Positions 1 through 64,000 of a stretch of 64,000 nt of DNA are shown piece by piece (position 1 is the first letter of the stretch; each line of letters opens with the position of its first letter). The notes beneath the pieces are model-generated. The model worked only from the letters and a program-made list of their open reading frames with translations. It searched no databases and was not told the DNA's origin. The position numbers were made by a program, and so were the translations under genes. The stretch is from Fimbriosthenelais zetlandica (lineage: Eukaryota). The DNA lies in contig OZ365113.1 in NCBI GenBank assembly GCA_977030845.1, positions 13,268,001 through 13,332,000 of the forward strand. The letters run 5' to 3'.

Positions 1-774
1 CAAGGTAGGCCTATAATACGATGAACTTTAGGCCTACAGGAGCCCATTACAAAACAAATATTAGCCATAGACTTAATTAGCATTGCTTATATTCCTTTTG
101 TAACAGGCTCCAGGTTTCCGGGAAGGGGAAGAGCCGCAGGGTGAGAGGGAGGCCCTGCATGGGATAACACCCAATGTCATGGATTAGCCTACCAAACATA
201 GGCCTACAATCCTTCCCATGATTCTCCATAGGTCCTTGATCCTAGTTTTTTTGAAATCACGAAATTTAACAAATGTATAGAACTTCTCATCCTCCTTGAG
301 GTGGTAGCCTACTTTATGCTCATTCACTTAATTTGGCTATGAGTGCCCCTGTGGGTTGCCTTTATTCCCTTCTTCATTTTTCAGAATGATGTCTCAAGGT
401 TAAAATTAGCCTACAACGGCTTGATTCAGTTACAACATGCAGAGATAAAGTATGATTAGATCATCTATTTTAACGTAACTAGGCCGGCTGAGTATTATGT
501 GATGCCGAGGCCCATCAATCCACAGTACTGACATGTGCTATCCTTGTAGGATCTTTTTCAAAGAGCCATTTCATCACAAGCATCAAAGTGTCCACCAGCC
601 CTTTATATGCACCACCGCGCCCCCTACAGCCAGAGTCATAACCTAGACCAGAGGCCATTTCATTATTTCCCATCCGCCCAGCTGCCCAAACAAACCATAA
701 ATACATATTCCCCATAATCGCTATCAGCTGATAAGACCAAGATTTAACTGGACGCTCTGTCCATTTGGCGGGAT

Positions 775-1102
775 CTAGCCGAGACCAGGGCAGTTTCCAT
801 AATGCCCTCCAGGGCTTGCCTGGTAATTGGGCCACCTGCATCCCCGGTGTTCATGTGGTGGACTGATGTATTGACCTATAGTCAGGCTAACAGCTGAGGA
901 GGGCAATGCAAGCCCACAAGTGATTCTTTGCCCTGAGAATCGAATTTATTAGCTTAGAACTTGACCTAAACTCTCTCTGACATTACATTACATTTGGACC
1001 CAAGAATAAATTGTACAGTTCTATTATAGGCATTTTCAATCATATCTGTACCAGATAAAGCAATGAAACGAGGTGGGCATTGCTGCCAGGGGGCTCCCGA
1101 GG
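775..1102 (-). CDS. Candidate last two exons (1102-1052, 875-775) of the same Pro-rich gene
   Basis: cacttatccccaag|...|gtacag (51 nt, phase 1 to 1, ASGAPWQQCPPRFIALS), then tgactatag|GQYISPPHEHRGCRWPNYQASPGGHYGNCPGLG-TAG. Phases are compatible with the 2919-2651 exon. An alternative terminal exon near 154 (GPPSHPAALPLPG...) is also possible. Confidence 0.35.
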
Positions 1103-2650
1103 CTTGGGGATAAGTGAAATGACCAAAGTCATTATCCTACTTATTCTTATAGCTGTAGCACTAGTATAATGCCCATAAGGGTAATATACAGAAAAGAGGA
1201 TCCCGTTTCATGTAGTGATCGATGGACTGGAGATGCTTTGGGAGATGCTGGTGAGCTCCAACCATTATAATTATGTGTTTCCGTGACAGTAACATGTTTT
1301 TAAAACCTGGGATCTTTTACACGACTTCTGGAAGTGGGTCATTTCTCAGCTCCAGAACTATTTTTTTGCACAATATGAGGCGTTCTGGTTATGATTTATT
1401 ATACTTGTTTTGGAATTCCATGTCATTTGTCTGAACAGCAAAAGCTGTTGTTCATGCATGGGCAGGTTCTTTATTCAGTCATAAATTCCTGCACAATACG
1501 AATAATTTCCCTTCAATATAATTAATCAATATTATTTATCAAACATTTCGTAAGAACCCCCAATAATGCAAAGCCAAATATATCAATATTAAAGTACATG
1601 ATTGTACATTTAACAGTAAAATCCGTCCATGCAGATATCGTGCCCCATTGATTTTAAGCAGGAAGGAAATAGCACTACATCATAGGGCGTTCATAACATG
1701 TTACAATTCACACAGTGATAGTGAGTGTACTGTTTGTATTAATATTTACATGGGCAACACCTGTCTCCTGATTCTCATCTCAGAGTCTGCATGGATATGT
1801 TCCTAATGATAAACCCTCTACATTTTCTGCGGTATAGAGATCATAATTCGGCCCACCAACACAGATAAATAAAAAGTGTTAAATGAAGCATGCCCCATGG
1901 ATTCCTATCAATCCAGACACGTCACCTTAATGATTCAGGTAATATTACAACCATGCTTCCAGAACCCGTTTAACACCCGATAATCCATATCATACCGACC
2001 TCTATAATAAGTCAACCCTCATAGTTCGCTGGTGCCCTCTCCTCAAAACCCCTACCCCCCAAACCATTCACCCAGCCCATCCTACATGGATGACCATCCA
2101 TCATTCCTACCAAAGGCAGAAATCGTTTCTATGATGCTCTTGGGGTCATAAACTGAGGGATTCCTGTATCCATTACACGATTACTGTATACTCATGCCTG
2201 AAGGAAATCTACCATACTTTGAATGAAATTCGTAAGTTGAGAACTAGCTTTAAGGATATTTTCTCTTAAAGAATCTGACCCTGGAACAACATCCGTGTAT
2301 AGTTTATGCTGGCGTGTGATAACATGTTAGGGCGATGGGCGTTGCAGCAGCTCTAAATCTGGCAATCTAATCAAGCCATGTATATTTATCGACTGGTCAG
2401 ATTACATGAGAACATAGTGAGTGGTCTCTCCTTTGACCCATAACACACACTGGTATTGATTCCCTTAATCTGACCTGCCTGCTCACTTCCCTCCCACTTT
2501 GTCCTATGCACAAATACAGATAATTTCTGGTTATCACTTATGACCAAGTATGATCATGTGCATGAGGATGAGTTGATAAGTCTGAAGTTCAAAGGGGTGA
2601 TTTTGGGGGTTTGGGGAATATTGTCATCAGATCGAGGTTCTTCCGCCTAC

Positions 2651-2919
2651 CTGGTTGCACTCCGGGCGGATAGGGCCCGATGTGTGGCGCTGGGGAGACA
2701 GGAGAAACCATGCCAGCTGGAGGTGCCCCCGGAACCACCACAGTGGCGCCTCCAAGCGGCAATCCTACAGGAGGTGCAGGAGCATGTTGTGGGGTCCGTG
2801 GATTGCTGATTGCCCCCGCTGCTTGTGGTGCACCCTGGTGGTTGTGAGGATAGGCATGATAAGGTGAAGATGTTGGTGCGGCATGGTAAGGAGTGGCTCC
2901 ATAACCACCTCCACTATCA
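2651..2919 (-). CDS. Internal coding exon (269 nt, phase 2 to phase 1) of an unidentified Pro/Gly/Ala/His-rich protein
   Basis: Acceptor cttcccctgacag| and donor |gtaggc bracket a GC-rich, stop-free frame: DSGGGYGATPYHAAPTSSPYHAYPHNHQGAPQAAGAISNPRTPQHAPAPPVGLPLGGATVVVPGAPPAGMVSPVSPAPHIGPYPPGVQP. It is not in the ORF track because the ATG is late in this frame. No family recognised. Confidence 0.7.
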
Positions 2920-5900
2920 CTGTCAGGGGAAGAATTACAGCAAATGACATTTTAGCACGTTTTAAGGTGTTCTCTTGACTGAAGCATGCAGAGCCAGAGG
3001 GTCCTATTTTAAATCTAACAATTCTTTGTTTCTTTTTGTAACAAAATTAACTTCAAAATTAACAAAGAGGACCCTAGAAAAGCACTGAACACTCTAATAT
3101 GTTATGAGATAACGAATTCAGTAAGAAACGAACCATTGAAATAGATAATTATTATTTATCGATGGTTGAACGGGGAAATCTTATATCAAAAAGTATTGGG
3201 TTTAGATACACATGATATGTTGGCCTAATCGATGAAAAGGAATATTGCTGATATGTATAAAGATCTATAAGGGTGGATGATGGGGACCATTGTGATAACA
3301 CACACTTTATACGAAACTCGGTACAGTTGATTGCTAATCTTCTGAAAAAATAATAAGCTATTATTTCAAACGTGCCTACTACTATTATAGATATTTTACG
3401 GTCTGATTATCACAGAGGATCCGGAGATCCAAAATCCATTAATTGTCAATAAATAAACCATGTCAACATAGAGAGAAGCGGGTAATGATATACAGGATGA
3501 TACAATCTAATTACTATTGTTTTATGGCTCATTGTTATACATACCTATCTCCAGCAATGATGGGTTTCCTATCGTCTGCCATGTTAATGGACCGAATCTG
3601 ATGACAATATCTTCTTTCCACCCTCGAGATTAGTAGGCAGGAAATCCCGGACTATGGACTCACCTTCTACTTGTAAATATCATCATTAGTTAAATCCTCT
3701 TTTAAAAAAAATGAAGGTCACTGGAGGAAACGTAAATTTAGGCCTATAGATGAGCAGAACCGTTCCTAGAAATTCAGTTTTCATCCAATGCAAAGATATT
3801 TTACACTGGATCTTTGCCACAAGACCAATACATGAATAGTGTACTGACTGAACAAAAGGTGACATTCAGTAATTCCCTCCCAGGCAATGAAGTTCGTGTC
3901 ATGTGCACAGTCACATCCGGAGGGGCGTGTGCGAGTGGAAGGGGCTTGACCTGAGGATTCTGGGATAAGTGATACAAGGTTAGATCACAATATTGAGTGG
4001 GATCCGACACCAGTCGTCCACCGCATACAGTCCACTTAGGTTGAACTTTGCTCAAAGTTATGCAGGACCATAATAGATAATATTCCATTTAACACGAGTC
4101 CACACAACATACTGAGCAACTGTATATAACGAGTCACAGGTGCAGTTATGTTGGCATCCAGTGCATATTTTCGTGCAGTCATGTCAGCTCTTTAAATAGA
4201 ATATTATACAATTTGTCGTATCTATAATACCTACATTGCAGCAAGCTTAGTACGAATCCATGCAGTGCACTGAAGTCCAAAAATAATTGTCCCAAATCCA
4301 GTGACCTTGCTTTTCAATAAGGATAGCTTAGAACAAAACTGACCCACAACTGATAAGTACGTAATCATCCAAAATTGTAAGTGGTAGTCTCCTATTGCAC
4401 CACCACTAAGATATTTGCCTGGTGCACATAGTATACCTAATATATAGGTCTATGACACAGATTCGAGTTGGTAAAGTGACAGACCGTGGTACTAAAAGTT
4501 TTCTCTGGGAAGTGAAGGATCCGGGATCCAGCAGTGCCCTTTTGCTACTGGACTCCTCTCATAGCGATGGTGAAATGCAGCCTGGAGGAGGGGTGTGGAG
4601 GAGGGGCTGGTAGTAGGGGGAGAGATCAAACTAGTCTGGAGCTATACGAGGCACTCTAAGCCACTGACTGGCTGGATATATCCCCAATTTCTCTCTCATT
4701 CACTCTTTTCTCTCTTTGTTTGGATCCTACCACAATCAAGCCCACTCCAATCAGTATACATTTCACTGCCAACTGTTGCCTTCCAATAAGGAAATAAGAA
4801 CATCATGCATATTCAAATATTTATAAACGTAAACGTTAACATTATTAACTTTTTGAGGAAAATGAGCAAGGCCTGGATCCAACATGGCTATTTAAAATAG
4901 GGCATAGGACAAAAAATACCCCTTTCGTAATTAAATTGGTATCCTGGTCGATAATCAAGCCGTAGCCTACATTATATATATATACTTCTCTCTTGTCTTG
5001 AGGCAGAAATCCCTATGTATATCTAGTTATCAATTTACTGATCAGAATATATAGATGCTATACACTCCTCAGTCTTGCAGTTGTGTCAGTTCTCATAATG
5101 AAAATATGAACCTGAAAACAATCCAATTAAAAAAATCGAAAATAAGTTCCCGACTGCAACTTCTTAAGGTGCCACTTTTGGAGGTATACGTGCAAGTCTA
5201 TGCAAGTTTCAAATTTTGCAAGACTGGAAAATATGTTTCTTTGTCAGTGTGGGTAAGCTCCAGCAATGATTATCTTGTCATCATGTTCATGTATGAGAAA
5301 CAATTGGAGAGGATAGGTTACACATGCCTACATTCCCTTGTTCAAATAGTCGGGACCCCACTCAGACACACATCTATAACTCAGCTCCTCAAAGGCATCA
5401 GTATCTCTGTTAGTCTGAGGTATCTGGTTCCACATCTTGTTCTCCATCTTTCATGGTGATCCATTGGACGGACTACATCTTTTTTTAAATCTGCCATAAA
5501 TAATCTTTATAAATAGACCCCTACGGTATGAATAGATGCTTGAAAATACCAATATAGAATGCCAGGATACAGCTATACAGTTTATTTTCAGTCATGTATA
5601 TCCTCCAACTACCCACTGAATTAATACAGCAGTTTGTCTATTTCAGGGTCAAGACATGTATACATACACCGTCATATGGAATCAGTGTATATCTACAGCT
5701 AGCCGGGTCATTTACATGGTCTACATAGAATATAGAATATAGATCTCCCACGTTCTGGACACTGTACCAACCATCTCACGCCACAGGACCTATATAGCCT
5801 CAGTCCTGTAAGAAGATAAATTTGATGGCTTGACTCATGGTCCATCATTTTTCAGCCAGCATATCAGACCTGGGACATGGGGAAGTAATTGTTAGAAATG

Positions 5901-8116
5901 TAAATGTATATTGCATACAGGCAAATGGCCGGTGATAAAACTCTGATATGGAGTCACCCATATATGACATGGAACAGTGTTCCCTAAATTAATTCTGGGC
6001 ATAGGAAATTTGGTGGATAAAAACCAGGAGACCTAGAGGAAGAACTGATGTATTAGCTATGTTCGCACCTGCATGGTATGGCCTGTAGGAAGTATGCCTA
6101 TCAATAAGATAGGCGTAATTTAGTCCTGCAAATTCCTAGTTTCAAAAAAATATATTATATCACTGACAAAGACCAGAACGTCTAATTTTTCGTGAGGGCT
6201 TTCTTGGATGATTTGAAAAGCCATTGTTTGATAATTTGGACATGGACAGCCTTCCTTGTGTTGTAATAGCCCACTGCTGGGACAGCCCCATATTTATATG
6301 AGGCAGACCCACTGTAGCAATCGCACCCAGGGAACTATAACATTCGATGGACTCGCCCCCGGCATTTTACACCCAAACTTCAAGCTGTGATTTTAAAATC
6401 TGTTCTGGGATTCACTGACAATAGCATATGGTGCATTAACCTCGTTTGGCTCTATTCCTGAAGTGTGTTTCTATGTTGATAAGTCATTATAACTGCTGCA
6501 GTCTCGAGCTTCCAATGCTAGTCTACAGGATTCTCACTCCCAATGGTGTCATTTCAAATTGTCCCATTTCAACAAGGATTTGAGATACAGATGTTATAGA
6601 TCAGAAAATGGGCTAATGCATTATTCATTAGATGCAATCATGCTAGGGGAGTTATTGTATCTTATATTCAAATCTTAAACTGTTTTCTCTTGGCAGGCGA
6701 TTTCAGTGTCAATTCTATATTATAAGCTTTGGCTGACATTTTTGGACAGTAGAATGGAAATTGTTTGAATTTCAAGACAGCATAGGAATATGGTTTGGTC
6801 GATGGAACATTATTGTGATATTAAAAAAATATCCGAAATAAAAAAAACCAGCAGGCTTGACTGCTACTTTATAGATATGCCTGCTACAAAGGACCAGCCC
6901 GTTTTGCCGATACTATACTCACAAATTTCCGCCAGCTCCGATATAGCTCTGTTCTGTACATAGAAACGCCACAATATATTATGCCACTCCTCTTGGCCCT
7001 AAGTATAGGCTAGAGAACCAGACATTCTGAGGAAAATCAAATGGTATAAAGATCAGAACCGTGTTCTACTCACATCCATCCACTTTAGTCCAAACCTATC
7101 CCGGAGATTTTCTAAATTGAAATGACATTCTCATTGCCAAATGTATAGCCCTTGTAATAAGTGGGTTTAATAGGCCTTTTACAAATATTTAAAGGGGCCA
7201 TGTCTTTCATCTCGACATTACATCCGTTCCGTTTTCCATTCTTCATCCATATCTAGCGCAAATCTAATTTCAAATCATTATAGACGCTCCACGAAATGAT
7301 GTGTATTTTGGAAGGACTTAATTGCGAGGGCCATGTGATAAAATAACTTCAATTCCTATAACTTCTTTTATAACAAAACTGCTTTAAAACAGAAGTTTAA
7401 AAGCCATTTTTTTGTATCCCAACTTTTCTGGCTTTGGGTACAAGAATGATGGTGTAGCCCAGCTGGTCCTTGGCAGTTCAATGTTTTAATAATGTTCAAA
7501 GATGCCTTTAATTGTCATGCGTTTCCTGGCTAGTATAAGGTCCTTTGGTATTCTGTCAAATAGATGTCCATGACTGCCTACTGGTCTCTGACCACTAAAG
7601 TTGCTAGTATTTCCCATGGGTTGAATTCAGCCCGTTTTGCATGCTTGGTATCTGGGAGAATTTATCCATATGTGGCCAGCAGTTTCGTACTCATTTTCGA
7701 TGCAATGAGTAGCAGAATAACCAGTAAATCTGTGATGAACACAATAAAACCTTTTATCTTGTACAGTAATCTATAACATTGACTTTGTTAGGATGATATA
7801 ATCAAGGGCTCCTACGGCTCGTGTTTTCATTAGGGCCTACATACCGGTGGACTGTCAATTCAATGTTGTGATAAATCTTGGTATCTTAAAGCAGTGTAGG
7901 CCTAGTGATGGTCTGGGGTGCAAATAACATGACATGGATGAGAAGTGTTTGTTCCCATCAACCTAAAACACTCACTATATACAATATACATTGTGGCATC
8001 GTGGCATCAGAGAGAACTCTGTAATATCCCTGATCTATGAGTTCAGACAGTGTTCAGTGTTTTAGGTAGTGCACGGCTTCAGGCTAAAAGACGGCTTGAA
8101 ATGCAACTTCCTGTGA

Positions 8117-8131
8117 GTGACGTCACTTCCG
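8117..8131 (-). promoter_or_regulatory. Overlapping ETS-CRE composite motif (CGGAAGTGACGTCAC on minus strand)
   Basis: The plus strand reads GTGACGTCACTTCCG, with a second ETS core (ACTTCCTG) at 8106-8113. This composite is a known proximal-promoter motif. Confidence 0.45.
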
Positions 8132-11100
8132 TATTGTTACTTTGGGTACTGACCCATAACTTATATGTTATGGTCATGGGCTGGAGCCTGTATTGTTTCC
8201 AACCATATAAACCCAGACTGATTGCATTCAGCCTGGTCTCATACTTTATCATCCTGTTTTTTTTATCAGTTTACACATGGCTCTGTATGGACAATTATGT
8301 AAGATTGATCTGATGTTCAGGATAGTTTGATCAATGCGGTAAAAAATCATTCGTTCAACTTTCAAGAAATCTTGGAGGAATAAACTTTCAGAAGATCAAT
8401 TCTATAAACACTCAAACTGAACCACAAACAATAGTATCAGTAAATGAAGGAAGGAAATTATTGATCGATGAGGTTAATCGATTGATGAGCTTATGGTAAT
8501 GAATGGACTTAAGGTACATATTAGTGTTCCTTGTTCCAGGTTCGGGCCGGAGATTTTACTGCCTAGGTCTGATGAGGCTGGTTGTAAGCTACCACAGTGG
8601 CCATTTTACAGGCATGAGAATCTCCTGTAATCATATTGACTAACGTGATAGGCATGAATAAAGTGTCACCAGTTTGGTTCCATACAACAGAATCCTTACC
8701 TTATTATGCAGCATTGGTATATTATCGAGGAATGCTATAGTCAATGTGTACTGGTTCGGTTCAAATAGGAAAGAACAATAAAAATACAAAGGGCATTATT
8801 GCTACTGGCATTAAACTTGTGCTTACAACAGAATGCCTATGGCAGTCATGCATAAAAGAGCACTAATACCTATGAGCCAAATATTTAGAGGCATTACTGA
8901 TATTTATTCCACTATACCGGTATGCCTAATGGTACGCTGGAAAAGGCAACTAGCAATGACTTCACGCCAGCACAATCCACCAAGCAGTCATGCAGGCCCC
9001 ATATATTCATGGGCCACAGCAACGAAAGATGCAATATAGGGTGTCACATTTATCATCTAAGATTACTCTCGAATTCTTTTGCACACTTGTATATTTGATA
9101 ACTTAATTTATCTCATCTCATCTCAAATATTGGAAAGCTTTCATATACTTGTTATAGACCAGACACCAGCGTACGCAGTGTTATTCGTTGACAAATATTC
9201 TCCAGCATCGCCATAAGTGTGATGCCCCATTCCACACCAAAGGATTGCCAACATATCACACGATTGCAAACATATCAAAAAATAAGCGATCAAAAGAGGT
9301 ATCTCTCTGTAGATTATCTTATTTCTGTATAAAAGGGATATTGTCCAGAACTATGCATAGGTATATTGCTATAGAATATAAAATAGATGTTTCAAGAGAA
9401 TTAACCAGAAGTCCCTGCACACCACATCTCATTCAAAACCATATCAGAATTTATATCCAAATTGCTAGTGGAAAAGCAGCATGCATTCTGTTAGTTATCA
9501 AAACTAATTATTTTTTCATTTCTGTCCTCATATCTAGTGAGTACATTTATAACGCTGTAATCCTTCATTATTTGAAAACCCCATAAATTAATGTCTATTA
9601 TGGATATTATGGGTGGTATTCAGTTGATTTGATCACAGAAGTGTCTTATTGAAAGAGGCCAAAGGAGGGTCGTTATGATTTACATATACATAGAATCTTG
9701 GTCATTTCATTAGCAAAATGACTAGCACCCGCCCTAGCTCGCGGCCTATAATTTCCGAATTATTGATATTATCATTATTGCACCTTGCACCATTCAGTTT
9801 TGCAAGGGCCAGGAGGAACTAGATCCCCCAATTGTACAATTTCCAACGTTGATTCAAGAGCCTATGATGTACTCATGGCATCCCGGGAAGAATATAAATC
9901 ACACGGAGAGAGGATAAATATTATGATCAATTCATAAGTGAATGTTGTTATTCCTCCGAGGTTAGACCTTCCTATATCCAGAAAGACTGTCAGGGGGCTG
10001 CTTCTTATGGGTAAGGAGGGGTGGGGGTATATCAACATCTATATTCTGATAGCTTATCTTTCAGACGCATGTCTCTAAAGAGATGGAATTATACTGATGT
10101 CATCCTAGTGTTCAGAATACCAGCCTCCATTTACTACTCCCGCCTTCTTCCTCCCTGGTCTCTCTTCAATCTATGGATTTTCACTGAGCATGAGATACAG
10201 TGATTATATTGGTCTATAAATCAAAACAAGCCAGATAGACTATCCACCCTACAATCCACTAGATGCCCCACAACCCGACGGGAAACAACCCTTATAAACT
10301 GGGTTGTATGAAAGAAGATCATGACACAGTTTTAATTTTCAATGAATGCATGTACATGTTTATCATTGGATAACCTGAGTGGCACAAGAAAAAAGTTATA
10401 TCCTAAGATATAATAAATATCTCGATAGTTTGATGGATGTCATTCAGAAGGATCGGATCTAAAAAGCAAGTAACTTCTCATATGGATTAATTCTATAATC
10501 ACCATCACAAAGGCAATGGATTATTATTTTTTCCTGCCTCGGATATGATCTGATACTGCAAGCATTTAATATCAAAAGTCTCGTCATATCTTTTTTTGCG
10601 GCTCAGCCCTTCTCCCGCGGGCCTTTTATCCCATCAATTGATAATTATATTGGATATCATTATACCAACCAATGCTTTCCATCTACAAGTGTCATATTCG
10701 CACATACCATGAGGCATACATCTACTGTCTCCCTTTCAAAACAGTGTTAATATGGGCCTATACTACCACCTCTATTGTTCAGTATACAGGGCAGTGACTG
10801 ATGGTTAGTCTGCCAATGAGTATTATGACCGTGTCATTCTGGCACAGAAACGCTGGCCAAACAAATATCTGAACTCCACTAGGAGGCATTTGGATGTTAC
10901 ACCCTAGATAAGATTAGAACTAAATAAACGTTAATGATAGATCCCGTGGGTAAGCACAAGGATTCATTCATCTAATCTCATGGAGATTATGTTGGTAGTC
11001 AGTCACATTATTATGGTCTTGGGAAAATAAAAGCACCATCGAGCAGTAGTCTATCCACCTGGCGGACATTCATCTTTGTGCTTTATATTATGTTGAGGTA

Positions 11101-14100
11101 CTACATATACAGATGTAGCATTTCGAAAAGTAGCTAATCAAAAGTTAGTTTCAAAATCAGAATAAGTTGGAAACAGGCTTGTTCTAAAGAACCGCGGATA
11201 TCTGCATGGAAATCCCAATGCAAATGACATATTTTTATGACAAAACAACAACTAATTCAGCTTCCATTATTGATATCCTCCACGGACGTTACCAATTAAG
11301 TCATTTTGTTGTCTACCACTTAGAAGCTGCTACATCTTTCGGTCCTCATTAGAGTCTCGGCATTAGCTCTGCTACAGTAGCACCTTTGTATGATCATTGT
11401 CTCCATGGATCTCCATAGAGATTGCCTACCATGGCCGGAAGTCCCTGTCACTTTCGGTTATGACTGATTTACAGATCAAAGCCTTTGTCTCTTTCCTTTA
11501 TTTACCAATGTCAGAGCTTTCCGATGGTCATAGAACTTTCTTCAGTCTCTGATCTGTTCATGTCCAGAAAAACTGTCATTTCTCACTGTCTTTTAATCAT
11601 TCAGGGTCCTAGCCTACACGGTTTGACTTTGAGCAATGGGTGTCAAACAAAAACTTACTTATTGTCAAGAAAGCGTCGAGAGAACATTTTTAAATACAGT
11701 TGTGTCAAAGACCTGAGAAGTTCTCAGCAAGTGTGACTGGGTCCATGTACGTTATTTCCTTTATAAGGAGGTGTCATTTGTATCAATTCCGTTGGCTGAC
11801 AATCAATATACCTAAGCCAAGATTCTTCTGCCTGGAATTTGTTAGGCCTACACTATAGCAGGACCATCAACATCACGTACCTATATATAAGTGTGAAGAC
11901 TATAGGTTATTTCTAAGAGGATCAGCTTTAATTCCATTAATGCACAAACATTATCAACTTTTACAGTGATTGATATCTTTCAAAAAAGATATATCATCAT
12001 GGAATTCTACGCTGAATTTGTAGCCAATGTTCTTCGCAAACTTTTCCCAGCTTCAACATTCTGATGTTGACAACCCCCTTCGATTCATTCAGAGATAGCT
12101 GTCGACAAATCAGAAGCCTTCAAAAGGAAATGAACAATTTAGGCGTGAAGTCAAAAATGGTGTTGAACCTCACATTCGCTTCAGTAATCACTGAGAAATC
12201 CATTGCTTGTTATGCCTGGATAGTGTTTCAATGGAAAGTCCACAGTTCCAGTGGAAATTCTGTTAGTGAAACAGAGATTGCCCAAATTGGTAACGATTTT
12301 CTCCGCAAATCAAGCAGGAGAAATGTGGGATACGGCCCCTGATTGGCTTGAAGGAGAACACGTGACCAAAGAACCAACATCTTGGTCATTTTCTGGTATA
12401 CACTATGATGAGATGAAATATATAATAAATGTATTATGGATTAAAGAAATTGATACAATGTATAATCCAAGTCTACTTTGTACATAGTATAGTTGTATAT
12501 AAAAGTGTATTATCACAAAGGATCTACTGTATCTAGGCCCGCAACCTTTTGTATCTACACGCTGATCTTCTCAACCCTCCTGGATATAACTCTTGTGCGG
12601 ATACAATCACTCGGTTTAAAACTTTAGAATAACTAATACTTATCCTGGATTGATACGCTTGATTGTAAGAATATGTTCCTTTCCCTGGGCAATGGATGAT
12701 ATTGTATCCATAGACAGTCAAAAGTCAAATAAAAGAAGAACAGTAATCAACAGGAAAAGAAACAAAGGGTGCACACTTGGTATTTTATCTGACCATGCAG
12801 GGCTAGATGTATAGGCAATCTATGTATGGCTGAGAGTAGTGCAGCTCGGGTGATATTGGAGAAGAAATAGATAAAATAAGACTGGCATCGATAGCATCAC
12901 ATGCAGGCATCAATAAACCGCAATCAATGGGATATGACAACTGCTGCTTCCCTATGCCTTCAGATCAGCGGAGAGAAATACTCAGCAGTTGTGGGGACTC
13001 CACTGGGTTAACAGTGATTGTACAGTGATTAATGTCAAAGGTTATCAGCGGAGTAAATGAATAAAGATCTCATCAATATTGGTATTGATATTCATTCGCA
13101 GGTAACTGAATAATGCTGCAATGGGGTTTCCCTTAGTTAGGGCAAAGGTTTTTTTTAACCTGTAGGATTTAAAAGTTTCTGGATTAATTTTTTTCAGCCT
13201 CTATGAATACGCAAGTTTCCAAAATTTGAGGCTTATAATGGGAACTGGCGTGACAAATCAACAGTGATCAACCAAATTATCTCATTAGATATACTTCCAC
13301 AAATCCTACATTAAAGCTAATCTAACTGCCAACAATTTCATTATTTATTAGAAGGCGCGAGTATTCAGCGGCCAGCTTGTTTTCAGTAATGCACTTCGAT
13401 GATGATTACGTCGAAAAGAATCAATATCAGCAAAGCTACCAAAAACAGGTGCCCAGGAAAGCCATACATAACTAGGATAACAACTGACTAATGCAAACAT
13501 GGACTACAGGTTGTGTATGGCAAACAGAACAGGAATGTAACCGGGATAGGAACTGTGTGAATTAATGGTATCTGCGATCTACCATCCAATAAAGAATATA
13601 GGATGAACTGTATCTAATACAAACAAACTCGATTACCGACACAGGATCAAGGAAGTAGGGTCAGAGTTGATTATGCAGAGAATGGTTCAATATCTAAACT
13701 CGTTTTTCTATGGCAAATGAACTCAAAAATTGTATGTTGATTAAGCCTAATATTTAGAACAGGAGGGATTATAATGCCATGAATGCAGAAATGTATTTCA
13801 AGCATTACATAGTTTCATCAGATTGTATGGCAAAACGTGGAAATCCAATTAGATTTTCATTCAATTCTATCAATAGTTGATTTCAATATAAGTTGAGTGA
13901 GGGCTCTTGCTGCCTTGATTTCCATTTAAAGCAGAATCGCTGTCTCCTCGTTGCACTGGGCTGCAAAGAATCTACCATTCAACGAAGCTTAGACTACTAC
14001 CACACAGATTAGAGTAGTTCCAGACCGGAAGTACAATAACCAAGCTCTTTTTGGCCTCATCCAAGTGGGTAATAGGTGGCGGTCTATGTCACCAAGCTAA

Positions 14101-15755
14101 AGCTGAACAGGGGTCGATAAAATCAGGAAATGTGTGTGCAGTTCCACGGTGGAAAGAAGTTAGGGGCTTAAATCTAGCTGACAGCCGGATGATATGATTA
14201 GAAATGACAGGAAGCAAAGAAAATGAGCTGGTATTTGGTACACATGTATAATGCACAGACCAGTGGTTTGGTTGGATGAAGCGTGCAAAATGGCAATAAC
14301 TCGGATACATAGAGGCAGAAACTACAGATATTCATTATAAATAAATGACATAGAGTGCTCCACCTACTACCACCATGTTTGTTCCCCAGTTGCCATTGCA
14401 TATTAAGGTGTTTCTTATATTATACCATCCTTATTTTTGCAAATAAATAAGGAATTACACGAGAATAACAATCTCATAAATTTGTTCATTCTGACCACAG
14501 AACTAAGCGGACGATCAGAGCTAGGCTAAATATTGCAATCTGGTATTTCTAGGTCACGACCTTGGAAATTTCTTTTCCTATTAACCCGTTTGACAATTCA
14601 CATCAGGATATTTGACCCTATTAAACTCATTGGGAAGAAAAGAAATGTTTCCTGACTGGGTTCAATTTCCTGAGTCACTGAATGCCACTTTGAAAGAAGG
14701 CATGGCAGTAAAACACCTTATAACAGACAATGTGTTTAAAACGGGCTCCAAGAAGCTATTGGCCAGCCTTGCAAATGGGGGTTGAAGAGACTCTTAAATA
14801 AAGCTCCTGAATAGTTCTTCAGCTCCCAGTTCTCACCAAATTCTGCAGAAAACTTCCGTAGATGGCTTGCACTAATAATACACTGGTATAACTTTTACAT
14901 TTATAATGAAATAATTAAAATACTAACGAGCCTATATTTTTGTAGTGCAAATATAAAATAATATGAGGCAATTTGATTTCTGTCGATAACGGGTAAAAAT
15001 GTCCAAGAGAACTTTTCTCAGATACCGAGTGCACTAAGTTATCTTCGTTTAGAAAAGGAGATGTATTTTCGGATAAAAACTCTCTGTAGCCCAGGAAGAA
15101 AATCACTATTTCTATCCATCATCCACTCACTTGGGAATTCGACTTTTATCTAATTCCAAAATATCACATCTTCTCTGAGCTCTTGGAGAAGTTCCAGGAC
15201 TGAAGCGTGACACGTGTTATGAATGCCTTTCCTCATGCCTCACAACAAGTGGCTGTGGACTGTGTGGCTGAATGAGGATGCTTCAGTCCATGCATGATAC
15301 GCCCCTGGGACCAGCAAAAGATCCTTCCACTGCAATACCTTCTTCCTGCCATCTGATCATAATGGTGGTTCCTTTGTACGGGGAGGCTTTTACTATTGGA
15401 AGCTAAGCTATATGGGTCGATTATCATCACCCTGCACGGGTTAAATGCTCATAATGCTTAGGCTAACTACACAATATGGCAGGGTTTTGTTGTTGTTTAT
15501 AAAATAAATATTAACTATTACATATATTTTGGTACACGCCTTTACTATTTATTGATGGTATATTCAGTACATAAGGTTTTCAAGAGATAGCGTCCCCATT
15601 ATCACAAATTTACATTTTTGCCACTATGCAAAACTGAAAGAAATGGTGTGTAAAAAGAAGGATAAGGCCAGCAGAATATAAAACCGGAAAAAAATATGAG
15701 GAGAAAATTGGGACGGGTGGACGGTCTTGGGTTCTTGAAGTTTTATGGACTGCAG

Positions 15756-18497
15756 TTAACTATTACGGCGTTTTATCAGTAGGCCCACCAAAAGGTAAAT
15801 AATGGACAATAGATGCCATATAAATAAGCCCATGCTCTCCAGCAATAGTCGCCAAGTGTACCAAGTATAGTGGTCTTTGCTAGAAACCGTTGGAGCATCA
15901 GCGACAAACCAAGAAGTTATATCTTGCCAATCCAAAAAGATGGAAACTGACAAAGCCAATATGAATATCAAGAGAGAGTCTGCTCTTTGTACGTGATAGC
16001 AAAAGGGGTTGCCACAGGCCATCCATGGGCCACAGAATTCTCCCTTTTTGATTTTGAGATGTCGGCTGCTCTGTATTTCAGTTTGACAATTGGCGGATGA
16101 GTATATCTTCTGTTTCTCAACGCGGGGTGTCTGTGTATAGCGTGTTCCCACTGTTGGTCTTATTCCACTCTGTGTACATGCATTGACCTTTGGAGCACGC
16201 AAGGCAAATCCGATTTCACCAGCCTGAACAGAGGTATTGGAATATTTGGATGTTTTAGTCTGTGTTTCTTTAGTCCTGTTTTTTGTTTTCCTTGTCTGTA
16301 CATACATGTCTCTGTTCTGTACGCTGGTCTGTATGCCCTGGTCCTGGCCTTCTGCTGGTAGGGACACCTGTTGGCTTGCCTCTATCTGTATCTTGGCCAC
16401 AGGCCACACATCTGTCTGCACAGCCATGTGCTCTATCCTGGTCTCTGCCTTTCCGTTTATCTGGTTCGATTCCGTCTCATCAATTTTAGTTTGCAGGCCA
16501 CGCTCCACCTACCAATAACAAAGTTAAACCTCCAAATAGTAATTCAGATTGACCTCTCTTTTCGTCTCATTAAATAGAAATCAATAGTGAGAAAATTTAG
16601 GATATGGGCAAACAATTTCCGATTCCTTTTTGGATAAATTATCTAATAATATGACCATTGTGAGGATGGTAAGGATGGTTAGGCGTTTGTTTTTCTGTAT
16701 GTGTGTGGTAGTTGGTGTGTGTATGAGGGTGTTATGTTTGGTGAAGGAGGAGCACCCTAGACCTTTCCTGGCTTATGGTGCAACACGCAAAGGACCTGAG
16801 GCAAAGTCCTTTTCTATATACTACGACTTACTAGTGTTGAGATCTCAGACGGTTGATAAACATTCCTCGGGCAACATTCGTCTAGCTTTGAATCAATCAA
16901 TTTCGGGAGGCCCTGAGGAGGCATTCCTCCGCATATGTGGATTAAGGGGCTGGGGTGGATTGGTGCGAATATAAAACCCAGATCCGAATATTGTTGTTGA
17001 ATATATTATCTACGATTATAACTAACTCTGAGTGCCATGCTTGCAAGCATCAATGCCATGCATTCAGGGCATGCATTTGGATGAGGTGTTTGGATGTACG
17101 AGGATGCAATAAGACTACAATGTTCTGCATGCAATAAGCATTAATAGTGCTAATATGTGCGACCGTTATTTAAATTACCAAGCTTGGAATTGCAATAGGC
17201 TAATGAGTCTGTCCAACACAAATGCTTTGGTCCTGATATATAGAATGGACCATCCAATAAAACTCATGAGAATGATCATCACAAATCTAGCTTACATAGC
17301 AGTGGCCTTATAAGTTATAGTGTATTACATTTCATCCAATTATTAATGAAATAATTTGTAAGTTTTTCTCAAATATTACTCAGATATTATAGGAGTATAT
17401 TTACCTTAGTTACAAGGAGTTTACTTCTGTCATCCGAAGTTTTCCAGGCATCTATCACAGTTTCTATTGCCCGATTCCTGGGAGCATAACGTGAGTATTG
17501 ATGGTAGGGTGTGGTGTACCGACAAGTTGGACAAATCACTGGTGTTAATTCAAAAGGTCGACGAGAATTGAAACCGTTATTATTGTACTCTGTTTTAGCC
17601 AGCATCTCAAGACATCTGAAACAACCAAGTCAAGACAAGGGTTATCCTTATGAATATGATACGACTATATATCAGATAGATTGTTAATTTTTAATAAATT
17701 AAAATAGATTAATAGATGCAATGTATTGAATAATAATTTATCAATGTAGAATAGTGAAATATTGGACTCAACTGCACTTTAGGTCAAGTTACTTACCCTC
17801 GGCAAAATGTGTGTCCACAGACGAGCACATAGGCATCCTGGAAGTATTCAAAACAAATACAGCAGTGAAGGGCTGAAGTCCAGTGGTTGGGGTCCCAAAG
17901 CTCTTCATATGATATACTCGCAACAACTTTCGTATCAAAATCAGTAATGGTAGAATTGTCAGTCGTCTCACTTTCAGACTCAGGTCGGGGACTGGTGTCT
18001 TCTGATGCAAATGGTGCTGGTATTTCGCTATCATGATTTGGTAATGCAGCTTCGTTGGCAACAGGAATAGATGCCATTTCGGACAATAATTGTTGTGTTT
18101 GATGCTGGTTCCCAACTTGAATAAATCCTGATTGCATTGGACCAGAATTCGAAATAGGGCGGTCACCAATGCCCGTGTACCTATTGTCTACAGCCTGTAG
18201 GCCTAGTACAGGTCTGGTTGTCAGAACTCCAAAACCAGAATCAGTCATAACCTCTGTTCGAGTAATATATCCCCTCTCATATGGAGATGGAATATTAGTT
18301 ATGCTGGAAATTTCCTGGAGACCTTGTCCTGGAGGATGAAAAGGTGGCCGCAGATAATTTAGACCAATTGTCTGATTTAGTGAAGAGTTATTTGGTGTCA
18401 TTTGCGTCTCCACAATCCGGCGGGACCTTCGATTTTGTCTGCCTCTTCCCATTTGGCCTTGGGGTCCTGTGTTTGTACTTCTCAAATTATTTGGCAT
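15756..18497 (-). CDS. C3HC4 RING finger protein with multivalent LC8-type xQT motif array and two C-terminal transmembrane segments (~554 aa)
   Basis: Exons 18497-17797, 17615-17405 and 16508-15756. Junctions CGA GG|gtaagt...tttcag|A TGT (phase 2) and ACT AAG|gtaaat...ttggtag|GTG GAG (phase 0); total 1665 nt, in frame. The RING spans the first junction: CCICFEYFQDAYVLVCGHTFCRG/CLEM...VICPTCR. Hydrophobic segments are SLLIFILALSVSIFL and LLLESMGLFIWHLLSIIYLLVGLLI. There is a minus-strand AATAAA at 15548-15553. Confidence 0.85.
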
Positions 18498-19091
18498 TGT
18501 GAGGTCCTAACGTTAGATCCCAGAAATTCAATTAGATGTTTCAAAAATGAGCCTCGGTTTTCCTCCCTCCAAATTGGTTAAATTAAATGAAAACCATACA
18601 CATTTTGAAGGTAAAAGCAAAGTAAAATAACCGGGAAAAAAAATCGCTGGCCTTCGACGACGGAACAAAAGCGGTAACTGCCCGGAAGTGGGTGTCTCGA
18701 GGGTTACATGCTGCTTCCTGACGTCACAAGCCTCGATGTCGCCATGGGGTACAGCCCAAAAACAAGACCAAAGTGATATATTCTGAGCCGTGAAATATGA
18801 ATTTTCTCCATTCATTTTAATTAATTTCTCGGAAAGAAACTAAATATTATAACGGGAATCGAAAAAAGTCTCGTTTTCTAACGCAATCTCATGTGATTGT
18901 ACTATGACGCAACCGGTCGCCGATAGCGACACGCCACCTATGGTCCCATAGTAACATAGGCATAGCGACTCATTGCTTAGTGAGAGCTCTATGGGGAGAG
19001 TCGAGCCACCTACAAGCCACAAGGGGCCAAGACTTTATCCATATAGAGTGGAACTTTTACGAAGTCAAAGTGATCAAAAACCTCCCACAAT
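18498..19091. promoter_or_regulatory. Putative bidirectional promoter between RING gene and BTB-Kelch gene
   Basis: 594 bp between divergent ATGs, locally CpG-rich. It contains ETS CCGGAAGTG (18682-18690), CRE TGACGTCA (18719-18726) abutting CTTCC, and an X-box-like GTCTCGAGGGTTAC (18694-18707). Confidence 0.65.
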
Positions 19092-22000
19092 ATGAAGAAA
19101 TCTGAATCCTTTTCTTCAAAAATGGCAGAACGGTCATCCTCCTCCCGTGTCATGTTGGAGAAAACCCCAAGTGGAAATCACTTTAAGGGTGACACGAACC
19201 AAATCCTATTCAAAACTTCATCCCTAGCCCTGTTGAAAGCCAAAAAACACCCTAAACAATTGCGTACAGATTCATCCTACATGGAAGGGGCTAAAAGAGT
19301 AATGGACTTCATGTGTCACTTGTGGAAAAATGGCCGTTTGTGTGATGTGACCCTTACATGTTCTGATGATGAAACATTGTGGGCCCACAAGGTTACCCTG
19401 GGTGCTCACAGCACCTACCTAGCCAAGCAGTTCGGTGACCAGCCTCTTGGTACAATATGTCATATCAATCTGAACAGATTTCCCGCCCAAATCCTTCGTG
19501 ACATACTCGGCTTTATTTACACCACCGACTTAGAGCTCACAAAGGAGAATATTGACGCAATCTTGGAATGTGCTTTTGAGATGGGGTTAGACTTGTTGGT
19601 TATGGCATGTAAAGACTACCTCGGCATTTGTCGCGTCGATACCGCCCTAGCTTTCCTTGGTACCGCCAAGAAATTCAAGCTCAACGATATCACGACCCTT
19701 CTACTCGCCTTCATCTCAAATAACTTTTCAGCTGTGTGTCAAAGTCCAGATTATCTTGGGTCAGACGTGGCTTTAATCAGAAATATAGCAAGGGATGGAA
19801 TGTTGGGCTTGTCCAGTGAGCTAGAGATTTTCCTGTCCATTGTGACTTGGATTGATTTTGATCGACCTAGCAGGTTGCAATATGCTCCAGAGTTGATTGG
19901 CTATGTACGGATGTTTCTGATAAAACCGGAAGTACTGGTCACCCACGTGGAAAGTGTAACATTCATCTTCTCAATCCCAGAATGCCACAATCAGTTGCAT
20001 ACTGCTTTCAAGTGAGTATAGGTTAAATATTATGTTGGAAGCTATTATATAGAGCAGGGCCTATACTATAGGCCTTGCAATGTTTTCAAATATCCATAAT
20101 GAAAATCAGTCTATAGGATTATTATATTGGGCCTCTTGATTTACGTACCTCTATGGGCCTATTTTTGTACCAATGGGCTACACTGATATTGGCAGGATCT
20201 GTTAATTTTAATAGGGCTTGGAATGCATGAACATTATTTCTTTTCTCACCCAAGGTACCACTCACTGAAACTAAGTGGAAGCAACTTGGCAAAATCATTC
20301 CCCAAGCAAACTCCGAGGTCAGCCTCTATTCCACCCATTGAATCTGAGACTGGGCCACGTTATAGGCAGCAAATATCATTATATTTGGATGGAAACACAC
20401 CACAAGTAATTAGGTTTTCTTTGTTAAACTTTTTCGAACAATCGATCAAATACGATTCACTTTATCACTAGTGAATGATTAAGCATTCCTACCAATTTGA
20501 TTAAGCATTGGCATGCAAATGGCATATTACTAGGCAATTGGCAACCTAGATTCAACTCATTCAAAGAGGTAATTAAAGTGTAATCATTATTCAGTGAATT
20601 AAAGTGGAGTCTGCTTTCGGTTTCCACCCTCCAGGAAACACATAAATGTTATCTTTTGAATAAAGAGAGAATAAGTATCATTATCAACCCTTTGGACCAT
20701 ACAGTTTCAGAGTATAGGCCTAGGACAATTTGATCTTTCAGAACAATGTGCGCGAGTGGACACTCCCTATTGGAAAGAGGAGCTCACATAAGTTGGTGGC
20801 GCCATCTGAAGAAAGAAATGTAAAGTACTCTCCAGTCCGGGATATTGAGAAATCTTTAGTACTTGTGGCTGTTGGGGGCTTAGACCTGCAGGTAAGTTTT
20901 TCTAAATTTCGTGTCATGTTCTGAAAAGGTATAATTAAGCAGATCTTCAACTGAACTCCGAAAAATGATTAGGCCTAGAATATAATTATTTCCATATTTT
21001 CAGAATTTTAAGGCAGAAGTACCAGGGAGGAGTGTTTTTGCATTTGACAATTCTGTTTGCCGCTGGCAATCACTCACCGAAATGAGCTACTATACACATC
21101 ACCATGGTGTAGTATCTATTGGCAGGAGCATCTACATCATTGGTAAATATATTTTTTAGATTGGTAAATATTAAATCCGTGATTGATAAAGAGTTAAAGT
21201 GGGAATATTTTTGTTACATCAAACATCATATTTTTACAAACCTGTGCCTTCAATGATATCTCCTAATTAATTCAGGTGGAGCAGTATTCAACCCCAAAAC
21301 TCCTGATCACATAGGAACAACTACAAGTATGGTCCATGCTTACGACGCCATTACAGCACAATGGCGACGCCTATCAGACATGAAGGAAAGCAGGGCCTAT
21401 CATGCCGTATCCAGCTACAATGGCTTCATCTATGCAATAGGTGGGGAAGGAGAAAACAAGAGGTAATAAACTAATCAAAATTCAAGGGAAATCCCCTATA
21501 ATGTTTATAGAGACAATAGTAGACCTATTGATTAATTTCAAAGCTGATTATCTAGTTTCGAAATATGGTCACCTCGCTCCATCACTACACACCTTTCCTT
21601 TCCTTTTAGCTCTAGTTCGTGCACTAATACATCCCTAGGCTGAAAGTCACGATGCTCCGTGAGCTTAGCACGGTCCTGTATGGCTGTATAAATATCATAA
21701 ATTTAAAAAAAGTACCTCAGGATCGTCTGTTTTGTTTTTCAGGATGTTGGACAGTATCGAGCAGTATGACGTGAATGCCGATCAGTGGACGTTCCTGACT
21801 AGGCTGCCTACAGGCCCTAAGATTGGCCTCAGTGCTGCCGTCTGCAGGGGAAACATGTTCGTCATTGGAGGCTACAACAAAGCCAGGCCAGGCAATCCTG
21901 TCCTTAACGACGTTGAATGCTTTGACATCCTCAATAAGAAGTAAGAATCAATTCATACATGTCTGGACAGTCCATCTCTTAAAAAGCCGGGGCCCTTCCG

Positions 22001-23424
22001 GTTTTCTCATTAATAAGCCCTATATATATATAAGCATGGTTTGAAAGCAAACTGAATTCTTTGAACTCATGACGTCACATGCATCTCCTGAACTCAATTT
22101 GCAGGTGGAGACCAAAAAATCCACTTGGTCAGCCCCGTTGCCATGCAAGCCTGTTGACTGTGAAGGGAAGTATGTATCTGATTGGTGGACGCACCAAAGT
22201 AGAAGGCCCGACTTCCACAATAACGTCTCTCAGCAGCGTCCTCGTCTACGATGACGTCACAGACAGCTGGCGGAAAATAACTAACCTACGTGTCGCACGT
22301 CACGATGCCGGAAGTGCTGTCATTGGTGGGTATCCTGAGCAGGTTTTGAATCTCTATGTTCCCATTGAAGACAGATCGTTGATCATCACTTATAGAATGA
22401 TTAGAAACTTCTATTGATGTGCAATTTTATTAGACCTGCAGGTGAAAACTGGGGTTAAGCTAGCCTATATTTATAAATCCTCTTATTTCGGACAGACTGA
22501 TTTTGTATTAGGCTTATAATGATGTCCAATGAGAATTTGAGTCAAGATCTTGAGAGATTGCAAACCTAGTTGTTGTGTTCATGATGTAGCAGGAGCATGC
22601 AGTCTAGTGGTAGTCGACGTGTTTGTCTAAGCGCCTTGCACTCAATAAAACATTCAATAACAAATTTTGACTAAAAATCACCAAGCGAACTGATTGGATT
22701 TGCAACGCGAGATGACAGCACGGAGTTCCCTCCACGATAGTGTTCTACTCAAGAATATCATCTTCACGGGAAATTGTCTCGCTGCTCGATTGCATTTCAA
22801 TGAAAAAAAAAATCATCCCTGAGCTTGCTTTGGACATGTTTTCACAGAACCACTGAATGTTTGCTTGGGATGAATATTGGTGGTGTAGAAATAGAAATCC
22901 TCTGGTGTCCAGTGAGTACACATTTGTAGAGGAGGCTAATCTTCTAGGAGGAGATGGGTAATTTCCTGCCCAGCCAGGAAACAGCCCCCACCCCACTAGT
23001 AAATGATCACTGATCTCGCAGACTCAGTGTATTGAGTGCCTGACTTGAGTATGTGTCTATGTGTAGCCTATTTGGGGATTTTCCTGCATTCAGTGGATGT
23101 GGGTGTGAAACCTGGGCAAAGCCATGAATTGTATTGCGACAGCCGAGGCCAATCACGCCTCGGCTAAATTAAAAAATGGAGAAAATTACAGTTATTGTCG
23201 AGTATGAAGTCCTCAGGTTACGTAGTCATGTGTAGTAATTTTATTAAATTTGTATTACAGATTCCAAGATATATATCGTTGGGGGAATGACAACACCAAG
23301 TCCTTACTGCCTCCCGTCCGTTGAATGTCTTGACATCACCACTGGTCAGTGGGAAGAGAAGAATATCAACCTTCCTTACAATGCTGCAGGTCTGGCCTGT
23401 TGTGCACTAGACACAGAAATCTAG
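19092..23424 (+). CDS. BTB-BACK-Kelch (KLHL-type, putative Cullin-3 adaptor) protein, ~709 aa, six Kelch repeats
   Basis: Exons 19092-20011, 20255-20405, 20742-20891, 21004-21142, 21276-21462, 21743-21940, 22105-22325 and 23261-23424, all GT-AG, total 2130 nt in frame. BTB signature LCDVTL...AHKVTLGAHSTY, a BACK domain, and Kelch GG motifs (VAVGG, YIIGG, YAIGG, FVIGG, YLIGG, YIVGG). Confidence 0.93.
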
Positions 23425-23748
23425 TGTGACTTATCGAGTTGCCCAATGATCAATAAGTTCCCTGCACACGAATTCAATACTAACAAAACCATCCTAAGTA
23501 TGAGACCCTGAGCACGACCTGAATATTTACAACTAAATAATCTAAATTACGTTAGATGTCGAACCATTCTGTTAATGATACCTTTATTTATTCAATCAAA
23601 TTGATGATCAGTAATGTGCCTGTTCCTATGTACATGTACCATCCATTTTAATCCATTCGGTTATTATAATTATGCCAGTAAAGTTACTTGACAAGAACTA
23701 TCATTCATTGGAATAAAATATTTTAACATCAAGACATGCTGAATGGAT

Positions 23749-26700
23749 TTACACTTCTGTTTCTCTACGACTTGTCCTACCATTAACATTAGATGAAATA
23801 TCCACGTTGTATATCCTGTGATAGATGTATAATCTCAATCTGTACAGAGCATAGATAAAACATTGGCATAGTGGTGTGGCCACCAAGACTATACCTATCA
23901 CGATAGCAGTAGCAATCCCTGGTTGATTCCAATCAAGAATTACTGGGTAGAGAATATTGTTATCTCTATCTAGGGCCCAGTAAGCAATGCTAAACACCAC
24001 ATAAGTAATTCCATATGCCACTGGGTAAACAAAATGCAAGATCCTGACTGGAATTGCACTCAATGAGATCTCAAGGAACACAATCAATGAGTTGATGCCA
24101 TGGAGATTTATGTCCAGGATGCCAGGTTGATAATTCGGCTCTTCCCGTTTTAACATAGGGAACAATATAAAGAAATAAACAGCAGAAACTACAAAAGCTG
24201 AAACAACTGCTATGTTGTAAAACAACCAAGACATCTTCACAAAGAAGGGGAGGCTTTTAGGTGCAGTTGATCTTCTGGAAGTAGCCTCGATATATGAAAT
24301 GCTGGGAGGTAAGGGAGCCCCCACAAGAGAGGTATTCGTGCCTATTGAGCGGGTGTTTTTGACATTTTCAGTTTCTTCTAATTTAACATGTGAATTCCGG
24401 ACCTTGTGCTTGGCCCTGCCTGGTTTGGATTCCCTCACCCTTGGTTGGACAACTGTAACATTTTCACCATTTCCAACTGGGTTAACTAGTGTTTTCTCAC
24501 TTCTATCTGGATGTAATATGATAGTATGTTTTCTATGTTTAGATCTTAAATTTCGGTAAAATTCTAATTCATCAGGGGTATATGGAAGTGCTGTGCTGCA
24601 GACTCTTGGTTTATGTCTGTCTCTAGGTATCACAGATGAACCACGAGCTTTAGATTGTAATCGTCTGTGTTTTTTATGACCATCATTGATTTCCTCCAAT
24701 CGCACCTCATTCAGATCATTGGCATCTATCTGAGCAGATTCAGATTCGCCTTGTAGTGCATGCAGTGCCACAGCATGATTATGTGTACCACTTCCGGAAA
24801 GTGAGACACGACCATCAACACCTCCATGTGGTGACCTTGATCTTCTTCTCTTCCCTCCTGAGGTCAAACGTCGACCTTTTGAGCGGATTTTATCAAGAGA
24901 ACTATTACTACTCTTGTACTTAAAACCCACTGCTCTCCCTCCTCGATGACACACTTTAACGTGCCTTCGCCGCCTCTGCTTTCTTTCACTTGCCCTCTGT
25001 TGTTGGTCAGGATGAGTAGGTCTACTAGTGTCCATATGATGTGCTCCGTGACCTTGTACTTTATGTCCGGTTCTGCCTTCCACCCCGGCAGCCACTGTAC
25101 CAGCTTCAGTGGATGCCTTACGGGACGCGGTAGTGAGTACATGCTTGACATTGTCATCAGCCCCATCACACTCAGGGCGTCGGCTTCTGTTGCGCCCCTC
25201 ATTAATTACTCGTTTGAGAGCCCCTTCTGCTGGCTGACTGGCTGAAATTCCAGCACATAAAACCCCAACAGACTTCTGTCTGGTCGGCCCTTGGGCGTCG
25301 CCCTCGCTGCCCTTGCTCTGCTCCCCGTGATCCTTGACCTTTGACCTTCGCTTGACATTAGTGACGCCATTACACCCTGTTGATGTGGCCTCCACAAGAT
25401 GTCGCTTTCTGTGATTGTCATCAGTTTTGTACTCGTTATTGTTATACTTGAGGACCTTCTGTTTTCTTTTGCCCCCTGTAGCGGCGATCTTCTTTTTCTG
25501 GCATTCCTGTGGCGGCGGGTACGCCGCTGTGGTTTCTTGTGTGCCGCATGGTGGCGCGCCACCTTGAAACCACGTGGTGATCACATGATTTCCATTTCTC
25601 TGTTCACAGATTTGTTGCGGGTTTGAAGCACTTCTGATATCCTTCCGCCTAGCAGAGTGGAAAATAGTTATAAGCAAGGCCAGAGTGAGGTGGAGACCCA
25701 GCACTAGATATGACCAGTTGGTGTAAAACACAATTGTCACATGACTACCAAACGTTGGGATAGTGACGTAGCCATAAACGTTCCATCCAATGACGTAGCT
25801 TGCAGCCACCAAGCGGTAGATGACAAAGATGGGACGTGGCCACCTCCACTGGAATGAAGAACAAAACTGTTAGATTGTTTTCGGTTACTTTCTGTATGAA
25901 AAAGGAATAGTTTTAAATTGAAAGGTTGAATTTTTCTATTAGTGACACAGTTAAAGCCTTCTTTCTATCCCTCAGTCATGAATCTTGTTTTAGGGGTAAA
26001 CGTGTAAACGCCTACTATCTGTCCATAAGACTTGCTCTTGATTCATATTCACAGAAACGATTTGTGTTTTCTCTTCCTAAACATAAGCTAACTTTGTGAT
26101 AAATGTGGACTTTTCACTGTTTTAATGTACATATTGCCATGGTTACTGATATTACGTTATCTTGGCAGTTTCTCTCACTAGGTGGGCCCTCATGCCATCT
26201 CCACTCTGATGAAACCCTACATGTGATGTGAAAGTGAGTGGTTCGACCACCCTGAGGTATATCCCCTAACCGCCCTCACCCTAGAGATTAATGTCAGCTT
26301 AGTCAGCCTCTTGTTCTTTCTCTTCGTTCCTTTAATATTTCTTGCCAAGAAATACTGATAACAAAAAATCATGCCAGTCAAAGTAAATAATGATATCAAT
26401 TCACAATGTGAATGTTCATCCTAAATAACCAAGAAATAAAATTGGCTACGTATTCAAAGCAAATATTCGCAGTAAAGGACATTATCGTGTTATCTCTGAA
26501 CAACAAGAACTTAAGCCTGAACTCCCAGACCTCACGCGTAGATCGCCAGGAGGCCGCATGGGGTCGCTGTGGTGAGATGTTCTGTCATCGGCACCTCTAC
26601 CTCGTTCTGCTCGCTCTGTTGCCTACAATAGATAACTGACAGGGGGTCTGCGGAGAACGTGGTAGGAGGTTCAGGGTTTGTTTTACATCTTCAATGGAAG

Positions 26701-40600: not shown

Positions 40601-43600
40601 AGAGGTGCCTATATCGGGATATAGGTTGTTAATTTTGGGAATTTTCAGTTGATGTATTTCGGTTACCTTGAATTTAAGTATACCACATGCATGCAATGCT
40701 TGCATACTATATGGAGATCATACTCACAGCAATGTAAAGATTGATGAACCAGTTGAGAGCATATTGGTACATGGGATCAATGGAGGCTAGGTCAGAGATA
40801 GTGAAGAAGAGGATGCTACTGTGTTTAGCTACAGGTCGGTAACCATTTCTCACTTCGTCTATTCTGCTCTCTGTCTCCATAGCAATAGACTGTTTCTCTG
40901 ATATTTCAGCTGATAATATTTTAGATGAAGAGAGTATCTCTATAGCTGTCTCATCTTCCAAAATATTGCCCTGAAAACAAGGAAAAGAAAGAGTTATTCA
41001 CTGTGACACTGATCAGGGCTGTATTTAGGGGGGTTACAGGGGTTCTGTAACCCCCCCTGCTGATCCAAAAAATATTTCAAGTTATTTTTCAAGTTAATAT
41101 TTCAATATAATTATCTAACCAGAAATGAACATTGTATGCCATCACGTGATATGGGGCACCTAGCCTGCATCGCTGTCCCCACTCAGAACGGGATGGGACC
41201 CGAGGCGAATATTTTGTCTATGGGGTACCTTGAGCCATAGGCCTATATATGTAGGCCCAGGCTAAAAAAAATCGTTCAAAAATCCTGGGATTGTTCTTTC
41301 AGAGCCCTATTCTTTGTTCCAAAAATGCACCAAATACCACCTTAGATTCCAAAATTTTCCGGGGGGGCATGCCCCCGTACCCCCCTAGTACATATTTTTG
41401 CCCATGTTGTAACCCCCCTTAAAAAAATCCTGCATACAGCCCTGCTGATGCCCTCACAAACCTCAAGTAATGGTAAGCACGGGCAACCCCATATATAGGA
41501 TTATATGGTTGAAATTATTATGGTAATATTTAACAGTTCATAAACTAACTTGAGACGTTGAGAGGACTTCTAGGATTTTGTCCTCTATCTCTTTGAGTTG
41601 CCTCCGGTTGTGAGCACTCTCTAAGATAAGCTCATTCTTCTGGTCTTCCAATGCTGGTTTCTCTTTGGCAGCCACCAAACCCAGAAGCTGCTCTTCCAGA
41701 CCAAGCGGTGTGATCCGGAAATTCACAAGGGTAACCTATAACATTGACAGTTCGAATGTTCTGTAGCTGGAAATTTATATTGTAAATTCGTATTGTAACT
41801 TCTGTTTTTTTTTTATCAAAATGAGTACATTATCTGGAATCAAGATGAAGGGATTCAAAGTTGGCCCACCTTGACAGACACCTCTGGGAGGTAATGTGGA
41901 TTCCTGAGACGTGTGGTTATATAAAACTTGAAATCTTTGCTGTACTCTATGATCTGGTCACCCAACCTAATGTACTCAATGTTGTTTTGTTTGAAGGTTT
42001 GTCTCAAGAGAAGAGGTTCCAGGATAGCATCCAATTCTTCGCCGATATTCTCCATTAAACAGGGGTTTCCAAACTGCAATAAAAGGAAGAAATTAAAGTA
42101 TCGAACTGACTCAAAGTTAAAAATGTTCTATTGCTTTAGCGCAAACATATTATTGTCGAACGAAATCAGAGTCAGTTCCTTACTTGAATGCAATTTTCCA
42201 ATGTCCTGAGGTATGTGGGTTCAGTCTGTTTTACGACTTCCAACTTGTTACTTTTCTCCATGTTCTTCACCCATTTGTTTGCTTGCCCCTGAGGATCTAT
42301 CATCAGAGGCCATCGATTGGCACATGTGGCTATGATGGCATTATCAGTGGAAAAACTGAAATGGTCAAGTCAGGAACAATACATATTCAAATGTTCAATG
42401 AAATCATATGGATGTGACAATTAACTTTGCAAATTATCTGAGGCAAGTACTCACCTATCAACAGGCAGACCAGCTATTTGCCAGTCTCTTATTTTTACAG
42501 GTTCCCCAAGAGTATCTGACAGTGAGAACTTCTCTGATACGGGGATGCCTCTTTCAAGACACATCCGGTGCCATTCGGTCAAGCATTCCTGTGACATTAA
42601 AGGTATATGAATATTTTTTACGTTATATATACATTCAATATACAATATTTATACCATCTAATATCAATAATAATATTCCACATAGTTTACCTGTCGATAA
42701 TCCATGATAAATGGGCCAAGGTAGGCCACCATGGAAGCCGACAGTAGGACATCGCCCACTATATTATCATAGGTGTCATTGAGGTCTTTCACGTTCTGTG
42801 TCCAGCGTTCCTTCTCACCTCCAAGCCCAGAAATCAATTTCTCTGCGCGAACAATCTTCACTTTGGTCATTTCAATGTTGTTCTCTAAGTCCTATCAAGA
42901 AATTAAATTAATGTCATGGACTTTGGAGCAAGTTTGGAAATGTCTGCATTACTGTGAGCGTGAGCAAAAATGAAGACTATATATAAATTAGACAACCAAC
43001 CGCTTTCTTGTTTTGCTTGTTGCTGAGTTCATCTGTGAGGTCTTGCAGCTTGGCTCTTACATCCTTCAATTCAGCTTGCTTAATCTTAAAGAGAATGTGT
43101 CAAATGATATAAAGAAAAAACTCACTGATTGCTGGAGAAAATTCAGCAGGTAGACTCGTACTTACTGCTAGTTGACCCATTTGAGTGGCGAATGTGGACT
43201 CAGCCTCTTTAAGACTTTCCTTTTTTGGTGCTACAACCTGACAAGAAAAGGAAAAACATTACCTGACATGTCTATCAAACGATACAAATTATAGCGAGGT
43301 TACAACTGCGGAGATTTCATATTAGATAGAATAAAGTGTTAACTTCCTAAGGGGAAGTTCTTACCTTGGCCACTTTATCATAGGTGTTTACAGCTCTCAC
43401 CCATTTACAGAGACCTTCACAAGCTGAGGAAACGTTTTTAATTATGTCTGGATTGAAGTCCGGATTGCCAATATAACGATCTCTAATCTTCCTTATGATG
43501 GGTACTGGTATGTTGTCTTTGTCATATTCCTTTAAACTATCCAGGAAATGTAGATCGCTCAGGAGCTAAATGAAAGGAGAAAGCCATTATAAGAAACTTT

Positions 43601-46600
43601 ATATTTATGTTCAAGCCTAATGGAAATCTTAATTGGACGATATGGATATATGGCAATAAAGACAGAATCATTTGAAAACATGAACTACTTTTAATCTGAA
43701 ATTACCTTCTTAGCATTAGGCCAGTAGTCATCGATTGGCTTTCCTGAGGAATCATTCACTCTCTTGGGAGGTATTCCCTTATGAAAGGAAGAAACAATAA
43801 TGGATTTTTGCATTACTGAAAATAAAGAAACTAAGTTTCGTATAAAATCTTAGAACGATTCCTACCTTGAGAACACAGATAGCTTCCATGACCAGCCTGA
43901 CACCTGTGGGTGGGTTGGTCATTGCCTTGACTATACTGATATCATTCTGCTTCAAGGTATTCAAGGCACTGATGGCGGCATTCATAGCAGGCATTGCAAT
44001 GGCCAGCTGTTCCTCACACTCAGTCTGTCAAAAAGTGATAAAGCCTAGACCTTTTTCTTTTTCAAAAAGAGAATTGATAAATACATTTTTTAAATGGCAG
44101 TTAAATATATTACACAAGTAGATCTATATTATTACAAACTTTGATGGCTTGTGCGTCCATGGCTGCTTTGTTTGCCACTGCTTCGTCTGCCTCCACAATA
44201 GCCTTGACTTGTTCAACTTCTACCGTCTCTTTTTCTATGACCAAAATCAGTTCATCTGTTTCTTTACTTGTTTCAATTAACTTGGGTTGTAAATCTTGCA
44301 AGTCCTTCTGCATTACAGCAATCTAAAAAATATTGTTAGAGTACAGTAATTAATTATCATTAAAAGAACAAGGGTCGGAAGTGATTAAGAATGTAATGCC
44401 GAACAGAATCATTTACCTGAGATTCAGAGAATTCCAGTTTTTCCAGCCCAACCACATATCTGTCCTTCAAAGTCAACAGCTCCAGTCTCTTTTTGTTGAG
44501 TAGATTTTTGAACGTTTTGATGAGTTCCAAGTATGAAGTAGGTGTGACATAATTCCTTTGTCGCATTGTTTCATAGTATCTACCGATATGTAATATATAA
44601 TTAATGATGTCCCTTTAGGCCTAATCAGTGTTATATCATATATATTCCATTTTAAGTAAATGTGAATAGAGCTCCACAGGTGACTATACTCAGAGTATAC
44701 TAAGATGTACTTAATATTTATAATTTCGTTCATTCGCACATACAATTTAGGGAAGTAAAATATGAGAAGTTAGTGGTTATTATTAATGCTATCACACTGG
44801 AAATTATGTAAATTTTAAAGGTCATTTTAAAAACTTTAGAGAACTGAAATACATTTAATATAAGTATCCAGGTTTAGTCAAATGGTCTTAATTATGGACA
44901 AGTCAATTAACATGATTCATTTTTGAATATTATGCAAGTAATAGGACAAGTAGGGGACAATTAAAATACATTTCACCATTACTAATCTGTCTTTTGTTTT
45001 CAATTATGAATAGGTGTTAATACCTGTCAGAGAGTGCTCTAACACTTTGGTGAAAATGCTGACATACTGTGACTGTATGATCACGAACATCTTGTGACAT
45101 CTCCACATCATCTAGAAACTTGTGGGCCACAAGTTCAAGTGCATCTTCAGGCCATGGCTGGCAAAGTAACACAGAGTTAGAAAATCACAAAAATCATTCA
45201 TGAATATCATTCTAAAACACATATATATGGCACTGAAAATAAACTGTTAATAATCAATGTTAAAAAGTCAATGAAATGTCCACTTCTCGGTCAAATGAAA
45301 ACAACATGATGTGTTGAGTATAAATGATGTGGAATCAAAGATCTTTTTTAGATAACTGATTGCACTTTCACACCTATATCAGAGAGGGTGACCACACTCT
45401 GGTGGAAATATTGACAGTGATCTATAAGGGAATGGTGCTCAGCCTGAGTGCCTCTAAGAGGTAAGTTTCCTGGAGATAACTCACGGCCAGCATCTGAAGA
45501 GCATAGATCTCCTGGCCATGGCTATAAGATGACAAAATCAAATATTTTTTCATTTGTAAAACGTGGTACAGGTAATTACAGAAGAATCAAAGCCTATCAG
45601 GAAGGCCAACTGCTAAAAAAAATGTGCCCATTCAGAGCATTGATTGGCGAGAACCTTGCGTTGTCAATTCACCCTTCACTTACCTGAAACCAGTCTATAG
45701 TGCAGCAGTTAATGAGGGATGGGAACATCCTCAATCTGCTCCTGAAAGCATCTCCTATAGGGCTAAAAGCGAGCACCATATGGAGATTCCGCCGGATTCT
45801 CTCTATGAACTTGTTATACATGTTCAGGGGTGTCAACTCTGCAGTTGGATTTTCCGCTTGAGCTATCACTTGCATCTGAAAAACAATCATTAGAACATCA
45901 AAGAAATCGCATAAATATTAAAGATATGTACATCCTTACAAGCCCAAGAGTAATCAATTGCAACCCATGCGTTATCAGAAATCAAGAATATTTTACCTTC
46001 TCAATGATTTCTAATCTCTCTTCATTTTCGTAGATATTGGGTATATCTGCCGTGTTAAGGAGCATATTAATGTCCTCAAGGAATGCCTCTTCCTACCGGA
46101 TTGATTAAACAAAAAAAGAAATTTATCAGTATATTTGAAGGAGACAAAATTAGACGATATCAACACTGTTGACCAACTTTCTTCATACCTTCATTTGATG
46201 GTCAGCAAAGAGGAAGACGGTGGAGACCCCCTCCTCACCCGCCCGTCTCATCATTCTCCGCAGATCCTCGCGCCAGTCTGCCATGCCATAGTTTTTGGTC
46301 ATTTCGATTTGAAAAAGCATGAAATCTGCCATGAAGGCTGCCAAACGAGAGGCACTCTGTCTGCCACTCCCTCCAATACCTAAGATGCAGATAAAATATC
46401 TATAAATCTAGCTATGATAATCCCATTGTTTGATATGTAGGAATTAAATGAAGAATGCTTGGAATTAGGATCCAAAGTAGACATAACTTACCCACAAGCA
46501 GACAGTGGCCATTGGGCTGTTTTAGCACACGGCTTATTCGTGAAATATGTTCAATGGCAAACCTGAAGAGGACCAGGTTCATCGGTGCTTTACTCATGAG

Positions 46601-49600
46601 GTTATAATCCTCCAGGTACTTCTCCATCGTCTGATTAAACAAGGTAAATTGAACCTTACAAGTGTGTCATACTAAACCGAAAATAAACTGAAGATAACCA
46701 GTAAGTATCCCAATTAATCCAGTTAATGAAATGTTCAGTTCATCAATGGTTTGGCCTAATGTCATACCTCTCGTAGGAGATCGATATCTTTCACTTCATC
46801 ATAAAGTTTCTCCTCTTTGGTGCCCAGGTAGTCCCCAAACATGAGGCTCCTCAAATCATCATCCACTGGCTGCTTACCTGGCTTAGCCAGATGCTCAAAC
46901 AACTTGTTGAATTTCTCCTTGAAATTAACCTCTATAGTCATCTGTAGAGGAAAATTGGTTTATATTCCCTTGGAAGAGTGTCCAAGAATGGAAAAGTTCT
47001 CTGAATAATTCCATGCAAATAATTGTCATTTAACAACATCAGGACTTTAACTAACCTTGACATTCTTAAAGAATAATTTTCTGTCTTCCTCATCAACAAG
47101 TCTGTCATAGAAGACCCGGTAGACCTCATGTGCCCACAGTCTGATGATTTTATGGCCTCCTTCTGTCCCATCTGGTGTGACAAATGGTTTCAGCAAAAGT
47201 ACTCCCTGAAATGAAATGTAAATAATGAAAGCATGCTGAGGTAGATCACATTAGCCATCAACATTAGCATAAATATTATTTTCTAGAAGTATCACTCACT
47301 TGAACCACTCTTGCAAAATCCCTGAGGTTGAAGATATAGTGGGACTTGGTTGGTGTTGGTAGAAAGTTGGTAACGGCGTGTTGATAAACCTCCATTGTGG
47401 CAGATATGATAATCTAAAAGGATGATAGCTGAAATTTAACATTTCAAACAATACCTTTGAATTTTTAGAATATATGTATACTTACTTGGAATCAATTACC
47501 TAGTTCCTTCATTTCTAAAATAGAAAATGGAATAATATTATATATGTATCTGTGTAAAAGGCTTAATTACCCTGGAATATCTTCTGTGACCTGCTTCAAA
47601 GCCTGTAGTAAAATGCCAATCAACGATTGGTCCAAATATGTTCTTCATGGTCTCCTCATCAAAGGAATCTATGCCTATCATATTGAAGTGACGTAAGAAC
47701 CTGTGAGTCACGTGATTTCTGCCCCCTCCAGGAGGTGCCATTGCGGCCAACATAATGAGATCCTCTAAGTATAATATTGAGGTATCTTTTCTGTAACAGG
47801 AAATAATATTAAATAATGATTACTGTAGTATTTTCAACAGAATTCAGGTAAGATAGGAAGGAAATCTCAATGATATGTAAACAATAAATTTATGTTCATA
47901 AACCTGTACCTGTCAAACCAGTAGCCTTGGTCGATCCACTGTCTGAGAATCTCGATTGGTGGCTGTGCACCATATTTCTCCTTCATTGGCATGTTCAGAT
48001 CGTCCACAAAAACGCACATTTTTTTGCCAATAGTAGGACCGTAGACATTCTTTTTCCGCCTAAAACCAAATTGGAATATGATTATATGGCCTAGTATTTT
48101 GGTTAACTTAAATCCAATCAAGAAAAAATTTATTACTTACCTGTCGAGCTTGGAGAAGATTATATCCTGAGTCTGGTTTGAGGAGGTCCTTGCAGAGAAA
48201 TTGATGTTACAGATGGTGTATAAATCTCTGGGTAGCTGAAGCAGGTAGCTGTTAGTGATGGCCGACTTGCCAGTACCGGTAGGTCCAACAAATAACACTG
48301 GCTGACCATTACTGACGAACTGCCGGAGGAAGTACCGCAGTCTCTCAGTCTCCACAGTTTCAATGATTAGTTCATTCACCTGTAATGGTTCAATAATCTC
48401 TCTCAGAATCTTTACTTGGTATACTTGTTTCAAGGGTGACCAGACATTATGAGTGGTATAATATTTTCACAGTGTGGGGGACTGCTTATAAATAAAAAAT
48501 CATAAAACTTATAACGGTTTAACTCTAACCATGCATACACAAATACATAGAAATGGATTTTATACAGTGATTGAGAGGAGCAATCTGGACTGTAGGAATG
48601 ACAGAATATTTACATGAAAAGTAAAGATAGGTTCAAGATCATTTAGAATATCAATTCATAAATGCATACACCTTAATCAAATGCAAATTCACAATGTTAA
48701 ACCACATCATCTCACGAATCAAGAGAAATTATGATTTTGAGGACATCAGTCTGAATCAGGAACAGAAATATATCATGCAATATTATCAGGAACAAGATCA
48801 AGGTTGATAAAGGGTTTTTAAATTGGATGAATGCAGGCAGGGTTTGAGGATGGAGGAAATGAAGAGTAGAAAGACTAAGGTAGAGCTGGATACAAACTAA
48901 AAAAATAAATAAATGTAACAGTCGAGGTAACTTCTTTTAGGTGTCTTACCATCTGGCGCAGCTCGTGTTCCCTCTAAATGCGTATCACACAAAAGCAGAG
49001 ATATTGATAAATGAAAAAACCATGGACTGACCCAGCATTTACAGCAATGTACATTATCCTCAAAAAATTATAATTCACACCGAATTCAGAGACATATTTA
49101 ACACAAGTTGAAATTCGAGACATATTTAACACAAGTTGAAATTCAAGACAAAACTGCGGTCACCCAAGGAGGAAAAACGATGTGAAATATCTTTTACAAA
49201 AGAGTTTATAATGTAATATGAAAATGTAAGATGCACAGATACAGATTTTACCAGAATAGTAATGTATAGGCTTATCTAAGTTACCTTGATGTCCTGAAAA
49301 TATAGGTAAAAAAGATAAAAATGAAATTAAATATTAATAGCTCTAGATGGTCTAGATGGTCCATCATGAATGTTTGATTATCTGTGGAAACAAACATCTC
49401 GTCAAGAATGTCCAAATGGATTTTATATTAAAATTAAATATAAATTGTATAGAAGAATTTCATTTGAAAACAAATTAAACGTTCGACATATTAGTGTTAG
49501 ATAATGAAAAACATGTTAGATAATGACTGTGGAATAAAAAAACTTCCATTCGCCAAAAGTCCTATAAATCTTGTAGAGTTTTAATGAATTTGTATCATGC

Positions 49601-52600
49601 ACTGAATTTACGGTGAAATGCTTGTGTTTGTTTCACATATAATGTAATATAGTCTAGGTTTCAAATATAGGAATGAAATTCATGCATACTGATGCCACTA
49701 GCGCAAGATTGGTGTTAAATGCGCAGGTCTGCTGCAATCAAATTAACATTGGGCATCTTTCAAACAGGTTTATCATCCTGAGCACAATTTCACTGATGTA
49801 AAAGGTCAGCTGGTGGCATACAATATGCAGGAATTTATGAGGAATTCCATGTTCCGTTTTATACCTTAGCATTGCTTGCCACATTGATGGGTGGTACGAT
49901 GTTCCCCCAAGTGTTCCATGATCCAAACTGGCGATAAACGTAGACATGGTCGTAGACAAGGCCTTTCTTAGGAATTAGCAGAGTTCTGGCTATTTTCAGG
50001 TCTTTCGGTCTGCCCAGGCAATGTGAAAAATATTTAACTAATTTAGTACAGATTGCATGAATGAGAAACGTTTTTGCAACATGCTTTCTGCAATTATTGC
50101 TGCTGATTTCTACATGTATGCTGAGAAGCTGTGGTTAGTTACTGCCTAATATTGCAGAATGTTATTACTTTCTCTATTCAAATGTTCATAAGTACTCAAT
50201 GGTTTATGTTACAATACATGTTAGTAGAAAAAACAACAATGCAAAGCACAACAAGTTCGCAAGATATTGCATGTTCTACAATACAATCTGAATGCACATA
50301 TAAAAGCCAAAGTTATAAAGGTTTGCGCACAGCACGTTCTGAAACACATCTAGCTATTTTTTCCTTCGTGATGCAGACCTTGAATTTTTTATCGAGATCT
50401 GTGCCTTGGACCAAACTTTGCCAGGTTTTCAGTGATCCCATATTGGTTTGTGTATAAATATAACTACATGTAAACAGCTTGGATTGCTTGGGCATCAGGG
50501 CACAATTAGAGATTTTAAGTCGTGGTGGTCAAAGCAATATTGAAGGCAAACAAGCAAAGGAACATATTAATTGCTATATAGCAAACTTCAAAATAGGGTA
50601 CCGGTACCTTAATTAAATTGTGTATACCTAAATTGATTTCTAGCCCTACAATAGTATAGCTTATCTATAGACCTGTGTTGATTTTCTTAAATGAAGAAAG
50701 CATGGCAGAAAGCAAAGAAACTACTTGGATTATGTTGGTGTTTGTAAAAATATCATAAAAGAAACTTATGGGTTGGATATATTTGATCAATAAAATTCCT
50801 CAAACTATAGGGAATCTTTGTCAAAGCAAGTTAACATCCATTTTGAAAGCAATATGGTCGCTATTGGGAAGGCTAGTAATTATCCAACATCACAAAAATG
50901 AAAATGCCACACCTCAGTTCTGAGCCACAGCTAATGAAAGTTTTCCAAGTAAAAATTAGATAAACAAATGTTATAATAAAAAACCCATTTCGTAGTTACA
51001 TGGAGCAATAACTATATAAAAGATAGAAATAATCTACAACGTTCGATATTGAGCTATAAGGAGTAAAAGAAGCTCTTGGTAATTGAAATCGAGAATTCTT
51101 TCACATAAAAGTGACTTAATCACATAATTACCTGGGGTATTTGCCTTTGTTGCCCTCTGATTCACAAAGTCCTCGGAAGAACTCGTCAAATTTTAATCTT
51201 GAAGGACCATCTAGTACTGCTGCCACTGACCACACCAGAGAAAACATGAAGTGAGCAATCATCATGTTGTGCTTTTCTTCTAAAATCTTCTGTTCAGACA
51301 CTGACAGTTTTTGACTTTCAACAGGCACTTCTTCCCCGTCATCTTCCTCATCTTCACCCATCATGATATCGCTGTCGTCATCCTCCTTACCCAGATTCCT
51401 GAAGTAACAGTTATTTTAGGCGATTTCAAAAATCAATGAATGAATGAACAATTGTGAAAATAACAGTATACCATTGAATAATCTAGATCTAACGTTCGAA
51501 AGGAACACTCACTTCACTTCTTCCAGCATGCAGCGATATAGCTTCAGCATGCTCATTGTGAGATGCATGGGATGGCAATTGACGAATTGCTTACAGTATT
51601 TGCTGACAAAATTCAATGCAGGAGGCAACAGCCATTCAAACAGCAACTGCAAAAAACAGCCAATCATTCCGACATATTACACACATGAGTTTCTTTTCAC
51701 ATTACTGGCATTACGAAATTGATAGGCTGTAGTTAACGCTCACTTGGACAGTGGTCCTTTGTTCAGCATTAAGAATGTCTGGTAGTTCCTTGTTCATCCA
51801 TGACTTGACTAAGGGTTCCCACCCGAGTTGTAGGGGTTCCATGTATATCATGCCACATCTGCAATAGGTGCTTCACTCTCAAACATCTTTCTAATGGTTA
51901 TAATATGTGAGGAATGAATATAGAATGCACGGTCCTCACCTACTGACAGTGGCAGGAGAAGCTTGCTCTAGATCCTGAGGTTCAAACATCATGTTCATCT
52001 TATTGGACATCTGAATGATCTCACCACTCATAAGGCAGAGCTGGAGAAAATATAGATTGAGGTGGTATTAAGCTCAGGGTCAAGCCAAAGATACTCGACT
52101 CAAATATCAGGTCAGACAATAATAATTTGTTGAACCACTCGAGTATATACCTTCTTGTTATCGTCGAGTACTGTGTTCATATTCTCAATCCAGACAGCAT
52201 CTACTGGACCATCAAATATGATCCACTTCCGCTCGTCAGTTGTACTGATGGAGAATTCACGGAATGTGTTGGCCAACACGCCTGAAAGTAGAACCAATCG
52301 TGAGAAGCAGGTTTTTTTTGTTTTTTTAGTTAGAATTCTTATAGAGCCTGTTATGGGTGAATACCAACTGAACTAACTCCCCTCCCATCAATTACTGACG
52401 GACCACACAACCGTTCAGTTTGACTTACCATCAGACCATTCATGAGACACAGGATCAAAGCTGCCATACAGCTGCCCCATTGTTACTGCTTTTGGGTTAA
52501 TGATCCTCATGATGACCTAAAGTGTAATAATATTGGCATTAAATGACAAGAATTTTCGATGAATCTTCTCCACTAATAGTGTGAAAAATCAGAAGTTATA

Positions 52601-55600
52601 ATAGAGAATTCAAAGTTAAATCTACTGTACATAGTGATCTCGTTTGCAGTGATTAGTGTGAGCCCAGATAGTACAGTGGTTAGAACACTTGCACGTAACG
52701 CGAGAGACCCGGGTTCGACTCCCGGTCTGGCAACACCCTTTTCGCTGCGACCTGGGGCATTACTCTACCTTAAACTCTTCCATGACATTCATTTCATTCA
52801 GGTCACCAAGGGAAGCACTCAAAGTTTTGATTGCTGAAGTCTTCCCAGCAATTGGTCCACCCACGATCATCAAGCCATGACGAACCAAAATCATGTCATA
52901 GATCTAGTCAGAAAAAGATATCAAAGGCTTTGTGAAGTGGTGATAATAAAGTAAACCTTATGAAGAGTCTGTGTAAGGAAATATGTAGGGACTGGGACGT
53001 TTTTAGATTATGTATGAGTATCTAACTAACCTGAATGATCTTCTCCAGGAACCAGGGCACATTCTGTAGGTTTCTCCTCTTCATGTTCTCATAAAGGGCA
53101 TTCTCCAGCTCGCCATAGTCAGGTTTGGGTAGCTGTACACCAGGGAAGAGATCAGAGATGATCCCCTCGAACAAGGGAATATCTTGCTGAAGGAACTATA
53201 AAGAAATGGTAACATTGACAATTGTAACATTCATCAGGGTTCCCACAGAAATCTGAAAATGAATCTCGAATGACTTTTCGAGGACTTTCCAGATCGAAAA
53301 ATGGCAATTTCAAGGACATTTATTCAGCGATAGTACCCTCGCTATTGGCGAGAGTCTGCGGAACACCCTGATTACCTTAGGCAAGTTGACATCATTGATG
53401 GACCTAAGTAAGAGCACGTCCTCTCGCTGTTCTGGATACTTGAGCTTCAAATTCCCAGCAGCCGTGAGCACCGACTTGACAGCTCTCATTCCGTAATCAT
53501 AATGGTGCTGGGATGAAAGCTACAAGAAAGCAATGTAGGCAAGAAGGCAAGTATAAAGACTTAAGATTCATGCTCTTTTCGAATCAGAACAAATCTTGTT
53601 ACCCACATGATTACATGTTAAAGGCAAAATATAAAAGGACTCTCGTTATCTGAGGCAGTTGAGAATGAAGGATACCTGCTCCGAACACAGTGTGTATGTG
53701 GCTACAATCTTGGCAGCCAAACTTCTGGCTTCAATAAAGCCCATGGAGTAGAGCGATATCTCACTGATGAGGGCATAGTCTGGTACCATCATGGCAACAG
53801 TCCTGAACAGAACCTGAAAAGAGACAGCTGTACATTAAATTTTATGACGGTTTGAAAAGCCGCGTCCAAAATACAGTAACCAAGCCGAATATAACAAGAA
53901 GGTCAATGTTATGTGATTTTTGTACCTTGAGGTTGTCTGGAAGTTCAGCTCTACCCGCATACCCAGGATTCATTGTGATGAAGATGGTACAGGAAGGATC
54001 TAGGGAAATCTCTGTACCTTCAAACATGAAAGTCTTACATTGTGCAGCAATGGCTCTCTGGATGCTTTGCACTTGTTGGGCTATCACTGATAAAACCTGG
54101 AATTAAGTGGCAAAGACCATGAAAATGTCAATAATACCACCTTACATTAGCATACATATCATAACCATCTATCTAACATAGACTGACCTCTAACTCAATC
54201 CTATTGAATTCGTCAAAACAGGCCCAGGCCCCAGACTGTGCAAGGCCTTTGAAAAACTTCCCCATGGCCTTGTAGTCCAATCCATCAGAACAATTGAATA
54301 CAACGCACTGAAAAGAAAAATGACAAAATTTTATATTCCTAAATTAGTAAATTAAAACAGCTGAGGCACATGATAATCTAGTAGCAAACCACAAATACCT
54401 GTTTGGCGACTGCTTTCGCCAAGTCTTTGCAGGTCTCAGTTTTGCCAGTACCAGCCGGACCTTCAGGTGCCCCACCGAGATTCAGTAAGAGTGCTCCCAT
54501 CAATGTCCTGTAGCATCTGTCAGTCAGTGTGGTGATGACCAGCCTGCCAGTGTTACCCAGGTACTCATAACCATAAGGTACAGTAGTCGTGATCATTCGC
54601 ACCAGTACTCGCCGATCTTCCCAGTAATATCTCAACTGACTGATCCAGTTAAAGTCAAGGATGTCTGTTATTCCAATCTCCTCCAGTTTGGCAACTACAT
54701 CCCTGGCTGGAAGAAGTAAATCGCTCATGAAACTGATAGCAACCAAGGTAGGACAAATGCTGATATCTCCCACTAAAATATTATGAGTCAAAATCCTACC
54801 ATGGACATCAATGACAATGAGAGCACCAATGGTCGTCCTTGCCATTTTTGAGAGCTTCCCTCGTACTAATCCAACTATTTCCTCGATCTGTTTGTTGCTT
54901 TTAGTGAGATAGCTGCTCAAAATATTAGTCTGAATCGCCTAAAGCAGAGGGGAAAGTGATAAACAGAAATTCAGTAACTATAGGCTTGGTGATATATGAA
55001 CCTCATCTCAATTTGTAATTCTTAGAATTAGTGAGAGCAATATACCGGTATACATGACAAAAATGTCACATTAATTTCTTACTTTTGTGACTTCTACAGT
55101 CCAGTGCACAGTGGAAGCAGCCAGTACCACTTGGCCAGGCCAGCTTACAACCCATTGTGAACGAGGGGTCTTGGTGTAGGCTTCCACGGCCTTGCTAGTG
55201 ACCTCTTGCAGTGACAACTTCATGACTCTTTCTACCTGTCAACAACCGCAATAAAAAAAGTTTTACTGCAAAACAGCACTTTGGACAGCCAAAATGTGTT
55301 CCAGATTACAATTATATCAAGGACCATGATTACATCTTTTCACACTCACCTGAACCAGCCATATTTCTACCAGGCCTTTAGCATCAGCTGGGGTTATAGT
55401 CTGGGGGAAGTCTACCTTTTCTTTCTCAGCTGATTCCATGGCAACAATCACTTTGGCTGGTGTAAAGGTCAGTTGAGCAATACCTTCGAAGCATTTCTTC
55501 AAATGGGGTTGAACCCGGAGAGGATCTTTGGTCTCAGAGAGAATTTCAAGTAGTTCATCATTTGACAAGAAAAAGAATCTGCAACCAGGTAATGAACAGA

Positions 55601-58600
55601 ATGAGACAAGAAATTAACCACAAAAGACACAGACAATGACGTGAAAAAGAAGCTTTTCCATTCGAGTACAATACTTACCGGGGGAAAAAGAGACGCTTCT
55701 TTTCGAGATACTCATTGAGGCCTCGTTGAATGTCATCTAGCATACCCTACAACATAATGATAATAATACCAGTGGAGCGAAGCTTCACGAAGAGGACCGG
55801 GGAATAGTTTTGATAATGATAAATGATAAAATGATCAAGAGGGAGTACCTACTTCAGAATGCTGTAGTTTCTCTAACATCTGTGGCTGTGACGTCACTAC
55901 CAATGCTCTCGTGTCATTCACAGCAGCGTTCATGATTGTTTTCCTGTAAAAGTGTCAGTAGTGTGTAAAAATGTCTCATTCCTCATTATACATTCCGAAA
56001 GATACTTATAATACTTACCAGTGACCGTCCACTTCTTCAAACATTTTCCCCTCGACTGGTATTTGGTTCCTGATATCCTGAGACCCAAAGATAGGCTCGA
56101 GATAGAGCCAGGCAGCTTGAACCTTCAACCAGGAGTCCAGGATGGCCTTCATTCGATGCTGCAACAAATAAAAGGACCATAATAAAACTACCAAAATCAA
56201 AATGTAGAAGACCTGGCCCTCATGTAAATATTCCTCACCAAGTTGTGATCCCAGTCGTTGATATCCTTCTCAAAAGGTTTAATGAATGGTGAGTTCTTCA
56301 TGGTGGTAGTCTTCACTATATGATCATCCAGCATCACCTGTACATCATCTATCGCTGCTAGGATGCTTATGTCGGTGTCTTTGTATGGTACAAAGTTAAA
56401 CTTCACCACCTCCCAGTCAGACTTCATCTTGGAGAGAGCCTAATTATTATAGGAAAATAGCTTGATCAATTATTTCATTTTGACATACTGGCAGCGGACT
56501 TTCAAGTGGTAAGTCATAGCTCCATAGCAGCAAACCTCTCTAGATCACAATGTAACATTATTTTGTGAAATATGTAATTTGTTTACCTTTTCAAGGGCAT
56601 ACTCTTTGCTAGCCTGGCTTGATATCTCTGACAGGGGATCCAGGAACTTCTCCAGACCCATCCCAAGAAATTCAAGTAAGGGTGTTTCATCTGTTGGCTC
56701 AATATTAAAGCCCACCTTAACAGAGGAAAGAGGAAATCAAGCATACAATTCAAGAGACACTGTACACTTAACATTATATCACATATTACAGTAGGTTCAC
56801 GTATTTACCTTTTTGCTCATCATGTCCCAGTGCCTGTGTTTAATACCGGGATTACACAAGGCGTTGATGAGAGGCATGTTTATCTTGAACTTCTCTAGTT
56901 TACCTTTGATGGCAGTGGAAGCTCTCATAGGACCTTTGTAATCTGGATGAGCAAATAACTTTGTGAGCTTGTATGCAGTCCTCCAGATAGTCTGTACTTC
57001 CTCCTCCACTTCCTCGGCATTAACCTGCATGGTAAAACAAGTAACCAAATTGAGTTCTGCCATTAGGAGCAACTGATGAGCTCATAAGAGACCCACCCAG
57101 AGTCTTATTAAGTGAGATTATATTACCTTATCTTACTCTAGTCCAGTGTATAATCAGTACAGTGGTAGTATTGGTGAGTGTGGACTTTTTATGCCTCGTC
57201 TCTCACATATGACTCCTAATAATATTAACTAGTTGAGAAACTTACATGTAAAAGAGGACCATTCATCCACTTGTCATGGTAAGTATGAAATTTGACTGCA
57301 GCGCTCCAGAGTTTGTCATAATTCTCCTTGGCATCTTGGATCACCTGAATCTGAATATAGGATGTCTGCTCTCCTACACCAAGCATCACTTCTTCACGGT
57401 TGATTTGCACTTTCTGAAGAAGGAGAAATTAAGAATTGTACTTCATTTTCATCATATCCAAAGTATGATCTAGAACTGGCTCATTGAAAACGATTATGCT
57501 TTTCTTCAACTCTGTAATGAAAAACTAGTAAAAAATAGACCTCCTTTGTGGCCTCCTCCAATTTCCTGGCTATCTCATCCAGTTGTGCAACGTAAGCTTC
57601 TGCTTCGGACATTCTATCTTTGGCCTTGAAATCTGTGACTTCTTTCTGCAGGCCGTCCAGTCGCGCTTGGAACTTTTTCTTCCAGTCGTTTAGCTTCCCA
57701 CTCGCAATATCACGTTCCTTCATCAACTTGATCTCCCTTTAAGCAATATGAACATTATTACAATGGTTTCGGGTCTTCACTTCCAATGTTACAGGATAGG
57801 AACAGATACATAAAATGAATCTTACGTGTTTCTAATCAATGGCAGTATCCTATCAGGCCAGCTGAAGGTATTATCATTGAGGAGAATGTCATCTTTGGAC
57901 AAATAGGCATAATCCATGAGGAACATCAGGTTCTCACCAGCAAGTTCCTGCTTCTCCTAAGATTTCAAAATATAAAACATTTCCTAGTTAGTATAGGCCT
58001 ATACTGTAATCACAAGTCATATCTGGGATGGTTGGATGGTTAGGTGAGTTAACATTGGATGTATTTTCGGGATGAGGCTTACCCTCAGCTCAATGAGTTC
58101 TTGGACGTGGAGATTCTCTACGTAAGCTTGTTGCCTGACTAGCTCCTCAGTGGTCTCAGACTGGGCAGTGATTTTCCTGACTATTCCATCATACTGAGTA
58201 CAGATTGACCTGTTAAACTTGCTGCTTATTGCAATGATGTTGTTTGTCAGTATGCCACAAAGGTGGCGTGCTCTATCTATCATGAACTAAAACAAAAAAC
58301 ATATATTTGTTTAGTAAGACCCAAGGAATTCCTAATTCTGTCGGATTATATTCCAAGAATGTCAAGACGAATCCAGTTCAGGAGTTGTATAATAAAAATG
58401 AATGTTCGTACCTTATTGAGATGAGTGCAGACAAGTAGGAAGGCATTCATAGGAACATAGATGGGAAGGGAAGCAACCTGAGATTCCATGGATTTTAATT
58501 TGTCCAGTTCCTTTCTGTACTCACGTAGTGAGTGGTCTCTGCTTATGAACCTCTCCATACCACGATCCGATTCATCCTTCAGGAGGTAGAGATATGGCTC

Positions 58601-61600
58601 ATACACAGACCTATATCTAAGTAAATAAAAATCAAGTTTTCATGAAGATGCAAGATTCAATCAGTATTCTTAACAGAATTATTTGATAAAATGAACAGAA
58701 GCTGTGCACGAGATTGTGGAGTAGGCCTATCACATGGGAATTATTGAGATTTAAAGTTACCTCTTAGGGCCAACACTGTTAGCCTCTATGACCTTCCTAA
58801 GCTTGTGTTTGGCCAGCAAAACAACTTCTTCTTGCAGCTTGACTGAACTGATTGTCTTCGTTTGGAGCTCGTCTACTGGTTGGAAAAGCAGCTCGTCGAC
58901 CTGAGGAAGGTTCTGAACACTCAGCACCACAGTGTCAACAATCTGATCCAACATGTCACCCATCTCTTCTACAGTTGGCGAGAATTTCATACGACCACAA
59001 CCCATGTCTTCTATCTGAAATATTAGAATTTTTAAGATTACCACAAGAGAGGATGAACAGTATAACAATATCATTGTATTGCACCTTTTACTATTTACAC
59101 TTGCTTTGCTATCTTACCAGGAAGAACTGGAGAGGCAGTAATTTATTAGGCAGCCCTAAATGATTCATGATGTCATATTCTCCTTCATAGTTGTTCCCTT
59201 TGGAATATTTCTCCATAAGAGCAACAAGGTCATGAATGGAATCCTCGACACACGTCCTTAGAAGATTTGACATGAGGGACGAAATAGAGGCGAAGAAATG
59301 GTCCATTCTGTTCATTCTTTGTTCCTGCAATAGTCAGGGGAATTTAACAATGCACTCAAAGAACTGTGGCATTTCATAGTTCTACCAACCGGATAAGATA
59401 AACTTAGTTTTAAAGAATCGATCCTCATATTAGAAATTACGGAATAAATATTTTGTTTGTCCTATTTATTAGAAGTATAATGATGGATGAGTCCTCTGAA
59501 ATTACTGTTATTTCTGATTCATGCAAGACTATAGTAACATTTATACATGCTCTTTACACTTTTAACAAATGAGAGTATATGGTCATCCATGCTTAATGTA
59601 CAAGAAAGTTCAAATAGGCAAAACATAGCAAGCATTATGATAAAACCCTTGATATTTTTTCATGCTTCAAACAAAAGGGATTCTGTTACATGCTGAACAT
59701 GAGATTAGCCTAATATACTGGTGGGATTCTAGGAAATGCAATGAACAAACTACCAACACCAGCTATGGGGTTCAGTGGCGGATCCAGTGAAAAGCAGGAA
59801 AAGATTTCTTAAATTAAACATTTTCTAGGGTGAAAGATTGAACATGTACATCTAGCCAACCACCCCCTCCCCCCAACCCACCCGACGAACCCCCTTGCAA
59901 AATCCTGGATCCGCCCTTGTGGTTTCCCTTCCATGCCTATACACATGCATGGAAGATACTGTTCATGGAAAAAACATGCACACTAAATGAAAGACTGATT
60001 CAGCCAAAGTATCAGCACGTCAGCCCTCACCTTTCTAGGTAATCTAGGCAAACCTCTTTTCCATCGCAACTATATATAGTCAGGATACAAGAGTGTTACC
60101 AAGGAAACAGAATGAAAATGGTTCAATTATTAATCAATTTCCTAATATGCACTTCACAAAATTTGCATGTACATGTCATTCACCTATCACTAAGATAAGC
60201 AAGGAATTTTATCGGATTTTTTTTCTTAGAACTAATAGCAAATATAATAAAATACATACAGATTAAATAAAATGCGTTCAATATAAAAAAGAAAAATATA
60301 TTCCCCACGGTACCTGGTCTTCTGCTGGCATGAGTTCCTCTATATCCTCCCTGTAACTGTCAATGATAGAACAACACTCAACTAGCCAGTCAGTCCTCAG
60401 TGTTTCTGCTCGTTTCCGGCTTGAATCAGCCACGTGTTGGGTGAATGATTCCATCGTGACTGGCATGATCTTTTTCAGGCCTGGGATGTCTATCAGCCTG
60501 AATGTACCATACCTGAAAAAGAGAAATTAGCACTAAAAATACGACTGGTCAGTACAGGCAATGATCTTGATCTTGAAAGGGCAATTGCGAATAATGTTAT
60601 TATTTTTGTTTCGTCTATAGTGACTTACTTGCTCACAGAATGGTAGAGGATACTTGGCATGACTGGATGAGTGATGAAAAGATCTGTTTCAGAAAACTGT
60701 TTCACTGTCAGGAGTGACTCGTGCCATGGGAAGCTGTGTCTTCCCGCAGAGTTGGATGACTAAAGGAAAAAATAAAACCTCTTAGAAAATGTGATATGTT
60801 TTACTCCCCATAAGAAGAAGATAACATAGGCGTAGATCATTTGGTGGAAATGGGTGAAAATAACCCACCTTTTCAGGTAGAATGATTTTGAGACGGTCTT
60901 GTTCCTTTTGGTCAAGGAGGATATAATCTAGAACAGACTTTTTCACCGAACGTCGATATTCTTCCTTGGTTTCAATCATGAATGCACGTTTGGCCTCCTG
61001 AAATATGAAGTAATTAAGACCAATGATCCAGTGATATTAATCTCAATATTGGTAGGAAACGGTTTTCTGTAATATCGTCTAAGTTAAGTTAGAAAACTGC
61101 TATGAATACACACCTGCAAAGTGAGAAGGGTTCTCGGAACCATTGAATAAATATTATTGATCCAATGATGAGCCAAAGGAGCTGTCATGTCATCATCAAT
61201 GTTCTCCTCTATCATGTCCCAATATCTGCATGAAAAAGAAACATTTTATGAACAGAACGTAAGATAGTTATATGTCTGTTATAGATGGGGTATCTTTAGG
61301 CCTACTCAAAATCAACCTTAGTTCAGTTATAATCATTTCATCACGACATTTTTCATAGTAAAGCATACTTTTTTGAGTCGTCCTCTCTGGGTGTTGGAGG
61401 TCGTGTGAGTCCATGTGTTGAGAAATAAAATGGCGGGAATACCACATCTAGACAAGCCTGCTCCATGGGATCATGACAGCGAAGTCTCTCCTCATCCGTC
61501 ATCTCCTCCCACGGCTTACCAGACCCTCCTATCTTAACTGAAACTGAAATTTGTCAAAAGCTTTCAAGACTAAATTAACTAAACAGACATGTATATGAGG

Positions 61601-63346
61601 AATTCACCTCTTTGAGGATGACACTGTACCTTCCTGGTGCGGTAGATCTAGGTCTTCTTGTTGCTCATGGTCTGGACTGCCTTGATGAGCCACTCTCGGC
61701 TTCCGCCGCGTTCCGGCTGACTTTGATCGCCTGGCTGACTTTGGGTAACGGAGACCCTCCACTGGTTGTCCATCCTTGTCTTCAGGTAGAGGTATCTTCT
61801 GGTGAATGCGGGTATCAGTACCTGAGAGGTACCTGAAGAAATCACCAGGCGTGCTGCCTCGCCTACTCTGCCTTGGACTGCTGTCCCTCTCTGTGACTAA
61901 AATGTGAAAACATTGCCTTTTCCAATAGATTGTAATAAAATGATACAATGGTTAAATTATCAGAGATCATATACCGGTCAGAAACAGAGGTTAATTAACT
62001 TAGACCTGTTTCTGTGTGATGCTCCCAGTTTTTCCTCTGTCTTGGAGTGTGAAGAGTGACTCCAGGAATATTTGGTAGAGGTAGTGAGACCCCTTGAGGT
62101 AAATCCTGCCCGTCTTGACTTGCGTCCCTGTCTCCACCAGCCTGGCCTCTAGCATGTCCTCCGGTCTGATATCCAGGGTATGACTGATGGGTATTGGAAT
62201 CCTGTCCGTAATGTTTAAAATTTTCATGGCCATAACTTACACCACTTCTGTAGGTATGTCCTGCCTTTGTAACATTCAGTTGTTCCTGACTGGCATACAA
62301 TGGGTTCTGGTTGATACCAAATCTTCCATTTCTAGAAAATGAACATTTACGGTTGTGTTTTAAGAATTATCAGTTGAGTCATTAGCCTTATGAATCTATA
62401 CTGTTCTTATAGCATGGGGAAAGGAAACATTCTTAGAGGTGTTGCAGTCATGAAAGCTTCCTGATTATCAGTGTGAATTGATACGTGTTCTTTCAGTATT
62501 ACATGCAAATAATTCTTGAATTTTGTTCTAGGGGTGTATAGCAACAATCAGTGAAATGTTCATTAGAATTCACCCAATCATTAACAGTGAGGTATCAATC
62601 TAAATGATTGAATATCTGGAAACAAATCAATGATTATCAAGTCTTATATCAAGCAACCCTTCCCTTGGGTTAAGGAAGCAATATCAGATCAATCAATATT
62701 ATTTTTGCAATTAGGTAAAGGGGATATTGGGTTGTGCATGCAGCAATGGGCTGGGTTATCAACAACTTGTGTTACCTCATTTGAACCTCTATTGTTCCAC
62801 TTTGACCAAGGAACAATTGCATAACCTTTCCCTGACTGGAAATGAGAATCAAGCAACATTAAATCTACATGGGGGATTTTTGATGAAGTGACAAATATTG
62901 ACTAATACAATAGAGATACTGTTGCAAAGATAAAAGATAAATAAAGGTGTCTAAATAATAGAAAATTAAACTTACTGCCTTTTGACCATGAATCCATCTT
63001 GTGATTTTCTTGGAGACACTGTTTCATCCGTATGCACTAAAATGAGTGAGGTAAGGTGAAGAAAACGAGGTGAGGTGATGCGATGCACGAAAAGAAACAG
63101 AAACGACCAAATTATTCTTTAAAACAGTAATGGCGAAATAAAACATAATGAGTGTAGGGGAAATGGCAAGAAGTGTTTCTTACAGAATTTGGTCGTCTCA
63201 TAAATGTAGGATGTGGTTAGATTTTGAGCTGAAGGACTGTAATTATTGCCAATGGAATCGCTGGCTTGGCGATGAAACTTCCGTTCTTTGTAGGGTGTGG
63301 CTTGCGTGCGGGAGCCTTGAAGGAGAACGCGGGGATTTGGTGATAT
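34683..63346 (-). CDS. DNAH3: Axonemal inner-arm dynein heavy chain, DNAH3-type, ~79 exons; 5'-most exon(s) not located (may lie upstream or outside the window)
   Basis: Continuous frame across GT-AG junctions from exon 63346-63184 to the last exon ending ...[17 protein letters not shown] (34683). P-loops: AAA1 [11 protein letters not shown]2 [11 protein letters not shown]3 [11 protein letters not shown]4 GIGGSGRQ; stalk and MTBD exons are present. Features matching my recollection of DNAH3 rather than DNAH7/12: N-terminal [12 protein letters not shown], tail [28 protein letters not shown], and [11 protein letters not shown]...[17 protein letters not shown]. Dynein identity is certain; the paralog assignment is less so. 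Confidence 0.9.
35378..35956 (-). other. U12-type (minor spliceosome) GT-AG intron in the dynein C-terminal domain
   Basis: The 5' splice site is GTT|GTATCCTTTT. The branch-point-like CACTTAAC has its A ~11 nt before the 3' AG, with no polypyrimidine tract (cgttataag|ATCTGG). It joins ...YDTVPV|IWLKP in frame. Confidence 0.85.
41014..41444. mobile_element. Non-autonomous DNA transposon (MITE-like) in a dynein intron
   Basis: 11-bp terminal inverted repeats CAGGGCTGTAT...ATACAGCCCTG, flanked by a direct repeat CTGAT (41009-41013 and 41445-41449). It has subterminal G/C runs and no ORF. Confidence 0.75.
48950..48973 (-). CDS. Candidate 24-nt microexon (REHELRQM)
   Basis: ctctgcttttgtgtgatacgcatttag|AGGGAACACGAGCTGCGCCAGATG|gtaaga; phase 0 to 0, no stop. 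Confidence 0.5.
49089..49144. repeat. Perfect 28-bp tandem duplication
   Basis: gagacatatttaacacaagttgaaattc x2, intronic, between the two candidate microexons. Confidence 0.9.
49285..49293 (-). CDS. Candidate 9-nt microexon (DIK)
   Basis: Long pyrimidine tract ending tacctatattttcag|GACATCAAG|gtaact; phase 0 to 0. Confidence 0.55.
49865..50009 (-). CDS. Dynein exon 'B' (AAA2 small domain), canonical member of a duplicated exon pair
   Basis: gggcag|A CCG...GCT AAG|gtataa, 145 nt, phase 2 to 0, (R)[48 protein letters not shown]. It is required to link ...GKYPR to VNELII.... Confidence 0.9.
50379..50529 (-). CDS. Dynein exon 'A': divergent duplicate of exon B (candidate mutually exclusive exon or pseudo-exon)
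   Basis: 151 nt, same phases, stop-free: (R)[50 protein letters not shown]|gtctgc. It is preceded by a pyrimidine tract but has TG rather than AG at the homologous acceptor. Confidence 0.6.
52662..52732 (+). pseudogene. tRNA-like Pol III element (tRNA pseudogene or tRNA-derived SINE head), antisense in a dynein intron
   Basis: GCCCAGATAGTACAGTGGTTAGAACACTTGCACGTAACGCGAGAGACCCGGGTTCGACTCCCGGTCTGGCA. It has a perfect A box (TAGTACAGTGG) and B box (GGTTCGACTCC), T-stem CCGGG/CCCGG, anticodon stem CTTGC/GCGAG, loop ACGTAAC (GTA, lacks U33), an acceptor stem one G short of perfect, and TTTT at 52739-52742. Confidence 0.75.
59773..59919. mobile_element. Short MITE-like element in a dynein intron
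   Basis: Imperfect terminal inverted repeats CAGTGGCGGATCCAG...CTGGATCCGCCCTTG (13/15 match) and C-rich subterminal runs. The flanking direct repeat is imperfect (gggtt/tggtt). Confidence 0.6.
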
Positions 63347-63487
63347 CTATAAGAAATATATATAACTGATGAGAAAATAACCTCCGACAAGGCGGATGTG
63401 AATAATATTTTATAGAAATTATGAGAACTTTCCTCAAGCCTTTAAAAATTCCCATAGGGAGAATAACAATTTTTATCGCGTAAGTAG

Positions 63488-63491
<4 letters not shown>

Positions 63492-63521
<30 letters not shown>
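63492..63521. repeat. Poly-C tract (30 nt)
   Basis: Homopolymer just upstream of the 5'-most located dynein exon; the length may be unreliable. Confidence 0.85.
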
Positions 63522-63529
<8 letters not shown>

Positions 63530-64000
63530 CATACTTAAACGTTTTTTGTATTTTCCTTTTTTGTTGGGGGGGGTATTGGGGGTACCCTGAAACTTCCAAT
63601 ACGGACCCTAAATTGTGTGCTTATAGACCTTTTACCACCTAGCTACGCGCCCGGCCCTGACGCACCGCCCTTAGTTGGCACGAGTGCAGTTAAAGCTAAC
63701 ATTTTAGGCTTGCAGATCTAAACCATATGTAAACACTCAGGTACCCCTTGTTCCTATAAGCTCTGACTACCTGACCTTATGTTCCATTTGCGTACTCTTG
63801 ACTAACCAAAGAATAAACTTTGGTCACAACATGACTGGCAAACATAGAAAGCCATGCATTACAACCTGGGGTAAGGTATATTACATTATGAAAAACTATT
63901 CTGCCAGTTTTACAAGCTATTCATTGCCAAGAAGTAACATTTTATTGAGTAATCTTATAATGTTAGAGGAAATGCAAGGACATAACAACCCTATCTTTGT

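Follow-up and report, generated by a model that had tools for sequence, protein, structure and literature searches.

The window, as the whole analysed stretch of 64,000 nucleotides from Fimbriosthenelais zetlandica is termed here, probably holds a real, lineage-restricted gene for a membrane-anchored RING ligase of 554 amino acids whose linker is predicted to be a multivalent LC8 (DYNLL) client. The domain order is a disordered N-terminus, a C3HC4 RING, a disordered linker of 156 amino acids and, at the C-terminus, two hydrophobic helices. LC8 is among the best-connected eukaryotic hub proteins and is accepted to act by dimerising its disordered partners and making them stiffer. The coordinates of the features are collected in Table 1.

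Table 1. Features of the gene in the window and of its orthologue in the second species (L003); PSSM, score on the LC8 binder matrix.
Feature	Position	Strand	Description
ORFs joined	17793-18497, 17387-17605, 15756-16508	(-)	
Exon 1	17797..18497	(-)	start codon, N-terminus, WDPNHW flank, first half of RING
C3HC4 RING	17522..17864	(-)	residues 212-265, intron 1 inside; regex match in window protein
Intron 1	17616-17796	(-)	interrupts RING
Exon 2	17405..17615	(-)	sixth RING cysteine, 26-aa loop, CPTCR, APRNR..E.V.D.W flank; phase-0 donor AAG/GTAAAT
Exon 3	15756..16508	(-)	xQT linker (disordered), two hydrophobic helices, KRRNS end, stop codon
Disordered linker with xQT array	16041..16508	(-)	residues 305-460; from pLDDT, enrichment, anchor conservation
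Site 1, VERGLQTK	16485..16508	(-)	Q310; weak on PSSM in window
Site 2, EHMAVQTD	16410..16433	(-)	Q335; PSSM 8.7
QQVSLPAEG block	16347..16373	(-)	best-conserved non-anchor stretch of linker
Site 3, QDQGIQTS	16323..16346	(-)	Q364; PSSM 10.7; resembles NNIGIQTM (53BP1)
Site 4, RDMYVQTR	16290..16313	(-)	Q375; PSSM 7.9; resembles AHMYTQTC (Drosophila ASCIZ)
Site 5, RTKETQTK	16254..16277	(-)	Q387; PSSM 9.6
Site 6, SNTSVQAG	16218..16241	(-)	Q399; weak on PSSM; 12-residue period kept
Site 7, GTRYTQTP	16125..16148	(-)	Q430; PSSM 9.1
Site 8, SSANCQTE	16077..16100	(-)	Q446; PSSM 4.8
Hydrophobic helix 1	15927..15983	(-)	residues 480-498; Kyte-Doolittle 1.87
Hydrophobic helix 2	15774..15830	(-)	residues 531-549, then KRRNS and stop; Kyte-Doolittle 2.35
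L003 exon-1 orthologue	4726-5198		same donor phase
L003 exon-2 orthologue	9381-9582		45% identical to window exon 2

The linker (exon-3 residues 1-155) has an AlphaFold2 pLDDT of about 30, taken as a proxy for disorder, and is without secondary structure. All nine anchor strings named in an earlier, sequence-only reading of this DNA lie within 16508-16077, but the regular spacing ascribed to them exists only in part: successive anchors are 25, 29, 11, 12, 12, 18, 13 and 16 residues apart, and it is the four central anchors that hold to a period of 11-12 residues, both in the window and in L003. Seven are xQT motifs proper (LQT, VQT, IQT, VQT, TQT, TQT, CQT), the remaining two being VQA and TQS. 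Because the latter, CTQS, is not conserved, it was dropped as a site. The N-terminal IVETQM, also put forward in that reading, is present as a string but absent from the orthologue; with a non-canonical Met at +1, it too was rejected.

Binder-likeness was scored with a PSSM built from 79 validated LC8 binders, the LC8Hub training set (binder mean 11.0, sd 2.3). This is a simplified, binder-only matrix of hand-tallied counts, made without the LC8Hub non-binder or volume/polarity matrices, and the published LC8Pred threshold of 12.9 is not applicable to its scores; the LC8Hub predictor itself has an accuracy of about 78% (PMC6607443). Five sites of the window linker score 7.9-10.7, within the range of the validated binders, where shuffles give 0.21 such sites; L003 has five binder-like sites and the public sequence P0001 five to six. 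Site 5 contains a KETQT core, as in YSKETQTP of the dynein intermediate chain, and its L003 counterpart RSKQTQTM scores 13.7, while IDIAIQTD and THQAVQTE, the orthologues of site 2, look like RHQSVQTE (MAST1) and RHIDIQTD (RSP3), both of them validated binders. At site 1 the QT is invariant, position -1 is L, I or C across species, and the P0001 version VERGIQTN scores 6.9. Site 6 has an invariant VQ-x-G and reads VQV in L003, like ATMIN/DLGAP1 sites; the CQT of site 8 is invariant in 3/3 species, Cys at -1 being absent from the validated binders. The nine or ten LC8 sites originally claimed were too generous a count. With about five strong-looking predicted sites and another two or three that are conserved but weaker, we infer from the sequence that the linker is a multivalent LC8 (DYNLL) client.

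The array might nevertheless be real and serve a role other than LC8 docking, such as recruiting a different beta-strand-augmentation partner, being a site of modification or letting the linker self-associate, in which case its LC8 likeness would be coincidental. The invariant LQT, CQT and VQA anchors are without precedent among the 79 validated binders, the MLQT peptide of PLK1 is a non-binder in the LC8Hub listing, and the authors of that resource stress that many TQT-containing peptides fail to bind LC8 (PMC6607443). In addition, the most conserved block of the linker, QQVSLPA.G, is not of LC8 type. Against this, the anchors share [TVI]-Q-T, the exact LC8 anchor, with binder-like flanks at five sites, the dynein-like KETQT included. 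No other protein that recognises repeated xQT motifs is known to us, a further point against a role of this kind, which is regarded as rather unlikely.

By conceptual splicing, canonical GT-AG introns join the three minus-strand ORFs into a CDS of 1665 nt, junction 1 (GG/GTAAGT...CAG/A) being of phase 2 and junction 2 (AAG/GTAAAT...TAG/GTG) of phase 0. The proposal that three ORFs make one protein agrees with the frame, open through canonical splice sites, and with L003, in which the three exons have identical order, intron positions and phases; this colinearity supports a single transcript. In a third species (L001/L002) exon 3 is present with the same acceptor. The gene model would be wrong if exon 3 came from a transcript of its own or from an alternative isoform; the RING and the xQT/transmembrane part would then not, or not always, be in one chain. 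Exon 3 is indeed called as a stand-alone ORF by public gene callers (P0001, P0002), and read-through of the exon-2 donor meets a stop after 5 codons, which makes a short soluble isoform conceivable. However, the stand-alone calls start with intron-derived junk, and exon 3, which is without a start codon of its own at its conserved N-terminal edge, begins in three species precisely at a polypyrimidine-AG acceptor; a species just 30-45% identical shares, moreover, the exon order and strand as well as the positions and phases of the introns. A separate exon 3 is accordingly judged highly improbable.

The family appears narrow. An exhaustive search of 1.84 billion protein representatives with exon 3 returned just two relatives, neither with an assigned name, and the Pfam scan of exon 3 gave no match. 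Further relatives were found neither by profile searches with the exon-3 or exon-1 alignment nor by a search with P0001, and the JGI metagenome scans added nothing new. A BTB-Kelch gene is the neighbour of this one; in L003 no such synteny was found. Feature matches in the ESM Atlas to exon 3 and to its C-terminal 100 residues (<=0.56, generic small membrane proteins) were dismissed as uninformative. Since the literature search, too, turned up no paper on an LC8 array in a membrane RING ligase, the expectation that this architecture is not an annotated family was borne out.

Identity among the three compared species is 30-46%. It had been predicted that the xQT anchors would persist in orthologues and the spacers would drift, and the Q/T columns of the anchors are invariant in 14/14 cases against 26/142 (18%) of the other linker columns (P = 7e-10), figures which rest on three species and in which the aligner may lock onto the motifs. 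Other Q/T residues of the linker are invariant in just 4/22. The anchor Q and T codons show synonymous differences between species, and no DNA tandem repeat was found beneath the motifs. The position of this conservation bears on whether the linker could be an SQ/TQ cluster domain, a substrate of ATM/ATR-type kinases, instead of a docking array. ASCIZ combines both features (PMC10046861), and there are three TQ dipeptides in the window linker; yet TQ shows no enrichment (3 seen, with 2.1 expected; P = 0.34), conservation falls on the Q and the following T and not on an S/T before the Q, and V, I, L or C precedes the Q at most anchors, which leaves the kinase-substrate reading very little credibility. 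A chance origin of the motifs in a Q/T-rich low-complexity segment, Q and T being the commonest linker residues (18 each per 156), is refuted by a [TVILC]QT count of 7 against 0.60 expected, reached in 0/100,000 composition-preserving shuffles (P < 1e-5), and by the invariance of the anchors, not shared by the other Q/T residues, across three species.

Ahead of the predicted LC8-binding linker, the RING has the pattern C-x2-C-x11-C-x-H-x2-C-x2-C-x26-C-x2-C; eight zinc ligands spaced as C-x2-C-x(9-39)-C-x-H-x2-C-x2-C-x(4-48)-C-x2-C were the C3HC4 criterion, and a complete pattern also occurs in the L003 orthologue, at residues 136-186. Window and L003 proteins have C-C-I-C / C-S-V-C at the first Cys pair, with Ile/Val following this pair, and end in CPTCR, the exon-2 element which supplies the final two zinc ligands and a basic residue. 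The residues of RINGs that contact the E2 are an aliphatic one between Cys1 and Cys2, a Pro after Cys7 and a basic one after Cys8, and all are present in both proteins. Exon 1 carries C-x2-C...C-x-H-x2-C and ends at the phase-2 donor GG/GTAAGT; as the intron splits the RING, it was scored as two exon halves, and by pattern, instead of as a whole domain. The exon-1 half matched Pfam zf-RING_UBOX (PF13445) with E = 2.6e-5 and 24.5 bits (cut-off 25.2) and the exon-2 half gave no Pfam match, both being half-domain queries. The solved RINGs closest to the first half with its N-terminal flank are TRIM69 (E = 7e-4), TRIM39, RNF8, RAD18 and TRIM25. AcrIF24, returned by the PDB search with the exon-2 half, is a weak match (E = 0.03) and was taken as chance.

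The N-terminus encoded by exon 1 (about 205 residues) is Pro/Gln-rich, little conserved and disordered, and is followed by the conserved WDPNHW flank ahead of the RING. The flank after it, APRNR..E.V.D.W, is conserved and helix-type, and resembles the helix found behind TRIM/RNF8/RAD18-type RINGs. Unlike these proteins, the window protein showed in the Pfam scan neither a B-box or coiled coil nor an FHA or further accessory domain, and it possesses a 26-residue Cys6-Cys7 loop and a predicted membrane anchor. From its sequence the RING would be of the TRIM/RNF8 type, with a predicted ubiquitin ligase role.

Two C-terminal hydrophobic helices followed by KRRNS, as first described, were recovered both by Kyte-Doolittle analysis and as AlphaFold2 helices (178-204 and 211-249 in exon-3 numbering). 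Helix 1 has a counterpart in both relatives, and two hydrophobic peaks are present in 3/3 proteins. The pair most likely forms a hairpin anchor, from which membrane location and topology are predicted. The layout had been likened to that of RNF5/RNF185, and the succession of a RING and two hydrophobic helices near the C-terminus does agree, but the likeness does not extend to family membership. RNF5 and RNF185 are proteins of about 180-190 amino acids with an N-terminal RING, whereas the window RING is central (212-265 of 554); they were not returned by the exhaustive search with exon 3, helices included, and it is on layout and on this search that the distinction rests. RNF19A and RNF19B are likewise membrane-anchored ubiquitin ligases with two transmembrane helices, and LC8Pred predicts one LC8 motif in each (NSMEVQVD and NNMEIQVD; PMC6607443 Table S2). 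They are, however, RBR ligases with one predicted site each and not a conserved array, and the Pfam scan of the exons of the window gene revealed neither an IBR nor a second RING.

Multivalent LC8 clients differ widely in the number of sites: 5 in Nup159, 7-11 in ASCIZ/ATMIN, 3-4 in Chica/FAM83D and 15 or more in KANK1. The window protein resembles all of these in that several [TVI]Q[TV]-anchored 8-mers follow one another, at short distances, in a disordered segment, and several of its sites nearly copy validated LC8 motifs (KETQT,.GIQT, MY.QT), but it has no homology to them outside the motifs. The 3-4-residue linkers between its central motifs are similar to the short ASCIZ linkers that have been studied (PMC10046861), although, unlike ASCIZ/ATMIN, it has no C2H2 match in Pfam and no TQ enrichment. 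In KANK1 the array serves to span the distance from a membrane-proximal anchor (10.1101/2025.07.16.665182), as the window array would. The four include no ubiquitin ligase and no integral membrane protein, and no multivalent LC8 client of either kind was found in the literature searched, whereas here the array sits between a RING and a putative transmembrane hairpin. As far as the predicted features go, the combination of a membrane RING ligase with a conserved LC8 array was found described nowhere.

It is tempting to speculate, and at present no firmer than a tentative proposal, that the protein is an LC8-gated membrane ligase, in which occupancy of a five-to-eight-site ladder would decide the pairing and activity of the RING and its distance from the membrane, so sensing the concentration of free LC8. 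With a hairpin anchor, N-terminus, RING and linker would all be cytosolic. TRIM/RNF8-type RINGs often require dimerisation for activity, and an LC8 ladder at this place could therefore switch the ligase on. If Nup159, ASCIZ and KANK1 are a guide, two ligase chains would be zipped by LC8 dimers, parallel and in register, and the floppy linker would become a beads-on-a-string rod; disordered linkers with multiple sites are reported to be made into rods or duplexes by LC8 (10.1101/2025.07.16.665182; PMC10046861). The two RINGs would be brought side by side, about 40 residues N-terminal of site 1, and through this pairing LC8 occupancy would set the dimeric state of the ligase, probably its activity, and its reach from the membrane.

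The gene provides a case in which short-motif arrays are recognisable from raw genome sequence, and in which motif conservation alone can give an orphan, lineage-restricted gene a concrete mechanistic hypothesis. Placed between RING and membrane anchor, an LC8 ladder would be a simple and testable ligase switch which also sets the working distance. If the proposal is true, the protein would be to the ubiquitin system what the LC8 sensor ASCIZ is to transcription, and a ligase gated in this manner might in turn act on LC8 itself, dynein cargo or the contacts of organelles with microtubules.

The sequence-only reading held that three separate minus-strand open reading frames (ORFs) splice to one protein. 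The introns between them are canonical, and the predicted splicing gives a coding sequence of 1665 nt for 554 aa, beginning with the ATG at 18497, the first start codon following an in-frame stop (see the table below). An AATAAA signal, alone not significant, occurs about 200 nt beyond the stop codon. The RING gene is present in one copy within the window. An exhaustive HMMER search with exon 3 over 1.84 billion cluster representatives found only two relatives, the exon-3 proteins P0001 (46% identity; Logan contigs L001 and L002) and P0002 (34% identity; L003, a contig of 3.67 Mb from an ENA assembly), both called as stand-alone ORFs starting in intron-derived sequence; additional profile, sequence and metagenome searches gave no further relatives. 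L003 has the complete set of three exons in matching order and strand, with splice sites (GG|GTGAGT...AATAG|G, then AAG|GTGTTT...TTACAG|ATT) identical in position and phase to those of the window gene, and its predicted product of 555 aa matches the window protein in architecture. The exon-3 acceptor in L001 is the same as that of the window. The canonical introns and their identical positions and phases in L003 thus argue for a single spliced gene. The family is known from three species, and none of its proteins is named.

Features of the window and of the orthologous locus on contig L003
Feature	Position	Strand	Remarks
RING gene, three ORFs	window 18497-15756	-	
Exon 1	window 18497-17797	-	donor GG|GTAAGT
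Exon 2	window 17615-17405	-	acceptor TTTCAG, donor AAG|GTAAAT
Exon 3	window 16508-15756	-	acceptor TTGGTAG
QQVSLPAEG block	window 16347-16373	-	
Interhelical loop and juxtamembrane residues	window 15830-15927	-	
AATAAA	window 15548-15553	-	
BTB-BACK ORF	window 19092-20012	+	Pfam BTB 3e-20, BACK 4e-16
Kelch-repeat ORF	window 22079-22414	+	downstream of BTB-BACK ORF
687-aa ORF	window 23752-25812	-	
Linker insertion	L003 10330-10560	+	
RVT_1 ORFs	L003 1-86 and 17365-20238	-	

The C3HC4 pattern was matched at residues 212-265, a 26-residue loop preceding the final Cys pair, and by this pattern the protein is a predicted RING E3. The exon-1 half of the RING matched Pfam zf-RING_UBOX (E = 2.6e-5), a half-domain match and for that reason slightly below the gathering score; its closest PDB entries were TRIM69 (E = 7e-4), TRIM39, RNF8, TRIM2, RAD18 and TRIM25. 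The Pfam scan of exon 3 gave no family. AlphaFold2, run on the three-sequence alignment, left exon-3 residues 1-155 without structure (pLDDT about 30) and predicted two helices (exon-3 residues 178-204 and 211-249); Kyte-Doolittle peaks were located at residues 480-498 and 531-549, both with counterparts in both relatives. The loop between the helices and the juxtamembrane residues (GPW..C ahead of helix 1, DW[RQ]D[VI]TS.FV.D.P.V...D.YT.YT behind it) are conserved above the helices themselves, a hint of a specific contact, lumenal or intermembrane.

The disordered linker (residues 305-460) holds all nine anchor strings described for the exon-3 segment. Seven [TVILC]QT motifs occur in its 156 residues versus 0.60 expected from composition, a number reached in 0/100,000 shuffles, and TQ was not enriched in the linker (3 versus 2.1 expected). 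Tandem Repeats Finder detected no DNA repeat in the array region, so the array did not arise by recent duplication. The four central anchors keep an 11-12-residue period (Q364, 375, 387 and 399 in the window protein; Q282, 294, 306 and 318 in L003). In the three-way alignment 7/7 QT anchors were invariant, that is 14/14 anchor residues versus 26/142 other linker columns (Fisher P = 7e-10); among the remaining linker Q/T residues 4/22 were invariant. Position -1 is limited to T, V, I, L, C and A in the three species, and VQA at Q399 is retained as VQ[AV]G. At orthologous anchors the codons differ synonymously (CAA/CAG; ACT/ACA/ACC/ACG), and therefore selection acts on the amino acids and not on a DNA motif. 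The ten sites originally counted are all present, but two of them, CTQS (Q417) and IVETQM near the N-terminus, lack conservation. L003 carries a lineage-specific insertion of about 55 residues with extra IQI and VQT sites, so that array length differs among lineages. The best-conserved linker block outside the anchors, QQVSLPAEG (QQVSLQAPG and QQVSLPAPG in the relatives), had a low score as an LC8 site and may represent a short linear motif of its own.

The LC8Hub paper describes the LC8 motif as a TQT-anchored 8-mer (-5 to +2), tabulates 79 validated binders alongside 32 non-binders and cautions that many TQT peptides fail to bind (PMC6607443). A log-odds matrix was built by tallying by hand, position by position, the residues of the 79 binders; it gives binders an expected score of 11.0 ± 2.3, and a linker site within two standard deviations of this mean was taken as binder-like. 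The window linker contains five such sites, EHMAVQTD (8.7), QDQGIQTS (10.7), RDMYVQTR (7.9), RTKETQTK (9.6) and GTRYTQTP (9.1); its shuffles gave 0.21 binder-like sites on average and at most 3 in 5000. Five were found in L003, including RSKQTQTM (13.7), and five to six in P0001. Near-copies of validated sites are KETQT (dynein intermediate chain),.GIQT (53BP1), MY.QT (Drosophila ASCIZ) and HQ.VQTE (MAST1). The LQT, CQT and VQA anchors are without precedent among the 79 binders and therefore count as weak or uncertain.

The array would work like those of Nup159, ASCIZ, Chica and KANK1, proteins to which it shows no homology. The likeness to RNF5/RNF185, proposed earlier, is confined to layout; the protein is not a member of that family, and the exhaustive exon-3 search returned no such protein. 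An RBR ligase like RNF19A/B was also rejected as a class; these are the only membrane ligases found with even one predicted LC8 site. Full-text literature searches found no description of an LC8 array in a membrane RING ligase, in keeping with the initial impression that the combination was not a described one.

Taken together, the BTB-BACK and Kelch-repeat ORFs resemble a Cullin-3 adaptor gene of the KLHL type. This gene is divergent from the RING gene, on the opposite strand, with starts only 595 bp apart, and for this reason a bidirectional promoter may be common to the two ubiquitin-system genes. No such neighbour was found beside the L003 orthologue, a locus flanked on both sides by RVT_1 reverse-transcriptase ORFs and hence with retrotransposons nearby. 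The C-terminal part of the 687-aa ORF matched the Pfam 'rolling stone' (Rost) membrane protein family (E = 1.3e-15).

LC8, originally described as a dynein light chain, is located in the cytosol, and the RING and linker would face the same compartment, since nothing signal peptide-like was seen at the N-terminus and the C-terminal helices are predicted to form a hairpin. The RING type seen here commonly functions as a dimer; about 40 residues separate the RING from the first anchor downstream. LC8 holds two client chains aligned in register, short linkers favouring stable, stacked assemblies (PMC10046861), and KANK1 indicates that a multivalent array can make a rod of a membrane-proximal linker that is otherwise disordered (10.1101/2025.07.16.665182). 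The observation is confirmed, and its interpretation as a ligase with predicted LC8 binding has withstood each of the tests that could be applied. The most economical reading would be that LC8 occupancy of the linker pairs two RINGs and holds them extended away from the membrane.
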